Positions 1-64,000 of a stretch of 64,000 nucleotides of DNA are shown piece after piece. The first letter of the stretch is position 1; every line of letters starts with the position of its first letter. Below the pieces are notes generated by a model. It made no database searches, was not told the origin of the DNA, and was given only the letters and a program-made list of their open reading frames with translations. The stretch is from positions 816,091 to 880,090 of the forward strand of contig CATQHB010000002.1 in assembly GCA_958295765.1 (NCBI GenBank), read 5' to 3'. Origin of the DNA: an uncultured Dehalococcoidia bacterium (GTDB lineage: Bacteria; Chloroflexota; Dehalococcoidia; Lucifugimonadales; UBA3495). The position numbers and the translations under genes are program-made.

Positions 1-31
1 GCAACTCAATCTTGCACCTACTCCCCGCCTC

Positions 32-745
32 CTAGCCGCCTTCCTTGATTTCAATGTGCTGGATTACCACTTCCTCCATTGGGCGGTTGTTGCGGTCGGC
101 GCGGGCCGTTGATATGGCGTCGGCGATTTCCTGGCCGGCGATTACCTTGCCGAATATGGTATGCCCGCCGGTCAAGTGAGGCGTGGCGGCGACGGTGATA
201 AAGAACTGGCTGCCGTTGGTATTGGGGCCGGCGTTAGCCATCGCCAATATGCCGGCGCTGTCAAAGCTCAGGGAAGGGGCAATCTCATCCTGGAACCGGT
301 AGCCCGGCCCGCCGCCGCCGGTGCCGGTGGGGTCGCCGCCCTGAATCATAAATTGGGGGATGACCCGGTGGAAAACAACCCCGTCGTAAAAGCCCTGTTG
401 GGCCAGGAAAACGAAGTTGTTTACCGTAATCGGGGCATCTTCAGCGTACAGTTCCACGCTGATGGTGCCCTGGTTGGTCTGAATGTCGGCGGTGTAGTCT
501 CCTTCCGTGTCAATGGTCATTTGCGGCGGGGCGGCGTATTGGCGGACGATGCGACCGCTGGCCGACTCCTCCCTTTGCGGCGTCGGGGTGCCAATGACCG
601 GGGGCGTCGGGGTATCGGCGATGCGCGGGGTGGGTATCACGTCAGGAATTGCCGTCGGCGTCGGCTCCTCTTCCGGCGTTGAGCAGGCGACCAGCGACAG
701 CGCGATTAACAACAGGCTCAGGCTAACGAAAATTATCCCTTTCAT
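32..745 (-). CDS. Cyclophilin-type peptidyl-prolyl cis-trans isomerase, predicted lipoprotein
   Basis: 237-aa ORF. N-terminal signal with lipobox (LVAC) and a Pro/Thr linker, followed by cyclophilin motifs FHRVIPQFMIQGGDP and MANAGPNTNGSQFFIT. Confidence 0.9.
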   Translation of the reverse strand: MKGIIFVSLSLLLIALSLVACSTPEEEPTPTAIPDVIPTPRIADTPTPPVIGTPTPQREESASGRIVRQYAAPPQMTIDTEGDYTADIQTNQGTISVELYAEDAPITVNNFVFLAQQGFYDGVVFHRVIPQFMIQGGDPTGTGGGGPGYRFQDEIAPSLSFDSAGILAMANAGPNTNGSQFFITVAATPHLTGGHTIFGKVIAGQEIADAISTARADRNNRPMEEVVIQHIEIKEGG

Positions 746-843
746 CGGTTTTCCCGGACTCCTCGATTGAATATACCTGAATGTACCGGCTTTTATCCCC
801 TACCCGAACCGGCCGGCGGCCGGAACGGGTAAGGGGATGCGGA

Positions 844-1533
844 CTAACGGCTGGGGCGGGGCAGGCGCAATACTTCCTTCAGCTTTTCCGGGGTGAAGTC
901 GGGAGACTTGCACAGGCTGATGGTCTTGTCCTCGTAGTCGGCCAGGGTTTGGTTCATCGCCGGGATTTCCGCGGCGATTTCCAGGGGGATGTTGGTAACG
1001 CCGTGCTTGTCCCCGTGCATCAGGTCGCCGGTGTGGACGGTCAGGCCGCCGACGTTGACCGGGATGCCGATTTCTACCAGGTGGACGTAGGCGCGGGAGG
1101 GGGAGATGCCCCCGGCAAAGAACTGAAAGCCCAGGTCATGCACTTCGTCGATGTCCCGCACCGTGCCGTCGGTGGCGGCGCCCACCGCGCCCAGGGCCTT
1201 GTGGATGTTGCCCTGCACCTCGCCCCAGAAGGCTCCTCGGGAGGGGCTGTCGATGTCGTGCAGGACGATAAACCGGGGCGCGGGCACGGTAAGAATGAAA
1301 TCGACCCAATCCTCCCGGGAAAGGTTGCGTCCTTCGGGCCGGTCGGCGCTGATGACGCCGGTAACGGCGTAGCCCACCGCCGGGGGCAGGTCCCGGAAAA
1401 TCCCCTGGATGCCGGCCAGCATAAACCCGGCGTTCCGGGGGCGCACGTCAAGCGCTTCAATGGCGTTACAGATGCTGGGCGTGTCAATTTGGCCCAGGGC
1501 GGCCATAGTTTCCTCGCTGATGGTCTGGTACAC
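844..1533 (-). CDS. RraA-family protein (RraA / 4-hydroxy-4-methyl-2-oxoglutarate aldolase-like)
   Basis: 229-aa ORF with GTG start preceded by AGGAGG. N-terminal DTPSICNA and an overall RraA-like pattern, recognised from memory. Confidence 0.7.
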   Translation of the reverse strand: MYQTISEETMAALGQIDTPSICNAIEALDVRPRNAGFMLAGIQGIFRDLPPAVGYAVTGVISADRPEGRNLSREDWVDFILTVPAPRFIVLHDIDSPSRGAFWGEVQGNIHKALGAVGAATDGTVRDIDEVHDLGFQFFAGGISPSRAYVHLVEIGIPVNVGGLTVHTGDLMHGDKHGVTNIPLEIAAEIPAMNQTLADYEDKTISLCKSPDFTPEKLKEVLRLPRPSR

Positions 1534-1648
1534 GGAAAAACCTCCTGATTTTGTTGGCAGGGTGATTATACCCCGCCGGGTAAAGTTCCGGTTGCCAAGC
1601 TCCGGTTATAAAGTTCCGGGGAAAGGCGGAAAGCGCGGCCGGCGCGCC

Positions 1649-2128
1649 CTACGCCGAATCCGGCGGGGCCGGCCGGAAGTGGCTGATGTCGGACATTGCC
1701 CCGGTGCGCGCCTCGGCCCATACCGGTTGCACCGCCATACCGATGCTTACCGCCGCCGGGGTTACGTCGCCCAACCGGTGGATGAGGCCGCCGCGGACGC
1801 CGGCCCAGCCCACCAGGGCCACAATCTCCGGGGCCGCCAGCGGTTCCTCGTCCAGGGATTGGTGCAGCACGGTAAAGCTGCGGACGTAGCCCGGCCCGGT
1901 CAGCGTTTCCCACTCGGCAGCCGTTTCCTCAAAGCACCGTTCGCAGTATATTTTAGGCGGCAGCAGTCGGGCCTGGCATCGGGGGCAGGGGGATACCAGC
2001 AGCCGCCGTTCATCCCGCAGCGCCTTAAAGAACCGCTCGCCGGCCACGCCCAGGGTATAGCGGTGGTGAATGGGAATCTCCCCGGCCACCTGGCGCGCCC
2101 GGCCCGGTTGGCTAATCTTGTTCAACAT
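1649..2128 (-). CDS. DUF35 Zn-ribbon/OB-fold protein (thiolase-associated)
   Basis: 159 aa. CPRC...CERC zinc ribbon followed by an OB-like C-terminus. Lies in a cluster with SCP-x-type thiolases. Confidence 0.8.
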   Translation of the reverse strand: MLNKISQPGRARQVAGEIPIHHRYTLGVAGERFFKALRDERRLLVSPCPRCQARLLPPKIYCERCFEETAAEWETLTGPGYVRSFTVLHQSLDEEPLAAPEIVALVGWAGVRGGLIHRLGDVTPAAVSIGMAVQPVWAEARTGAMSDISHFRPAPPDSA

Positions 2129-2297
2129 TGATTCGGCCTCTTTCCGCCCTTGTCCTGCCCCGCAGCAAACAATTCTCTAGTCTTATACCAATTCCGGCGG
2201 GAAATCTCAAATCCTGATTGCCCTACCGGGGCAGTCGCGTCTTAACCGGCGCAACCCAAGCCACCGCCATTCCAGCGCAACCGTCATACCAACTTAA

Positions 2298-2395
2298 CCG
2301 TCGTTCCGGCGAAAGCCGGAATCCAGGAAATCCTCCCGGAAAAGAGCGTGCCGGCTACCGAGCGTTCTGGATTCCGGCTTTCGCCGGAACGACGG
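2298..2395. repeat. Family-b palindromic element (about 98 bp), copy 1
   Basis: Arms CCGTCGTTCCGGCGAAAGCCGGAATCCAG ... CTGGATTCCGGCTTTCGCCGGAACGACGG. Eight copies in this window. Confidence 0.9.
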
Positions 2396-2459
2396 GTTGG
2401 TGATGCGATTGCCTTGCTGTCCTTCCCCGCAATGTACCCTGAACGGCCTCCCCAACAAT

Positions 2460-2554
2460 GTCGCCCTGAACGGAGTGAAGGGTCTAAAGTCCTTGTCATT
2501 AAGAAACGTTCCTGTCATGGGCATTTTAGATTCCTCGGCTACGCTCGGAATGAC
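2460..2554. repeat. Family-d palindromic element (degenerate copy)
   Basis: Arms ...GAACGGAGTGAAGGGTCTAAA / TTTAGATTCCTCGGCTACGCTCGGAATGAC. Related to the copies at 32909, 34094 and 37013. Confidence 0.7.
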
Positions 2555-2619
2555 AAACTACGCTTGAAATGACCAGCAGGGAATTGCTGAGCAATTTTGC
2601 CCGAACCACCCACCGCTGA

Positions 2620-3138
2620 CTACCCCTCGGCCAGCCGGAAGTAGCGGATGTCGGTAATGGCGCCCTCCCGCTCGGCGGCCGGTTTCCAGACCGGTTGCAC
2701 CGGAGCGCCGATGCGCAGCTTGCCGGTAATCTCCTCCAGCGTAGTTCCCACCTCGCCCATCAGATGGAGGATGCCGATGCCCGGACTGGCGCCGTCCAGT
2801 TCCACCACTACCGGCACCTCCGGCGTGCGGCGGCGGGTGGCGTCCCAGTTGACGTAGGATACCGAGTAGGTGTTGATAGTGCCGGCGCCGGGCAGTTCCA
2901 CCCAATCCCCAATGGGCCGGAAGCAGAGTTCGCAGAAAACCCGGGGCGGCGCCAGCGTCCGGCGGCACTCCGGGCAGCGGGTCGCCAGCAGCTTGCCCGC
3001 TTTCAAGCCGTCCAGAAAGGCGCTGATGGCTACCCCGGCGTCCCAGCGATACAATGCCTTGGGCTGCCAGAAGGAAAGCAGCACTTCGCCGCTAACCAGG
3101 GCGTGGTCGGTGAGCGATGTGCCACTGAAAGGTTCCAT
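2620..3138 (-). CDS. DUF35 Zn-ribbon/OB-fold protein (second copy)
   Basis: 172 aa. CPECRR...CELC zinc ribbon plus OB-like C-terminus. Immediately downstream of the thiolase genes. Confidence 0.8.
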   Translation of the reverse strand: MEPFSGTSLTDHALVSGEVLLSFWQPKALYRWDAGVAISAFLDGLKAGKLLATRCPECRRTLAPPRVFCELCFRPIGDWVELPGAGTINTYSVSYVNWDATRRRTPEVPVVVELDGASPGIGILHLMGEVGTTLEEITGKLRIGAPVQPVWKPAAEREGAITDIRYFRLAEG

Positions 3139-3255
3139 TTTCCCGGCCCCCCGTTTTCAGGATACTGCGGTTACCAACAAGTTGCTTGACCCGCTCCAAC
3201 CTACTCCAGGCTGTTTAACCCGCTCTGGCTGCCTGACCTGCTCCGGTTGCCTGAC

Positions 3256-3316
3256 CCGCTCATGGTGAGCCTGTCGAACCACCCCGTCCACCCTTTGACC
3301 AGTTCAGGATGGGCGG
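3256..3316. repeat. Family-a hairpin element
   Basis: CCGCTCATGGTGAGCCTGTCGAACCAC ... TTGACCAGTTCAGGATGGGCGG. Confidence 0.8.
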
Positions 3317-3340
3317 TTGTTTCAGCCGCAGCCCGCCCGC

Positions 3341-4519
3341 CTACCGGCCCATTATTACCACGGTGCCTACTTGCATCAAGTCGCCCCAAGCCTGGGCCAG
3401 GCCCCGGCGGACTTCCCGTTTTACCTGGCGGGGGCCGGCTTGTCCCTGCAACTGCCAATAGATTTCCGCCAACTTCATCATTCCGGCGGCGGCGATGGGG
3501 TTGCCCACGCCCAGCAGTCCCCCGGAGGGGCTGGCCGGGATGCCCTGCGCCGTGTCCCGTTCCCAGAATCCTTCCTCGGCCAGCCGGGGCGCCTGGCCCT
3601 TGTCGGCCAGCAGCAGCCCCTCCAGGTGGTGCAGTTCCTTGTAGGCGAAGGGGTCATACGGTTCTACCACGTGAATGTCCCGGCGGGGGTCGCTGATTCC
3701 GGCCATTTCGTAGGCCATCCGCGCCGCCTTTTCCAGGTAGCGGGGATAATACAGGTCGCGGTTAGTCCAGTAGGAAGTGTCCAGATTCCAGCCGACGCCC
3801 TCAATCCAGACCGGCGGGCGGCTCATTCGGCGGGCGAACCGTTCCGAGGCCAGCACCATGGCCCCGGCCCCGTCGCTGATCGGGGAGACCATCAACCGCT
3901 GCACCGGCCAGGCCATCACCTCCGAGGCCATAATCTGCTCAATGGTAAAGTCGCCGGCAATGCCCGGTTGGGCCGAGGGATGGTCGATCCCGTTGCGCTT
4001 GTTCTTTTGAGCGACCCGGGCAAAGGTTTCCATCGGGATGCCGTGGGTCTGCATATAGCGGTTCATTTCCAGGGCGAAAATCCAGAGCAGATTGACCCCC
4101 AGGGGCCGCTCGGTGAACTGGTCGTAGATAGCGTTGAACGCGCCTTGCGGATGAGGCAGGGCCGGGGACATTTTCTCTTCGGCCACCACCAGGCAGGTGT
4201 CGAAGTGGCCGCTGGCGATGTGATACCAGCCGGCGACCAGGCCGAAAACGCCGGAACCGCCGCCGACGTAGGTACGCATATAGGGCTTGCCCCAGGCGCC
4301 GGCGCCGTCGGCCAGATACTCCCCGTTCATGTGGACGCCGTCAAAAGCCTCCGGCGCGGTTACCGAAACTACGCAGTCAATATCGGCAATGGTCAGGCCG
4401 GCGTCCTCCAGGGCGGTTTTCGCCGCCTCAAAGGCCAGTTCTTTAGGCGTTTCCAGGGCGCGGCGCATAAACCGGGTCAGCCCGGCGCCCAGGACGGCAA
4501 CTCGATTCTGGTAAGGCAT
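3341..4519 (-). CDS. Thiolase-like protein (SCP-x / nonspecific lipid-transfer-type thiolase family)
   Basis: 392-aa ORF with ATG start. Thiolase-fold pattern (C-terminal GGLLGVGNPIAAAG) and co-oriented with DUF35 genes. Confidence 0.8.
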   Translation of the reverse strand: MPYQNRVAVLGAGLTRFMRRALETPKELAFEAAKTALEDAGLTIADIDCVVSVTAPEAFDGVHMNGEYLADGAGAWGKPYMRTYVGGGSGVFGLVAGWYHIASGHFDTCLVVAEEKMSPALPHPQGAFNAIYDQFTERPLGVNLLWIFALEMNRYMQTHGIPMETFARVAQKNKRNGIDHPSAQPGIAGDFTIEQIMASEVMAWPVQRLMVSPISDGAGAMVLASERFARRMSRPPVWIEGVGWNLDTSYWTNRDLYYPRYLEKAARMAYEMAGISDPRRDIHVVEPYDPFAYKELHHLEGLLLADKGQAPRLAEEGFWERDTAQGIPASPSGGLLGVGNPIAAAGMMKLAEIYWQLQGQAGPRQVKREVRRGLAQAWGDLMQVGTVVIMGR

Positions 4520-4576
4520 AGCTATGGCCCTTTGCGGCGGCTCAAAATTGACTCCCGATTGACTCCGGATTGACGC

Positions 4577-5737
4577 TCATTGCCGGCTCAAAACCGCGAC
4601 GGCGCCGGTGGCGGTGGGCAGGCCCCGCCAGGATTGGGCCAGACCCCGCCGCACGCCGTCAAGCTGGCGTTCCCCGGCCTGCCCGCGCAACTGCAATGCC
4701 GCCTCCAGCACGCTGCGCAGGCCGGACATATCGTAGGCGTAGCCGCAACCCAGGTGGCCGCCGGACGGGTTCACCGGCAAAGCGCCGCCGGGGGAAAACC
4801 GGCCCTCTGCCAGCAGCCGGCCCGACTCCCCGGACCGGGCCAGGCCCAGGCTCTCCAGGTGTTGCAGTTCCTTGTAGGAAAAGGTGTCATCCACTTCGGC
4901 AAAGTCCAACTGGGCCGTCGGGTTGGTGATGCCGGCCCGGCGGTAGGCCATTTGCGCCGCCTTTTCCGCATAGACGGCCCTAGACAGGTCCCGCTCCTCA
5001 ATGTTGGGCGTGTCCTGAGTCCAGCCGATGCCGTCAATGAACACCGGGCGGCCGCACTTGGGCGCCAGTTGGGGCAGCCGGGACTCCCGGGCCAGGACCA
5101 GCACGATAGCGCCGTCGGCCGGTTGGGCAATGTCGCCCCGTTTCAGCGGTTCCGCCACCGGCGCCGAGGCCAGGGCATCCGCCGCCGTCAGGTTGGCCGG
5201 GTAGGCCGCCAGGGGGTTGCGGAGGGCGCTGCGGCGGTTGACGGCGGCCACCAGCGCCGCCTGTTCCTCGGTATTCCCGGTGGCCTCCAGAAAGGCCCGC
5301 ATCTCCAGCCCGGCCACGTAGCGGGGATGAAAGGCCAGGGGGCGGGCGTAAATCGGATCCAGGGCCAGGGCCTCAATATGGGCCGGGTGGACAATGTTGG
5401 ACGCCTTGCTGTGCCCCTCGATAACCCCGATGTCCAGTTGTTCCGTTGCCAACTGCATTACCAGGGAGGCGATGCCGGTGATGCCGTCGGTGGTGATGGT
5501 GTGTACCGGCTTGAGCACCGCGCCCAACTGGTCGGGGACGTATTCGTCGGCAATGGCGGTGCCTTCCACGTAGTCCTCGGTAACCGACACAAAGGTGCTG
5601 ACCTGCCCCGGTTCAATGCCGGCGTCGGCATACGCCTTGACCGCCGCCTCAAAGATTAGTTCCCGGAAGGAGACTTCCGGCGAGACGGGACGCAAGGGCG
5701 TATAACCGATGCCGATAATGGCGGCCCGCTCCAGCAT
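4577..5737 (-). CDS. Thiolase-like protein (second subunit/paralog)
   Basis: 386 aa. AGGAGG upstream of the ATG. C-terminal NPSGGHLGCGYAYDMSG is thiolase-like. Confidence 0.8.
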   Translation of the reverse strand: MLERAAIIGIGYTPLRPVSPEVSFRELIFEAAVKAYADAGIEPGQVSTFVSVTEDYVEGTAIADEYVPDQLGAVLKPVHTITTDGITGIASLVMQLATEQLDIGVIEGHSKASNIVHPAHIEALALDPIYARPLAFHPRYVAGLEMRAFLEATGNTEEQAALVAAVNRRSALRNPLAAYPANLTAADALASAPVAEPLKRGDIAQPADGAIVLVLARESRLPQLAPKCGRPVFIDGIGWTQDTPNIEERDLSRAVYAEKAAQMAYRRAGITNPTAQLDFAEVDDTFSYKELQHLESLGLARSGESGRLLAEGRFSPGGALPVNPSGGHLGCGYAYDMSGLRSVLEAALQLRGQAGERQLDGVRRGLAQSWRGLPTATGAVAVLSRQ

Positions 5738-5895
5738 AAAATCCTCCTGTCCAACCTCGACCAGGTTCGGCCCAAAGCATACCAGAAAGTGGCGTACCGG
5801 TGAAGGCCGAATGTTTCGGTATCAAGGCCGGCGCCAGGTCAATACCAATAACAATATCCGCACAATACCCGCACAATACCCGCTCATAACAATAC

Positions 5896-5952
5896 CCGCT
5901 CATGGTGAGCTTGTCGAACCATCTATCCTTTGACAAGCTTAGGATGATCGGG
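5896..5952. repeat. Family-a hairpin element
   Basis: CCGCTCATGGTGAGCTTGTCGAACCAT...TTTGACAAGCTTAGGATGATCGGG. Preceded by short ACAATACCCGC tandem units. Confidence 0.8.
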
Positions 5953-6240
5953 AAAAGAGGCAACTCGACTTACACCTACCCTGCCCCGGCGTTCCCTTGA
6001 AAATCCTACGGTAAGGACGCCAACCCTTGTTAAGAGCGCCCATACCCCGGTAAAACAAGGACAACATAATCCCCCGTAATCCGTCAACAACCCGTAGCGG
6101 GCCGGTTCTCCCGCCCGTGTTAAACTCCCGGCGTCCTCAGGAAAACGGGGATAGCATCCTGACCGACCCGCGTCCATTTATTCCTAATCTTATTCTTACT
6201 TTTATCGGCGCGGCGGTTATAGATATAAGGAGTTAGGTCT

Positions 6241-7158
6241 ATGGAAAAGGCGATAGAGGGATTCTTACAGCATCTGGTAGTGGAAAGGGGCTTCTCGCAA
6301 AACACCCTGGAAGCCTACCGCAACGACCTCAACCAATTTCAGGGGTTCGTCCACAGCCGGCTTAACGGGGCGTCGGAGCGGGAGGATGTGTGGCGCGTGG
6401 TGGACCTGAACCTCTTGAACGACTACATCGCCGACTTGCGGGGTCGCAAGGGCTACCGGGATACCACCACCGCCCGCAAGGTGGCCGCCATCAAGTCTTT
6501 TTTCACCTTCCTGGCCCAGAACGGCGACATCGACGAACCGCCTACCGAGTCCTTAGGTTCGCCCCGGGTGGGCCGGGCGTTGCCCAAGTACCTGTCGGAA
6601 GAGGAGGTTGCCCGGCTGCTGGAAGAGGCCGGCCAGCCGGGCACCGCCGAAAGCCAGCGGGACGCCAATATCCTGGAACTGCTCTACGCTACCGGCCTCC
6701 GGGTCAGCGAGTTGGTATCCCTGAACGTGCAGGACATTGACTTTCAGGAGTGCTACATCCGCTGCTGGGGCAAGGGTTCCAAGGAACGCATCGTTTACGC
6801 CCACGACAAGGCGCTGGGCAGCTTGAAGCACTACCTGGGCGACTCCCGGCTGACGCTGCTGGGGTCGAACAAGGATGAGACGGCCCTGTTTGTGAACCAC
6901 CGGGGCGAAAGGTTGACCCGCCAATGGGTCTGGAACATCCTGAAGACCTACAGCAAGAAAGCGGGGATTGACCAGAAAATAACGCCCCACACCCTGCGGC
7001 ACAGTTTTGCCACCCACCTGCTGCAAAAGGGGGCCTCCCTGCGGCACGTCCAGGAACTGCTGGGCCATTCCAGCATTTCCACCACCCAGGTCTATACCCA
7101 CCTCACCACCGGACACCTGCGGAACGAGTACGAAAAGAGCCACCCCCGCGCGGTGTAG
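6241..7158 (+). CDS. xerD: Site-specific tyrosine recombinase, XerC/XerD type
   Basis: 305 aa. N-terminal SAM-like core-binding domain, then catalytic-region motifs HTLRHSFATHLL and LGHSSISTTQVYTH. AAGGAG SD. The XerD versus XerC assignment is uncertain. Confidence 0.85.
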   Translation: MEKAIEGFLQHLVVERGFSQNTLEAYRNDLNQFQGFVHSRLNGASEREDVWRVVDLNLLNDYIADLRGRKGYRDTTTARKVAAIKSFFTFLAQNGDIDEPPTESLGSPRVGRALPKYLSEEEVARLLEEAGQPGTAESQRDANILELLYATGLRVSELVSLNVQDIDFQECYIRCWGKGSKERIVYAHDKALGSLKHYLGDSRLTLLGSNKDETALFVNHRGERLTRQWVWNILKTYSKKAGIDQKITPHTLRHSFATHLLQKGASLRHVQELLGHSSISTTQVYTHLTTGHLRNEYEKSHPRAV

Positions 7159-7225
7159 TTAGTTTATTTCAGGGCCGGCGGGCAATTGCCGGTAAGGGAT
7201 TTTCGCTATAATGGCGCAGGGATTC

Positions 7226-7267
7226 GCGGAGATGTACCGAGGCCGGACTTTCTCGGTGCATCTCCGC
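7226..7267 (+). terminator. Strong hairpin downstream of xerD (possible terminator or repeat unit)
   Basis: 16-bp stems GCGGAGATGTACCGAG / CTCGGTGCATCTCCGC (one mismatch), 10-nt loop, followed by GTTCTTTGTG. Confidence 0.3.
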
Positions 7268-7299
7268 GTTCTTTGTGTCTCTATGATGAAAACAGGGGC

Positions 7300-7441
7300 G
7301 TGGTTCGACAAGCTCACCATGAACGGATTGGGGAATGGGTTAACCGCCCCGCTCATCCTGAGCCTGTCGAAGGATGGACTGAAAGAGGAACTGCCGGATA
7401 CCAGCTATAGGGTCGTGGTTCGACAGGCTCACCATGAGCGG
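7300..7441. repeat. Cluster of three family-a half-elements
   Basis: GTGGTTCGACAAGCTCACCATGAACGG at 7300-7326, CCGCTCATCCTGAGCCTGTCGAAGGATGG at 7349-7377, GTGGTTCGACAGGCTCACCATGAGCGG at 7415-7441. Confidence 0.85.
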
Positions 7442-7537
7442 ACTTTGTTCGGTGAGCGGATTCTATTCCTGACGCCGAATTTGCAATCGTCCTGGCTGTG
7501 GCCCGGCAACCGCAACATAAACCGGTCATTCCTGAAC

Positions 7538-7635
7538 CCGTCGTTCCGGCGAAAGCCGGAATCCAGGAAATCATCACGGAAAAGAATGAGCCGGCTACCG
7601 AGGGTTCTGGATTCCGGCTTTCACCGGAACGACGG
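7538..7635. repeat. Family-b palindromic element, copy 2
   Basis: Same arms as 2298..2395. Confidence 0.9.
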
Positions 7636-7776
7636 TTGCCTGGGTTGCCATAGCCCCGGTTGCCCTGATTAGGCCAGTTAAGACTGGATTGCCCGGCTCC
7701 AGGGTGAAAAAAACCTGCATTTGCGTTGATTTGCTGGTATAGTAGATAATCTAATCAGAACAGGAGGTACGTCACC

Positions 7777-8139
7777 ATGCCAGCTAAGGGTCGTCGGGTG
7801 GCGTCGCGTCAAGCCCAACTTGGTCGGCGGAGGCGGCGCGCGGCCCGTGTCGCCGATGATACTTCCCCCGTTGCCGCCGTTGCCGTGGATGAGGAGGCGC
7901 CGGGGAATACTGCCGTTGGCGTCCCGTCCCCGGCGGCGGAGGGAACGGCTGCCGCTCCGGTCAGTGGCGCGCCGGCCCCGGCCCGCGCTACGGCCCCGGG
8001 GCGCGCCGTCCGCAACCAGACCCGGAACCGGGCCGACCTGCCATTGGCCTATACTCACCTGAGTTCCGAACTGCGCCGGATCCTCATAATGGCCGGGGTA
8101 TTGTTGGTGGTCCTGGTGGTGCTGGCCGTGGTTCTTTAG
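7777..8139 (+). CDS. Hypothetical small protein with Arg-rich N-terminus and C-terminal TM helix
   Basis: 120 aa. Strong AGGAGG SD 7 nt upstream of the ATG. C-terminal IMAGVLLVVLVVLAVVL. Confidence 0.55.
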   Translation: MPAKGRRVASRQAQLGRRRRRAARVADDTSPVAAVAVDEEAPGNTAVGVPSPAAEGTAAAPVSGAPAPARATAPGRAVRNQTRNRADLPLAYTHLSSELRRILIMAGVLLVVLVVLAVVL

Positions 8140-8241
8140 GCCGGACGCCGGAACACCGGCCCGGCCGGTTCCGGTTACGATTCCGGTTGCCGCGCTGCCT
8201 GCTCCGTTGTTCTCCAGTCGCTTTGCTTGCCGGTAGGAAAT

Positions 8242-10146
8242 ATGCCCCAGGCCCTGTTTGAACACCGCCTCCGGGTTACGCCGGAAAAACCGGGCGTCTA
8301 TTTGATGAAGGACGCCCGCAATGAAGTTTTGTACGTGGGCAAGGCCAGCGTCCTGCGGAACCGCCTGCGCTCCTACTTCGGTTCTCCCCACGGTCTGCCG
8401 CCCAAAATCCGCCGGATGGTGGCCCAGCTTGAGGACTTCGAGTTTATCGTTACCGATACCGAGGCGGAAGCCCTGATTCTGGAAAACACCCTCATCAAGC
8501 GCTACAAGCCCCACTTCAACGCCCGCCTCAAGGATGACAAGACCTACCCGTACCTGAAAATTGACCTGACCGAGGAGTTTCCCCGGGTTTACATCACCCG
8601 GCAGGTGGCCCAGGACGGCGCCCGTTACTTTGGCCCCTTTGCCACCGCCAGCAGCGTCCGCCAGACCATGGACTTAATCAAGAAACTCTTTCCCTACCGT
8701 TCCTGCACCAAGGTAATCACCGGGCGCGACCCCCGCCCTTGCCTGGAATACTATATCCACCGTTGCGTTGCCCCCTGCTCCGGCCTGGCAAGCAAAGAGG
8801 ATTACGCCCAGGTCATCCAGCAGGTCATAATGTTTATGGAGGGCAATACCGAGGCGGTTACCCGGGAGTTGCGGCAGAAGATGGCGCTGGCCGCGGAAGA
8901 ATTGGAGTTTGAGCGGGCCGCCGCCCTCCGGGACCAGATCCGGGGCATCGACCGGGTGGCCGAAGAGCAGCAGGTCAAGGTAGAGTCCAACCCCGGCGGC
9001 GATCAGGACCTGATTGCGCTGGCCCAGGGAACCAACGAAACCTGGGTAGAGGTGTTTTTCGTCCGGCGGGGCAAGCTGATTGGCCGCGACCACTTCTTTA
9101 TGGAAGGCACCCAGGACGACAGCGTGGAACTGGTAATGGGCCACTTTATCCGCCAGTTCTACCAGTCGGCCCTGGTCATCCCGCCGACCATCCTGCTCCA
9201 GCACCCGCCGGAAGACCGGGAGTTGATTCGGGGCTGGCTCAAGGAACGGCGCGGCGGGGCCGTCAAGCTGACCTGTCCCCAGCGGGGCCAGAACAAGAAA
9301 CTGCTGGACGTGGTGGCGGAAAACGCCGTCCAGGGTCTGGCCCAGCACCGGGTCAAGTGGCTGAACAACTCGGACGTTATCCAGCAGGCTATGACCGAAT
9401 TACAGGAGGAACTGAGCCTGCCGGCGCTGCCCCGGCGAATGGAATGTTACGACATTTCCCACGTGCAGGGAACCAACGTAGTGGGCAGTATGGTGGTGTT
9501 TCAGGATGGCCGCCCCAAGCCGGCCCACTACCGCCGGTTTCAGATAAAGTCGGTGGAGGGCGTGGACGACTACGCCAGTATGCAGGAGATGCTGCGCCGC
9601 CGTTTCAAGCGGCTGGCCGACGCCAGGGCCGAAGAACAGCAATTCCCGGTTCCCGGGGAGCCGGCGGAAGAGCCGCCGGCCGGGGATAAGCCGGGCGGCG
9701 GTTCCGGCGCAGCGTGGGGCATCGTCCCCGACCTGGTAATCATCGACGGCGGCAAGGGGCATCTGTCGGCGGCCCTGGAGGTGCTGCTGGAGTTGGGGCT
9801 GGACGATATTCCCCTGGCGGCGCTGGCTAAGGAAAACGAATGGCTGTTTCTGCCCCACACCTCGGAACCGATTGCCCTGCCCCGCAACTCTCAGGGCTTG
9901 TACCTGGTGCAGCGGATTCGGGATGAGGCCCACCGGTTCGCCATCACCTATCACCGCAACCTGCGCAGCAAGAGCAGCCTGCGTTCCTCCATTGACCTGG
10001 TTACCGGCATCGGCCCCAAGCGCAAGCGGATGCTGCTGCGCCGCTTTGGTTCCATTCAGGGCATCAAGGACGCCCCGGTGGATGAAATAGCGGCGGTGCC
10101 GGGCCTGACCCGCTCCCTGGCCCTGCGGCTGAAACAGACTTTGTAG
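8242..10146 (+). CDS. uvrC: Excinuclease ABC subunit C
   Basis: GIY-YIG N-terminus (GVYLMKDARNEVLYVGKA), UVR domain (FERAAALRDQIRGI), C-terminal (HhH)2. ATG at 8242 preferred over the TTG at 8227. Confidence 0.95.
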   Translation: MPQALFEHRLRVTPEKPGVYLMKDARNEVLYVGKASVLRNRLRSYFGSPHGLPPKIRRMVAQLEDFEFIVTDTEAEALILENTLIKRYKPHFNARLKDDKTYPYLKIDLTEEFPRVYITRQVAQDGARYFGPFATASSVRQTMDLIKKLFPYRSCTKVITGRDPRPCLEYYIHRCVAPCSGLASKEDYAQVIQQVIMFMEGNTEAVTRELRQKMALAAEELEFERAAALRDQIRGIDRVAEEQQVKVESNPGGDQDLIALAQGTNETWVEVFFVRRGKLIGRDHFFMEGTQDDSVELVMGHFIRQFYQSALVIPPTILLQHPPEDRELIRGWLKERRGGAVKLTCPQRGQNKKLLDVVAENAVQGLAQHRVKWLNNSDVIQQAMTELQEELSLPALPRRMECYDISHVQGTNVVGSMVVFQDGRPKPAHYRRFQIKSVEGVDDYASMQEMLRRRFKRLADARAEEQQFPVPGEPAEEPPAGDKPGGGSGAAWGIVPDLVIIDGGKGHLSAALEVLLELGLDDIPLAALAKENEWLFLPHTSEPIALPRNSQGLYLVQRIRDEAHRFAITYHRNLRSKSSLRSSIDLVTGIGPKRKRMLLRRFGSIQGIKDAPVDEIAAVPGLTRSLALRLKQTL

Positions 10147-10208
10147 CCGGTGGGTGGAATAAACCCCAACTTGCTAACCCGCCCCTTGCCGGGTAACATA
10201 AAAGCACG

Positions 10209-11075
10209 ATGCTGAAGATTTCCATTACCCTGCCCAACAACGCCCAGATAAACTTGGAATCGGAAGATGAGCTAGTCATTGACAAGATTCTGGGGATGGT
10301 CTTGCTGGACATCACCAGGGATATGCTGGTTTCCCCGCCGGCAGCCAACGGCAACGCCGCTCCGGTTCCCCCGCCGGCGGAACCCACCGCCCCCGCCGTA
10401 GCGGCCCGGCCGGCCCCCGCCGTGTCCCACGAACTTGCCCCATCGCCGCCCCCGAATTCGGTGCTGCCGGACGCCGGGCTTGCTCCCCCGGCGGTGGATA
10501 TGACTCCGGCGGCAAACCCGGAAACCAGCCCGTCCGCCCCGCCTATGTCCCGGCCCGCCGGGGTTGCCAACAACCCGCCGGGCGCCGGCTACGGAGCCGG
10601 GTTCTACCGAGCGCCGGGCGCGGAACCGGGCCAGGAACCGGAAGCGGATTGGCCGGGCGATGAGGAATACGAAAACGAATTCGAAGACGATGCCGAACCG
10701 GAAACGCCACAGGTGGCCGGGTTGGTGGGAATGGGTATGGCAGTCGGCAGCGGAGTTGCGCCGGCCCGTCCCATCGTGTCCTCGCTGGCGGAGCAGGCGT
10801 TCATCGACTTCTGCCGGGCCGCCAACCCGTTGGGGGATATGCGCCGGGTGGTGGTCGCCGCCGAGGGCGCCAGCCGTTACCTGGGAATGGATGGCGTAGA
10901 TGCCGAGGAACTGGGCCGGCTCTTTGACCTGGCCGCCTGGCCCCGGCCCCACAACTTTGTCCAGACCCTGCGCAACGCCGCCCGCAGCAAGTTCGGCTGG
11001 CTGGAACGCGTCCCCGGCCGGGCCGGCCATTATTCGGTAACTGACTTGGGGCGAGCCACGGCGTTGGGGCGGTAG
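10209..11075 (+). CDS. Hypothetical protein with a long Pro/Ala-rich low-complexity core
   Basis: 288 aa. About 40-aa N-terminal module, about 130 aa P/A-rich, an acidic patch (DEEYENEFEDDAEPE), then a roughly 100-aa globular C-terminus. Confidence 0.5.
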   Translation: MLKISITLPNNAQINLESEDELVIDKILGMVLLDITRDMLVSPPAANGNAAPVPPPAEPTAPAVAARPAPAVSHELAPSPPPNSVLPDAGLAPPAVDMTPAANPETSPSAPPMSRPAGVANNPPGAGYGAGFYRAPGAEPGQEPEADWPGDEEYENEFEDDAEPETPQVAGLVGMGMAVGSGVAPARPIVSSLAEQAFIDFCRAANPLGDMRRVVVAAEGASRYLGMDGVDAEELGRLFDLAAWPRPHNFVQTLRNAARSKFGWLERVPGRAGHYSVTDLGRATALGR

Positions 11076-11134
11076 GGGGTAATTTCATACAAATCATACG
11101 GTCTGCTTTGCCAAGGTCTGAGTGATAGTTGAAT

Positions 11135-11692
11135 ATGACGCGTAAGAATCGTGACAAGCTCTCCAAACTTAACCCTCAAAAGCCTTACCTGCTCAGACGC
11201 TGGAGGGTGGAAACCGAGACCGGCCCCAATTATTTCTTTACGTGTGCAAGACCGGGACGTTCAAGTCGTGAGAGCAGCAAAACGGCCCTAGTATCAGACG
11301 AATCGGTACATCGCTGGGTCCTTGGCCTTTGTGGTTCTGACATCGCCATAGTGTCGCTTTTGGGCCGCAAGAATGGGCCTGAAGGGAAGAGCGAATTCTC
11401 GTTTTATTCCTTTTGCGGCGGGCTTGACAAGCCTTCGGAGCGTGAAGGTCGTCCGACTTTCCAAGAGTGGCTGAACCTACACCACCAGAATCCCAACATT
11501 CTGGTTATCGAACACCCGACTTATGACGGTAAAACTATATCACTAGAGACCCTTGACGCCATTAAAGCGGACATTGAACGGCTTATTAAGAATGGATGTA
11601 AGGTAGTAGTGGTGGATTCTGGAGGGCTGCAACGTACCGGTAAGGTTGGTCGTTATATGGGCGCTAAGGAAGACTTTTCCATCAAGATTTAA
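11135..11692 (+). CDS. PTP/DSP-like protein with an Asp-for-Cys P-loop (VDSGGLQRTG)
   Basis: About 185 aa in an AT-richer islet. C-terminal KVVVVDSGGLQRTGKV matches the (H)C-x5-R-(S/T)-G phosphatase loop except at H-C, which is V-D here. CARPGRS near the N-terminus resembles the Y_phosphatase-type lead-in. Confidence 0.5.
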   Translation: MTRKNRDKLSKLNPQKPYLLRRWRVETETGPNYFFTCARPGRSSRESSKTALVSDESVHRWVLGLCGSDIAIVSLLGRKNGPEGKSEFSFYSFCGGLDKPSEREGRPTFQEWLNLHHQNPNILVIEHPTYDGKTISLETLDAIKADIERLIKNGCKVVVVDSGGLQRTGKVGRYMGAKEDFSIKI

Positions 11693-11774
11693 GCTCTAAT
11701 TTCGGACTATCTCTGTTCCCCTACCCTTCAAACCTCTATAATGAAAATACTAGGCCACATAGTGAGATTGCAAT

Positions 11775-12041
11775 ATGCGGGAAAAGATAAAAGCAGAAGA
11801 AGTCGAGACCCGCGGCCACGCCCGCTACTTGGAACTGCGGGAACAACTGGAAGCTGAGTACTACGGTCAAGTCGTTGTCATCGACATCTACAGCGGGGAC
11901 TACGAAGTGGCCCCGGATGACCTGACCGCTACCCTGCGAATGTTTGAGCGGCGGCCGGAAGCCCTGACTTGGGGGGAAAGAGTCGGCGGTGGCGCCGTCT
12001 ATTACCTAGGGGAAAGGATAACCCTTGAACATCTCAAATAA
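11775..12041 (+). CDS. Small hypothetical protein paired with a retropepsin-like protease
   Basis: 88 aa. Overlaps the next ORF by 17 nt. Confidence 0.5.
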   Translation: MREKIKAEEVETRGHARYLELREQLEAEYYGQVVVIDIYSGDYEVAPDDLTATLRMFERRPEALTWGERVGGGAVYYLGERITLEHLK

Positions 12042-12432
12042 TGGGCGAGTTGTCCTGGTGGGGAGAGTAGCTCCGGTCAACATTCTGGAACCCCGCATTT
12101 CTTTGGAAGTCGCTGGCCCGGCTCGGCAAGTTATCACCCTTGAGGCTACGATTGACACCGGATTTTCCGGGTGGTTGACTCTACCCGAAACTCTCATTGA
12201 AGATCTCAACCTCACTTCCTACGGGCCGAGGCCCAATCGACTGGCTAACGACAGTGTAGTTCTCATCCAGACCTACAGCGCCCTGGTGCAATGGTGCGGA
12301 CAGCTGAGACCGGTTATTGTCAGTAATGCCAGCAACGTCAGACCGTTAATCGGTACGGCCTTGCTGGAAAACTTCCGCCTGACTATTGATATGTGGGAAG
12401 ACGGCGCAGTAACCGTAACTCCCCGTTCCTGA
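12025..12432 (+). CDS. Retropepsin-like (clan AA) aspartic protease
   Basis: 135 aa. Catalytic DTGFSG, then the downstream LIGTALLENF motif typical of single-lobe retropepsin-type proteases. Confidence 0.7.
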   Translation: MNISNNGRVVLVGRVAPVNILEPRISLEVAGPARQVITLEATIDTGFSGWLTLPETLIEDLNLTSYGPRPNRLANDSVVLIQTYSALVQWCGQLRPVIVSNASNVRPLIGTALLENFRLTIDMWEDGAVTVTPRS

Positions 12433-12493
12433 ACCAAACTTCAGATATTGCGTTATGAATTTTTCTCAACGCCAAGGCAATCGCATCATAAAC

Positions 12494-12523
12494 CCGTCAT
12501 TCCGGCTTTCGCCGGAACGACGG
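12494..12523. repeat. Family-b remnant (collapsed hairpin)
   Basis: CCGTCATTCCGGC-TTTC-GCCGGAACGACGG, followed by the usual TTGCTTGG...TTGCCTGGGTT flank. Confidence 0.7.
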
Positions 12524-12665
12524 TTGCTTGGAACGACGGTTGCCTGGGTTACCATAGGCCATAGTTAAGACGCAATTACCCGGCCCTCAACCCCCTTTCC
12601 CCACCCCAACCCCCATAATGTGCTAATATATCCCTTGACGCCTTACATAAAGGAGAAGGAACGCT

Positions 12666-14078
12666 ATGCGAATGTATATCAACGGCGAGTGGGTTGACCG
12701 CGCCGCTACTATGCCGGTTTATAATCCCTTTGACGGGTCGGTGATTGACACGGTGCCCCGGGGCACCGCCGCCGACGTGGATGCCGCCGTCGGCAGCGCC
12801 GTGCGGGGCGCGGAAGCTATGGCAAAGCTGCCGGCCTATGAGCGGTACGCCATCCTGCGCCGCACCGCCGATATTATGGCGGAACGGGTGGAAGACCTGG
12901 GCCGCACTATCACTATGGAAGAGGGCAAGGTCATCGCCGAGGGCCGGGGCGAAGTGCTGCGGGCCGTCCAGACCATCACCCTCTCCTCGGAAGAGGCCAA
13001 GCGGCTGCACGGCGAGACGGTGCCGCTGGACGCCGCCCCCGGCAACGTCAGCCAGTTCGGGTTTACCATCCGGGTGCCGGTGGGCGTGGTGGCGGCGATT
13101 GCGCCCTTCAACTTTCCCCTGAACCTGGTCTGCCACAAGGTAGGCCCGGCCCTGGCCGCCGGCAACGCCGTCATTCTCAAGCCGGCCGGGGATACTCCCC
13201 TGTCCGGCCTGAAACTCACCGAGATACTGCTGGAGGCCGGGTTGCCGCCGGAAGCGATCCAATGCGTTACCGGCTCCGGCGCCGAGATTGGCGATGCCAT
13301 CACCGGCGACCCACGGGTGCGTAAAATCACCTTCACCGGCAGCATGGAAGTGGGCGACCGCATCTGCCGCAACGCCGGCATCAAAAAGGTAACTATGGAG
13401 TTGGGTTCCAACAGCCCGCTGATTGTGATGTCCGATGCCGACATTGAAAAGGTGGCGGCGGCCACCGTCGCCAGCGGCTTTGCCAACGCCGGCCAGGTCT
13501 GCATTTCCACCCAGCGGGTGCTGGCCGACCGGCGGATTTACGCCGACTTCCTGGATGCGATTAAGGTGCCGGCCGAGGCTTTTGCCACCGGCGACCCCCT
13601 GGACGAGTCCATCAAAATGGGGCCGATGATTCGCGAGTCCGACGCCTCCCGGGTCAGCCGGTGGATTAGCGAGGCGGTGGAGCAGGGCGCGCGGGTGGTG
13701 GCCGGCGGCGACCAGGAAGGCACCATTCACGCCCCGACGGTGGTGGCCGACGTTAAGCCGGATATGCGCCTGTCCCGGGAGGAACTGTTCGGCCCGGCGG
13801 TGGCGGTAAGCTCCTTCAACGACATTGACGAAGCCATTGCCATGGCTAACGATACCCGGTTCGGCCTGTCCGCTGGCATATTCACCCAAAACGTGGACTG
13901 GGCGATGCGCTTTGCCAAAGAGGTACACTCCGGCAACCTGCACATCAACTCCCATCCCCAATGGCGCGCCGACCTGATGCCCTACGGCGGCCTCAAGGAC
14001 AGCGGCATGGGCAAGGAAGGCCCCGGCTACGCCATTGAGGAAATGACCGAGTTGAAGATGGTAGTGTTCCACCTGTAG
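12666..14078 (+). CDS. NAD(P)-dependent aldehyde dehydrogenase
   Basis: 470 aa. MELGSNSP and catalytic-Cys region GQVCISTQR. AAGGAG SD. Confidence 0.9.
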   Translation: MRMYINGEWVDRAATMPVYNPFDGSVIDTVPRGTAADVDAAVGSAVRGAEAMAKLPAYERYAILRRTADIMAERVEDLGRTITMEEGKVIAEGRGEVLRAVQTITLSSEEAKRLHGETVPLDAAPGNVSQFGFTIRVPVGVVAAIAPFNFPLNLVCHKVGPALAAGNAVILKPAGDTPLSGLKLTEILLEAGLPPEAIQCVTGSGAEIGDAITGDPRVRKITFTGSMEVGDRICRNAGIKKVTMELGSNSPLIVMSDADIEKVAAATVASGFANAGQVCISTQRVLADRRIYADFLDAIKVPAEAFATGDPLDESIKMGPMIRESDASRVSRWISEAVEQGARVVAGGDQEGTIHAPTVVADVKPDMRLSREELFGPAVAVSSFNDIDEAIAMANDTRFGLSAGIFTQNVDWAMRFAKEVHSGNLHINSHPQWRADLMPYGGLKDSGMGKEGPGYAIEEMTELKMVVFHL

Positions 14079-14165
14079 GCCCAACGCCCTCACCTCCGGC
14101 TCTATCCCTTTGGAAAAGGGCCGGGGGTGAGGGCCTACCGAATCAAAGAAGGAATGTAATCAGGA

Positions 14166-14912
14166 ATGGAGATTATTACCGACCCGCCGCGCAGCGCCCT
14201 GGTGGTTACCCCTCATCCCGATGATGCTGAGGGGGGCTGCGGGGCAACGATGGCAAAGTGGATTAAGGAAACCGGCACCGAGGTGGTGGTGCTGATGTGT
14301 ACCAATGGGGACAAGGGTACGTCCGACCGGGAAATGTCCCCGGGGGAGTTGGCCGAAATTCGGGAGCAGGAACAGCGCAACGCCTCGGCCTCCCTGGGCG
14401 TGAAGGACGTGGTGTTTCTGCGCCACCCGGACGGTACACTGGAGGACAATAGGCAGTTCCGGGGCGAGGTGGTGCGGGAAATTCGCCGCCACCGGCCGGA
14501 GCTGATTTTCTGCATTGACCCCTACCGCATCAAGAACCATACCCACCGCGACCACCGGATGAGCGGCCAGGTGGCCCTGGATGCCGCCTATAGCTATGCC
14601 TGGAGCTATCACCACTTCCCGGAACAGCTTACCCAGGAGGGGCTGCAACCTCACATGGCTAAAGAAGCCTACCTGTGGGGTACGGAAGATGCCGACGTGT
14701 TCATTGACGTAACCGGCTACCTGGAAATGAAGGCCGATTCGTTGAGCCACCACGTCAGCCAGATGCGGCGGCGCAGCCCGGAGCAGCGGCTGGAGCGAGT
14801 AGAAAGCGGCTCGGCGCGCCAGGGCGAAAAGGCGGCCCTGGCCTACGCCGAAGGTTTCCGCCGTATCCGCTTTGACCTGGGTTCCCTGGATTGGCGGTTT
14901 CTCTACTCTTGA
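14166..14912 (+). CDS. PIG-L/LmbE-family deacetylase
   Basis: 248 aa. N-terminal VVTPHPDDAEGGCG and downstream HRDH. Confidence 0.85.
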   Translation: MEIITDPPRSALVVTPHPDDAEGGCGATMAKWIKETGTEVVVLMCTNGDKGTSDREMSPGELAEIREQEQRNASASLGVKDVVFLRHPDGTLEDNRQFRGEVVREIRRHRPELIFCIDPYRIKNHTHRDHRMSGQVALDAAYSYAWSYHHFPEQLTQEGLQPHMAKEAYLWGTEDADVFIDVTGYLEMKADSLSHHVSQMRRRSPEQRLERVESGSARQGEKAALAYAEGFRRIRFDLGSLDWRFLYS

Positions 14913-14981
14913 AAGGGTTAGAGCGCGCCCTTACCCCCCGATTGGGGGCTTGATATATCCCAACTATCAGGAGGTCAAACT

Positions 14982-15335
14982 ATGCCTATAACCCGACTTT
15001 ACACCGGCAGCGACGGCCAGTCCCACATTGAGGAACTGGACCCGGCGACTCACCCGACCTTGACGGAATTGGAGGCGGCCACTGGAATATCCTTCAGCGT
15101 GGCTGAGCCGGGCCGTATGAGCGACTGGCATAATGCGCCCCGCCGCCAGTACGTCATTACCGTTTCCGGGGAAGGAGAAATCGGGCTGGGCGACGGTTCG
15201 GTGCACAAGTTCGGCCCCGGCCACGTCAGCCTGGTGGAAGACCTGACCGGGCAGGGCCACACCACCCGGGTCTCCAGCGACGTGCCTCGGGTTACCGCCA
15301 CCGTCCGCCTGGAAAACCAGACGCCGGGCAGTTAG
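14982..15335 (+). CDS. Small cupin-fold protein
   Basis: 117 aa. AGGAGG SD. Cupin-like beta pattern, assigned weakly. Confidence 0.55.
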   Translation: MPITRLYTGSDGQSHIEELDPATHPTLTELEAATGISFSVAEPGRMSDWHNAPRRQYVITVSGEGEIGLGDGSVHKFGPGHVSLVEDLTGQGHTTRVSSDVPRVTATVRLENQTPGS

Positions 15336-15345
15336 CCGGGCAATC

Positions 15346-15566
15346 GGTATTCCCCAACATTTGTTGGTATTCTCAACACGAGTTGGTGTTCTGGCCGCAT
15401 TACGCCAACGGCCGGTAGGGGCGGGTTTATAACCCGCCCAAGTTCCGGTGCAAGGATGTGTCGGATACGGTGGCTCAGTTACCTAAATGATTCTGCCATT
15501 GCGGGCCGGGCGGGTTATAAACCCGCCCCTACGCCGCTGAAAATGCCAACAAGCGTTGAAAATACC
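15346..15566. mobile_element. Family-c MITE (221 bp) with perfect 8-bp target-site duplication
   Basis: TIRs GGTATTCCCCAAC...GTTGG / ...CCAAC...GAAAATACC. Internal GTAGGGGCGGGTTTATAACCCGCCC hairpin motifs. Flanked by GGGCAATC at 15338-15345 and 15567-15574. Confidence 0.8.
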
Positions 15567-15588
15567 GGGCAATCAGTCCCGGCCCGGC

Positions 15589-15679
15589 TCAAGTAGCCGG
15601 GTTCCGCTCGTTGGGAAATACCACCCCATCCTCGGTGAACTGTACTCCTTGGGCGCGCATCATTGAGGTGGCGCCGCTG
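15589..15679 (-). pseudogene. Displaced duplicate of the last about 29 codons of the MmcB-like gene
   Basis: The 99-bp block 15581-15679 matches 16278-16376 at 92 of 99 positions by manual alignment. It encodes ...GATSMMRAQGVQFTEDGVVFPNERNPAT*. Confidence 0.8.
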
Positions 15680-15733
15680 GAATTTGCCAAGAAGTCGAGA
15701 CAACTTATACCCTTAAAGAGTTTAGGGGGTTGG

Positions 15734-16207
15734 ATGAATTGTCGGCATTGTAGCGCTACGTTGGGACGAGACGCCAAATTTTGCATTTCCTGCGGCAGAC
15801 GTGTTGAAGAGATAGGTAGCGATTTGTCCTTCTTCCAAAAACTCAAGTGGTGGCACTGGACGCTTCTATCTACTTTTGCTTTTTTTTGCACATTAGCTGC
15901 TTGCGTTGCCTTCATTAGCAACGTCGGGGGAGAGATGTCTGATTGGGAAGTTGAGCAGTGTGGGTCGTCTAGCCTCATCTGGAGTCATCACAATATGCTT
16001 TATGGAGACTCTGACTTGCTTGGTCACAATGGACGTAATGGGTGGGAGTCGGAATCTGCTGCCCGGTCGGCTTTTCCAAAGTGGTACTACATCACTGTTA
16101 GCCCAAAGAACGCTTTTGGCGTGGTGGCTACAACTGAGTACGGTACACTGTGGGATTATAACTGTAACTTATTGCAGGAGAAGAGCCGTTTTTTGGGGTA
16201 TGAGTAA
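15734..16207 (+). CDS. Zinc-ribbon membrane protein (AT-rich cassette gene)
   Basis: Starts MNCRHCSATLGRDAKFCISCGRRV (double CxxC), then one TM segment (LLSTFAFFCTLAACVAFI) and a Trp/Tyr-rich ectodomain. Visibly lower GC than its flanks. Confidence 0.6.
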   Translation: MNCRHCSATLGRDAKFCISCGRRVEEIGSDLSFFQKLKWWHWTLLSTFAFFCTLAACVAFISNVGGEMSDWEVEQCGSSSLIWSHHNMLYGDSDLLGHNGRNGWESESAARSAFPKWYYITVSPKNAFGVVATTEYGTLWDYNCNLLQEKSRFLGYE

Positions 16208-16285
16208 GAGGCTGGCGGCTTCCAATTCGGGGTGAAATTGTTGTATCTCCTTGGGAGAGAAAGCCGTAGAGAGGGCCGGCCCGGC

Positions 16286-17038
16286 TCAGGTAGCCGGGTT
16301 CCGTCCGTTGGGAAATACCGCCCCCTCCTCGGTGAACTGCACTCCTTGAGCGCGCATCATTGAGGTGGCGCCGCTGCGGGCGATGGCCCGTAGTACGTTA
16401 GCCACCAGGCCGGCGTTCTTGCGGACTTCTTTGTGGGGAGCGGGAATTACTACTTCCGGGGTCTCATCAAGCAAACCCCATTGGGGCGGCATTTTCCGGT
16501 GGGCCACCAGTCCCCGGGGCGCCATTATGTAGTGGTAGTCAGCGATGTTCAGAAAACGGGGGTCATGGAACTTGATGCTGAAGGCGGCTACCCGCTTCCG
16601 GTAGGCGCTTTCCTCCCGGCGGAGGCGTTCATAGTCGGCCAGGGCCAGTTGGTAGGATAGTTCCTGCTCCCAACCTTCGGGACTGACCTGTTGGGCGTAC
16701 TTGGTGGCCTGAGTCAGAGTTCGCCGGGCCAGCCGGCCCCGCCGGAGCAGCGGCTCACTCCGCTCTTTCAGGGCGTCCAAGTCTGCCGGCGTATGATTAT
16801 CCTGGGCAAAGTCGGCGCGGCTGGCCTTAACCTCGACCAGGTAAATCACATTGCCCGGCCCGACGCCTACCAAATCCGCCACTCGACCGCCGGGGCCTTC
16901 CAGCCGCACCTCCAGGCCAATACAGCGGCACCGGGCCACCGAATAGAGCCACTCCCAAGCCGCCCACTTCAAGGAGTAGGTGAGCTTGCTTTCGTTGCCG
17001 CGCTTGAATATCTGCCTATCCACATCCCCGGCGCTCAT
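16286..17038 (-). CDS. PD-(D/E)XK nuclease-like protein, MmcB-like, with a helical insertion
   Basis: 250 aa. RVADLVGV...IYLVEVKASRADF (D...EVK) and a later ADYHYIMAPRGLV...PPQWGLL block resemble the MmcB/DUF1052 layout. Confidence 0.55.
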   Translation of the reverse strand: MSAGDVDRQIFKRGNESKLTYSLKWAAWEWLYSVARCRCIGLEVRLEGPGGRVADLVGVGPGNVIYLVEVKASRADFAQDNHTPADLDALKERSEPLLRRGRLARRTLTQATKYAQQVSPEGWEQELSYQLALADYERLRREESAYRKRVAAFSIKFHDPRFLNIADYHYIMAPRGLVAHRKMPPQWGLLDETPEVVIPAPHKEVRKNAGLVANVLRAIARSGATSMMRAQGVQFTEEGAVFPNGRNPAT

Positions 17039-17139
17039 CGGCCCTTTTCTCTATCCCCTTACCCCGGCATCTCTCTTGGGGAGAGAGCCGGATTGAGAGC
17101 TGAATATCTCTGGAGAGCCAATCCGGGGGCGGGGAAAGC

Positions 17140-18162
17140 CTAACCCGCTGCTTGCAGGCGGCGGATGATGCGCCGCAACTGTTCCTCGTCCGCCTCCCCG
17201 GCGGTGGCTACCGACAGGCCCACCTCATCCACCAAACCGCCGTAGCGTTCCAGCAGTTGCTCCGCTACTTCGTCGTACTCGCCGACTACGGCAAAGGCGT
17301 CCAGCATTTCGTCGCTGACCAACTCTCCCATCTCCTCCCACCGTCCTTCCAGGGACATTTGATGCAGCCGCTGCCCGATTTCCTGAAAGCCGTGACATTC
17401 CAAAACCGGCAGGTAGGTGCGGGTGGAGGCGTAAAAGGCGATGCGGCGGCGGGCTTCCCGGTCGGCTTCCCGCAGGGCGGCCCGGTTGGGGCCGGTAACG
17501 ATGAAACCGCCCCCGTTAATCTTTACCTGCGCCGGATTGCGTCCCGTCCTTTCCGCGCCGGCGGCAATGTTGGGCCGGACTACCCGGCGCACGTATTCCG
17601 CCGAAGTAAAGGTATGCAGCGTCAACCCGTCGCTGACCTCGCCGGCGACCCGGCAGTTGTAGGCATTGACCGCCGCGTTGAACACCGGGGGCGGTTCGTG
17701 TTGGCCGGGGCCGGGGCTGAAAAAGGGCGTCATCAGAGAAAATTGGTAGAACCGGCCCCGGAAATCCAGCCGCTCCCCGGTGTCCCAGGCCCGCCAGATA
17801 CTCCGCAGGGATTGGATATACTCCCGCAGCTTGGGGCCGGGCGACTCCCAGACGGTGGAAAAGCGCCGCTCAATGTGGCCCTTAACCTGCGTCCCCAGAC
17901 CCAGCCGGAACCGGCCCCCGGACAAGTCCTGCAAGTCCCGGCCGGTGTAGGCAACCACCATAGGGGAGCGGGGAAAGGCAATCGCTACGTGGGTTTCCAG
18001 GGTAACCCGGGAGGTAGCGGTGGCGGCCAGGGTGAGGGCCACAAAGGGGTCATGGGCCGTTTCGCTGCTGGAAACGCCGTCATAGCCCATTGCCTCGGCC
18101 CAGGCCGCCTCGGCAGCCACGGCTGGCATATTTTGAGAACTCAAGTGGTAAGTTACCCGCAT
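17140..18162 (-). CDS. LLM-class (luciferase-like) F420-dependent oxidoreductase
   Basis: 340 aa. Pattern GYDGVSSSETAHDPF...GGRFRLGLGTQVKGHIERRF is typical of the LLM family. Confidence 0.8.
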   Translation of the reverse strand: MRVTYHLSSQNMPAVAAEAAWAEAMGYDGVSSSETAHDPFVALTLAATATSRVTLETHVAIAFPRSPMVVAYTGRDLQDLSGGRFRLGLGTQVKGHIERRFSTVWESPGPKLREYIQSLRSIWRAWDTGERLDFRGRFYQFSLMTPFFSPGPGQHEPPPVFNAAVNAYNCRVAGEVSDGLTLHTFTSAEYVRRVVRPNIAAGAERTGRNPAQVKINGGGFIVTGPNRAALREADREARRRIAFYASTRTYLPVLECHGFQEIGQRLHQMSLEGRWEEMGELVSDEMLDAFAVVGEYDEVAEQLLERYGGLVDEVGLSVATAGEADEEQLRRIIRRLQAAG

Positions 18163-18171
18163 ACTTATCCT

Positions 18172-18525
18172 CTACCCGGAGGCCAGTTCGCCGTAAAGCT
18201 GGTCGGTCTTGGCGGCCATGATGAAGTCGTTGCGGTGCAGATTGCGTATCTTGTGCGTCCACCAGGTTACGCCCACCCGTCCCCACTCAGTTACTAGCTT
18301 GGGGTGGTGGCCTTCGGACTCGGCCAGGTCGCCGACGGCCTGGGTGAAGTCCAGGGCCTGCTGGAAGTTGGAAAACTTGAACACCCGGTCCAGCTTGGGA
18401 ACCCCGGCGTCGTCCAGCATTTCCCACCCGGCCACGGTGGGGCGCAACGCATCAATTTCCGCAGTAGTTACCGCCGGCGAGTCCCGGCGGCAGGCAACGC
18501 ATTTCTCCTGATAAAGCTGGGTCAT
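18172..18525 (-). CDS. Pterin-4-alpha-carbinolamine dehydratase
   Basis: 117 aa. EGHHPKL...WTHK motif. AGGAGG SD. Confidence 0.85.
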   Translation of the reverse strand: MTQLYQEKCVACRRDSPAVTTAEIDALRPTVAGWEMLDDAGVPKLDRVFKFSNFQQALDFTQAVGDLAESEGHHPKLVTEWGRVGVTWWTHKIRNLHRNDFIMAAKTDQLYGELASG

Positions 18526-18630
18526 TGCAACCTCCTGTATTCAGGGCAATGGGGTTCACATAAAGTTTATGCCGATATTGTAGCATATAAACGGCGGGGA
18601 TTTGTTCACCGGGAGCGTGGGCATAGACCA

Positions 18631-18727
18631 CCGTCGTTCCGGCGAAAGCCGGAATCCAGAACCTTCGGTAGCCGACTCGCTCTTTCCCCGGGGATTTCCT
18701 GGATTCCGGCTTTCGCCGGAACGACGG
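18631..18727. repeat. Family-b palindromic element, copy 4 (centre inverted relative to copy 1)
   Basis: Same arms; the central segment is the reverse complement of that in 2298..2395. Confidence 0.9.
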
Positions 18728-18738
18728 TTTTAGGGCCT

Positions 18739-18838
18739 TAATCACGGGTTTATGAGGTTTGACGGTTTTATAGCCGTAATCACGGGTTTATAGGGTTTGG
18801 CGGGTTTATGCCGGAAAGACGGGTTCACAAAGTTTATA
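18739..18838. promoter_or_regulatory. Array of CGGGTTTAT-type short direct repeats in a divergent promoter region
   Basis: TAATCACGGGTTTAT at 18739 and 18777. CGG(G/T)TTTAT also at 18763 and 18801, with spacing of about 18-20 bp. GGGTTCACAAAGTTTAT at 18821 has a partner at 18551. Confidence 0.3.
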
Positions 18839-18934
18839 ATGGGGTTGCCCGGTCTCGGCGCAAGCCTTGAGCAATCCCCGGATTCAGGATATAGTCAGGG
18901 TTGAGAATGATGCCCCCGGTGGAGGTGAGGAACT

Positions 18935-19762
18935 ATGATATTTGGCGCGATAACCAACTCCTGGCGCAATCAGCTAATGGAGCAAAGTCTGGCGGAACTG
19001 GTGGCCGAGGCGCAGGCCCGGGGTTCCCGCCACGTGGAACTGCGGCAGACCTGCCTGGGCGACTGCGAAAGCGGTCAGGGGGCCGACTGGCGGCCCAACC
19101 TGGCCGGCCTGCAAGCCATTGCCGACGGGTTTCCCGACCTGGCCTTTGACCTGGCGATGGCCCTGCCCTGCCTGACCGGCCAGGTTGACCCGGCCGGCGA
19201 GCAGTTCCAGATGGCGTTGGAAGGGGCTAAAATCGTGGGCCGGGAAACGCCGCACCTGCGGGTAGTTGACCCCGGTTCCTTTGACGCGGCTTGGGAGCAG
19301 GCCGCAGACTTGCCGGAATCGGCGCTGGGCCTGGCCGACCTGGCCCGGGAAGCGGCCCGGCAGGGGGTCATCCTGTCCATTGAAAACTCCGGCCAGCCCA
19401 TCGGCAGCATGGCGCTGCTGGTTGGGGAGTGCCGCGCCCGTCTTACCCCTGCCGAGGGCGACTACCTGGGCCTGTGTCCCGACCCGACCAATCAACTGCG
19501 CCGTTTCCCGGATCGGGACGCGCTGGGCGATTTGGACGCCCTACCGATGGATATGCTCAAAATCGTCCACTTCAAGCAGGCCCGGGACGGGAATCCCCAC
19601 CCCACGGTGGATACCGGCGACCTGGATTGCGGGCAGATGCTGCGACTGCTGGAGGCCAAGGATTACCAGGGGCCGGCGATAATGGAAATTCCGCCCCACC
19701 CGGAGGTTTTTGACAACCTGACGGCCAGCTATGACTTTCTGCGCGCCGCCTCCGGGAGTTAG
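18935..19762 (+). CDS. Sugar phosphate isomerase/epimerase (xylose-isomerase-like TIM barrel)
   Basis: 275 aa. GGAGGTGAGG SD. Family assignment rests on overall pattern only. Confidence 0.55.
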   Translation: MIFGAITNSWRNQLMEQSLAELVAEAQARGSRHVELRQTCLGDCESGQGADWRPNLAGLQAIADGFPDLAFDLAMALPCLTGQVDPAGEQFQMALEGAKIVGRETPHLRVVDPGSFDAAWEQAADLPESALGLADLAREAARQGVILSIENSGQPIGSMALLVGECRARLTPAEGDYLGLCPDPTNQLRRFPDRDALGDLDALPMDMLKIVHFKQARDGNPHPTVDTGDLDCGQMLRLLEAKDYQGPAIMEIPPHPEVFDNLTASYDFLRAASGS

Positions 19763-19798
19763 CCCAATTTTCCAGCCAGAGGAGGGCAGCAACCGCCC

Positions 19799-21148
19799 GT
19801 GACCGACTATAGCAATTACACCGTGTCCATCCATTACGACCGCCGCCTGTACCGCCAGGACATTGCCGGTTCTATTGCCCACGCGCGGATGCTGGCCCGC
19901 CAGGGCATCATCCCCGCCGAGGACGCCGAAACCATCATTGGCGGGCTGAAGGCGGTGGAGGGGGAGATTGAATCGGGCGAGTTTTCCTGGGATGCCTCCC
20001 TGGAAGACTTGCACATGAACATTGAACGGCGGTTGACCCAACTGGTCGGGCCGGTGGGGGGACGGCTCCATACCGGACGCTCCCGCAATGACCAGATAGC
20101 CCTGGATTTGCGTCTCTATACCCGGGAAGTCATCCGGGACACGGTCCGGGGCTTGCGGGAGTTGCAGCTAGGGCTGGTTGACCTGGCGGAACGCTATGCC
20201 GGCGTGTTGATGCCCGGCTATACCCACTTGCAGCGGGCGCAGCCGGTACTGTTTGCCCACCATTTGCTGGCCTACTTTCAGATGTTCAGGCGGGACGTGG
20301 CCCGTTTCCGGGACTGTTACCGCCGCGCCGACGTGCTGCCCCTGGGCAGCGGCGCCCTGGCCGGCGTGCCGTACCCCACCGACCGGGAGTTTCTGGCAAA
20401 AGAGCTGGGGTTCCCGGCGATAACCGCCAACAGTATGGACGCCGTTTCCGACCGGGACTTTCTGTTGGAGTACCAGTCGGCGGCCTCCATCTGCATGATG
20501 CACCTGTCCCGGCTGTCTGAGGAAATAGTAATCTGGTCCAGCCGGGAGTTCGGCTTTATTCGCCTGTCCGACGAGTTCACCACCGGCAGCAGCATAATGC
20601 CCCAGAAGCGGAACCCGGATTTCGCCGAGTTGGCCCGGGGCAAGACCGGCCGGGTTTACGGTCACCTGATGGCCCTGCTGACGATAATGAAGGGGCTGCC
20701 CCTGACCTATAACCGGGACTTACAGGAGGACAAGGAAGGCTTTTTCGATACGGTGGACACCCTGCTGGCTACGCTGGGCGTGTTCCGGGGGATGCTGGCC
20801 GGGCTGACCCTGAATGAGGAGCAGGTAACCCGGCTGGCCGGGGAAAGCTATATGCTGGCTACCGACCTGGCCGACTACCTGGTGGGCCGGGGCGTGCCCT
20901 TCCGGGAAGCCCACGGAATAATGCGCCGACTGTGCGACTATTGCGAAACCGAGGGTAGAGAATTGCCTGAGCTTTCCCTGGAGGACTATCGCCGGTTCTC
21001 CGCCCACTTTGACGCCGGCGTTTATGAGATAACCGCCCTGGCCGCGGTCACGGCGCGGGACAACCCTGGCGGAACCGCGCCCAACCGGGTGGCCGATGCG
21101 TTGGGCCAGGCCAGGCAACTGTTGGAGGCAGAAGGGGATGACCTCTGA
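19799..21148 (+). CDS. argH: Argininosuccinate lyase (short N-terminus)
   Basis: Fumarate-lyase signature GSSIMPQKRNPD and HTGRSRNDQ. GTG start. An in-frame TAG at 19760 forbids a longer N-terminus. Confidence 0.9.
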   Translation: MTDYSNYTVSIHYDRRLYRQDIAGSIAHARMLARQGIIPAEDAETIIGGLKAVEGEIESGEFSWDASLEDLHMNIERRLTQLVGPVGGRLHTGRSRNDQIALDLRLYTREVIRDTVRGLRELQLGLVDLAERYAGVLMPGYTHLQRAQPVLFAHHLLAYFQMFRRDVARFRDCYRRADVLPLGSGALAGVPYPTDREFLAKELGFPAITANSMDAVSDRDFLLEYQSAASICMMHLSRLSEEIVIWSSREFGFIRLSDEFTTGSSIMPQKRNPDFAELARGKTGRVYGHLMALLTIMKGLPLTYNRDLQEDKEGFFDTVDTLLATLGVFRGMLAGLTLNEEQVTRLAGESYMLATDLADYLVGRGVPFREAHGIMRRLCDYCETEGRELPELSLEDYRRFSAHFDAGVYEITALAAVTARDNPGGTAPNRVADALGQARQLLEAEGDDL

Positions 21149-21857
21149 TCTGACCGCTGAATCAAAAGGCGAGGCACACATCCAGATTGCGCCGTCAATT
21201 CTGGCCGCCGACTTTGCCAACCTGGGCCGCCAGGTATCCGAAGTTACTGCGGCCGGCGCCGACCTGATTCACGTGGACGTGATGGACGGGCGGTTCGTAC
21301 CCAACATCTCCTTCGGCGAGGTGGTGGTGGACGCGGTGCGCCAATACACTCACTTGCCGCTGAACATCCACCTGATGATTGAAGAGCCGGGCAACCTGAT
21401 GTCCTCATTCCTCAAGGCGGCCACCGACCAGGTAATTGTCCACGCCGAAGCCTGCACCCACTTGCACCGCACCGTCTTTCAGGTCAAGGAGCAGGGCGGG
21501 CAGGTGGGGGTGGCACTGAACCCCGGCACGCCGATAGCGGCGGTAGAGGAAGTGCTGCCCTTTCTGGACCTGGTGCTGGTGATGACGGTGAACCCCGGCT
21601 TTGGCGGCCAGAGCTTTATACCTGGCGCCCTGGACAAGGTGCGGCGGTTGAGCGGAATAATCCGGGCCAACGGCTACGCCGCCCAGGTTGAAGTGGACGG
21701 CGGGGTCAAGGCAGACCAAACGGCCCAGGACTCGGTGCGCGCCGGGGCCACCATCCTGGTAGCCGGCACGGCCATCTACAACCGGGAAGAGCCGGTGCCG
21801 GCGGCAATGGAGAAAATGCGGGCCTGTGTGCGGGGGTTGGGGGTAGCGAAGTGTTGA
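21138..21857 (+). CDS. rpe: Ribulose-phosphate 3-epimerase
   Basis: IAPSILAADFANLG and IHVDVMDGRFVPN. ATG at 21138 overlaps the argH stop. Confidence 0.9.
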   Translation: MTSDLTAESKGEAHIQIAPSILAADFANLGRQVSEVTAAGADLIHVDVMDGRFVPNISFGEVVVDAVRQYTHLPLNIHLMIEEPGNLMSSFLKAATDQVIVHAEACTHLHRTVFQVKEQGGQVGVALNPGTPIAAVEEVLPFLDLVLVMTVNPGFGGQSFIPGALDKVRRLSGIIRANGYAAQVEVDGGVKADQTAQDSVRAGATILVAGTAIYNREEPVPAAMEKMRACVRGLGVAKC

Positions 21858-21948
21858 GATTGGTATTAGGCCGTGACCAACATAAACATCAGCTAAACTG
21901 GCTGTGCATAGTTGCTCCGGTGAGGTAAGAGAGTCCTGCCGAGGACAT

Positions 21949-22134
21949 TTATCCGAATAGACGACGGCCTCCTTTGTTTACGCCCACGTCCAGCCTCCAT
22001 GCCCCGACACGCTTACGTCGACTGTAAGGTTTCTTGCCAGCTTTCGTAGCCTCTTTGTATAGCTCCTCGTCTATAGGTATCGTCTGGACTCTTACCGATA
22101 TAGTAGGCTTGTTGACACGGTTTCGTTTTGGCAT
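21949..22134 (-). CDS. Small highly basic hypothetical protein (cassette gene)
   Basis: 61 aa, Lys/Arg-rich. ATG start. Own promoter-like motif upstream. Lies in an AT-richer insert bracketed by a 29-bp direct repeat. Confidence 0.4.
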   Translation of the reverse strand: MPKRNRVNKPTISVRVQTIPIDEELYKEATKAGKKPYSRRKRVGAWRLDVGVNKGGRRLFG

Positions 22135-22285
22135 GGTGGAAACCCCTCTCTAGGTTTTCGCTGGAACAGGGGAAATCAGGCCATTTGAGAGATTATTCTG
22201 CGACAGAGACGCAGAGATTCACAGAGGAAAGCTACTACTCTCTGTCTCCGTTTGCCCCCGGTTAGACCCCGGTAGAGTGTCGTCC

Positions 22286-22314
22286 AGATTACCACACCGG
22301 CGGATGGCAGACAA
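22286..22314 (-). promoter_or_regulatory. Sigma-70-like promoter (TTGTCT-17-TAATCT) for the small basic ORF
   Basis: On the minus strand, the -35 is at 22314..22309 and the -10 at 22291..22286. The region is a near copy of the rpmB promoter. Confidence 0.4.
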
Positions 22315-22422
22315 GCAGGGCTGGCCGTCAATCATGGCCGCTGCAATGCGGGCCTGTGTGCGGGGGTTGGGGGCAGAGTAATAGTTGTTGCCGGCCGTCA
22401 GGGATAGCTCCGCTGGTTCGTG

Positions 22423-24312
22423 CTACTCTAAACTGATGACCCCCTGCCATCGCTCGCCCCGGCCGGTCCTGACAGTGATAATGTCGTATTCGGGCAATTG
22501 GCGTACCGCGATGCAACGGTCACCGATGCGCTGTCCATAATTGCCAAAAATGAAGTCCAGGTTGTCAAAGCCGTGCTCCTGGCGAAATTCCGGCAGGTCA
22601 TTCCGGTCAACCGGGTCTATGTGCACAAAGAATCGGGACTCCAGATCCTCCTGCTGGCAGGGATTTTGTACGTAGATCAAGTTTCTTTCCGCATCGCTTT
22701 CCTCAATATACACGGCATAGTTAGAACTGATTACCGGCTCCTGCCCGCCAATTATTTTATCCATCCTTGCCGTAAAAATTTCCTGTCTGGCCCGGCGCTC
22801 CGAGTCCAGAATGTCGGTGTGTTCTGGATTGATGATTTGGATTTGTCCTGAAAACGTAACCAGGTAAAGCAGCCCGTCCCGTTCCAGGATAGCGGTAACG
22901 TGGCTGGGAGTGTAGTTGAATATACGAGTTGGGGTAAAGGTTTCGTAGTCGAACCGGTCAATCACAAAACCGGTTTCGTCCGCGCTGATAGCGAGGTGGG
23001 CTACGTAAACGCCCTGTTCGTTGGCATAGGCAACGGTGGAAATGGTGCCTTGCAGCACGGCCACCGGCTCGATTACCTGCGCTTCCGGGGGCGCTTGATT
23101 AGTGCCGTAGTAGGGAAAGCCGTAGAACCCACCCTCTACTATGGCGTTCACTTCCTCCAACTGGCCGCCCTTAGCCAGGCCGTCCTCGGTGTCATTGTCC
23201 GCTCCGTAAATCACTCCGTCCGGGCCGATCGATATGCCGTAGATATTGCGGAAGCCGGTGGCATAGACCTCAACCGCGTCGGTTAGCCCGGCATCGTTGG
23301 GACGGAAGCGGGCGATTGTCCCCATCAATTCAGTGCGCCCTCCGTTTGCGGCGAGTTGGTCCACCGCCTGCATAATATGTCCGCCATCCAGTCGAGGCCC
23401 ACCGCCATAGGGATGCCCAATGCTGACATATACGTACTCGCCATCATTGACCAACCCGTTGGGACTATGGTCGTAAGCATAACTCAGCAGCTTGTCCACC
23501 ACCACTTGCCGGTCAGTGAGGGCGCCGTCCTCGCCGATGCGGTAAGACAAGATTTGAGCGCTGGACCGACTTAACAGATCATGCTGAAGATGGTCGGCGG
23601 TCACGCAGGGCCATCGGGTCATTTCCTGTTCGGCCTCGATCAATTCACAGACGTTGCCCATATCCGACAGGTAAAGCCGTCCGTTCAGCGCCGTCAAGCC
23701 CTGGGGAATGGTCAATCCCTCCAGCACGGTTTCCACTTCACCGGTTTCCACATCCAGCAAACGGATGCGGCCTTTGAAGTCGGCCAGATACATCCGGTCA
23801 TCGTCCAGCCAGGCCGCCGCCGTCAGTTGACCGCCCGGCGCCAGCCGCCCGCAATCGCCGTATTCATCGCAAGGCCCGGCCGGCTCCGGGGTAGCAGCCG
23901 GTTTTAAGGTAGTGTCGGTAGGGGCATCCGCATCAGATATTAGAACGGAGATCGTCGGGGGGGCGGGGGTAGAAGTAGGAGCAACAGGAATCGTTGCGGT
24001 GGGGGTGGCAACGATGGGAGCAGCAACGGTCGGGGTGGGTTGCGGCGGCGTTTCAGTCAATCTTACCGGAGTAGGGACGGCGGTAGGAATCGTTGCGGTG
24101 GGGGTAGCAACGATGGGAGCGACCACGGTCGGGGTAGGTTGCGGCGGCGTTTCAGTCAATCTTACCGGAGCAGGAGCAGGTTCCGACTCCGGCGTGTCGG
24201 TGCACCCTAAAGCAAAAGTGGTAGCGGCCAACGCCAGCAGCAGCAGAAATTTCTGCCACCGCGCCGCTCCTGCTTTTCCGGCCCACCGGCCTTGCAATTC
24301 AGCCGGCCCCAA
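22423..24312 (-). CDS. Lipoprotein with Pro/Thr repeat linker, SGDH-like (PQQ-dependent sugar dehydrogenase-type) beta-propeller and uncharacterised C-terminal domain (paralog 2)
   Basis: 629 aa. Lipobox FALGC. Motifs YATGFRNIYGISIGPDG...ADND...EEVNAIVEGGFYGFPYYG. TTG start 1 nt after the upstream stop. Confidence 0.65.
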   Translation of the reverse strand: MGPAELQGRWAGKAGAARWQKFLLLLALAATTFALGCTDTPESEPAPAPVRLTETPPQPTPTVVAPIVATPTATIPTAVPTPVRLTETPPQPTPTVAAPIVATPTATIPVAPTSTPAPPTISVLISDADAPTDTTLKPAATPEPAGPCDEYGDCGRLAPGGQLTAAAWLDDDRMYLADFKGRIRLLDVETGEVETVLEGLTIPQGLTALNGRLYLSDMGNVCELIEAEQEMTRWPCVTADHLQHDLLSRSSAQILSYRIGEDGALTDRQVVVDKLLSYAYDHSPNGLVNDGEYVYVSIGHPYGGGPRLDGGHIMQAVDQLAANGGRTELMGTIARFRPNDAGLTDAVEVYATGFRNIYGISIGPDGVIYGADNDTEDGLAKGGQLEEVNAIVEGGFYGFPYYGTNQAPPEAQVIEPVAVLQGTISTVAYANEQGVYVAHLAISADETGFVIDRFDYETFTPTRIFNYTPSHVTAILERDGLLYLVTFSGQIQIINPEHTDILDSERRARQEIFTARMDKIIGGQEPVISSNYAVYIEESDAERNLIYVQNPCQQEDLESRFFVHIDPVDRNDLPEFRQEHGFDNLDFIFGNYGQRIGDRCIAVRQLPEYDIITVRTGRGERWQGVISLE

Positions 24313-24313
24313 C

Positions 24314-26188
24314 TTACTCGTGCTGTTCTAAACTGGCCCACTGCCGCCATCCCTCTTGTAGGCCGGTCCTGATTCTGATAATGTCGTACTCTGGCAATGG
24401 GCGTACCGCGATACAGCGGTCACCGATGCGCTGTCCATAATCGCCAAAAATGAAGTAAAGGTTGTCAAAGCCGTACTGCTGGCGATAGTCCGGTAGGTCA
24501 TCCCGGTTAACCGGGTCTATGTGCAGAAAGAACGTGGACTCCAGATCCTCCTGCTGGCAGGGATTTTGTACGTAGATCAAGTTTCTTTCCTCATCGCTTT
24601 CCTCAATATACACGGCATAGCTAAAACTGGTTACCTGCTCTTGCTCGCCGATTATTTTGTCCACCCTCTCCGCAAGAATTTCTTGTCTGACCCGGCGCTC
24701 CGAGTCCAATATGCCGGTGTGTTGCGGATCGATGATTTGGATTTGTCCTGAAAACGTAACCAGGTAAAGTAGCCCGTCCTTTTCCAGGATAGCGGTAACA
24801 TGGCTGGGAGTGTAGTTGAATATACGAGTTGGGGTAAAGGTTTCGTAGTCGAACCGGTCAATCACAAAACCGGTGTCGTACGCGCCGATAGCTAGGTAGG
24901 CTACGTAAACGCCCTGTTCGTTGGCATAGGCAACGGTGGAAGCAGCGCCTTGCAGCATGGCTAACGGCTCGGTTACCCCGGCTTCCGGCGGCGCTTCGCC
25001 AGTGCCGTAGTAGGGATAGCCGTAGAACCCGCCTTCTACTATAGCGTTCACTTCCTCTAATTGGCCTTTCGTCGCCAACCCGTCCTCTACGGCATTGTCG
25101 GCTCCGTAAATCTTGCCGTCCGGGCCGATAGATATGCCGTAGGTATTGCGGAAGCCGGTAGCATAGACCTCGACGGCGTCGGTTTGCCCGGCATCGTTGG
25201 GACGGAAGCGGGCAATTGTCCCCATCAAGTCGGTGCGCCCTCCGGCGGCGGCAAGTTGGTCCACTGCCTGGATAATATGTCCGCCATCCGGTTGAGGCTG
25301 ACCTTCAGCGGGATGCCCAATGCTGACATATACGTACTCGCCATCATTGACCAACCCGTTGGGGCTATGGTCGCGACCGACGCTCAACAGCTTGTCCACC
25401 ACCACTTGCCGGTCAGCGAGGGCGCCGTCCTCGCCGATGCGGTAAGACAGGATTTGTGCGCTGGAGCGACTTAGCAAATCGATACGGGAGCGGTCGGATG
25501 CCCGGCATTGGGTTATTTCCTGTTCGGTCTCGAACAATCCACAAACATTGCCCATATCCGATACGTAAAGCCGTCCGTCCAGCACCGTCAAACCCTGAGG
25601 AACGCTCAAGCCCTCCAGCACGGTTTCCACTTCACCGGTTTCCACATTCAGCAACAGGACGCGGCCTTCCCAGCCGGCCAGATACATCCGGTCATCGTCC
25701 AGCCAGGTCGCCGCCGTTAGTTGACCGCCCGGTTCCAGCAGCCCGCAATCGCCGTATTCCTCGCAAGGCCCGGCCGGCGCCGGGGTAGCAGCCGGTGTTA
25801 AGGCAGTGTCGGTAGGGGCATCCGTATTGGATGTCGGAACAGAGGTTTGAGGGGAGGGGGTAGAAATAGAAACATCAGAAACCGTTGCGGCGGGAGGGGC
25901 AACGACGGAGGAGACAACGGTCAGGGTAGGTTGCTCGGGAGGGGCAACCATAGGAGCAGCAACGGTCGGGGCGGGTTGCTCAGGAGTGTCAACGATGGGG
26001 GCGGCAACGGTCGGGGCGGATTGCTGCGGCGTCTCAGTCAATCCTCCCGGAACAGGAGCCGGTTCCGGCGTGTCGCTGCACCCTAAAGCAAAAACGGTAA
26101 CAGTCAACGCCATCAGCAGCAGAAATTTCTGCCACCCAATTACTCTGGCTTTTCTGGCCCACCGGCCTTGCAATCCGGGCCGCCTCAA
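24314..26188 (-). CDS. Lipoprotein, tandem paralog 1 of 22423..24312
   Basis: 624 aa with the same architecture (lipobox FALGC; YATGFRNTYGISIGPDG). TTG start immediately after the rpmB stop. Confidence 0.65.
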   Translation of the reverse strand: MRRPGLQGRWARKARVIGWQKFLLLMALTVTVFALGCSDTPEPAPVPGGLTETPQQSAPTVAAPIVDTPEQPAPTVAAPMVAPPEQPTLTVVSSVVAPPAATVSDVSISTPSPQTSVPTSNTDAPTDTALTPAATPAPAGPCEEYGDCGLLEPGGQLTAATWLDDDRMYLAGWEGRVLLLNVETGEVETVLEGLSVPQGLTVLDGRLYVSDMGNVCGLFETEQEITQCRASDRSRIDLLSRSSAQILSYRIGEDGALADRQVVVDKLLSVGRDHSPNGLVNDGEYVYVSIGHPAEGQPQPDGGHIIQAVDQLAAAGGRTDLMGTIARFRPNDAGQTDAVEVYATGFRNTYGISIGPDGKIYGADNAVEDGLATKGQLEEVNAIVEGGFYGYPYYGTGEAPPEAGVTEPLAMLQGAASTVAYANEQGVYVAYLAIGAYDTGFVIDRFDYETFTPTRIFNYTPSHVTAILEKDGLLYLVTFSGQIQIIDPQHTGILDSERRVRQEILAERVDKIIGEQEQVTSFSYAVYIEESDEERNLIYVQNPCQQEDLESTFFLHIDPVNRDDLPDYRQQYGFDNLYFIFGDYGQRIGDRCIAVRPLPEYDIIRIRTGLQEGWRQWASLEQHE

Positions 26189-26392
26189 CTAAACCCCCGC
26201 CCGGTCGCGGTTCCGCGGCGGCTTATGGAGGGTACGCAGGCAGCGGCTGCAAATCTTGACCCGCTGCACCTTGCCACCCAGAACTATGGTCTGCTTGTGA
26301 ACGTTAGCCTTGAACCGGGTCTTGGTATGCCGGTTAGAGTGGCTGACGTTGTTGCCGGTCATCCCGGCCTTTTTGCAAATCTGACACTGCAT
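26189..26392 (-). CDS. rpmB: 50S ribosomal protein L28
   Basis: 67 aa. MTGNNVSHSNRHTKTRFKANV is a typical L28 core. Confidence 0.9.
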   Translation of the reverse strand: MQCQICKKAGMTGNNVSHSNRHTKTRFKANVHKQTIVLGGKVQRVKICSRCLRTLHKPPRNRDRAGV

Positions 26393-26424
26393 AGCTGTTA
26401 AGTACGTCCTTTAGAGTGCCATAC

Positions 26425-26453
26425 AGATTACCACACCGGCGGGCAGCAAACAA
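26425..26453 (-). promoter_or_regulatory. Sigma-70-like promoter of rpmB (TTGTTT-17-TAATCT)
   Basis: On the minus strand, the -35 is at 26453..26448 and the -10 at 26430..26425, about 30 nt upstream of the rpmB ATG. Confidence 0.45.
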
Positions 26454-26494
26454 GCGGGGCGGGCCACCAACTTCTCCTGGCTTGACCTTCTTTT

Positions 26495-26689
26495 TTATCC
26501 ACGAATTTATCCACGAAGGGCACGAAGGGGCACGAATAGTTTTTACTGATGGGTGAACGATGTCCAGGCTGTCGCTCATGGTGAGCAGTGGTTAGGTCTG
26601 GCTTATTCCTTTACCCCTATCGGTAAACAAAAAAAACCTTCGTGCCCCTTCGTGCCCTTCGTGGATCCCTTTGTGCCCTTCGTGGATAA
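26495..26689. repeat. Large inverted repeat (perfect 28-bp core, about 45-50-bp arms) around a 102-bp spacer
   Basis: ATCCACGAAGGGCACGAAGGGGCACGAA at 26509-26536 is the exact reverse complement of 26639-26666. The arms are built from CACGAAGGG subrepeats. Confidence 0.85.
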
Positions 26690-26773
26690 AGTTGCGCCCT
26701 ACCGGTGAATGGGGCATAATGCCCCGGAACCGCTGCGGTGGTTGCCGTTACTTTTGCCGGGAGGAAAGGGACT

Positions 26774-27721
26774 ATGCCGGGACAGATTCCAACGGAAGAG
26801 GAAGTGCTGGGCTATTTTCAGAAGTTTTCCAACTGGGGCCGCTGGGGTGATGATGACGAACTGGGCACCCCGAACCTGATTACGCCGGAAAAGACCCGCC
26901 GCGCCCTGGCTACGGTGCAGGAAGGGGTTACCGTTTCCCTGGCCCGCACCGTTCAGTTCGAGCCGAGCCTGGACGCGCCGGCGCCGCCGGTTCACTTTAT
27001 GGTGGAGAGCGGCGAGGGCTGGGCCAGCGGCGACAAGGTCAGCAATCGGCCCAACGCCGCCGCCATTGACTACTTCGGGATGATTTTCCACGGCTACACC
27101 GTTACCCACGTGGACAGCCTGGCCCATTTCTTTTGGGACGGGAAAACCTACAACGGCAAGCCGGCCCACCTGGTTTCCACCGGCCTGGGGGCCACCGTCT
27201 GCTCGGTAGAGGCGGCCAAAAACGGCTTTATGACCCGGGGCGTCCTGGTGGACGTGCCAATGGTGCGCGGCGTGGACTGGCTGGAACGGGGCGAAGGGGT
27301 AATGCCCGAGGACATCCTGGCCGCCGAAGAACGCTGCGGTTTCCGGGTGGAAGAGGGGGATATTCTGCTGGTACGCACCGGCCAGTTGCATCGGCGCAAC
27401 GTGGAAGGCCCGGTAGAACGCTCGGCCGGTTCTACGGCCTGCCAGGCCGCCTGCCTGCCCCTGTTCCACGAGCGGGGCATCGCCGTCCTCGGCTCCGACA
27501 CCGGCAACGACGTCAGCCCGGCCCAATACTCCCGGGTGCTGCAACCCATCCACCAAGTAGGGATTACCGCTATGGGCCTGTGGATTCTGGACAATGCCAA
27601 CCTGGAGGACGTGGCGGAGGCGTGCCGCCAGCGCAACCGCTGGGATTTTCTGGTGTCCATCGGGCCGCTGCGCCTGCACAACACCACCGGCTCCCCGGTT
27701 AATCCCATTGCCGTATTTTAG
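26774..27721 (+). CDS. Cyclase-family protein (kynurenine-formamidase-like fold)
   Basis: FHGYTVTHVDSLAHF fits the HxxxxxHxDxxxH cyclase motif. ATG at 26774 with a GGAGGA SD is preferred over 26738. Confidence 0.75.
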   Translation: MPGQIPTEEEVLGYFQKFSNWGRWGDDDELGTPNLITPEKTRRALATVQEGVTVSLARTVQFEPSLDAPAPPVHFMVESGEGWASGDKVSNRPNAAAIDYFGMIFHGYTVTHVDSLAHFFWDGKTYNGKPAHLVSTGLGATVCSVEAAKNGFMTRGVLVDVPMVRGVDWLERGEGVMPEDILAAEERCGFRVEEGDILLVRTGQLHRRNVEGPVERSAGSTACQAACLPLFHERGIAVLGSDTGNDVSPAQYSRVLQPIHQVGITAMGLWILDNANLEDVAEACRQRNRWDFLVSIGPLRLHNTTGSPVNPIAVF

Positions 27722-27781
27722 GCCGGGATTCCCCCGGAGACGCCGCAACCCGGATGCTGGTGGTGAAAAAAGGAGGGCATT

Positions 27782-27982
27782 ATGACTTCGTATCCTGACG
27801 CCATAACCCTGGACGACTTTCGGGTAATTGCCCAGCGGGCCGGGCTGGAACTGAACCCGGAGGAACTGGAACGGTTGCTGCCAATGTACCAAAACCTGGT
27901 AGGCCAGTTGGCCGCGCTCCACGATCCGGAACTGCCCCTGGCCGAACCGGCGGACATCTTTGTCCCCGACTGGTCGGAGTAA
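27782..27982 (+). CDS. GatC/AtzG-like small subunit associated with an amidase
   Basis: 66 aa. AAGGAGG SD. GatC-like pattern (VAQRAGLELNPEELERLLPMYQNLVGQLAAL...EP) directly upstream of an amidase-signature gene. Confidence 0.6.
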   Translation: MTSYPDAITLDDFRVIAQRAGLELNPEELERLLPMYQNLVGQLAALHDPELPLAEPADIFVPDWSE

Positions 27983-27983
27983 G

Positions 27984-28197
27984 GGTATTCCCAACATTTG
28001 TTGGTATTCCTTGCCCGGCCCGGCTCCGGCGGATTGTAGGGGCGGGTTTGTAACCCGTCCTGGCCGGGGCGCAGGAAGGTGCAGGAATAGATCAGCTATA
28101 TTGCACCCGTTTTCCGGGCGGTCTTTGCCATTGAACGCCGGGCAGGTTACAAACCCGCCCCTACCCCGATGATACTGCCAATGAATGGGGTGATACC
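27984..28197. mobile_element. Family-c MITE (214 bp) with 8-bp TSD (one mismatch)
   Basis: TIRs GGTATTCCCAAC... / ...GGTGATACC. Flanks are GGAGTAAG at 27976-27983 and GGAATAAG at 28198-28205. Confidence 0.75.
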
Positions 28198-28309
28198 GGA
28201 ATAAGGCGGGTCGGGATAGATCGGCTGATGGTGAATTTGCCGAACCACCCGGCGCAAACTGGTCAATAATCAACGATAAACGATAAAGGAACGCTAGAGG
28301 GAGGACGCC

Positions 28310-29716
28310 ATGACCGCAACTCCGACGGAACTTTGTTATATGACCATCGCCCAGGCCGCGCCGCTGCTGCGGGACGGGCAGTTGTCGCCGGTAGAGTTGA
28401 CGCGGGCCTTTCTGGAGCGAATTGAGGCGATTGACGGCCGGCTCAATTCCTATGTAACCCTGCTGCCAGAGCGGGCCTTGGCCCAGGCGCGGGCCGCCGA
28501 GGCGGAAATTCTGCGGGGCGACTATCGCGGGCCGCTGCACGGCATCCCCATTGGCCTCAAGGACCTGTATGATACCGCCGGCATCCTGACCACTGCTATG
28601 TCCCGCGTTACCCCGGACCGGGTGCCGACCGAGGACGCCACCACCGTGGCCCGGCTGAACCAGGCGGGAACCATCCTGCTGGGCAAGTTGGCAATGCACG
28701 AGTTCGCCCTGGGCGGCCCGGACTTTACCAGCCTCTTTCCGCCGGCGCGCAACCCCTGGAATCTGGCCCATATTCCCGGCGGTTCCAGCAGCGGCTCCGG
28801 CGCGGCGGTGGCTGCCGGGCTTTGCATGGGCGCCTTGGGTTCCGACACCGGCGGTTCCATCCGCGGCCCGGCCTCGATGTGCGGCATCGTCGGCATCAAA
28901 CCCACCTATGGCCGGGTCAGCAACTTCGGCGTAGTTCCCCTGTCCTGGTCGCAAGACCACTGCGGCCCGATGACCTGGACGGTGGCGGACAACGCCCTGA
29001 TGCTCCAGTCCCTGGCCGGGCATGACCCCAAAGACCCGACCACTTCCACCGCGCCGGTTCCCGACTATTCCGCCGCTTTGCGGGACGGCATTGCCGGAAT
29101 GACCATCGGCGTGCCGCGCCGCTACTTCTTTGAGGCCGGGCCGGACGTGGAACCGGAAACCCTGGCCGCCATCGAAGGGGCGCTGGAGGTTATGGCCGAG
29201 TTGGGCGCCACGGTGCGGGACGTGGACCTACCCCACGTAGAGCAGTCCCGCGCCGCCAATCAGACCATTATGATGGGCGAGGCTTTTGCCTACCACGAGC
29301 ATAACCTGAAAACCCGCCGGCAGGACTACGGCGCCATGGTGCGCGACCGTTTCCTGCTGGGCGGGATGCTGACCATCAGCGACTACGTGCAGGCCCAGCG
29401 GGTGCGGAGTCTCATCAAGCGGGAGATGGCCGATGCGCTGCGGGAGGTGGACGTGCTGGTAACTCCGACGTCGCCCAAACCGGCGGCGGCGCTGGAGGGC
29501 TACTCCGGCGGGGCCACACTGACCGGCCCCAGCTTTACCGGCCCCTTCAACGCCAGTGGAATCCCGGCTATTTCAACGCCCGGCGGCTTCTCCTCCGACG
29601 GCCTGCCCATCGGCCTCCAGATTGCCGGCAAGCCTTTCGACGAAGCCACAGTGCTGCGGGTAGCCTACGCCTACGAACAGGCGGCCCGCTGGTTTGAGCG
29701 AAGGCCGGAGGTTTAG
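28310..29716 (+). CDS. Amidase-signature enzyme (GatA/AtzE-like)
   Basis: 468 aa. GGSSSGSGAAVAAG signature and an upstream catalytic Lys region. Confidence 0.9.
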   Translation: MTATPTELCYMTIAQAAPLLRDGQLSPVELTRAFLERIEAIDGRLNSYVTLLPERALAQARAAEAEILRGDYRGPLHGIPIGLKDLYDTAGILTTAMSRVTPDRVPTEDATTVARLNQAGTILLGKLAMHEFALGGPDFTSLFPPARNPWNLAHIPGGSSSGSGAAVAAGLCMGALGSDTGGSIRGPASMCGIVGIKPTYGRVSNFGVVPLSWSQDHCGPMTWTVADNALMLQSLAGHDPKDPTTSTAPVPDYSAALRDGIAGMTIGVPRRYFFEAGPDVEPETLAAIEGALEVMAELGATVRDVDLPHVEQSRAANQTIMMGEAFAYHEHNLKTRRQDYGAMVRDRFLLGGMLTISDYVQAQRVRSLIKREMADALREVDVLVTPTSPKPAAALEGYSGGATLTGPSFTGPFNASGIPAISTPGGFSSDGLPIGLQIAGKPFDEATVLRVAYAYEQAARWFERRPEV

Positions 29717-29810
29717 GAGAGATTACTGGATATTAGGTGTGAACAAATGTGCTTGCCGGCTATTCGCAGTGGTGATATTCTTTTGTTGGTGAAAGAGTGT
29801 GGAGGTGGTT

Positions 29811-30661
29811 ATGGCTGGACCTGTTTGCATTTCGGTAATCAATATGAAGGGTGGTGTCGGCAAGACTACTATCGCGGCTTTGGTGGGGTGGCACGCCGCC
29901 CGGAATCGTAATTGCCAAGTTCTGGTTATCGATTTAGACCCGCAAGCGAACCTGTCTCAAGCTCTGCTGAGGGATGGCTATAGACAGTTCCTGAACAACA
30001 AATCGCCTTCGATAGTTGAGATATTCCATGGGTATCAGCCTCCGACAACCGGTACGGCGACAACAAGTGCGCTGGATTTGAGTGAAGTAGTTCGGAATAC
30101 AACCCATAGGAACCTGAAAGTTATACCTTCGCGGTTTGATTTTTCTGACAATCTCGTCAGCGCAATTAAACCTGACTCACGAATCCTGGCGAGACTTATC
30201 GCCAATAACTTTCAGGACAAAGACCTTATCATCATAGACTGCGCCCCGACGGAATCGGTGTTTACTCAGGCAGCGTATCATGCCTCCCGTATATACTGGT
30301 TCCTGTACGCCCTGAGTTTTTTGCAACCATCGGTTTTCCATTGCTAAATGATTCTCTGAATACCTTTAAGAACGCCAATCGAGGACATCAAATTGACGTG
30401 CTTGGTGTAGTAATAAACAATGCGACCTACAACGGAGGGAACGACGGAGGCCCGGAGAAGGCGAGGGCTATGGGAGAGATAAGGGAGGAGGCGGGAAAGA
30501 ACGAATGGCACATATTTGAGAATGAACTGCCTTATTCTCGGGGGTTCCCGAAAATTATGCGAGGTGATACTAACTGGCTTGGAAATTCCCGGCGCTCGTT
30601 TGATCGATTTGCAACAGAGTTATTTAATATGCCCGAACTTGGCGAACTTCATATTGGGTAA
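29811..30661 (+). pseudogene. ParA/Soj-like P-loop ATPase interrupted by a 1-nt frameshift
   Basis: Deviant Walker A NMKGGVGKTT. The frame changes at about 30289-30296 within GTATATAC, and the -1 frame continues with the expected YILVPVRPEFFATIGF. AT-richer islet. Confidence 0.7.
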
Positions 30662-30673
30662 GAGTGAAAGCAA

Positions 30674-31180
30674 ATGGCTATAATTCAAGATGCACTTAAA
30701 GATACGTTGCGCTTTATGGTCCACCAGTATGGATTTGAGGAGGTTGATCGCTCTTTGCGGGAGATTAAGCTCGCCGACAGTCAACTGGAAAGCTCCGGGC
30801 AAAGTGAAGGGCTGCTCAATAAAGTCGTATTGGCAAGGGCTGCCAGCCAGCGCGCTAAACCCACTGCGCCGGTGTACGTTGCCAAGATGGAACTGCCGGC
30901 CGATACAGTGGCAGCGGTATCAGAGTTGGCCCAAAGGTTTGAGGATAAGGCTTTCCTGCCTTCCTTTGGCGATGTTGCCAACTTCTGCCGGATTTATGGC
31001 ATTGACGAACCGGTTTCCAGATCTCGCGCCAGTGCCATTCCCAGGGTTTTCAAGTTCATGGCAACAATGCAAGCCGATGAGCTTCAGGGGATACTGGATG
31101 ACGGTATGTTCTCCGGGCCAGCCCGTTTGGGGCCTATTGCGGACGCAATTCGGCGCAACGGCAGGGCCAATGCTGTGTGA
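30674..31180 (+). CDS. Hypothetical protein downstream of the ParA-like gene
   Basis: 168 aa with no recognisable motif. An alternative overlapping frame (30690..31187) looks less protein-like. Confidence 0.4.
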   Translation: MAIIQDALKDTLRFMVHQYGFEEVDRSLREIKLADSQLESSGQSEGLLNKVVLARAASQRAKPTAPVYVAKMELPADTVAAVSELAQRFEDKAFLPSFGDVANFCRIYGIDEPVSRSRASAIPRVFKFMATMQADELQGILDDGMFSGPARLGPIADAIRRNGRANAV

Positions 31181-31202
31181 ACCCTGATCCCTTACCCTTT
31201 TT

Positions 31203-32564
31203 CTATATGTAGTCCGCCGGCCGCAGGTCAACCCCCAACGCCCCCTCACACCAACGGGCTACGCCCAGCAGCTTGCCTTCCTCGAAAGGCGGGGCGGCGA
31301 ACTGGACTCCTAACGGCAGCCCGTCCTCGCTCAGTCCCGAAGGTATGACTACCGTAGGCAGGCCGGCGGAAGTCCAGGGAGCTTGAAAGGCGGCGTCGCC
31401 GGTGGTGTTCAAGTCCCGGGGCGCTGGCGCGGGGGTGGCTGGGGTCAGCAGGGCATCCACCCGTTGGGCCAACCCGGTCAAGTCCTGCCGGAATTGACGG
31501 CGCAGACGCTGGGCTTGCAGGTAGGTTACGCTGGGGATGAGCAGGCCCATTTCGATGTTGGCCCGCAGCCGGGGGCCGTACTCGTCAGCCCGGTGGCGGA
31601 AAAACTCCTCGTGAAAGGCGGCGCACTCCACGTTCATTATGATGCGCTGGCAATCGGGCGCGGTGGCAAAGCTCTCCGGTAATTCCAGCTCTTCAATAAC
31701 CGCCCCGGCCTGGGCCAGTTGCCCGGCAACTGCCTCGGTGTGCTGGCGCACCTCCGGCGTGGCCCGGTCAAAGAAGTAGCCCTTGTTCAGCAGACCCAGG
31801 CGGGGCGGCCCGGCGTTGCTGTCCATTTCCCGCCGGTAGTCCGGTACGGGCCGGTTAGCCGAGCCGGGGTCGTTGGCGTCGTACCCGGCCATGGCCTGGA
31901 GCAGCAGGGCGGCGTCGGTTACGCGGCGCACCAGGATGCCCACCGTGTCCAGCGACCAGCTAACCGGAATCACCCCGTAGCGGCTGATGCGTCCGTAAGT
32001 CGGTTTCAGCCCCACAATGCCATTGTAGGCGGCGGGGCGGCAGGTGGAACCGCCGGTCTGGGAACCCAGGGCGGCGGGACACATACCGGAGGCCACCGCC
32101 ACCGACGACCCGCTGCTGGAACCGCCGGGCGTGTGTTCCCGGTTCCAGGGGTTGCGGGTCGGCGACGGGTCCGAAGTGGCGAACTCAGTGGTTACCGCCT
32201 TGCCCAGGATGACGGCCCCGGCCTCTTTCAAGCGGGCAACGCAGGTGGCATCGTAGTCGGGAACAAAGTCGGCGTAGATGCGGGAACAGGCGGTAGTCTT
32301 CATCCCGGCGGTGTAGAAAATGTCCTTCAGGCCCACCGGCACGCCGTGGAGCCAGCCCGGCGTTTCCCCCGACTCCAATTGCAACTCCCGCTGCCGGGCG
32401 GTATCCAGGACCTCCTCCCGGTCAATAGTTACCCAGGCTTGCAGGGCCGGTTCGTAAGTGTCAATCCGCTCCAGCAGGGCCTCGGCGTAGGCGCTGGGGG
32501 AAAGTTGGCCCTGGCGTATCTGCTCGGCGGCCTCGCTGACGCTAAGGGTGTGAGAGTCGGCCAT
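31203..32564 (-). CDS. Amidase-signature enzyme (second, convergent copy)
   Basis: 453 aa. GGSSSGSSVAVASG signature. Confidence 0.9.
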   Translation of the reverse strand: MADSHTLSVSEAAEQIRQGQLSPSAYAEALLERIDTYEPALQAWVTIDREEVLDTARQRELQLESGETPGWLHGVPVGLKDIFYTAGMKTTACSRIYADFVPDYDATCVARLKEAGAVILGKAVTTEFATSDPSPTRNPWNREHTPGGSSSGSSVAVASGMCPAALGSQTGGSTCRPAAYNGIVGLKPTYGRISRYGVIPVSWSLDTVGILVRRVTDAALLLQAMAGYDANDPGSANRPVPDYRREMDSNAGPPRLGLLNKGYFFDRATPEVRQHTEAVAGQLAQAGAVIEELELPESFATAPDCQRIIMNVECAAFHEEFFRHRADEYGPRLRANIEMGLLIPSVTYLQAQRLRRQFRQDLTGLAQRVDALLTPATPAPAPRDLNTTGDAAFQAPWTSAGLPTVVIPSGLSEDGLPLGVQFAAPPFEEGKLLGVARWCEGALGVDLRPADYI

Positions 32565-32605
32565 GATTTCCTCCGAATCTTCTTGGTTTGAGAAGGGATA
32601 GAAAG

Positions 32606-32809
32606 CTATTGGTAAAACCCCGGTTCGGTTTCCGTATCCGGCAGGTTGTTGGACACCAGGGTCGCGTACTCTGCCGCCAACTCTAAGAGGGCGCGGTTCC
32701 GGTCAACATAATCCGCTCCCCAGCGGGCCTCGGCTTGCGCGGTCAGTTGGCGCAGGATGGATTCTTGGGAAATATCCGGCGTAGTATCCGCCATATCAAC
32801 CTCTTTCAT
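32606..32809 (-). CDS. Small amidase-associated protein (GatC/AtzG/DUF4089-like)
   Basis: 67 aa directly upstream of the amidase. The internal ATG at 32794 has a better SD. Confidence 0.5.
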   Translation of the reverse strand: MKEVDMADTTPDISQESILRQLTAQAEARWGADYVDRNRALLELAAEYATLVSNNLPDTETEPGFYQ

Positions 32810-32908
32810 AGCAACTGGTCTTTACGTCCCTAGTTTACCCTAAATCGGGCCGGGCCGGTGCAAAGTGGAGTTACATTGAAAGTTCAATGTCATTCCTAAA
32901 AATTCTGT

Positions 32909-33020
32909 GTCATTCCGAGCGGAGCGAGGAATCTAAACTCCGGCATAAGCGAGATTTCTGCCGGAACCGAAAGATGGTAAGGGCTTGGCATTTTGGATTC
33001 CTCCCTGCGGTTGGAATGAC
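32909..33020. repeat. Family-d palindromic element
   Basis: GTCATTCCGAGCGGAGCGAGGAATCTAAA ... TTTGGATTCCTCCCTGCGGTTGGAATGAC. Confidence 0.85.
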
Positions 33021-33140
33021 CGGCTAAGCGGTGGCATTGACTTGACGCCGGCCCGGCCCCGATTGACCTTGCCCCATATACTTGTCATAATCGGGGACGA
33101 ATCCCCGTACATCCATATCTGACGCAAGAGGAGGCCAGCC

Positions 33141-34058
33141 TTGACTACCAGAACTATTGTCGGCAGCGGCAAATATACCTACGAGATGAATACCGATTGG
33201 GCCAAGCTGCCCGAGGGTTGGGCGATGCCCGCCGCCGCCGTTTACGGCGATTCCCAGGATCGGGTCTATTGTTTCAACCGGGACCCGGACCATCCCGTAG
33301 TCATCTTCGACCGGGAGGGCAACTATCTCAACTCCTGGGGCGCGGGACTTTTCCTGTTTCCCCACGCCATCATCATTGACTCCGAGGACAATGTATGGCT
33401 GGTGGAGCGCAACGACGGCCAGATTATGAAGTTCACTCCCGACGGGGAACTGCTGATGACCATCGGGACCAAAGGTTACCGCTCCGACACCGGCGTGGAC
33501 AATTCCGTGTTCAGTTCCAACGCCTGGCCTGACGTGGTGCGAGGCGCCGAACCCTTTAACCTGCCGGCCGGAATCGCGGTCAATGACGCCGGAGAGGTGT
33601 TTATTGCCGACGGTTACGCCAACGCCCGGGTTCACAAGTTTACCCCCGAAGGCCAGTTAATCAAGTCCTGGGGCGGCCCCGGTTCCGAACCGGGCCAGTT
33701 CAACCTGCCTCACGGCGCCTGGATTGACCGCAAGGGCCGGCTGCTGATTGCCGACCGGGAGAATGACCGCATCCAGGTGTTTGACCAGGAAGGGGAGCAT
33801 CTCACCGACTTTCCTACCAAGCTGATTGGCCCGGCGGTCATCTATGTGGATGACGAGGATATTGTGTACGTGGCGGAGCACAACGGCGGGCTGGTGAGCA
33901 TCCTGAACCTGGACGGGGAATTGCTGGCCCAATGGGGTTCCATGACCCACCGCTCCTGCCACGGCATCTGGGTGGACTCCCACAAAGACCTGTACGTGGT
34001 GGAACCCTACGAAGGCAGCCAGGGCCGGACCGTGGTGAAGTTCGTCCGCCAGGGCTAG
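33141..34058 (+). CDS. NHL-repeat six-bladed beta-propeller protein (peptidyl-alpha-hydroxyglycine lyase-like)
   Basis: 305 aa. TTG start 6 nt after AGAGGAGG. Repeated D..G.(I/V)(Y/W)V(A/V)(D/E) blades. Confidence 0.7.
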   Translation: MTTRTIVGSGKYTYEMNTDWAKLPEGWAMPAAAVYGDSQDRVYCFNRDPDHPVVIFDREGNYLNSWGAGLFLFPHAIIIDSEDNVWLVERNDGQIMKFTPDGELLMTIGTKGYRSDTGVDNSVFSSNAWPDVVRGAEPFNLPAGIAVNDAGEVFIADGYANARVHKFTPEGQLIKSWGGPGSEPGQFNLPHGAWIDRKGRLLIADRENDRIQVFDQEGEHLTDFPTKLIGPAVIYVDDEDIVYVAEHNGGLVSILNLDGELLAQWGSMTHRSCHGIWVDSHKDLYVVEPYEGSQGRTVVKFVRQG

Positions 34059-34093
34059 GGGCCGGCTTGTAATCAGAGTGAGCAAAACCGGGT

Positions 34094-34213
34094 CTTTTAA
34101 TGGTCAGACTGAACGGAGCGAAGGGTCTAAAATCCATCGGGCAAGTCAACGCAGGTTCCGTCAGGATTTTAGATTCTTCCTACGCACCGCTCTATCAGGA
34201 TGACGATTAAAAG
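34094..34213. repeat. Family-d palindromic element (variant)
   Basis: GACTGAACGGAGCGAAGGGTCTAAAATCC ... GGATTTTAGATTCTTCCTACGCACCGCTC. Outer CTTTTAAT/ATTAAAAG inverted ends. Confidence 0.7.
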
Positions 34214-34412
34214 GCCCTTTCTTTGCCACCGGCAGCCGGAAGGAAAGGCCCGGAGTTTCCCCTGCTGACACCCATCAGTAAAGACAAACATTTACGCCCA
34301 TTCGTGTCCATTCGTAGTTAAACCAACCGCCCCTCTACTGACATTTGCCGATAGACAACCGGCCAGTGTTTCCTATATACAATGTTGCCAAAGCCGGGGA
34401 GGTGATGGTACA

Positions 34413-34898
34413 TTGCAAGATAATCAATCCGGTCAAATGCGCCCGTCCCGGGAAAGTATCTGGAGCATCCCCCGGCACCTGCGCCGCTGGTATGCCGGGG
34501 TTTTCATCCTCCAGTATTTCAGCTTCCTGGGGCTGACCATCTGGGAAAAGGTACAACAGCAGCAACTTGGGGCAGACCTGGCCGAAATGGTACTAACGGC
34601 CAACCGGGGCATGGGCCCCCACATCCCCAACATAGTAGCGAGCGCCTACGTAATAGTGGAGGGAATCATGCTGGCAGAATGGCTGAGAGAATGGGACCAG
34701 CGCCGGGTAGAACGGGCGGAGGAAAGAGGCCGGGGAGAGGGCTTGGAAGAGGGCCTGGAAAAGGGCCGGGATGCAGAGCGTCAACTCTGGGAAGCCTGGT
34801 ACGAACGACATCAAACCGCCCTCCGCGAAGGCAAACCCTTTGACGAACCGCCCCCGTCTGGCCCGGCATCCGGCGCCAATAGCAGGAACGGCCAGTAA
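34413..34898 (+). CDS. Hypothetical membrane protein with a charged, Trp-containing C-terminal module
   Basis: 161 aa with two hydrophobic segments. The C-terminal module LAEWLREWDQRRVERAEERG...LWEAWYERHQ is duplicated in the next ORF. Confidence 0.45.
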   Translation: MQDNQSGQMRPSRESIWSIPRHLRRWYAGVFILQYFSFLGLTIWEKVQQQQLGADLAEMVLTANRGMGPHIPNIVASAYVIVEGIMLAEWLREWDQRRVERAEERGRGEGLEEGLEKGRDAERQLWEAWYERHQTALREGKPFDEPPPSGPASGANSRNGQ

Positions 34899-34931
34899 TA
34901 ACTTACCTCAGGGAGTAATCAGGAGGGAATT

Positions 34932-35165
34932 ATGCTGGCAGAATGGCTGAGAGAATGGGACCAGCGCCGGGTAGAACGGGCGGAGAAAAGGGGCTTGGAA
35001 GAGGGGTTGGAAAAGGGCCGGGAACAGGCCCGGGAAGAGCGCCGGCTCTGGGAAGCCTGGTACGAACGCCAGCAGGCCGCCTTCCATGAAGGCAAACCCT
35101 CCGACGAGCCGCCCCCATCGCCGCCAAGCCATCAACCCACTAATAGGCCCCAATGGTTTTACTGA
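34932..35165 (+). CDS. Stand-alone duplicate of the C-terminal module of 34413..34898
   Basis: 77 aa. AGGAGGG SD. The first 54 nt are identical to 34668..34721. Confidence 0.45.
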   Translation: MLAEWLREWDQRRVERAEKRGLEEGLEKGREQAREERRLWEAWYERQQAAFHEGKPSDEPPPSPPSHQPTNRPQWFY

Positions 35166-35410
35166 CGGGTGGATGAGTCGCTAAACTCCGGCGCCTCCCC
35201 ACCCATTTAATCCAACCTCCATAGTTCCCGCTGTCTCCCCACCACCATTCCCGTGAAAACTGGAGCGACGGGCGAGGCGCAAGTCCGCACGCCCCCGGCA
35301 GGCGTAGCATGCATATATCAATACCTGATCGTACCCGGCGCCTCAGCAGGAAAAAATCCCCGGCCCGGACTATAATGTGGGAATACTCTGCCCCCTCAAG
35401 GACTTTGTTT

Positions 35411-36958
35411 ATGCGCTTGCTTATGACCCTTGCGACCCTGGTAGCCATCGCCGCCCTGTTGCCGGCCCTGTTCATCCTGCTTGGCCCGATACATCCGGCC
35501 CAGGCCCAGGAGGACGAAATACGGCTGCTGTCCCACCGGGTGGAAAGCCATTTCCCGGACCGCGTCCGGTTCTTTGTGGAAGCCGCCGGGCCGGACGAAA
35601 TCAACGACATCCGGGTCTATCTGAAAACCATCGGCCAGACCAGCCGCAGCTCTTACCGGCAGGTGGAGTTTGACCCCGGCGCCACCATCAGCGGCGAGGC
35701 CGAACTGCTCAGCGGCGGCAACAACTACTTCCCCCCCGGCACCCGTATGGCTTACTCCTTCGAGATTCGGGACGCCGCCGGGCGCGTCCTCCGCACCGAG
35801 GAGGAGGTCTTTGTGTACCTGGATACCCGGTTTCAGTGGCTCACTGTCTCCGACGGGCTGATTACGGTCTATTACAACAACCCGATAGTGGAAAATCGGG
35901 CGCAGCACGTCCTGGAAACGGCCCGCGCTACCCTGGAACAAATGGGGCCGGTGCTGGGCATCAACCCGGAACATCCCCTGCACATCGTTACCTACCACAA
36001 CTACCGGGATATGATTGGCGCCCTGCCCTTCCGCTCCCGGGCCACCCAGGAACAACTGCAAACCTCCGGTATGGCCTTTGATGAGGAACGGGTGCTGCTG
36101 GTTTACAGCGGCGGGTCGGGGGTAACCGGCACCACGGCCCACGAGTTCACCCACCTGCTGGTCGGGGACGCCGTAGGGCGGGCTTATGCCCGGGTGCCGG
36201 CCTGGTTGAATGAAGGACTGGCCGAGTATGGGGATTTTACCGGCGATGACGACTACAACAACTTTCTGATACCCGCCATCCGCTCCGGTGAGGTGCGCCC
36301 CCTGTGGCACCAGGGAACTTTCAGCGGCACCCCGCGGGAAATCCTGGTGGCCTACGGGCAGGGCAAATCGGTGGTGGAGTACCTGGTTTCCACCTATGGC
36401 GAAGGCAGAATGTCCGAGTTGATGCAGGCCATCACCATCACCCTGGACATAGACAAAGCCCTGAAACAGGTATATGGCCTGGACCAGTACGAACTGGACA
36501 GCGCCTGGCGCCGGTCGCTGGGCCTTGAGCCGTTGCCCCGGCCTCAGGAGGCTACGCCGGCGCCTAGACCCACGCCGCGACCGCCCCGGCCCACGCCCAC
36601 TACCCTTCCGGCGCTGGCCGCCGCCCCGACGACGGCGCCCACCGTACCACCGGCGCCCACCGCAGCGTCGGAACCGGCCCCGGCCCCGGCACCAACAACT
36701 ATACCCACCTTGGCCCCGCCTCCAACCGCTACGGCTGAGCCTTTGGTGGACGCTGCCCAAGCCCCCGCAGCCGTACCAGAAAGCCCCGACACCAACGCCG
36801 GCTCAACCGGAGCGCCGGCAGCCGGGACTTCCCCGGGCGGATGCAATCCCCCGCCAGCGCAAAGCAGCCGGCACGGTGAAATATCCCTGCTGGTCCTGCT
36901 GGTCAGCCCGTTGGCAATGCTGGCAACTTTAAGGGTTTTGGGAAGGCGACGGGCGTAG
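35411..36958 (+). CDS. Peptidase-MA-like zinc metalloprotease, membrane/secreted, with Pro/Thr/Ala-rich tail and C-terminal TM anchor
   Basis: HEFTHLL ... NEGLAEY. Signal-like N-terminus MRLLMTLATLVAIAALL. The ORF is open from 35309. Confidence 0.75.
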   Translation: MRLLMTLATLVAIAALLPALFILLGPIHPAQAQEDEIRLLSHRVESHFPDRVRFFVEAAGPDEINDIRVYLKTIGQTSRSSYRQVEFDPGATISGEAELLSGGNNYFPPGTRMAYSFEIRDAAGRVLRTEEEVFVYLDTRFQWLTVSDGLITVYYNNPIVENRAQHVLETARATLEQMGPVLGINPEHPLHIVTYHNYRDMIGALPFRSRATQEQLQTSGMAFDEERVLLVYSGGSGVTGTTAHEFTHLLVGDAVGRAYARVPAWLNEGLAEYGDFTGDDDYNNFLIPAIRSGEVRPLWHQGTFSGTPREILVAYGQGKSVVEYLVSTYGEGRMSELMQAITITLDIDKALKQVYGLDQYELDSAWRRSLGLEPLPRPQEATPAPRPTPRPPRPTPTTLPALAAAPTTAPTVPPAPTAASEPAPAPAPTTIPTLAPPPTATAEPLVDAAQAPAAVPESPDTNAGSTGAPAAGTSPGGCNPPPAQSSRHGEISLLVLLVSPLAMLATLRVLGRRRA

Positions 36959-37012
36959 TGGAGGATAGTCAGTTCTCCCTTCCGGTATTCTCAACGCCAT
37001 TGAAAATTCCAT

Positions 37013-37106
37013 GTCATTCCGAGCAAAGCGAGGAATCTAAACTCCTGCATAAGTGAGATTTCCGCCGGAATAGGCATTTTAGATTCCTCCCTGCGGTCGG
37101 AATGAC
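37013..37106. repeat. Family-d palindromic element
   Basis: GTCATTCCGAGCAAAGCGAGGAATCTAAA ... TTTAGATTCCTCCCTGCGGTCGGAATGAC. A solo family-c TIR fragment lies at 36984-37007. Confidence 0.85.
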
Positions 37107-37204
37107 AGGCTAATCAAGCGGTCGGATGACAGACTAATCGGTCGGAACGACGTACCAACTGCGTAACCCATAGACATTCCTTGTCAGGTCATTTTCAGGC
37201 AAAC

Positions 37205-37233
37205 GTAGGGGCGGGTTTGGAACCCGCCCCTAC
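37205..37233. repeat. Solo family-c core hairpin
   Basis: GTAGGGGCGGGTTTGGAACCCGCCCCTAC, about 30 nt downstream of the permease stop. It could act as a terminator. Confidence 0.7.
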
Positions 37234-37263
37234 TCGTGGCGTAGTGAAAAAACCCTGGCGGCG

Positions 37264-38241
37264 TCAACGGGCGCGGGGGTTGAAGGAATCGTTCACCCCG
37301 TCCCCCAGCAGGCTGAAGGTGAACAGGAGCAGCACCAGCACCCCGGAGGGAACCAGGGTCAGGTGAGGGTCGCTGCGCAGCACTGAAATGTTGCCGTTCT
37401 CGAAAATCATCACCCCCAGGCTGGGCGTGGGCGGCTGGATGCCAATTCCCAACCAGCTGAGCACAATTTCCGCCCCGGCGATGGCCCCCAGTCCCGCCGA
37501 AATCGACACTATAACCGGGCTGATTACGTTGGGCAGCAGGTGGATGCCCAGGATCCGGCGGGTGGACGAACCCATGGAACGGGCGGCCTCGACGTACTGA
37601 TTTTCCCGGGCCTGCAACACCTGGCCCCGCACCAGCCGGGCCATCCCGAACCAGGAAAAGGCGGCCAGGGCCAGGGAAATTACCAGGTAGTCCACAATCC
37701 CCAACCGCACAATCCAATCAATTCCCGAGGCGTCCTCAAAGTCCCGCACCCATTGCAGGATGCGCGGCTTGACCGTGGCAACGATGATGAGTACCAGGAA
37801 AATGTCGGGAAAGGCGGAGGTTACTTCGCCCACCCGCATTATGACGCCGTCGGCCCAGCGCCCGAAGTAGCCGGCAATCAGCCCCAAGGCAATCCCCAGC
37901 ACCAGGGCGCCGGTAACCAGGGAAATTACGGTAATAATCACCGTAGTCCGCAGGCCGTACATCACTCGGGTCATCAAGTCCCGGCCCAGCCGGTCGGTGC
38001 CCAACGGATGGGTCAGGCTCGGCCCCTCCTTGGCTACCGCCAGGTTCTGGTCATTGTAGCCGTAGGGGGCCACCAGCGGGGCAAAGATTCCCGACCCGTA
38101 CATTATGGCGATGATGCACAGGCAGACCACCGACAACTTCTTTCGCAGCAGCCGCCGCAGAGAGAGGTAAAAGTAGCCTCGGGAGCGCGGTTCGGCGTCG
38201 GGCAGGGCCAGCCGTTGGGCTTCATCCCGCAACGTAGTCAC
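37264..38241 (-). CDS. ABC transporter permease (DppC/OppC type)
   Basis: 325 aa, polytopic. Adjacent to a DppB-type permease and a family-5 SBP. Confidence 0.85.
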   Translation of the reverse strand: MTTLRDEAQRLALPDAEPRSRGYFYLSLRRLLRKKLSVVCLCIIAIMYGSGIFAPLVAPYGYNDQNLAVAKEGPSLTHPLGTDRLGRDLMTRVMYGLRTTVIITVISLVTGALVLGIALGLIAGYFGRWADGVIMRVGEVTSAFPDIFLVLIIVATVKPRILQWVRDFEDASGIDWIVRLGIVDYLVISLALAAFSWFGMARLVRGQVLQARENQYVEAARSMGSSTRRILGIHLLPNVISPVIVSISAGLGAIAGAEIVLSWLGIGIQPPTPSLGVMIFENGNISVLRSDPHLTLVPSGVLVLLLFTFSLLGDGVNDSFNPRAR

Positions 38242-39169
38242 CTCCCAAGCGGATGCGGGGATCCAACACCGGGTAAATCAAGTCCACCAGCAGGTTAGCC
38301 AGCACGAACAGGGTGGTGCCCAGCAGAGTTACCGCCATAATGATGGGGTAGTCGCGGGCAAACAGGGATTCAATGGTCAGCAGCCCCACGCCGGGGATGC
38401 CGAAGTAAAGCTCGACGATGAAAGAGCCGCTAGCCAAGCCGGCCAGGGAAAAGCCCAGGGTAGTTACTACCGGAATCAGGGCGTTGCGCAGGATGTGGCG
38501 CGCCCGCACCAACCGCTCCGGCAGCCCCTTGGCCCGCGCGGTGCGGATGTAGTCCTGTCCCACCACGTCCAGGGTGCTGGCCCGGGTCAGGCGGGTTACG
38601 ATCGCCACGCCGGGGATGCCCAGCACCAGGGCCGGCAGGATGATGTGGGTTGAGAAAAACCCTTCCCACCCGTGACTGGGCAGCAGGTCCAGTTTCAGGG
38701 AAAAGATGAGCAGCGCAATGGGTATGGTCAGGAATACGTGCATGGACTGGCCGACCAGGGTAAAGGCCACCGTGGCGCTGTCCCACCAGGTGCCTTGCCG
38801 CAGCGCGGCAAAGAGGCCGGCGGCGATGCCCAGCGTTACCGAGATTATCAGGGCGGCAAAGTTCAGTTGGGCCGACACCCAGATGCGCTTTTGCAGCAGT
38901 TCGGTTACGCTCCGGCCCCGGTACTGGTAGCTTTCGCCAAAGTCGCCGTGGGCGACGTTCCAGAGGTAGCGGGTATATTGGGTTACGATGTCGTCATCCA
39001 GCCCCTGCTGCGCCCGAATCCGCTGGGCCACCTCTTCGTTGAAGTGCTGGCCCAGCAGGATTTCTACCGGATCCCCTGGGCCGAAACGGCCCAGGGCAAA
39101 GGTAACGAAGGACGTAATCACCAGCAGGAAGGGAACCCACAGCAGCCGGCGCGCAATGTATGTACCCAC
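38222..39169 (-). CDS. ABC transporter permease (DppB/OppB type)
   Basis: 315 aa. Typical N-terminus YIARRLLWVPFLLVITSFVTF. GTG start. Confidence 0.85.
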   Translation of the reverse strand: MGTYIARRLLWVPFLLVITSFVTFALGRFGPGDPVEILLGQHFNEEVAQRIRAQQGLDDDIVTQYTRYLWNVAHGDFGESYQYRGRSVTELLQKRIWVSAQLNFAALIISVTLGIAAGLFAALRQGTWWDSATVAFTLVGQSMHVFLTIPIALLIFSLKLDLLPSHGWEGFFSTHIILPALVLGIPGVAIVTRLTRASTLDVVGQDYIRTARAKGLPERLVRARHILRNALIPVVTTLGFSLAGLASGSFIVELYFGIPGVGLLTIESLFARDYPIIMAVTLLGTTLFVLANLLVDLIYPVLDPRIRLGGDYVAG

Positions 39170-39201
39170 AGCCTTGCTCCCCTTGCCTCAGTTCAGCCGG
39201 G

Positions 39202-41103
39202 CTATCCCTGCTCCAGGTGGATGTAACGGAACTTGGGAATGGTCATCGGTAGCAGCAGATAGTCCTTGACTTGGGGCTTAACCAGGAAGTACCAATCCTC
39301 GTCGTTCCAGAGCAGCACCCAGGGCGCATCGGCGAGAATCATCCGCTCAGCCCGTTGGTAAAGCTCGATTCGGGTGGTCTGGTCCTGCTCCACCCGGGCC
39401 TGTTCCAGCAGGGCGTCCACCTGCGGGTTGCTGTAGTTGGTGCGATTGCCGTCGCTTTCGCTGTGGAACAGCAAGTCCAGGAAGTTCTCCGGGTCGGGAT
39501 AGTCGGCGCCCCAGGCAATGGAATACATCTGGAAACGCTTGTCGTTCACGTCTTGCAGGAAGGTAGCCCACTCGGTGCGCTGGATGTCAACCTGGATGCC
39601 CAACTCCCGCTCCCAGCTGCCGAGGATTACCTCAAAGCCCAGGGGAGTGGCCGCGCCCAGGCTGCCGGACATACTGAGGGTCAGCCGGGGCAGGTTATCC
39701 AGGTCGCCGCCATACTTGGACTCGGCCAGCAACTGGCGGGCGCGGTCCGGGTCATAGGGATAGGGGTTCAAGTCCGGGTTGTACCCCGGAAACCGGGGGG
39801 GCAGGATGCTCCGGGCCGGTCGAACCGCTCCCTCGTAGGCTACCTCGGCAATCTGGTCCAGGTCAATTGCCAGGTTCAACGCCTCGCGGAACTTGGGGTC
39901 GTCCAGGGGCGCCTCGTTGACGTTCAGGCCGATGTAACTGGTGCTGAAACGCGCCGGGTAGTCCTGCACTTGGGCGTTCAAGGGACTGGACGGATCCAAT
40001 ACCCGCTCCAGGTCGGCCAAGCCGACGCCGGTAACGTCGATCTCGTCATTCTCGTAGAGAATCATCGCCGAACCGCCGGCCAGAATCATCTCCACCTCGT
40101 CCAGGTGGGGCGGCCCCAGGTGGTAATACTCGTTGCGGGCCAGCCGCAGCACCTCGCCTACCGTGTATTCGGCCAACTTGAACGCCCCGGTTCCGTTGGG
40201 TTCGCGAATCCAATCCTCGTTGCCCTCCACGTTGGCCCGGTCCAGGACAAAGCCGGTGGGATAGGTCAGCTTGGCAAGGAAGTAGGCTTTGGGCGCGTCA
40301 ATGGTGATTTGCAGGGTATGGTCGTCAATGACCTGGACGCCGGCAACTTCGGTGGCCGTACCATTCAGTTTTGCCTGAACGCCTACGATGTCGGTGAGGT
40401 ACTGGTCAACTACCGGGGACACGGTCTCCGGGTCGGCCACCCGCTCCAGCGACCACTTTACATCGTGGGCGGTAACCGGCTTGCCGTCATGGAACTTGGC
40501 GTTGGGCCGCAAGTGGAAGGTGTAAACGGTGCCGTCCGCGCTGATGTCCCAGCTTTCCGCCAAGTCGGGGGCCACCGAAAAGCCGAAGGGTTCAATGGTT
40601 ACCAGCCCGCCGAACATCTCATTCACCAGCAGGCCGGAGATATTGTCCTCGGCCAGGTGGGGGTCTAAAGTTGGCGGGTCGCGGAACAGCAGGGTTAAAG
40701 TTCCGCCGTCGGTAGCGGTGCCGCTGCCGCTGTTGGCGGTGCGGGTGCCGGGAACGAAGGGTTCACCGCTGGTTGAAGGTGAGACGGCCGGGGCGCCCGG
40801 AGCAACCGGGGCGACGGTAGCGTCAGGAGTATTCACCGATGACGCCGGGGCCGCTGGCGCCGCCGTGGCCGGCATCGTATCCGGTTGATTCCCCGTTTGG
40901 CTCGCCGGTTGATTCCCCGGTTGATTCATCGCGGCCGGCGGCTCGGCGGCGCTGCCGCTGGCCTGGCCCGGCTCGGCAGCGGGAACCGGGGCCGCCGTTT
41001 CAGTATTTGCCGGGGGTTCGGTCGAGTCGGCGGGAGTAGTGGAACTGCATCCCACCAGGAAAAGGCCAAGAACGGCCAGGAGTATCAGAGTCTTCCAACC
41101 CAT
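39202..41103 (-). CDS. ABC transporter substrate-binding lipoprotein, family 5 (peptide/nickel type)
   Basis: 633 aa. Lipobox LVGCS, a long low-complexity linker, then an SBP5-like body. Confidence 0.85.
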   Translation of the reverse strand: MGWKTLILLAVLGLFLVGCSSTTPADSTEPPANTETAAPVPAAEPGQASGSAAEPPAAMNQPGNQPASQTGNQPDTMPATAAPAAPASSVNTPDATVAPVAPGAPAVSPSTSGEPFVPGTRTANSGSGTATDGGTLTLLFRDPPTLDPHLAEDNISGLLVNEMFGGLVTIEPFGFSVAPDLAESWDISADGTVYTFHLRPNAKFHDGKPVTAHDVKWSLERVADPETVSPVVDQYLTDIVGVQAKLNGTATEVAGVQVIDDHTLQITIDAPKAYFLAKLTYPTGFVLDRANVEGNEDWIREPNGTGAFKLAEYTVGEVLRLARNEYYHLGPPHLDEVEMILAGGSAMILYENDEIDVTGVGLADLERVLDPSSPLNAQVQDYPARFSTSYIGLNVNEAPLDDPKFREALNLAIDLDQIAEVAYEGAVRPARSILPPRFPGYNPDLNPYPYDPDRARQLLAESKYGGDLDNLPRLTLSMSGSLGAATPLGFEVILGSWERELGIQVDIQRTEWATFLQDVNDKRFQMYSIAWGADYPDPENFLDLLFHSESDGNRTNYSNPQVDALLEQARVEQDQTTRIELYQRAERMILADAPWVLLWNDEDWYFLVKPQVKDYLLLPMTIPKFRYIHLEQG

Positions 41104-41309
41104 ACTTAAATCTCCAGTGCAAAGTTATTCAGGATGGACGTGGTTAGGAAATCGGCCTTTACTTCCGTTTCAGGGCCGGTTCAGGGCTGGCGCATAGTGG
41201 TTCACCTCCGGCATTATATTAGCTGGCCCCTCCGATAGCAACATCAGCCAGGGACACAGAGAGGGCAGAGAGTATCTTTCACATCGGTGTTGCTTGGTGG
41301 CTCTGTAAC

Positions 41310-41407
41310 CCGTCGTTCCGGCGAAAGCCGGAATCCAGGAAATCCTCCCGGAAAAGAGCCTGCCCGCTACCGAGCGTTCTGGATTCCGGCTTTCGCCGGA
41401 ACGACGG
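41310..41407. repeat. Family-b palindromic element, copy 5
   Basis: Same arms as the other family-b copies. Confidence 0.9.
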
Positions 41408-41454
41408 TTCCTTGGATTGCCCTGGTTAAGATGCGATTGCCCGGCTAAACCGGC

Positions 41455-41483
41455 TTGAAAGGCGCCCGCTTTTTTGATACGAT
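41455..41483 (+). promoter_or_regulatory. Candidate promoter of the tRNA pair (TTGAAA-17-TGaTACGAT)
   Basis: -35 TTGAAA at 41455-41460 and extended -10 TGATACGAT ending at 41483, about 40 nt upstream of tRNA-His. Confidence 0.4.
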
Positions 41484-41525
41484 ATAGACCGTACGATTTT
41501 CGTACCGGGAATAATCCCGCGACGC

Positions 41526-41603
41526 GGCGAGCGTAGCCAAGAGGCCTAAGGCGCCTGTCTGTGGCACAGGAGATCACGGGTTCGAATCCCGTCGCTCGCC
41601 CCA
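41526..41603 (+). tRNA. tRNA-His (anticodon GTG), with encoded G-1 and CCA
   Basis: Manually folded. G-1 pairs with C73, acceptor GCGAGCG/CGCTCGC, anticodon loop CTGTGGC, T-arm ACGGG-TTCGAAT-CCCGT. Confidence 0.9.
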
Positions 41604-41632
41604 CCTACCGACATTTACCCGACTCCTTATTT

Positions 41633-41708
41633 GCGCCTGTAGCTCAATGGACAGAGCACTGGGCTTCGGACCCAGGGGTTGCGGGTTCGAGTCCTGCCAG
41701 GCGCGCCA
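41633..41708 (+). tRNA. tRNA-Arg (anticodon TCG), CCA encoded
   Basis: Manually folded. Acceptor GCGCCTG/CAGGCGC, D-arm GCTC-AATGGACA-GAGC, anticodon loop CTTCGGA, T-arm GCGGG-TTCGAGT-CCTGC. Confidence 0.9.
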
Positions 41709-41793
41709 CTCTCCACCGTTGCGTTGTATCTCAACTAATCTTACGCATCAGGCTGGCCCCCCGGATGTTTGCCGGAGTTTTCAGTCTATATAT

Positions 41794-41854
41794 CCGCTCA
41801 TGGTGAGCCTGTCGAACCACCAATCCCCTCCTTCGACAAACTCAGGATGAGCGG
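41794..41854. repeat. Family-a hairpin element
   Basis: CCGCTCATGGTGAGCCTGTCGAACCAC...CCTTCGACAAACTCAGGATGAGCGG. A half-copy lies at 42089-42116. Confidence 0.85.
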
Positions 41855-42145
41855 GGTATTTGCCCGGCGGCCTAAACCTGAAAGGGAAAGAATCTGTTGA
41901 TGAACCGGACTATCTGGCTGCTCGGACACCGCTTGAGTATGCTGGGCTACCTGGATGAGGCTTGACGGCTGCGGGAGATTGCCGGCCAGGTTGGCCGGTC
42001 GGAGGAGGACGCGGCGGCAGCGGCGTGGGAAGTGATAAGAGAGCTTTATCGGAGCGGCGGATTTAACCAGTACAAACAAGCGGCCCAACCCGCTCCTGGT
42101 GAGCTTGTCGAACCACTAATGCTTGCTCGGGAAGGAAGGGAGTAA

Positions 42146-42307
42146 TTAACGCCCGTGGCACCGCTTGTATTTCCGGCCACTGCCACAGGGACACTTCTCG
42201 TTCCGGCCGATTTTGCGGCCTTCCTGCCGGGCAATGGCCCGTTTCTCGGCACAGTTATTGCAGGTACACGCCGCCGGATGTTCGGCGTACCAGTTAGCTC
42301 TGACCAT
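42146..42307 (-). CDS. Small SEC-C-motif (SecA C-terminal-type zinc-binding) protein
   Basis: 53-aa ORF below the track cutoff: [53 protein letters not shown]. It ends in the CPCGSGxKYKxCHG metal-binding motif. Confidence 0.6.
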
Positions 42308-42357
42308 TATTCACCTGTGAATAGTGCGGATGGTGGGGTTGGGATTGGCCGGCCGGG

Positions 42358-42771
42358 TTAGCGAACATCCAGCAGTTCCACCTCGAACACCAGGGTTGCC
42401 CCCGGCGGGATGACGTTGGCGGCGCCCCGGTCGCCATAGGCCAGTTCCGGCGGGATGGTCAATTTGCGTTTGCCGCCGACTTTCATCGTGGCAACCCCTT
42501 CGTCCCAGCCCTTGATGACCTGTCCCTGACCAATAGTGAACTCAAAGGGTTGGCCCCGGTCCACCGAACTGTCAAACTTGGCGCCGTCGGTCAGCCAGCC
42601 GGTATAGTGAACCACCGCCGTGGCGCCGGGCCGGGCCGCCGCTCCGTCGCCTACCACCAGTTCCTCAATCTGCAAACCCGATGAGGTAACGGTGGCGTCC
42701 TTCGATGCGTCTCCCGACGAACAAGCGACCAGCGCCAAGGCGAGCAAAAGAATCGACAGAAAGCATTTCAT
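42358..42771 (-). CDS. FKBP-type peptidyl-prolyl isomerase, lipoprotein
   Basis: 137 aa. Lipobox [31 protein letters not shown]. Confidence 0.9.
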
Positions 42772-42801
42772 AAGCGCCTCTTTCTCTAGTCCGGCCGGGT
42801 T

Positions 42802-43278
42802 CTACCGGGTTCGATCGGTCAGATTTACTACAATGGCCTGGGATGCGGCAATCAGGTTGGCCGGCGTCATAATAATCTCCTGCCCCCAGAGGCCGGCGCC
42901 GACGCCCAACTCCGCGTACTCGGTCAGGGCCGCGTCCAAGAAAGAGCGGAACCGGGGCGGCTGCCAGTGAAAGGGTGGAATCGACCCTACCGGGTAGCCG
43001 GTAACTTGCAGCACCCTTTCCGGGGCCGCCAGGCGGATGTTCCGGGAGCCGAGGGCCGCCTTGAGCCGACCGGACACGGCGCTGCGGTCGCCGCCCAGCA
43101 TCACCAGGGCCAATTCCCCGGCGCCGGTCTGGAACAGCAGCGTCTTGACCATCTGGCCCTCCTGAAACCCCAGGGCCTGGGCGACGTTGGCCGCTCCCTT
43201 ATCGGTTTCCGGTGGAAACGCCAGCCGGCGATAGGGTATCCCCCGCTCCTCCAGGTAAATGTGGGCCGGCAAAGTCAT
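42802..43278 (-). CDS. YbaK/EbsC-family aminoacyl-tRNA deacylase
   Basis: 158 aa with a YbaK-like pattern (KTLLFQTG...GYPVGSIPPF). Confidence 0.75.
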   Translation of the reverse strand: MTLPAHIYLEERGIPYRRLAFPPETDKGAANVAQALGFQEGQMVKTLLFQTGAGELALVMLGGDRSAVSGRLKAALGSRNIRLAAPERVLQVTGYPVGSIPPFHWQPPRFRSFLDAALTEYAELGVGAGLWGQEIIMTPANLIAASQAIVVNLTDRTR

Positions 43279-43374
43279 AACGGGAGTAGATTAGGGTATA
43301 TCCGGCGGCAGGTCAATGGCGGGTTGTTGCCGGGCGGGGCAATTGCGTCATAACCCTTCATTCCGGCTATAAAA

Positions 43375-43472
43375 CCGTCGTTCCGGCGAAAGCCGGAATC
43401 CAGAATCCTCGCCTGCCGGCCCGCTCTTTTCCTGGAGGATTTCCTGGATTCCGGCTTTCGCCGGAACGACGG
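43375..43472. repeat. Family-b palindromic element, copy 6
   Basis: Same arms; centre in the inverted orientation. Confidence 0.9.
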
Positions 43473-43493
43473 TTGCTTGGGTTGCCTTGGTTA

Positions 43494-43530
43494 GGATGCG
43501 ATTGCCCGGATTATCCGGGCAATCGCATCC
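43494..43530 (-). terminator. Perfect 16-bp-stem hairpin immediately after the htrA-like stop
   Basis: GGATGCGATTGCCCGG-ATTAT-CCGGGCAATCGCATCC. No U-tract. The GATGCGATTGCCC motif also trails other family-b copies. Confidence 0.4.
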
Positions 43531-43532
43531 GC

Positions 43533-45077
43533 CTACAGCGAACCCGGTCGGACGCCCAACTTAACCTTGATTTCTTCCCGCCCGCCGTCCCGGAGCACTT
43601 CGAGGGTGATTTCCTGGTCGGGCCGGGTGTTGCTGACCAGGTAGGCGATGATGTCGTCGATTCCGAGGATCGGGTTGCCGTCAATGGCAACTACCACGTC
43701 CCCGCCTACCGGCATTTCCAGGCCCTCCATCATCGTCGCCCGGTCGCTGCCTTGCAGGCCGGCCCGGTCGGCCGGGCCGTCGGGCATAATGTCGATAATC
43801 AGCGCCCCCCGGGTTTTCCGGGGCAGGCCCATCTCCTCCGCGATGTCCGGGTTGAGGCTGGAACCGCTGATGCCCAGCCAGGAGTAGTCGAAGTGGCCTT
43901 CGGCCAGCAGCGCCGGAATAATCTGCTTGGCGATGTTGATGGGCACCGCAAAACCGATGCCGGCGCTGGAGCCGGTGCGGCTGATAATCTGGGTATTGAC
44001 CCCAATGACCCGCCCGTTGCGGTCCAGCAGCGGGCCGCCGGAATTGCCGGGATTGATCGGGGCGTCGGTCTGCAAGACCTCCGGGATGGAAAAGGGGCTG
44101 TTGCCGCTGCGGATGGTGCGCCCCACGCCGCTGATGATGCCGCTGGTGATGCTGAATTGCTGCCCGAAGGGATTGCCCAGAGCGGCGGCCACTTGCCCTA
44201 TGTTCACCTGGTCGCTGTCCCCCAGGGCAACCGGCACCAGCACGCCGTCCGGGTCTTGAACTTTCAGCACTGCCAAGTCCGAATCCGGGTCGGTGCCGAG
44301 AACCTCGGCCTCCAGTTCGGTGCGGTCGGCCAGAATTACCGTCACCCGGTCGGCGTCGCTGACCACGTGATGATTGGTAACGACGTGTCCTTCGTTGTCC
44401 CAGACAAAGCCGGAGCCGCCGGAGCGCTCAAAGAAGTCGTCGGGAAGGCCGGGAATGTCCCGCAATTCCGGCCTTTCCGAGCCGGTGCCGAAGTTTCGAG
44501 ACACCTTTACCAGCACTACCGAGGGCAGCGCGGTGTCGTAAATGTCCTTTAACACCTGCTCGTGGGCCGCCACAACCGACATAGGGTCCAGCCCGGCCCA
44601 GCCGGCGGCGGTTCCCGACCCCTGGTTATGCTGAGCCGCCGGTACGCCCTCGTTCTCATTGTTAGCGGTATCGAAACTATCCAGCGATACCGCGTCAACT
44701 TCACCGGCCGGGTTCGACGGGTGCATCGGAGCGGTATTGCGCTGCGGGGCGTCTCCCGGCGACGGCGACTTTGTTCCGTCCTCCAGGTTCGCCGGAGCAA
44801 CTACCCGGGCCTGGGACTCGGCCGGGGGCGCCGGAATAAGGCTGCCGTTCCGTTCCGCCGGGGGCGGCCCTTCCGAAAGCGCCGAGTAAGAGAACCAATC
44901 GCCGGCGCGCTCAGCGTTCCCCTGGGAAAAGTCGGGCTGAAGGAAGGAGCAGCCGGCCAAGGAAAGCCCCAACACCAGGGCCAGGGCCAGAATCGGGAAA
45001 ACCCGGAGCCGCCGCCGTAAGCCGCCGCTCCCTTTTATCGTTGAACTACAAAGCAATGCGTCAGACCGGTGCTGCAC
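43533..45077 (-). CDS. HtrA/DegP-family serine protease with PDZ domain
   Basis: 514 aa. Triad contexts TNHHVV, DLAVLKV, GNSGGPLL. GTG start after AAGGAGG. N-terminal TM/lipobox and a low-complexity linker. Confidence 0.9.
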   Translation of the reverse strand: MQHRSDALLCSSTIKGSGGLRRRLRVFPILALALVLGLSLAGCSFLQPDFSQGNAERAGDWFSYSALSEGPPPAERNGSLIPAPPAESQARVVAPANLEDGTKSPSPGDAPQRNTAPMHPSNPAGEVDAVSLDSFDTANNENEGVPAAQHNQGSGTAAGWAGLDPMSVVAAHEQVLKDIYDTALPSVVLVKVSRNFGTGSERPELRDIPGLPDDFFERSGGSGFVWDNEGHVVTNHHVVSDADRVTVILADRTELEAEVLGTDPDSDLAVLKVQDPDGVLVPVALGDSDQVNIGQVAAALGNPFGQQFSITSGIISGVGRTIRSGNSPFSIPEVLQTDAPINPGNSGGPLLDRNGRVIGVNTQIISRTGSSAGIGFAVPINIAKQIIPALLAEGHFDYSWLGISGSSLNPDIAEEMGLPRKTRGALIIDIMPDGPADRAGLQGSDRATMMEGLEMPVGGDVVVAIDGNPILGIDDIIAYLVSNTRPDQEITLEVLRDGGREEIKVKLGVRPGSL

Positions 45078-45447
45078 GATTATCCTCCTTTACAAGTCAA
45101 TGAATCCAAGTTAATCGAGTTAATGCACTGAGGCCCCGGATGGGTATATTTTCAGTATAACCCAGGGCAATCCCATCTTAAAATCCTGGTTGGCGATGAG
45201 ACTTTTAACCACCGAGGTATAGAGTAACGCAGAGATCCCCCCGGATTCCCTGCGTAGTTACGCGCGCTCCGGGTATCCAGGGTGCAAAATCCCCGCTTGT
45301 TTATTGTTACGAACCGGCGGACGGGGGTGGATTTACCGCCCCCGCCGTGATTGAAAATCCGGTGTAGCTATGCTACCTTAATCCAGCGAATCCGGCGATT
45401 GGGACGCCGGCGCCGCTCTATCGGGAGCGCGGGGAGAGAGCAGACTA

Positions 45448-47253
45448 ATGGCGGAAGGTTCCCTGAACGGGGGCAAGGGAAATGGTATCGAGTGGCTGCC
45501 CTGGAGCAAGCCGGCCTTCGACCGCGCCCAGCAGGAAGACAAGCCGGTGCTTTTATCCATTTCCGCCGTTTGGTGCTATTGGTGCCGGGTGATGGAAGAA
45601 ACTACCTACGTTGATGAGGACGTGGTTAGCCTAGTCAATAACAACTTCGTGCCGGTGCTGGTGGAGAATGACCACCGGCCCGACGTGAACGCCCGCTACA
45701 ACGTAGGGGGGTGGCCCACCACCGCCTTTCTGACGCCCCACGGTGGTTATATCGCCGGGGCCACCTATCTAGCGCCGGACCAGTTGCTGGCGATGCTGCT
45801 GGAGGTGCAACGGGCTTACGCTGAGGACAAGCCGGGCCTTTATGACCAGGCCGCCCAGTTGCAGCGGCAGCGGCAGGACTATGTGAATCGAGTTGCCGCC
45901 GGCCCGGAACTGACCCACCGGCAGGTTGACCTGATTGCCCGGCGAATGACCGGGGCCTACGATGCCCGTTGCGGCGGTTTTGGCGAAGAACCCAAGTTTC
46001 CCTCGGCGCCCATTCTCCAATTCCTGCTGCACCTGCTCCGCACCACCGGGGAGGACTTTTACCGGGCGATGCTGGTAAAAACCCTGGACGGCATCATCGC
46101 CGGCGAGCTTTACGATGCGGTGGACGGCGGGTTTTTCCGCTACTGCGCTCAAGCCGACTGGACTGAGGCCCAGCACGAAAAGATGCTGGAGGACAACATC
46201 AACCTGGCCCGGGTTTTCCTGGATGCCGGGCTGCTGTTGGACAACGGGGAATACCAACGGGTCGCCGCGCAGACCATTGATTACCTGCGGTTCGTCCTGT
46301 ATGACGCCGGGGCCGGCGGGTTCAGCGGCAGCCAGGGCGCCCATTCCGAGTATTTTGGCCGCTCCGGGGAAGACCGCCGGGGGCAAGCGGCGCCGGCCCC
46401 GGACAGCTTTTGCTATACCAACTGGACTTGCCAGGCGGTTTCCCTGCTGCTGGAGGCTGCTTGGAAGTTGCCTTGTCCCGAATTGAACGATTTGGCCCTG
46501 GGGATATTGGATCGAATCGCCGGCGACGCAGATCGGGGCCGCTTGCCCCATGCCTTTGACCGGGCCGGCCAACCCTCGCCCCAACTGACGGTGGCAGGAG
46601 ACCTGTTGTGCGATTGGGCGGCGCTGCTCAACGCCCTAGTGGACGCCTATAACTGTTGCCCTGGTCGGCCCGATTACTTGCAACGGGCAACGGCGGCGGC
46701 GGCGGAACTGGAACGGCGCTTTTACGATGCCGGCAAGGGCGGTTTCTTTGACACAGAGCTTGACCCGGAAGCCGTCGGTTACCTGCGGGTGCGGGAAAAA
46801 CCGCTCCAGGATAACGTCCTGGCCGCCCAGGCCCTGCTGAAACTCTACCAGGCCACCCAGGACTCGCAATACCAGTTGCGGGCGGAGAACGTCCTGAGCG
46901 CCTTTGTCGAGGCCAACCGGGACTATGGCGAACACGCCGCCGGGTTTGCCGCCGCCATTGACTATTTCCTGCACCCGCCGGTGGAGATAACTATTGAGGG
47001 AACGCCCGGCGCGGTTGATACTCAAGCCCTGGTGGGCGCGGCGGCCCGGCTGGACTACCCCAACCTGATAATCAAGCCGGCAATAACGGAAACGGAGCCG
47101 GGCCGCGGGGCGGCGCTGGCCCACGTTTGCCTCGATACCGTCTGCTTTCCGCCGGTCAGCCAGCCGGCCGCCCTGGCCGAGTCGGTAGCCGAGGCGCTGG
47201 AGGGCCGGGAAAGCCCGGTAGAGAACATATTTGAGCGATTTGCCGGCTTTTGA
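45448..47253 (+). CDS. Thioredoxin-domain protein of the DUF255/YyaL family
   Basis: 601 aa. N-terminal KPVLLSISAVWCYWCRVME, followed by a long alpha/alpha-toroid-like region. Confidence 0.85.
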   Translation: MAEGSLNGGKGNGIEWLPWSKPAFDRAQQEDKPVLLSISAVWCYWCRVMEETTYVDEDVVSLVNNNFVPVLVENDHRPDVNARYNVGGWPTTAFLTPHGGYIAGATYLAPDQLLAMLLEVQRAYAEDKPGLYDQAAQLQRQRQDYVNRVAAGPELTHRQVDLIARRMTGAYDARCGGFGEEPKFPSAPILQFLLHLLRTTGEDFYRAMLVKTLDGIIAGELYDAVDGGFFRYCAQADWTEAQHEKMLEDNINLARVFLDAGLLLDNGEYQRVAAQTIDYLRFVLYDAGAGGFSGSQGAHSEYFGRSGEDRRGQAAPAPDSFCYTNWTCQAVSLLLEAAWKLPCPELNDLALGILDRIAGDADRGRLPHAFDRAGQPSPQLTVAGDLLCDWAALLNALVDAYNCCPGRPDYLQRATAAAAELERRFYDAGKGGFFDTELDPEAVGYLRVREKPLQDNVLAAQALLKLYQATQDSQYQLRAENVLSAFVEANRDYGEHAAGFAAAIDYFLHPPVEITIEGTPGAVDTQALVGAAARLDYPNLIIKPAITETEPGRGAALAHVCLDTVCFPPVSQPAALAESVAEALEGRESPVENIFERFAGF

Positions 47254-49121
47254 CCCGGCCCGCTATACGTCCCGGAAACACCGGGGCCGGAACTCCCAAT
47301 ACCGGAACTAAACTGGAACACAGGAGGCCACCGCTGAAAAGCGCAAGTTGTAACGACCTTGGTGAAGCCCATATTGACCGCCGCCATACCCTGGCCGGCT
47401 GGGTAGGCCGCCGCCGCGACCATGGCGGAATAATTTTTGTTGACCTGCGCGACCGTTCCGGCGTGGTGCAGGTTGTCTTTAACCCGGAACTGGCCCCGGA
47501 CGCCTACCGGACGGCTGAACAGTTGCGCTCCGAGTGGGTCATTGAGGTGCAGGGCGACGTGGCCCGCCGTCCCCCCGGCTCAGAGAACCCGGCCCTGCCC
47601 ACCGGAACTATTGAGGTCATTGCGCGGGAAGTCCGAGTGCTCAATTCCTCGCTGACCCCGCCCTTCTACATCACCGATGAAGTAGAGGCCGATGAAAGTC
47701 TGCGGCTGAAATATCGCTACCTGGACCTGCGCCGCCCTGAAATGCAGCGCAACCTGATCCTGCGCCACCAGGTAGTCAAGTATATCCGCGATTTTCTGGA
47801 TTCCCGGGGATTCCTGGAGATTGAGACGCCCATCCTGATTAAGAGCACTCCTGAGGGCGCCCGGGATTACCTGGTGCCCAGCCGGTTGCAGAAGGGCAGC
47901 TTTTATGCGCTGCCCCAGTCGCCCCAGCAATTAAAGCAGTTGTTGATGGTGGCCGGGGTGGAAAAGTATTTCCAGATTGCCCGCTGTTTCCGGGATGAGG
48001 ACTTGCGCGCCGACCGCCAGCCGGAGTTCACCCAGCTTGACCTGGAAATGAGCTTCGTTGACCAGGAGGACGTGCTGGCGCTGACCGAGGAGCTTTATAC
48101 CGGGATGATAGAATCGCTGACCCCGGAAAAGAAGCTGATTAAGCCTTTCCCCCGCTTGCCCTACGCCGAGGCGATGGCCCGCTACGGCAGCGACAAGCCC
48201 GACTTGCGTTTTGGCCTGGAAATGACCGACGTTACCGACCTGGCCGGGGAAACCGAGTTTCGGGTGTTCCGCTCCACCATTGAGCAGGGGGGCATCGTCA
48301 AGGGGCTGGTGGCGCCGGGGCAGGCCCACTATACCGGCTCGGATCTGCGCCGGCTGGAGGAAACCGCCCGGGAGTTCGGCGCCGGGGGAATGAGCCACCT
48401 CCGGCTGCAAGGGGACGGTTCCTTGGAGAACCTGTCTGAGGAAAATATCCTGCTTTCTCCCGGCTTGCGGATGCCGGCCGAATGGAGCCGCCGCCTGGCG
48501 GCGCGAATGGGCGCCCAACCCGGCGACCTGATACTGCTGATGGCCGGCCCGGCCAACCGGGTGAACCTGTGGCTCAGCGCGATGCGCAACTACCTGGGCG
48601 AGCGGCTGGGGTTGATTGATGACCAACTCCTTTCCTTCGCCTTCCTTACCGGCTTTCCCCTGTTCGATTGGGATGAGACCAACGGGCGGTGGGATTCGTC
48701 CCACCACCCCTTTACCGCGCCGGCGGACGGCAAAGAGCCGCTGCTGGACGGCGCCGAGTTGGGCAACATCGAATCCAAAGCCTACGACCTGGTTTGCAAC
48801 GGCTCGGAACTGGCAAGCGGCAGCATCCGAATTCACCGGCGCGAACTCCAGGAGAAAATCTTTGCCATCCTGGGTTACAGCAAAGAGCAGGTGGAGGAGC
48901 GGTTCGGCCACATTCTGGAAGCCTTTGAGTACGGCGCCCCGCCTCACGGGGGCATTGCGCCGGGGATTGACCGCCTGGTAACCATCCTGGCCGGGGCCGA
49001 CTCCATCCGCGACGTAATCGCCTTCCCCAAAACCCAGAGCGGGGCCGACTTGCTGTTTGGCGCGCCGGCCCCGGTGGATGCGGCACAGCTTAGAGACTTG
49101 TCCCTGCGGTTGGTGGAATAA
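47250..49121 (+). CDS. aspS: Aspartate-tRNA ligase (start uncertain; CTG at 47334 is the best-placed candidate)
   Basis: Class II motifs FRDEDLRADRQPEFTQLD and GGIAPGIDR. The ORF is open from the TTG at 47250. AGGAGG lies 6 nt before the in-frame CTG at 47334. Confidence 0.9.
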   Translation: MTRPAIRPGNTGAGTPNTGTKLEHRRPPLKSASCNDLGEAHIDRRHTLAGWVGRRRDHGGIIFVDLRDRSGVVQVVFNPELAPDAYRTAEQLRSEWVIEVQGDVARRPPGSENPALPTGTIEVIAREVRVLNSSLTPPFYITDEVEADESLRLKYRYLDLRRPEMQRNLILRHQVVKYIRDFLDSRGFLEIETPILIKSTPEGARDYLVPSRLQKGSFYALPQSPQQLKQLLMVAGVEKYFQIARCFRDEDLRADRQPEFTQLDLEMSFVDQEDVLALTEELYTGMIESLTPEKKLIKPFPRLPYAEAMARYGSDKPDLRFGLEMTDVTDLAGETEFRVFRSTIEQGGIVKGLVAPGQAHYTGSDLRRLEETAREFGAGGMSHLRLQGDGSLENLSEENILLSPGLRMPAEWSRRLAARMGAQPGDLILLMAGPANRVNLWLSAMRNYLGERLGLIDDQLLSFAFLTGFPLFDWDETNGRWDSSHHPFTAPADGKEPLLDGAELGNIESKAYDLVCNGSELASGSIRIHRRELQEKIFAILGYSKEQVEERFGHILEAFEYGAPPHGGIAPGIDRLVTILAGADSIRDVIAFPKTQSGADLLFGAPAPVDAAQLRDLSLRLVE

Positions 49122-49150
49122 CCGGGGCAAATCTCGATGCCAGAACAATG

Positions 49151-49222
49151 TCGCTCATGGTGAGCTTGTCGAACCACTCATCCTGTCCGGGATTTATCCT
49201 TCGACAAGCTCAGGATGAGCGG
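49151..49222. repeat. Family-a hairpin element
   Basis: TCGCTCATGGTGAGCTTGTCGAACCAC...CCTTCGACAAGCTCAGGATGAGCGG. Confidence 0.85.
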
Positions 49223-49324
49223 TAAGCAAATGCAACTCAACTCTGCGCCGGCCCTGGCAGAATAAACCGGCTCACCCGAAATAAACCAGGCACGATAACC
49301 AAGCGTTACTGAGGAGGTAACCGC

Positions 49325-50524
49325 ATGGCAACCTCGAATTCCTTCAGCTACGATGACCTGTATTCCCGGAACTCTATCGCCATTCCCCGGGCGGAAAACC
49401 GCCACGCCAAGTACGACTTTGCGGTGGCCTACCCTGACCCGGAAACTTTGCCCCTGGACGGTCTGGCCGAGTCGCTCAAAACGGCGTTGGAGCGGGAAGG
49501 CAAGGGCCTGGCCCTCTACCCGGTTTCCGCCGGCCTGCCCTCGCTGCGGGAATGGGTGGCGGAAAGGCTGACCCGGGAGCGGAATATGCAGGTCAGCCCG
49601 GAGGATATTGTCCTGACCTCCGGCTCCGGCGAGGCCATATCAATGCTGATTGCCGCCCTGACCGATCCGGGCGACGTGCTGCTGACCGAGGAGTACGTTT
49701 ACCTGGGAACCCTGCGGGCCATGCGCCGGTTCGGGGCCGACGTGCGCAGCGTCAAGTGCGACAACGACGGCATCATCCCGGAGGAGCTGGAAACCACCCT
49801 GTCCGGGCTGGCCGCCGAGGGCCGGAAGGTAAAGTTCCTCTACACCATTCCGGTATTTCAGAACCCCTTGGGCTGGACGATGAGCCTGGAACGCCGCATC
49901 AAGACCCTGGAAATTACCCAGAAGTACGGCGTGCCGGTGCTGGAGGATGACTGCTACGTGGACTTGCGGTTTGAGGGTGAGGACGTTACCTCTTTCCATT
50001 CCCTGGACGACACCGGCCGCGTCCTCTACGTCGGTTCCTTCTCCAAGATAGTGGCGCCGGGCGTGCGGCTGGGCTATATGGTGGCGCCCCCGGAGGTTAT
50101 CCAGCGGGCGATGAGTTTCAAGGGCGGCGGCGGCGTCAACCAGTTCGCGGCGCTGGCGGTCCAGGAGTACGCCGCCGGCCACATGGATCGGCATATCGAG
50201 GAGCAGAACCAGGCCCTGCGCGTCAAGCGGGACGCTATGCTTTCCGCTTTGGGGGAGAATTTCGGCGACGCCGCCCAGTGGAGCAAACCGGAAGGGGGCC
50301 TGTACGTCTGGCTGGAAATGCCGGAAGGCACCGACCTGGCCGGGTTGCAGGAGCCGGTCTTTAATCAGGGCGTGGGCTACTACAACGGCACGATGTTCTC
50401 CCCGGAGGGGCGCGGCGCCAACTGCGCCCGGCTCTGTTTCGGCCACCCCACGGCGGAAACCGTCTCCGAGGGAATCGCCGAGTTAGCCCGTATCCTGGAG
50501 GGACACGGCGTTTTGCGGGCCTAA
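49325..50524 (+). CDS. PLP-dependent aminotransferase (class I/II fold)
   Basis: 399 aa. SFSKIVAPGVRLGY (PLP-lysine context). GGAGG SD. Confidence 0.85.
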   Translation: MATSNSFSYDDLYSRNSIAIPRAENRHAKYDFAVAYPDPETLPLDGLAESLKTALEREGKGLALYPVSAGLPSLREWVAERLTRERNMQVSPEDIVLTSGSGEAISMLIAALTDPGDVLLTEEYVYLGTLRAMRRFGADVRSVKCDNDGIIPEELETTLSGLAAEGRKVKFLYTIPVFQNPLGWTMSLERRIKTLEITQKYGVPVLEDDCYVDLRFEGEDVTSFHSLDDTGRVLYVGSFSKIVAPGVRLGYMVAPPEVIQRAMSFKGGGGVNQFAALAVQEYAAGHMDRHIEEQNQALRVKRDAMLSALGENFGDAAQWSKPEGGLYVWLEMPEGTDLAGLQEPVFNQGVGYYNGTMFSPEGRGANCARLCFGHPTAETVSEGIAELARILEGHGVLRA

Positions 50525-50542
50525 CTGGCAAGGGGCGTTTTG

Positions 50543-50637
50543 GGTATTCTCAACAGGTGTTGGTATTATTATCACGGTAGGGGCGGGTTTGTAACCCGCC
50601 CCTACCGTACACCGAAACCGGGGGTGAAACCCGCCCC
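50543..50637. mobile_element. Truncated family-c MITE (left TIR plus core hairpin only)
   Basis: GGTATTCTCAACAGGTGTTGG, then GTAGGGGCGGGTTTGTAACCCGCCCCTAC. No right TIR. Confidence 0.65.
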
Positions 50638-50651
50638 CTTGACCGGTTTCC

Positions 50652-51827
50652 CTAATCGTCGGCGCTGGCCGCCTTTTCCGGTACGCCGGCCTCGTGGCCG
50701 TTGCGGAAGGCAAAGCGGGCTACCAGGTCGCCGATGCTCTGCCGGAAACCGGAGTATTCCAGTTCGCCGTAGGGCAGCATGGCCGCGCCCGACCAACCCT
50801 GAGAGCGCATCTCAATGCCCTTTTGCTGGGCCAGCAACCGCACGTGATCCCAGGAGGGATTATCGAAGAAGTCGATGCTGGAGTCGGCAAACGTCCCGTC
50901 GGCGGCAATGGAAAAGCCTACGCAGGACACCAGGGGCAGGCAATACATCCCGGTTACCGGGGTATTGATGGGCACCGGCATCAGGGGCATTACGTGGGAA
51001 CCCCGGGCGTCGCCGCCGATGTAGTGGGCCTTGGCGTAGGGAGAGGTAAGCTCCTCGGGCGCCGGGAAGATGCCCTGATTCCGTACTACTGCCACCGGGT
51101 CATCCTTGCCGGTATAGCTGCCGGCGATGTTGTGCAGGCGGGTGGCGGAGATGGCCGCCGCCGTCTGGCCGGAGTAGCGGGAAACGATGGAGTCAATGCC
51201 GAACCGCTCGTTGTCCCGCAGCAGCACCGCCAGCTTGTAGTAGTCCTCCGGGGCATTGAGGGCAATGATGCTGTCGCCGCCGGTATTGTCCATATCGATG
51301 ATGTTGAAGGTAAAGCCCTCGCTCAGCCGGGGCAGCATCAGCCCGGCGCAATACATCGGGTCGGCAAAACCGAGAAACATCGGCAGGTTATAGGCGCCGG
51401 GGCCGCACTTGTCCGCCGCCAGCACAAAGAAAGACTCGGCCGGCCGGAGCGGGTTGGTCTTAATCGGGTCGTGGTCAAACTCCACCTCGGCCACCGCCGG
51501 CCCGGCGCCCCGGATATTGCCCGAAGGAGCGTCGGCCAGCAAATCCTGGCCGGCGCCGTAAAGGCCGTACTCCCGCGCAATGTCGGTGGCCTTCAGGAAA
51601 GTAGTCCAGGCAAACTGGTGAACGTCGGTGTCGTTAGGCCCCCGGGTATGGGTGGTAGTCATGCAGATGTCGTCGCCGGTATGCCCCACGTAGCCGTCAA
51701 TCAGCAGGCCGCTGCTGATGGCCTCGGCTACCGCCTCCGCCACGGCGTCCATCATCCGCTGGGACGGTTTGGTATGACCGCCTATTGAGCCAACGTCAGC
51801 CTTGAGGACAGAAATGGTAAGTTTCAT
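50652..51827 (-). CDS. fbp: Bifunctional fructose-1,6-bisphosphate aldolase/phosphatase (class V, archaeal type)
   Basis: MKLTISVLKADVGSIGGHTKP N-terminus and overall pattern. AAGGAG SD before the ATG at 51827. Confidence 0.85.
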   Translation of the reverse strand: MKLTISVLKADVGSIGGHTKPSQRMMDAVAEAVAEAISSGLLIDGYVGHTGDDICMTTTHTRGPNDTDVHQFAWTTFLKATDIAREYGLYGAGQDLLADAPSGNIRGAGPAVAEVEFDHDPIKTNPLRPAESFFVLAADKCGPGAYNLPMFLGFADPMYCAGLMLPRLSEGFTFNIIDMDNTGGDSIIALNAPEDYYKLAVLLRDNERFGIDSIVSRYSGQTAAAISATRLHNIAGSYTGKDDPVAVVRNQGIFPAPEELTSPYAKAHYIGGDARGSHVMPLMPVPINTPVTGMYCLPLVSCVGFSIAADGTFADSSIDFFDNPSWDHVRLLAQQKGIEMRSQGWSGAAMLPYGELEYSGFRQSIGDLVARFAFRNGHEAGVPEKAASADD

Positions 51828-52005
51828 AACCGTCTCCTTGTTGTGTGAACCCACACTGTATCGGGTTTACCGGCTGATTTAAGGACATCCATCAAGCAGT
51901 TTTACAGCCCCGGATTATAGCAACATTGCGGTAAAGGGTCAAACGGGACAGCTACGGCGGGGGGCAAGCGCGTCTTATTATGGCAACCCAGCTAACCGCA
52001 ACTAA

Positions 52006-52102
52006 CCGTCGTTCCGGCGAAAGCCGGAATCCAGGAAATCCCCCGGAAAAGGGCGTGCCGGCTACCGAGGGTTCTGGATTCCGGCTTTCGCCGGAACGAC
52101 GG
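52006..52102. repeat. Family-b palindromic element, copy 7
   Basis: Same arms as the other family-b copies. Confidence 0.9.
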
Positions 52103-52157
52103 GTTTGTGCTGCGATTGCCTTGAGCTACCCCGCGGGGCCGGGGCAAAATCCGTAGT

Positions 52158-52253
52158 CCGCTCATCCTGAGCTTGTCGAAGGATAAACGGGTGGTTCGAC
52201 AGGCTCACCATGAGCGGTTGCATTGGGGTAAATACTCCGCTCACCATGAGCGG
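52158..52253. repeat. Cluster of family-a half-elements
   Basis: CCGCTCATCCTGAGCTTGTCGAAGGAT, GTGGTTCGACAGGCTCACCATGAGCGG and CCGCTCACCATGAGCGG. Confidence 0.85.
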
Positions 52254-52294
52254 TTGCCTGATGTAATTTCGGGAATTGAAAGCCCCCGTCTGGT

Positions 52295-53491
52295 TCAGTA
52301 CCGGGGGCGGAAGATGCCGAAGGAACTGGTGTAGCCGTGCAGGAAGGTTACGCCGCTGACCGGGCCGATTTCGCCGTTGCAGAAGAAACCGCCCAAAGGC
52401 ACCGCGCCCAGCTTGTCCCGGAAGATGTCAGTGTCGTGGTTGGGCCGGCCGTAGAGGTACTGGCCCCGGCCCAGGCAGGAAAAGAGCAAGGCCCCGTGAA
52501 TCCGGTTCTCCCGGTTGTCCCCGGCGTAGCGTTCCAGCACCGCCGTCAAGTCCTGGGCCGAGGTTTCCGCGTCCCGCAGGTGAAACTGCACCAGTTGGCC
52601 CTCCTTGAGCATCTCCCCGATTGCCAGGGCGCCGCTGCGCTCATCCATGCCCATCACGTTGCGGATGAGAAAGTCGCCCTGCTGCGGCGCGTCGATAAAC
52701 TCATCCATCACCACGCCGAGGAACAGGGAGTTGCGCATCAGCCCCTGGTCCCGCTGGCTCAGGGTGGGGAAAAGTTCCCGCAGCACGTTCAGGGGCGTCT
52801 CACTGTCCAGCCCCTCCAGCAGGTTGCGGCGGCTCTGGGTAATCCGCATGGGCTTGCCGATGGGACGGCAGCCCTGGGCCACCACCGTATCTACGGCGAT
52901 GTTGCCATGCAGGGCCACGCCGACGGCGCCGGAATGGTGTACCCGGTCGCCGAGGAAAAGGGCATTGCCCTCCTGCTGCTGCCCGCCGCTGGCTAGGCCG
53001 CCGATTTTGGCCGCCGGCGCATAGGCAAAGTCCAGCCCCAGCAGCAGGTTCTGGACTGGGAAGGAAAAGGGGTCGGCCAGGACGACGAACTGGGGCGCAT
53101 CGGCGGCGTTGACTTGCAGCAGCGACTCCCAGGCTTGGGGGCCGGCGTCCAGGTCGGGCAGTTGGTCACCCTCCAGGTGAAAGGCGTCCAGCGTTACCTC
53201 GGGCAGGCTGGCGGCGGTGATGGACAGGGCCGCCCGCTGCTCCACCTCCAGCCCGTTGCCGATGATGCCCCCGCCGGAACAGCCCAGCACCAGGGGCGAC
53301 TTGGACAGCGAACCCAACCGGTTCTGCACTAGGCCGGGGATAGCGTCGTAGGCTTCCCGATAATGGAAAGAGGCAAACACCACCGCCAGGTCGGGGGTAA
53401 CGTCATCCAGTTGCTCCTGCAAGGCGGCGACACATTCGGCGATGGCCGGTTCCAGGGACGTATTTTCCGATAGCGCAGAGGCCCACTTCAT
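52295..53491 (-). CDS. FIST-domain (FIST_N + FIST_C) sensory protein
   Basis: About 398 aa from the ATG at 53491. Family assigned from overall pattern only. Confidence 0.6.
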   Translation of the reverse strand: MKWASALSENTSLEPAIAECVAALQEQLDDVTPDLAVVFASFHYREAYDAIPGLVQNRLGSLSKSPLVLGCSGGGIIGNGLEVEQRAALSITAASLPEVTLDAFHLEGDQLPDLDAGPQAWESLLQVNAADAPQFVVLADPFSFPVQNLLLGLDFAYAPAAKIGGLASGGQQQEGNALFLGDRVHHSGAVGVALHGNIAVDTVVAQGCRPIGKPMRITQSRRNLLEGLDSETPLNVLRELFPTLSQRDQGLMRNSLFLGVVMDEFIDAPQQGDFLIRNVMGMDERSGALAIGEMLKEGQLVQFHLRDAETSAQDLTAVLERYAGDNRENRIHGALLFSCLGRGQYLYGRPNHDTDIFRDKLGAVPLGGFFCNGEIGPVSGVTFLHGYTSSFGIFRPRY

Positions 53492-53630
53492 CCTGACACC
53501 TCTCAATACATTGCATTACATTACGTTGCGTCCCGTCCCATTGGGTTAAGTGGCGGGACGGTGATTCTCTCCAGTATAACAACTATGCGCAACCCTGGTG
53601 CGTGCATCCCCAAGGCTTGGAAATCCGAAA

Positions 53631-53716
53631 CCGCTCATGGTGAGCCTGTCGAACCACGTTTGCGTATCCGGCGGTTCCGCTTACGGTGCGTCCTTCGACA
53701 GGCTCAGGATGAGCGG
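53631..53716. repeat. Family-a hairpin element (long spacer)
   Basis: CCGCTCATGGTGAGCCTGTCGAACCAC ... CCTTCGACAGGCTCAGGATGAGCGG. Confidence 0.85.
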
Positions 53717-53777
53717 AGAAGTCAACTCGGAGACCTTGCGCCTACCCTGTCTCCGGGATGATCCCCCCATCGCCCCC

Positions 53778-54881
53778 TCACCCCAACAACTCCTTGCTCC
53801 GTTCTATGGCCGGCGTAGGCGACGGGTTGAGGCCCCGGAGCAGGGCCAGGTAGTAGCTGACGTAATCCCCCAGCAGAATCATATCCAGCAGTTGGGCCAG
53901 GGGTGGGCCGTCCGTCCCCGGCAGCAGCCGGTGGTTGACCGGCCCCCACCGGAGCATTTCGGTCAGCACCCGGTAGCGTTCCTTGAGTTCGTTGTCGGCG
54001 GCCATTGGCTCCAGTACCAGGGCCATCAAATCCGGGCCGGCCGGCGATGGTACGGCGTAGGGTTCCACCGAGTTATGGAGGGATTCGGGGAGGCTCTCAT
54101 AGAAGGCCCACGCCTTGGCGTTTTCGTTCAACTGGGTTTTCCAGCGGCGGGCCACGCCGGAAAAGATGCCGCCGCCGTACACCACCACCAGCTGGTCCAC
54201 CAACTCCCGGGCCAGCAGCTTGGCCGGGTTATCCGGGGTGGGCGTTGCCGCGCCGATGCCGGCCAGCCGCCGCTCCATAGCATCGACGGCGTCGGTCACG
54301 TCGGCGTCGGTCAAGCCGACCAGGCCCAGGCGGTTAAGGACGCCCAGCAGCAGGATGAGGTTGCAGCCGACGGCGCTGCGCGGCTCGCCGTTGACCGCCA
54401 CCGGCAGGACCGGGACGCGGCCGGCCTGGGCCGCCTCAGCCAGCGCGCCGCCGGCGGTAACGGCCAAAGTACGGGCGCCGGCAGCAACGGCCTGCCGGAA
54501 CAGGGACAGGGTTTCCGCCGTGTTGCCGGAGTAGCTGCAAGCGATGAACAGGCTGCGCGCGTCCAGGGCAAAGGGCAGGTGAAAGCTGCGCGCCACGATG
54601 ACCGGCACGGTGGGCCGGAGCGCGGCCAGGTCGGCCACCAGGTCGCCGGCGATGGCCGAGCCGCCCATCCCGCCGATAACTACCCGGTCATAGTCGCCGC
54701 CGGCCAACTCCGCCGGAAACGCGGCTTGAGCCTGCGCCCAGGCGGCCCGGCACTGCCCCGGCAGGGCGCGCAGCCGCTCCCCCAGCCCGGAGGGGTCAAA
54801 GGCGTCATAAACCTCCGGCCCGTCCAAGTCCGGCAACTCCAACCCCGGCGGTTTGACTTCCCTGTTGGTACTATTGGTCAT
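53778..54881 (-). CDS. Bifunctional phosphoglucose/phosphomannose isomerase (SIS domains)
   Basis: 367 aa. GMGGSAIAGD SIS motif and a typical C-terminus (LLGDYVSYYLA...GLNPSPTPAIE). Confidence 0.85.
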   Translation of the reverse strand: MTNSTNREVKPPGLELPDLDGPEVYDAFDPSGLGERLRALPGQCRAAWAQAQAAFPAELAGGDYDRVVIGGMGGSAIAGDLVADLAALRPTVPVIVARSFHLPFALDARSLFIACSYSGNTAETLSLFRQAVAAGARTLAVTAGGALAEAAQAGRVPVLPVAVNGEPRSAVGCNLILLLGVLNRLGLVGLTDADVTDAVDAMERRLAGIGAATPTPDNPAKLLARELVDQLVVVYGGGIFSGVARRWKTQLNENAKAWAFYESLPESLHNSVEPYAVPSPAGPDLMALVLEPMAADNELKERYRVLTEMLRWGPVNHRLLPGTDGPPLAQLLDMILLGDYVSYYLALLRGLNPSPTPAIERSKELLG

Positions 54882-54919
54882 AAAAATGAATAACGTCTCC
54901 TGAATAGCCGGCCTATCCC

Positions 54920-54946
54920 CCGCTCATCCTGAGCTTGTCGAAGGAC
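54920..54946. repeat. Family-a half-element
   Basis: CCGCTCATCCTGAGCTTGTCGAAGGAC. Confidence 0.8.
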
Positions 54947-54957
54947 ACCCCCACAAG

Positions 54958-55308
54958 TCAAGGCAACTCCAACAACCCCCGCCGGTCATCCTGATGCAGG
55001 GCAACTATGTCGGCGTAATGCTCCCGCAAGAGAGACCCTACCGCTTGCCAGGGGCAGTTGCCCAGGCGAATCAGCACAACTTTGGGCGGATAGCCCCGGG
55101 CGTGGCTCAAGTCCCGATAGTCTTTATCCTTGGTTGCGATGATTAAGTTTTGGTCTTTGGCATAATCCCAAATCGGGTTGTCGCTGCCGGCGTCCAGGTC
55201 GATTTCCTGTACGTGAATCGACCCCGGGTAAAGGTCGGCCAACTGCCGCAACAGACGGGGCGACAGGTTCTGATTAAATAACAGCGTAACGGAGTTTGCT
55301 GTAGTCAT
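54958..55308 (-). CDS. DUF5615-family protein (PIN-like/Mut7-C-type predicted toxin nuclease)
   Basis: 116 aa from the ATG at 55308. Pattern LLFNQNLSPRL...YPGSIHV...DNPIWDYA...LIIATKDKDY...PPKVVLIRLGNC matches the DUF5615 consensus as I remember it. Overlaps the upstream ORF by 35 nt. Confidence 0.75.
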   Translation of the reverse strand: MTTANSVTLLFNQNLSPRLLRQLADLYPGSIHVQEIDLDAGSDNPIWDYAKDQNLIIATKDKDYRDLSHARGYPPKVVLIRLGNCPWQAVGSLLREHYADIVALHQDDRRGLLELP

Positions 55309-58300
55309 CGTCCATCTTTTCCGCCGCCGCAAAGGAGAGGCAGACGTACAGGTCGGCCTCGGTTAAATTGTCAAAGCCCTCCAGCAGGCCGGCCCAGGTA
55401 TCGCCCCCGGCCAGGTACTCCATCACGTCCTGGACCGTCATTCGGATGCCGCGGATGCAGGGTTTGCCGAAACGCTTGTCCGCCTCGATGGTGATGGTGC
55501 CTCGGTAGTCCACCCCCTGGCCCAGCAGGGCTGCTACCGCCGCCTCGACTTCCTTGCCCTCCGGCGCTGACCGCAGCCAGGCCCGCAACTCCCGCCGGGC
55601 GATGGCTACGGTGAACTTGTCGCCCCGTTCCTTGCGCACCTCCGCCAGCTTTTGCGCCGCCCCCAACGCCGCCCTTTCCCCGGCTTTGGCAATGACCACG
55701 TGCAACTTCTGCTTTGGGTCAAACTCCGGTATCGCCAGCCGCCACAGGTGCTTTTGCAAGTCCCGCGCCCCGAATTGGCCTTTCGTCATTAGAGGTTGCA
55801 CCGCTTGGTATAGCGCATTGCTGTTGATGATTGCCAGGAGGTAGTTTGCTTCATCCGTGTCCTTGCAGGTAATCCAAAATAGCTTGTAATCAACGACAGA
55901 ATCGTTTTCCTCAAGCCGGGCGGCGGTAGGCTCGCCGGCACTGGTATATACTACCCGAACCGGGCGGTTGCCCGATTTCTCTTGCCTAGACAGTTGAGAC
56001 GAAAGTTCACGGTTGTAATCCAACCGCTCCAAAAGGCTCAACTTGTTGGCCGGCGCTTTATTGTCCTCCCATAACTGGCTGACGGTTTGCCAGCGTTGCC
56101 GCATCCGTTGTTCCAGCCCGCCCAAGCGGATACCGCCAACGCCGCTATCATCGGTAGGTATGGCGTGGTCGCCCTGCTTCAACGGCAGCAAGGCTTTCAG
56201 CGGTTCCAGGGTAACGTAGGGCGCAATCGTTTCCCCCAAATGCACGTCAAAGAGGTGGGTTTTCTCAATAGTCTGGTTGCTGAGGGCGGTCAAGTCCAGG
56301 TCTTTCCAGGGCGCTTTGTCCAGGGAACCCCGCCGGGGATTTACGGTAATGGTCTGGCCGGCCTGAATAATGGCCGGGTTTTCCGTTTCGTTGACAAAAA
56401 ACAGGCAGCGGGGAACGATGGACGATCCTTGCCGGGAATAACCGTCGTAAGGTGAAACACTGAGGTCTCTGGTGTCGATAATTGCTCCGGTGTCGGTAAT
56501 GGCGACGGATTCCCGTTGCACCTCAGGCGAACCGGCTTTACCCAACCACTGTTGCACCGAACCGGCCAGGGCTTTGCCCGGTGTATCCGGTTGACATTTG
56601 CGGGCAAAGGCTACCGATGACGCTACGGGAAAGAAAGTGTTAGGCTCCAGTTTCTCTAAGTCCCAAGCTGACTGGAGGGTAAAGTCCACGTGGACGCTTT
56701 GGCCGGAATTGCCGGCCCGCCATTGACCGGTGCGCCACTTGGTATATTGCCCGGTCTGCAACGCGCTGTGAGGCATTACAAAGCCGATGACGCCATTGTC
56801 CTTGAGGTACAGGTCAACGCTGCGGGCAAAGAAAAGTCCGGCCACGTCCTGGTGGGTGGTGTAGCGTCCCCCGGCCCAAATGTCGTAGCGGTGGCGGCTC
56901 AAGTTCTCCAGTTCAACCCGCAGTACGTCTTTAGTATTGCGGTAATTCAGCCAGGGCGGGTTGCCGATAACTACGTCCACTTTATCCCGGGACAATACCA
57001 CCGGGCGCACCATATTGCGGGTGTAGTAGGCCCAGACGTGGTCCCGGCCGGCCTGGTGCAATCGCTGCAAAGCGGAAATAGTTTTCTGAATGGTCTGCCG
57101 CTCCGCCGGGTCGGTCAAGGAGTAATCATCCAGGACAAAGCTGGGGTCGTCGCCCTGCTCAATAGCCTCAGCCACCTGGCTCAGCATTGAGTCAAAGTTT
57201 TCGGCCCGGTTGACCAGGCTGACCGGAAAGGCCAACTCGGTATTATCGTCATCATCCACCGGGATAGTTACGTTCTGCTGGGTGAACATATCCCCGGTGC
57301 GAAAGCGGAGTTGGAGAGAGTCGCCCAGATATACCGGGATTGACAGGGAATCGTAAAACCCGGCTTCGCTGGCGGCTTGAATCGCGGGGCGGGCGGCCAG
57401 AGTCCAGGAGGCCCGGGCCAGGTGAACCGCTACCGGGTGAATGTCAATACCGGTTACGTTTTCCCGCAGTTTGTTGAGGATTTCCCGGGGATGCAGTTTC
57501 GGCTTTTTCCCGGCGGGCAGGGCCGCCTGGATAAAGTGGGCTACGCCCTCGGCGATAAAGGCGCCGGAACCGCAGGACGGGTCCAGCACCCGTTGGTTCA
57601 GCGGGTCGGTAACCAGTTCCTGTACCATCGTCCGGGCCAGCCAGGCCGGGGTGTAGTATTCGCCCAACTGCCGCCGCTCCTCGGGCGGAATGACGCTCTG
57701 ATAGAGGATAGCGCCGATGTCGGCCGGGGCTTCCCGCCAGTTGAACTTGGCGACCCGGCGGGCCAGGGTTTGCAGCAGGGGCCGGCCGCCCACTTCGGCC
57801 GGCCAGGTGAAAAAGTCCGACTCCACAATTCCGTGCAGGCCGGTGTCATTGCGGAAACGGCGTCCGTAGAGTAAATCCTCCGGTTCACTAGCCGCCAATG
57901 TTCGCAGGTCAATGCCAAAGGATGCCTGCACCACCATACCGATAACGGCGCTGAGGTAGGTATGGCGGATGAACAGGTCGTCCATTTGCTCCGGGCTGTG
58001 GGCGATTTCCCCCAGGGCGGTGCGCAACAGGTCGTGCCAAAGCCGCCGCTTGACCTTAACCGTTTCGTAGGCTTCCGCCTGCCGGTACAGGGTGGTCAGG
58101 GCGCCTACATCCCGCTGGTAGTTGGGGCTGTTGGGGCCAAAGTGTTTAGCGATGCTGTCCCGGTCCGAGGGCAGGTTTTCCCTGGCTTCCAGGGCATTGT
58201 CCCGCAGCCATTCGTACAGGGGGAACCAACGGTCGGGAGTGTCCAGGGTAAAAGCGTAGGGCGGGGCTGCGTTGATCGGGCCGGCGCCGGGCCAGCGCAG

Positions 58301-58672
58301 CAGCCAATACTTGCCGTCGGTGAGGAGGCCCATGCGCACCCGGCCCTGTCTTTCCGATTGGGCCAGGTAATCATCCAGTTGGGCTACGTACTCCGGGTTG
58401 GGTCTGAAACCGCTGTCCGTTCCGATGCGGCGCTTCATTTCGATGAAAGTATCCAGGGCGGTCAGGTCAACGGCCCGGCGGGAGGCATCGGCCGGCGGGT
58501 TTTCCTCAACCATCTCCTCACTTTTGACCAGCCCGGTCGCAATCAGGAAGTCGCGGACGGCGGTAGTGATGTTGGCCTCGGCCTCAAAGTTGTCGTGCCG
58601 CCGCAGGATCGCGGCGGCGGCAGCGGGATATTTGGGGTCGTCATAGTCGATATGTTCTCGGGTAGTCATCAA
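55274..58672 (-). CDS. Single-chain type IIG/IIL (MmeI-like) restriction-modification enzyme with a C-terminal DUF433 domain fusion
   Basis: 1132 aa. N-terminal D69-x8-E78-M-K80 (VDLTALDTFIEMK). MTase motifs GEYYTPAWLA, VLDPSCGSGAF and VIGNPPW. Long TRD-like region. The last 79 aa or so (55277..55513), ITIEADKRFGKPCIRGIRMTVQDVMEYLAGG...LTEADLYVCLSFAA, match DUF433. Confidence 0.75.
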   Translation of the reverse strand: MMTTREHIDYDDPKYPAAAAAILRRHDNFEAEANITTAVRDFLIATGLVKSEEMVEENPPADASRRAVDLTALDTFIEMKRRIGTDSGFRPNPEYVAQLDDYLAQSERQGRVRMGLLTDGKYWLLRWPGAGPINAAPPYAFTLDTPDRWFPLYEWLRDNALEARENLPSDRDSIAKHFGPNSPNYQRDVGALTTLYRQAEAYETVKVKRRLWHDLLRTALGEIAHSPEQMDDLFIRHTYLSAVIGMVVQASFGIDLRTLAASEPEDLLYGRRFRNDTGLHGIVESDFFTWPAEVGGRPLLQTLARRVAKFNWREAPADIGAILYQSVIPPEERRQLGEYYTPAWLARTMVQELVTDPLNQRVLDPSCGSGAFIAEGVAHFIQAALPAGKKPKLHPREILNKLRENVTGIDIHPVAVHLARASWTLAARPAIQAASEAGFYDSLSIPVYLGDSLQLRFRTGDMFTQQNVTIPVDDDDNTELAFPVSLVNRAENFDSMLSQVAEAIEQGDDPSFVLDDYSLTDPAERQTIQKTISALQRLHQAGRDHVWAYYTRNMVRPVVLSRDKVDVVIGNPPWLNYRNTKDVLRVELENLSRHRYDIWAGGRYTTHQDVAGLFFARSVDLYLKDNGVIGFVMPHSALQTGQYTKWRTGQWRAGNSGQSVHVDFTLQSAWDLEKLEPNTFFPVASSVAFARKCQPDTPGKALAGSVQQWLGKAGSPEVQRESVAITDTGAIIDTRDLSVSPYDGYSRQGSSIVPRCLFFVNETENPAIIQAGQTITVNPRRGSLDKAPWKDLDLTALSNQTIEKTHLFDVHLGETIAPYVTLEPLKALLPLKQGDHAIPTDDSGVGGIRLGGLEQRMRQRWQTVSQLWEDNKAPANKLSLLERLDYNRELSSQLSRQEKSGNRPVRVVYTSAGEPTAARLEENDSVVDYKLFWITCKDTDEANYLLAIINSNALYQAVQPLMTKGQFGARDLQKHLWRLAIPEFDPKQKLHVVIAKAGERAALGAAQKLAEVRKERGDKFTVAIARRELRAWLRSAPEGKEVEAAVAALLGQGVDYRGTITIEADKRFGKPCIRGIRMTVQDVMEYLAGGDTWAGLLEGFDNLTEADLYVCLSFAAAEKMDDDYSKLRYAVI

Positions 58673-58708
58673 AACTCTCTTTGCCGTAGCGGTATCGGTT
58701 GCCCCGCC

Positions 58709-58717
58709 AGTATAACA
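58709..58717 (-). promoter_or_regulatory. Extended -10-like motif (TGTTATACT) upstream of the R-M gene
   Basis: Reverse complement of AGTATAACA, about 37 nt upstream of the ATG at 58672. No good -35. Confidence 0.25.
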
Positions 58718-58744
58718 TTTCCCGGCCCTTGCCTTCCCCGGCCC

Positions 58745-59524
58745 CTACTGCGCCGTCCAGCCGCCGTCGATTACCAGTTCGCTGCCGGTCATAAAGGATG
58801 ACTCGTCGGAGGCGAGGAACAGGACGCCGTAGGCTACGTCTGCGGGCTGTCCGTAGCGGCCCAGGGGGATGCGGGAGACGGTGGTGCGGTAACGCTCCGG
58901 GTCGGCGCGGCCGGCTTCGGTCATCGGGGTGGCGATGGGGCCGGGATGCACCGAGTTGGCCCGGATGCCTTCCCCGGCGTACTGAATGGCGGTGGCCTTG
59001 GTGAAAATCCGCACTGCGCCCTTGGACGCTTGGTAGTGGGGGCCGCTGTTGTCCACGCCGACCAGGCCCAGTTGCGAGGAGATGTTGACGATGGCGCCGC
59101 CGCCGGCTTGACGCAGGGCCGGCAGGGCGGCCTGGGTGCCGAGGAACACCCCCTTGGCGTTAATCGCCAGCACCCGCTCCCACTCGGCGGCGGTCAAATC
59201 CTCCACCCGGCCGGCGCCCCGGACGCCGGCGTTGTTGACCAGAATATCCAGCTTGCCGAACCGGGCCACGGTGGCGGCGACGGCGGCCTGCCATTGGGCC
59301 GGGTCGGTAACGTCCAGGGGCAGAAAGAGGGCCGGGCCGTCCGGCTGGTCGGCCAACTCCCGGTTCAACTCCGCCGCCAAGGCCGTCCCGTCGGCCTCCA
59401 GCACGTCGCCGATAGCTACTTGGGCGCCCTCGGCGGCAAAGAGGCGGGCCGCCGCCGCCCCCAAGCCCCGCGCGCCGCCGCTGATTAAGGCCGCCTTACC
59501 CGCTAACCGCCCAACTGATTGCAT
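58745..59524 (-). CDS. Short-chain dehydrogenase/reductase (SDR)
   Basis: 259 aa. ISGGARGLGAA (TGxxxGxG) and YQASKGA (YxxxK). Confidence 0.9.
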   Translation of the reverse strand: MQSVGRLAGKAALISGGARGLGAAAARLFAAEGAQVAIGDVLEADGTALAAELNRELADQPDGPALFLPLDVTDPAQWQAAVAATVARFGKLDILVNNAGVRGAGRVEDLTAAEWERVLAINAKGVFLGTQAALPALRQAGGGAIVNISSQLGLVGVDNSGPHYQASKGAVRIFTKATAIQYAGEGIRANSVHPGPIATPMTEAGRADPERYRTTVSRIPLGRYGQPADVAYGVLFLASDESSFMTGSELVIDGGWTAQ

Positions 59525-59653
59525 AGTTCACCTTCCAAATATCCGCCGTTTGACCTTGGTAGGATGAGGATTATTTGGGGATAGTCTAACATACCGGCGC
59601 CTTCACATTCCCCGGTCAATGGCAGCATAAAACCGTCGTTCCGGCCCGGCTAA

Positions 59654-59750
59654 CCGTCGTTCCGGCGAAAGCCGGAATCCAGAACCCTCGGTAGCCGGCC
59701 CGCTCTTTTCCGGGGGATTTCCTGGATTCCGGCTTTCGCCGGAACGACGG
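59654..59750. repeat. Family-b palindromic element, copy 8 (plus an extra half arm at 59633-59646)
   Basis: Same arms; centre in the inverted orientation. Confidence 0.9.
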
Positions 59751-59813
59751 TTGCTTGGGTTGCCGGGTTGCGCTCTGGCCGGGTACGTGCAAAGTCTGCG
59801 CCAAGAACAAAAT

Positions 59814-59955
59814 CCGCTCATGGTGAGCCTGTCGAACCATCCCCCCGTCCTTCGACAGGCTCAGGATGAGCGGAGTATTTAGCCCATATAACCCTCATGG
59901 TGAGCCTGTCGAACCATCCCACCCCCATATCCTTCGACAGGCTCAGGATGAGCGG
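59814..59955. repeat. Two tandem complete family-a elements
   Basis: Elements at 59814-59873 and 59892-59955, each CCGCTCATGGTGAGCCTGTCGAACCAT...CCTTCGACAGGCTCAGGATGAGCGG. Confidence 0.9.
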
Positions 59956-59976
59956 CTAAAGGGTCGCCATGAGCGG

Positions 59977-60051
59977 ATTGTCCCGGTGCGGATTGCCCCG
60001 GTGCGGGTTGTCTTGGTGCGGATTATCCCGATGGGGATTGTCCCGGCGCGG
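59977..60051. repeat. 15-bp tandem repeat, five units
   Basis: ATTGTCCCGGTGCGG / ATTGCCCCGGTGCGG / GTTGTCTTGGTGCGG / ATTATCCCGATGGGG / ATTGTCCCGGCGCGG. Overlaps the 3' end of the permease ORF. Confidence 0.9.
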
Positions 60052-60913
60052 TTAGCGGGTTGTCCCCGTCATTCCCGGCCCGTTTTACCAGCCAGCTCTT
60101 TTTTACCAGGACGGTCAGGGCGAATATGGCGGTGGCGACCAGGGCCATGGCCGGGCCGGAGGGCAGGTCGGCGTGAAAGGAGAGGTAGAGGCCGGTTACT
60201 GCGGAGAGGGCGCCGATGAGGGCGCCGATGACCATTACTCCCACAAACCGCCGGGCCAAGAGGTAGCCGGCCGCCGCCGGCGTTACCAGCATCGCCATTA
60301 CCAGGACGATGCCGGCGGCCTGGATGCTGATGACGATGACCAGGGCGAGGATGGCAAGGAGTACGTATTCCACCAGTCCGGCCCGGATGCCGACAACTTT
60401 GGCCCCTACCGGGTCGAAGGTGGTATAGACCAGTTGGCGGTGCACGGCGTACAGGACGGCCAGCACCAGGGCGGTCAGGCCCAGGGATACGAAAACGTCG
60501 GTTTGAGAGACGCCCAGCACCTGGCCCAGCAGCAGGTCTTCGATGTTGACGTTGATGTTGTTGGCCTTAGCCAGCATCACCAGGCCCAGGGCGAACATAC
60601 CGGCAAAGATGACGCCGATCGAGGTGTCCTCCCGGATGCCGGTGCGCCGGCTGACCGAACCCATCAGCAGGGCGACGGCGATTCCGGCCGGCACGGCGGC
60701 AAAGAAGGGGCTGATGCCCAGCAGGAAGGCTACTACCATCCCCGGCAAGACCGAGTGGGCCAGGGCATCCCCCATAAAGGAGAGGCCCCGGGTGATGACG
60801 TAGGCGCCAAGGATGGGACACATCACCCCCACCAATACCGAAACAATCAGCGCCCGCACCATAAAGCGGTACTGAAAGGGGCCAATCAGGTAGTCGGCCA
60901 GGGATTCAATCAT
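60023..60913 (-). CDS. Metal (Zn/Mn-type) ABC transporter permease
   Basis: 296 aa, polytopic, ZnuB/MntB/TroC-like. The last 9 codons or so lie in the 15-bp tandem repeat. Confidence 0.85.
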   Translation of the reverse strand: MIESLADYLIGPFQYRFMVRALIVSVLVGVMCPILGAYVITRGLSFMGDALAHSVLPGMVVAFLLGISPFFAAVPAGIAVALLMGSVSRRTGIREDTSIGVIFAGMFALGLVMLAKANNINVNIEDLLLGQVLGVSQTDVFVSLGLTALVLAVLYAVHRQLVYTTFDPVGAKVVGIRAGLVEYVLLAILALVIVISIQAAGIVLVMAMLVTPAAAGYLLARRFVGVMVIGALIGALSAVTGLYLSFHADLPSGPAMALVATAIFALTVLVKKSWLVKRAGNDGDNPLTAPGQSPSG

Positions 60914-61700
60914 TGTCGCCGCCGGCCGGGTTCGGGTGGTTCGGGTGAAGGTGAGTGGGGGCGAACTCGATGCGGTGGGAGCCGTAGAGTTCTTCCAGCA
61001 CCTGGGGCGTAAAGGCCTGGTCGGGCGGCCCGCAGGCGCAGACGTGGCGGTTGATGCACAGCACCTGGTCGAAACGCTGGGCCAGGTTGGTCAGGTCGTG
61101 GGTTGCCAGCAGCACGACTCTACCCTCGGCGCGCATGGATTGGAGCACCTCGATGATGCCCTCCTGGGCGCCGACGTCCACGCCGCTGAACGCCTCGTCC
61201 AGCAGAATGATGCCGGCCTCCTGGGCCAGGGCGCGGGCGATAAAGACCCGCTGGCGCTGACCGCCGGAAAGCTCGTTCATCAGGGAGGCGCGCCGTTCCC
61301 ACAGCCCGACCCGCTCCAGACAGCAGCGGGCCAACGCCCGGTCGCGTTTGCCGGGGCCGCGGAACCAACTGGTGCGGCAACAGCACCCCATCATCACCAC
61401 GTCGAAGACCGTGGCCGGAAAGCGCCAATTGATGCTGTCCCGCTGGGGGACGTAGGCCAGGGCGCCGTTGCGGGACTCGGCGCCGTGCAGGTTCACCGTG
61501 CCCTGGGTGATGGGCAGGATGCCGACCAGGGCGTCGAACAGGGTGCTTTTGCCGGCTCCGTTGGGGCCGACCACGCCCACCAGCGTCCCCGGCCCGACGG
61601 CAAAGGTGATGTCGAACAGCGCCCGGTAACCGTTGCGTTCAACGGCTACGTCCTCGACGGTTATACTCGGTTTGTCAGTCATTGTCATTGCCATCCCCAT
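60906..61700 (-). CDS. Metal ABC transporter ATP-binding protein
   Basis: Walker A GPNGAGKST, signature LSGGQRQR, Walker B ILLDEA. Confidence 0.9.
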   Translation of the reverse strand: MGMAMTMTDKPSITVEDVAVERNGYRALFDITFAVGPGTLVGVVGPNGAGKSTLFDALVGILPITQGTVNLHGAESRNGALAYVPQRDSINWRFPATVFDVVMMGCCCRTSWFRGPGKRDRALARCCLERVGLWERRASLMNELSGGQRQRVFIARALAQEAGIILLDEAFSGVDVGAQEGIIEVLQSMRAEGRVVLLATHDLTNLAQRFDQVLCINRHVCACGPPDQAFTPQVLEELYGSHRIEFAPTHLHPNHPNPAGGDND

Positions 61701-61703
61701 CCC

Positions 61704-62399
61704 TTACCCCAGCCCGTCCAGACATTCCCGCAGCGGCTTGCTCAGGCAGGTGAAAATGGGGGTGTCCCGCAGGGTGTAGGGGCGGGCCTCCGACTCCCGC
61801 AGGGCCATCACCAGGTCCAGGAACGTCCCCGGGCTGTCCGTCTCAAAGCCCAGCACAAACTCCTGGTCGTCCAGGCCAAAGGAATAGGAAGTGCTGATTT
61901 TCACCTCCGGGTAGCGGTGGCCGATGGTGAAGTGTTCGCTCATCAGCCGCTGCCGTTCCTCCGCCGAGCATTGATACCAGTCGTGGGTTTTGACGAAGGG
62001 ATAGACGAACAGGTACTTGCGCCCGATGATGCGCATGGTGGTGGCGGTTCCCTCCTGCCCCTCGTGGCGGTGCTGGTCCACGTAGGGGGAGCGGCGGGTC
62101 ATCGCCAGGTAGGAATGGGGCGTGTGCAGATAGCCGGCCAGTTTGGTGCGGTTCAACTGGGTGGTTAGTTCGTCAATGGCCTCCAGGGTAGGGCTGATTT
62201 TCCAGAGCATAAAGTCCACGTCGCCCCGGGTGGCCCCCAGGCGGTAGCTGGACAGCGCCACCCGGTCGGTGAACTCGGCCAGGGTAGCCACAAACTCATC
62301 CTTGCTCCGCTCCCGGTCGGCCCGGGGCAGCCGCCGCCACTCCGGGGCCACCTTGTAAAAGGAATACTTGACGAAATCCCGCGCCTCTTCCTGAACCAT
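61704..62399 (-). CDS. hemQ: Chlorite-dismutase-family protein, HemQ/ChdC-like coproheme decarboxylase
   Basis: 231 aa with a typical HemQ-like N-terminus (YSFYKVAPEWRRLP) and length. The functional subclass is inferred. Confidence 0.7.
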   Translation of the reverse strand: MVQEEARDFVKYSFYKVAPEWRRLPRADRERSKDEFVATLAEFTDRVALSSYRLGATRGDVDFMLWKISPTLEAIDELTTQLNRTKLAGYLHTPHSYLAMTRRSPYVDQHRHEGQEGTATTMRIIGRKYLFVYPFVKTHDWYQCSAEERQRLMSEHFTIGHRYPEVKISTSYSFGLDDQEFVLGFETDSPGTFLDLVMALRESEARPYTLRDTPIFTCLSKPLRECLDGLG

Positions 62400-62565
62400 C
62401 CAGCCCGTCCTTTGCTTAATTTAATTGCCAACCATTGATGATAACACAGATGGGATGGGATAGCAAGGGGGGGTTATTGCCTTGCGCTGCCCGGCCCGGC
62501 GCATTACACTACCTCTAACCTCTAACCGAACCCATCGGGCCAACAGCTAACGACGGAGCCGGCCA

Positions 62566-62964
62566 ATGGCTACAACCTCCGAAACCCGGCAGGACAAAAA
62601 GGCTCGCCAAATCCGCCAGGCGTACCGGAGCCGCATTGCGGAACTGCGGGAGTTCGGGGAAGCGGAGGGCGTAACCATCAACGCCGCCTCGGAAAAGGAT
62701 TTCTGGGACTTTGTCAAGTCGCTGCCGGCCACCCGCAAAGGGTCGCTGATATTGATGGAAAACGGCAATCTCCGGGCGGTTTGGGAAGCGTCCGACGATA
62801 GCCATTTGGCCTTGCAGTTCCGCGGCGACCGGATGGTACAGTACGTGATTTTCAAGCGTCGCCCCCGGGCCAGGCAGGTCTCTCGAGTGGCCGGCGCCGA
62901 CACTTTCGACGGGATTAAACGGCAGATTGACACCTTTGCGTTGCAAACGCTGGTGTTCCGGTGA
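62566..62964 (+). CDS. Hypothetical protein, first gene of a coupled pair
   Basis: 132 aa. GGAG SD. Basic helical N-terminus, then a beta-rich region. No motif recognised. Confidence 0.5.
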   Translation: MATTSETRQDKKARQIRQAYRSRIAELREFGEAEGVTINAASEKDFWDFVKSLPATRKGSLILMENGNLRAVWEASDDSHLALQFRGDRMVQYVIFKRRPRARQVSRVAGADTFDGIKRQIDTFALQTLVFR

Positions 62965-63404
62965 TTGGGCCTGACCTGCCGGCCAGCGCCAATGTTGTTC
63001 GCTATGTTGGATTCGCCCGGATCCGGGGAGACCGGGTAGATGGTTCGGCCTTTTGTCTGCGCCCTGGTGAGGGCGGGCTGTCAATTCACTGGCTTGACTA
63101 CTACTCTGATCTCACTAAAGAGCAGCAACTGATTCAGGTCAGGCGGTTACTCCGGCTGAATGTTGGAGCCAGAGCCGGGCTTGCCGAGTTAAATATCGGG
63201 GAAACCCGGCAATATGTCGCCAGCGAACTGCCAACGTTGCGCTTTGTCCATTCCCCGTCGCCGGCTAACGACCGGTATCCGGCCGACCCGGCGCACAGCG
63301 ACATTGTGGGTCTGCCCCCGGCGGATGCCGAGGATCTGGCGCTGCTGATTGGCGATATGATTGCCCAGCGGGTGAAAGCCGTTCACCCGATAGCGGACGC
63401 ATAG
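62961..63404 (+). CDS. Hypothetical protein, second gene of a coupled pair
   Basis: 147 aa. GTG start overlapping the upstream stop (GTGA). No motif recognised. Confidence 0.5.
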   Translation: MIGPDLPASANVVRYVGFARIRGDRVDGSAFCLRPGEGGLSIHWLDYYSDLTKEQQLIQVRRLLRLNVGARAGLAELNIGETRQYVASELPTLRFVHSPSPANDRYPADPAHSDIVGLPPADAEDLALLIGDMIAQRVKAVHPIADA

Positions 63405-63445
63405 CAGACACCAACCGCCTTTAACCGTTTATGCCTTCGAGTTTC

Positions 63446-63664
63446 GGTATTCTCAACCGGTGTTGGGGTTCCTGGCCCGGCCGGTCTCTAGTGGATTGTA
63501 GGGGCGGGTTTATAACCTGCCCGGCCCGCAATGGTAGAATCATTTGGGTAACGGAGACATCGTATTTGACCCATCCTTGCACCGGAACCTGGGCGGGTTA
63601 CAAACCCGCCCCTACCGGCCGTTGGAGTATTCCGGCCAGAACGCCAACTCGTGTTGAGAATACC
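63446..63664. mobile_element. Family-c MITE (219 bp), inverted relative to 15346..15566, with 8-bp TSD (one mismatch)
   Basis: TIRs GGTATTCTCAACCGGTGTTGG / CCAACTCGTGTTGAGAATACC. Flanks are CGAGTTTC at 63438-63445 and CAAGTTTC at 63665-63672. Confidence 0.8.
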
Positions 63665-63769
63665 CAAGTTTCCCGCTGTCCCTACTCTCCCTCAATTTAA
63701 TGTTACAATCTCACCTGACCGGGCATTAAAGCCGGACTCCCAAACTAATTACCATAAAGAGGTTGCGAT

Positions 63770-64000
63770 ATGGTGGAACTGGGTACGGGCGATTATATTT
63801 ATGAGGTGGCCGAGGGCTGGGGGGCGCTGCCCGACGGCTGGGCTTTCAAGGAAGTGGCGGCGGTGGGCGTGGATGCCAACGATAATCTGTACGCCTTTAA
63901 CCGGGGCGAGCATCCGATGATTGTTTTCGACAAGGACGGCAACTTTCTCCGCTCCTGGGGCGAGGGCATCTTTCCCCGGGCCCATGGCATAACTATGGGG
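63770..64000 (+). CDS. NHL-repeat beta-propeller protein, paralog of 33141..34058 (5' part; runs off the window)
   Basis: ATG after AAGAGG. MVELGTGDYIYEVAEGWGALPDGWAF...YAFNRGEHPMIVFDKDGNFLRSWG aligns with the N-terminus of the 33141 product. Confidence 0.7.
   Translation, partial: MVELGTGDYIYEVAEGWGALPDGWAFKEVAAVGVDANDNLYAFNRGEHPMIVFDKDGNFLRSWGEGIFPRAHGITMG

Follow-up and report, generated by a model that had tools for sequence, protein, structure and literature searches.

A single-chain restriction-modification enzyme ending in a DUF433 antitoxin, with an overlapping gene for a predicted DUF5615 toxin, on a Dehalococcoidia-like chromosome

On the reverse strand of the window, by which we mean the whole 64,000-nucleotide stretch of DNA analyzed here, positions 54958 to 58672 read as a compact two-gene unit of a Chloroflexota (Dehalococcoidia-like) chromosome. 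The first gene is predicted to encode a restriction-modification (R-M) enzyme that combines a PD-(D/E)xK nuclease, a gamma-class N6-adenine methylase and a recognition region and ends in a whole DUF433/COG2442 antitoxin; the second probably encodes the cognate toxin, a DUF5615/COG4634 PIN-like protein of the Mut7-C group and of the RNase type. Comparison with related sequences shows that the fusion is real, old and maintained by purifying selection. As to its role, the likeliest, to which we assign a probability of about one half, is that neutralization of the toxin would be tied to the intact enzyme, as an addiction device or as a guard. Literature searches found no description of an R-M/DUF433 antitoxin fusion, in agreement with an earlier, sequence-only reading of this DNA that knew of none. 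No direct interaction between toxin-antitoxin and R-M systems had been shown so far, nor had PIN-like nucleases been seen beside type II R-M systems, at the time of an earlier account (Matelska 2017; PMC5499597).

The fused open reading frame spans 1132 residues (55274..58672, minus strand), with TTG 58672 listed as its start and the next ATG at 58669. The uninterrupted frame had been proposed from the letters alone to carry a nuclease triad, D69-x8-E78-x-K80, and the methylase motifs GEYYTP, DPSCGSG and NPPW, all of which were found and are invariant across an alignment of 71 relatives. The triad (58433-58468) lies in the N-terminal nuclease domain, approximately residues 1-160 (58193..58672), whose AF2 model bears out the suspected PD-(D/E)xK fold, with an alpha-beta-beta-beta-alpha-beta core that places D69 and E78/K80 on neighboring strands. 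The gamma-class N6-adenine DNA methyltransferase domain follows at approximately residues 330-650 (56723..57685), Pfam matching the middle of the protein to Eco57I (E=9e-13) and N6_Mtase (E=3e-10). The next region of about 400 residues (55514..56722) is presumed to be the target-recognition domain: a Pfam search of it returned no match, a full-length structural alignment with DrdV spans it, and the AF2 model is poor at residues 747-887. It closes with ...AALLGQG, at which enzymes of the family naturally terminate and unfused relatives end.

Taken as a whole, the fused frame matches the PADLOC model REase_MTase_IIG (E=6e-64) and, by Foldseek, DrdV (7lo5, E=6e-13), BrxX, BpuSI, LlaBIII and MmeI, while plasmid homologs at about 33% identity are annotated as N-6 DNA methylase or BseRI. 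The sequence-only reading suggested a likeness to MmeI, which is among the Foldseek matches, but the sequence gives no support for membership of its family: MmeI_N matches the nuclease domain only weakly (E=0.21), and since the Pfam MmeI models fall below threshold the enzyme is, judged by its sequence, of the Eco57I/BseRI type. Its architecture is that of the type IIG/IIL enzymes DrdV, MmeI, BpuSI and BseRI/Eco57I, the closest structures among them being DrdV 7lo5, BpuSI 3s1s and MmeI 5hr4. In these, too, a single polypeptide begins with a PD-(D/E)xK nuclease and also holds the gamma-class N6-adenine methylase and the region for target recognition, and no methylase gene stands apart. Unlike the enzyme in the window, they have neither an antitoxin domain nor an overlapping toxin gene. 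Upstream, an extended -10-like motif, TGTTATACT (58709..58717, minus strand), lies 37 nt before the start codon and is a candidate promoter of the two-gene unit; the motif is present as had been claimed, but a scan with a generic sigma-70 consensus found no full -35/-10 pair near it. The locus is set among housekeeping genes and not in a defense island.

The C-terminal 79 residues (1054-1132; 55277..55513, minus strand) constitute a complete VapB-type DUF433/COG2442 antitoxin, joined without a linker to the enzyme's natural C-terminus. The DUF433 assignment made from the letters is upheld by Pfam, which covers the full profile (1-56/56) at residues 1060-1115 with E=1e-17, and by the fold, as the AF2 model of the tail reaches a TM of 0.70-0.73 to 2GA1 and also matches Rv2018 (5AF3). 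In the full-length AF2 model the tail is of low confidence (pLDDT 30-50), so that docking of the tail onto the enzyme body cannot be claimed. Against the 74-residue stand-alone antitoxins the tail is 57-67% identical and collinear from start to end; its C-terminal end (…EKMDDDYSKLRYAVI) has been rewritten by the toxin-gene overlap. The junction codon, GTG (Val1054; 55511..55513), aligns with the initiator Met or Val of stand-alone DUF433 proteins and is GTG in 8/8 related DNAs; it is presumably the ancestral start of the antitoxin, and the fusion presumably arose there. This collinearity, together with the position of the junction codon at the antitoxin start, speaks for capture of a canonical DUF433-DUF5615 cassette. 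Among the stand-alone DUF433 loci fetched from metagenomes, 61/80 have a DUF5615 gene directly downstream.

The predicted toxin gene (54958..55308, minus strand; 116 residues) begins at ATG 55308, 35 nt inside the fused frame, and ends with the stop codon 54958-54960, and both the overlap and the DUF5615 assignment (Pfam E=1.7e-30; 3095 homologs) agree with what had been read from the letters. An alternative start, TTG 55332, would give 124 residues, and there is no clear ribosome-binding site. D43, D61 and D63 are retained, and residue 12, the first of the conserved acidic positions, is Asn, a position occupied by Asp in 127/131 representative homologs and in 61/63 stand-alone metagenomic copies. 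This residue falls in the overlap (55273..55276), where the enzyme stop TAA (55274-55276) shares bases with toxin codon 12, AAT (55273-55275), and a single G/A position sets both TGA versus TAA in the enzyme and Asp versus Asn in the toxin. TAA is paired with Asn in the window, L126 and L131, and TGA with Asp or Glu in L127, L001, L045, L044 and L128/L129. The toxin of the window copy may be attenuated by the change from Asp12 to Asn. Toxin dN/dS is 0.1-0.3, and 0.23 between the window and L131, both with Asn-12.

Could the tail and the small protein simply be working parts of the enzyme, with DUF433 adding a further domain for DNA binding or autoregulation and the PIN-like protein recruited either as an accessory nuclease or as a non-catalytic subunit? 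Purifying selection on Asn-12 toxins would fit a role without full catalysis, and DUF433 is a DNA-binding helical bundle, VapB10 binding its own promoter (PMC2701414; PMC3834315). We nevertheless regard this as very improbable, as most relatives of the enzyme have neither tail nor toxin, the nearest one, L126, keeps an intact enzyme with the toxin deleted, and the tail and toxin are typical of families whose pairs act as toxin-antitoxin systems.

The search for further methyltransferase-DUF433 fusions followed by DUF5615, which the sequence-only reading had proposed, was productive. The same tail occurs in 22 further clusters (built at 90% identity, with about 79 members in all) whose identities are 66-93%, and an intact fused enzyme gene with the same overlapping DUF5615 gene is found at five other loci (L001, L127, L128/L129 and L131). 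The arrangement is conserved among related genomes of Chloroflexota. L045 has the same overlapping toxin gene, its enzyme gene being called as three fragments. Frameshifted copies of this kind in related long-read contigs (L044, L045 and L130) would be what one expects if a missed stop or frameshift had merged two separate genes, yet an assembly artifact is effectively refuted: the fused frame is open in all 22 of these clusters, which come from numerous samples and assemblers, including L128 (a scaffolded metagenome), L129 (a Logan assembly of a public run) and a circular 3.4-Mb contig that is, to judge by its name, a HiFi (hifiasm) assembly, and codon-level purifying selection extends across the junction region. 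For the tail itself dN/dS is 0.04-0.30 with dS near saturation, values that mark it as kept by purifying selection.

The toxin is less constant. In L126, whose enzyme is 93% identical in the same synteny, the tail is kept and the toxin is truncated after about 24 codons, with a hairpin repeat in its place; the toxin of L044 is truncated too; and in L004 the entire toxin-antitoxin module is gone, leaving a 'GVD*' remnant. Some lineages can therefore do without the toxin. Such losses, one of them of the whole module, are also what would be seen if a selfish DUF433-DUF5615 cassette had merely landed downstream of the R-M gene and the stop codon between them had been lost, leaving a functionless fusion, perhaps with free antitoxin made from the internal GTG, and a pair that persists or decays. 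A junction exactly at the old start codon, GTG in all eight DNAs, is in keeping with this scenario, as are the second, ordinary DUF433-DUF5615 pair in tandem at L044 and L045, the richness of Chloroflexi in such pairs (PMC2701414) and the precedent of an intragenic antitoxin in Rpn/RpnS (cited in PMC12707154). Internal initiation at the conserved GTG could yield a free antitoxin, and control of the toxin would then no longer depend on the enzyme, but the ribosome-binding site just upstream is poor and badly spaced. We hold this account to be unlikely, given that the fused frame is still open across lineages of near-saturated synonymous divergence and that a second, independent tail with a PIN gene is present at this junction and recurs on another methylase family, which is hard to call chance. 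No toxin-antitoxin gene was found beside unfused relatives of the enzyme.

That second tail is found in the sister enzymes P0009, P0011 and P0017 (72-73% identity, A2 alignment), which carry a different acidic tail of about 60 residues at the same junction. At L003, which encodes P0009 and is the sole locus fetched for the three, the start of a classical PIN gene abuts the enzyme stop codon. At L130 the same acidic tail and PIN gene sit on the natural C-terminus of an unrelated methyltransferase family (PADLOC PDLC03034, profile 93-670 of 672). Purifying selection on the fusion, the presence of a second tail at this junction in sister enzymes and the attachment of that second tail to an unrelated methylase lend indirect support to a functional link between enzyme and toxin-antitoxin pair.

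Under the preferred reading, the enzyme tail would bind and silence the toxin, and neutralization would therefore last only while the full-length R-M protein keeps being made and stays intact. That DUF433-PIN pairs are toxin-antitoxin systems is established by experiment for VapBC10, in which neutralization proceeds via complex formation and the antitoxin is degraded by ClpXP (PMC3834315), and for Rv2018/Rv2019, whose toxin is an RNase (PMC5175181). VapBC10 of Synechocystis and VapBC45 (Rv2018/Rv2019) of M. tuberculosis share with the window a DUF433 antitoxin followed by a Mut7-C-group PIN-like toxin, in the order antitoxin to toxin; they differ in that their antitoxin stands on its own as a small protein, or has only a winged-helix domain fused to it, and regulates its own promoter, whereas the antitoxin in the window forms the tail of a 1050-residue enzyme, and in that Rv2019 belongs to the sister family PIN_10 rather than to DUF5615. 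In CapRel-SJ46, EzeT and Rpn/RpnS, too, the antitoxin lies within a longer protein or frame, there that of its own toxin through fusion or nesting, while here it would ride on a third-party defense enzyme and the toxin is separate.

The appended pair would then give the R-M gene an addiction or stabilization device. Classical type II R-M systems achieve post-segregational killing, in which gene loss kills the cell (Kobayashi; Mruk and Kobayashi 2014), by means of a nuclease that is separate from, and outlives, a methylase that becomes diluted. A single-chain enzyme has no such components, and its nuclease and methylase disappear together, so that cells should survive the loss of the enzyme alone; in the window, killing by the same logic would come from a bona fide toxin-antitoxin pair. 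Against this stand Asn12 in the window toxin, the toxin losses at L126, L044 and L004, and the possible free antitoxin. Moreover, if translation of the toxin were coupled to the enzyme frame, upstream nonsense mutations would remove both partners, and addiction would therefore fail.

The same wiring could also release the toxin if infection shuts off or destroys the enzyme, as a guard or abortive-infection backup. As the explanation in its own right, a phage-triggered guard, in which the enzyme-bound toxin is freed specifically by a phage that blocks or destroys the R-M enzyme or halts its production, and the freed toxin aborts the infection in the manner of PrrC/EcoprrI, seems to us unlikely. 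It would draw on identical anatomy, and toxin-carrying tails recur on two R-M proteins that are not related to each other; PrrC and PARIS are known to guard R-M systems (review PMC12707154), and the DUF433 antitoxin of Synechocystis is protease-labile (PMC3834315). Yet known anti-restriction proteins mostly bind R-M enzymes rather than degrade them, it is not obvious how a covalently attached antitoxin would let go of its partner, several lineages have lost or changed the toxin, and the surroundings are housekeeping genes. Asn12 in the window toxin, the loss of the toxin in L126 and a possible internal start at the junction GTG further complicate a guard. PrrC-EcoprrI and PARIS resemble the present arrangement in that a latent toxic nuclease is tied to an R-M enzyme genetically (for PrrC also physically), to be unleashed, in concept, if R-M function is lost. 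PrrC, however, is an ATPase-anticodon nuclease that a type I complex binds non-covalently and that the T4 Stp peptide sets off, while in the window the part of the holder would fall to a type II antitoxin covalently fused to a type IIG enzyme. If toxin neutralization is indeed tied to the intact enzyme, the antitoxin tail may make a restriction-modification gene self-protecting.

Restriction–modification (R-M) and toxin–antitoxin systems are the two commonest "selfish defence" modules of bacteria and often sit side by side. The unit described here appears, from its sequence, to combine these two known kinds in one fusion, an R-M enzyme of 1132 aa (ORF 55274..58672, minus strand) bearing the putative antitoxin of a toxin–antitoxin pair as its C-terminal tail (aa 1054–1132) and overlapped at its 3′ end, over 35 nt, by a 116-aa toxin ORF (54958..55308, minus strand; ATG start, alternative TTG at 55332). 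That the terminal ~79 aa belong to DUF433, as proposed by the sequence-only reading, is borne out by Pfam (PF04255, 64 bits against a cut-off of 23.6, E=1e-17, profile positions 1–56 of 56 over aa 1060–1115) and by fold comparison, with matches of the modelled tail to the DUF433 crystal structure 2GA1 (TM 0.70–0.73) and also to the antitoxin Rv2018 (5AF3), whereas a search of the tail sequence against PDB chains returned nothing useful. The ORF starting at ATG 55308 is likewise DUF5615, as had been suggested (PF18480, 105.5 bits against a cut-off of 23.8, profile 3–108 of 110, E=1.7e-30); its sequence too found nothing useful among PDB chains. PIN–COG2442 pairs were predicted to be toxin–antitoxin modules, abundant in cyanobacteria and Chloroflexi (Makarova 2009, PMC2701414), and VapBC10 (PMC3834315) and Rv2018/Rv2019 (PMC5175181) were validated experimentally as such, with COG4634 assigned to the Mut7-C group of PIN-like nucleases (Matelska 2017, PMC5499597). 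The latter study reports that PIN-like genes were not observed alongside type II systems, and remarks that a direct TA–RM interaction had yet to be demonstrated. Our own literature searches turned up no account of an R-M enzyme carrying a fused antitoxin, in line with the novelty that the first reading had presumed.

The enzyme itself is, on sequence and model evidence, best classified as a single-chain type IIG/IIL R-M enzyme of the Eco57I/BseRI kind. The motifs first read in it are all present, and the 71 relatives aligned show no variation at D69, E78 and K80 of the nuclease or in GEYYTP, DPxCGSG and NPPW; the gamma-class N6-adenine methylase motifs X, I and IV (the last being NPPW) thus share one chain with the nuclease motif. 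Eco57I and N6_Mtase score above their Pfam cut-offs over aa 331–646, the PADLOC model REase_MTase_IIG matches with E=6e-64, and no separate M or S gene adjoins the enzyme. An AlphaFold2 model built from 71 sequences (mean pLDDT 69; good over aa 10–730, poor over 747–887 and in the tail) places the triad in an N-terminal domain with an alpha-beta-beta-beta-alpha-beta core, consistent with the predicted nuclease fold. Its top PDB match is DrdV (7lo5, E=6e-13, ~1170 columns aligned), followed by BrxX/PglX, BpuSI, LlaBIII/LlaGI and MmeI, so that the full-length structural matches include the nuclease-bearing DrdV and BpuSI. The alignment with DrdV extends across the C-terminal region presumed to recognize the target, for which the model is poor (aa 747–887) and a profile match absent. 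Membership of the MmeI family, to which the enzyme had been likened, is rejected: MmeI_Mtase (22.4 bits) and MmeI_N (12.3 bits, E=0.21) both fall below the Pfam cut-off of 27, the other three models (MmeI_hel, MmeI_TRD and MmeI_C) do not match, and the likeness to MmeI is structural only (5hr4, E=2e-7). It is because of these sub-threshold scores that we file the enzyme with the Eco57I/BseRI kind. The family is unusually conserved along its whole length, the presumed recognition region included, and several Dehalococcoidia genomes hold two paralogs, ~64–68% identical to the query (among loci L005–L043; for example L008 and L015 on OZ252215.1, and L006 and L012 in CBDFKP01). Plasmid homologs, ~33% identical and annotated as N-6 DNA methylase or BseRI, end near aa 1050 and have no tail; viral contigs yielded no relatives.

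How the two parts were joined can be read at the junction. The tail shares 57–67% identity with stand-alone DUF433 proteins of 74 aa and is collinear with them end to end, and the codon for Val1054 is GTG in eight of eight related DNAs, aligned with the initiator Met or Val of the stand-alone proteins; the natural C-terminus of the enzyme therefore abuts the old antitoxin start without a linker. Antitoxins of this type are typically small free proteins (about 70–100 aa), whereas here the domain ends an 1132-aa ORF; it is still followed directly by a PIN-like toxin gene, DUF5615, which overlaps its 3′ end. With dN/dS of 0.04–0.30 at dS of about 0.6 to above 1, the tail is under purifying selection. 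It is possible that a free antitoxin is also started internally from the conserved GTG, the sequence 5′ of which makes an unconvincing ribosome-binding site.

The architecture is both real and conserved. Of the 120 top-ranking clusters in the database, 22 carry a C-terminal PF04255 (66–93% identity, about 79 members, 1116–1151 aa), and most of the others measure 1019–1073 aa and end in ...LLAG or ...LLGQG; one of the fused proteins is named in NCBI merely "DUF433 domain-containing protein [Chloroflexi bacterium]". The fused loci were recovered from several samples by different assemblers, and one lies on a circular contig of 3.4 Mb that, to judge by its name, is a HiFi assembly. Further methyltransferase–DUF433 fusions followed by DUF5615, for which the first reading had proposed a search, do exist, with an overlapping toxin after an intact fused gene in L001, L127, L128/L129 and L131; in L045 the overlapping toxin follows an enzyme gene called as three fragments. 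At least three chromosomal positions harbour the unit, namely between dxr and rseP (L127, L128, L045 and L004), beside an MFS transporter gene (L001 and L131), and between an SDR gene and a phosphoglucose isomerase gene (the window and L126, its closest relative, with a 93% identical enzyme). The 39 loci found in GTDB representative genomes are all unfused and from Dehalococcoidia/Chloroflexota, adding no fused locus, and a JGI metagenome scan returned only stand-alone DUF433 genes and no fusions. In 80 such metagenome loci, taken as a control set, DUF433 lies in short ORFs and DUF5615 directly downstream in 61; no DUF5615 was found near unfused relatives of the enzyme. Two candidate lines were discarded: the 434-aa DUF433 frame of L122 is a mere open frame in GC-rich DNA, the real ORF having 169 aa, and the short proteins closest to the tail (P0121–P0126) are pieces of enzyme genes broken by frameshifts and are not free antitoxins. 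In L044 (7382–8322) and L045 (7191–8008), the fused unit is followed immediately by another DUF433–DUF5615 pair in tandem, whose DUF433 protein bears a 100–130-aa N-terminal extension. Across window positions 54800–57200, which cover the toxin, the tail and the recognition region of the unit, G+C is 0.56–0.61 as against 0.62–0.74 in the flanks, a difference that hints at foreign origin.

Around the unit, an extended -10-like motif (TGTTATACT, 58709–58717, minus strand) had been taken as a sign of separate transcription; the motif is present in the sequence, but a consensus promoter/terminator scan gave it no further support. A REP-like intergenic repeat (TTCGACAAGCTCAGGATGAG, variant CACCATGAG) occurs 20 times in the window against 0 expected, often as inverted pairs; one copy lies directly after the toxin stop codon (54923–54942), others at, for example, 52161–52214, 53634–53713 and 59817–59952, and the repeat generates spurious "LRQAQDER / FDKLRMSG" ORFs.

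The toxin departs from its family at a single acidic position. Of four conserved acidic residues, D43, D61 and D63 are kept and the first, at position 12, is Asn, whereas 127 of 131 representatives of the family, and 61 of 63 stand-alone copies from metagenomes, have Asp there. Among enzyme-linked toxins, residue 12 is Asn in the window, L126, L131 and P0208, Asp in L001, L045, L127 and L044, and Glu in L128. Codon 12 overlaps the enzyme stop codon (55273–55276, minus strand, in the window; the same position in L001, L044, L045, L126–L129 and L131), TGA pairing with Asp or Glu and TAA with Asn, so that one transition alters both. In the related toxin Rv2019, E41K and D98K abolished toxicity and D4K, the equivalent change, left it toxic (PMC5175181), which makes the effect of Asp12-to-Asn uncertain. 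The window and L131 toxins, both with Asn12, are 73% identical with dN/dS of 0.23, indicating purifying selection. Together with the Rv2019 result and the tie to the stop codon, this led us not to regard the toxin as dead on account of Asn12, although the window toxin may be attenuated by it.

Elsewhere the module has decayed. In a neighbor-joining tree of the enzyme core, fused, unfused and third-type proteins are intermixed, which suggests an old gain of the fusion and later losses, the tree being one without support values and midpoint-rooted and so fitting one gain with several losses as well as several gains. In the relic L004 (8147–8900) the enzyme ends ...GRGVD and then TAG, where fused forms have TAC, and nothing recognizable as antitoxin or toxin follows; judged by this sequence, loss of the module from L004 is certain, and it is the sole loss proven. 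In L126, which has the same neighbors as the window, the toxin is cut after ~24 codons, and the place of the deleted gene (7501–7614) is taken by a hairpin whose two 30-nt arms are perfect inverted copies of each other (TGTCATTCCGACCGGAGGGAGGAATCTAAA). Related copies lie in the window at 32911–33018 and 37081–37104, so that the hairpin is probably a repeat or a small mobile element. The toxin of L044 is a stub only.

A parallel fusion bears on whether such linkage is favored. Three sister proteins (P0009, P0011 and P0017; 72–73% identity in the alignment used for sister proteins, A2) carry another acidic tail of ~60 aa at the same junction (...RRNPIYLDPDIDINDLIDEMYE...). The one second-tail sister locus fetched (L003, 5001–8734, encoding P0009) has a classical PIN gene (PF01850) whose start abuts the enzyme stop codon, and lies in the MFS–amidohydrolase slot, where the related P0013 is unfused. 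In L130 (3004–5716), the same tail (...NPIYLDPDIDINDLIDEMYE...) and PIN gene, 134 aa as in L003, stand on the natural C-terminus of an unrelated methylase of HSDR_N/MTase_I type (PADLOC PDLC03034, profile 93–670 of 672; HSDR_N_2 nuclease-like N-terminus) with no detectable similarity to the window enzyme; L130 has frameshifts, yet the methylase end and the tail share one open frame. The second tail (NPIYLDPD...) matches no Pfam model and has a single relative in the database, so that its putative antitoxin nature is read solely from its position and the adjacent PIN gene. The covalent link appears to have evolved in two enzyme families and with two or more distinct tails, the second a putative antitoxin. 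The recurrence on L130 is, by our analysis, the strongest indirect argument that the linkage of antidote to R-M enzyme is selected.

Finally, from anatomy, conservation and origin, which the comparisons establish, we infer a mechanism in which the tail of the enzyme would hold the toxin, so that neutralization would depend on the full-length R-M protein. We rank a role in addiction or stabilization first, since classical post-segregational killing is not available to single-chain enzymes, with a phage-triggered guard a close second and, third, a cassette that hitch-hiked and became fused without function; the PrrC-type guardian, invoked as a parallel in the first reading, shares genetic linkage only, its toxin being an ABC-ATPase anticodon nuclease and the present one PIN-like. 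We give a probability of roughly 0.3 to the broader proposal that R-M enzymes serve as antitoxins, with tail-plus-PIN cassettes on unrelated R-M C-termini (DUF433 paired with DUF5615, or the unclassified acidic tail paired with a VapC-type PIN) forming a distinct class of composite defence that polices R-M presence and integrity by a tethered RNase toxin, making single-chain R-M addictive and firing abortive infection when the enzyme is destroyed or its production ceases. Related systems may be sought by a simple rule, an antitoxin domain ending a large defence protein and followed by an orphan toxin gene. If the toxin is indeed held by the tail, the unit would offer a simple case, amenable to genetics, in which a suicide module guards a defence enzyme, and would explain how single-chain R-M genes that are unable to kill cells losing them may stabilize themselves.
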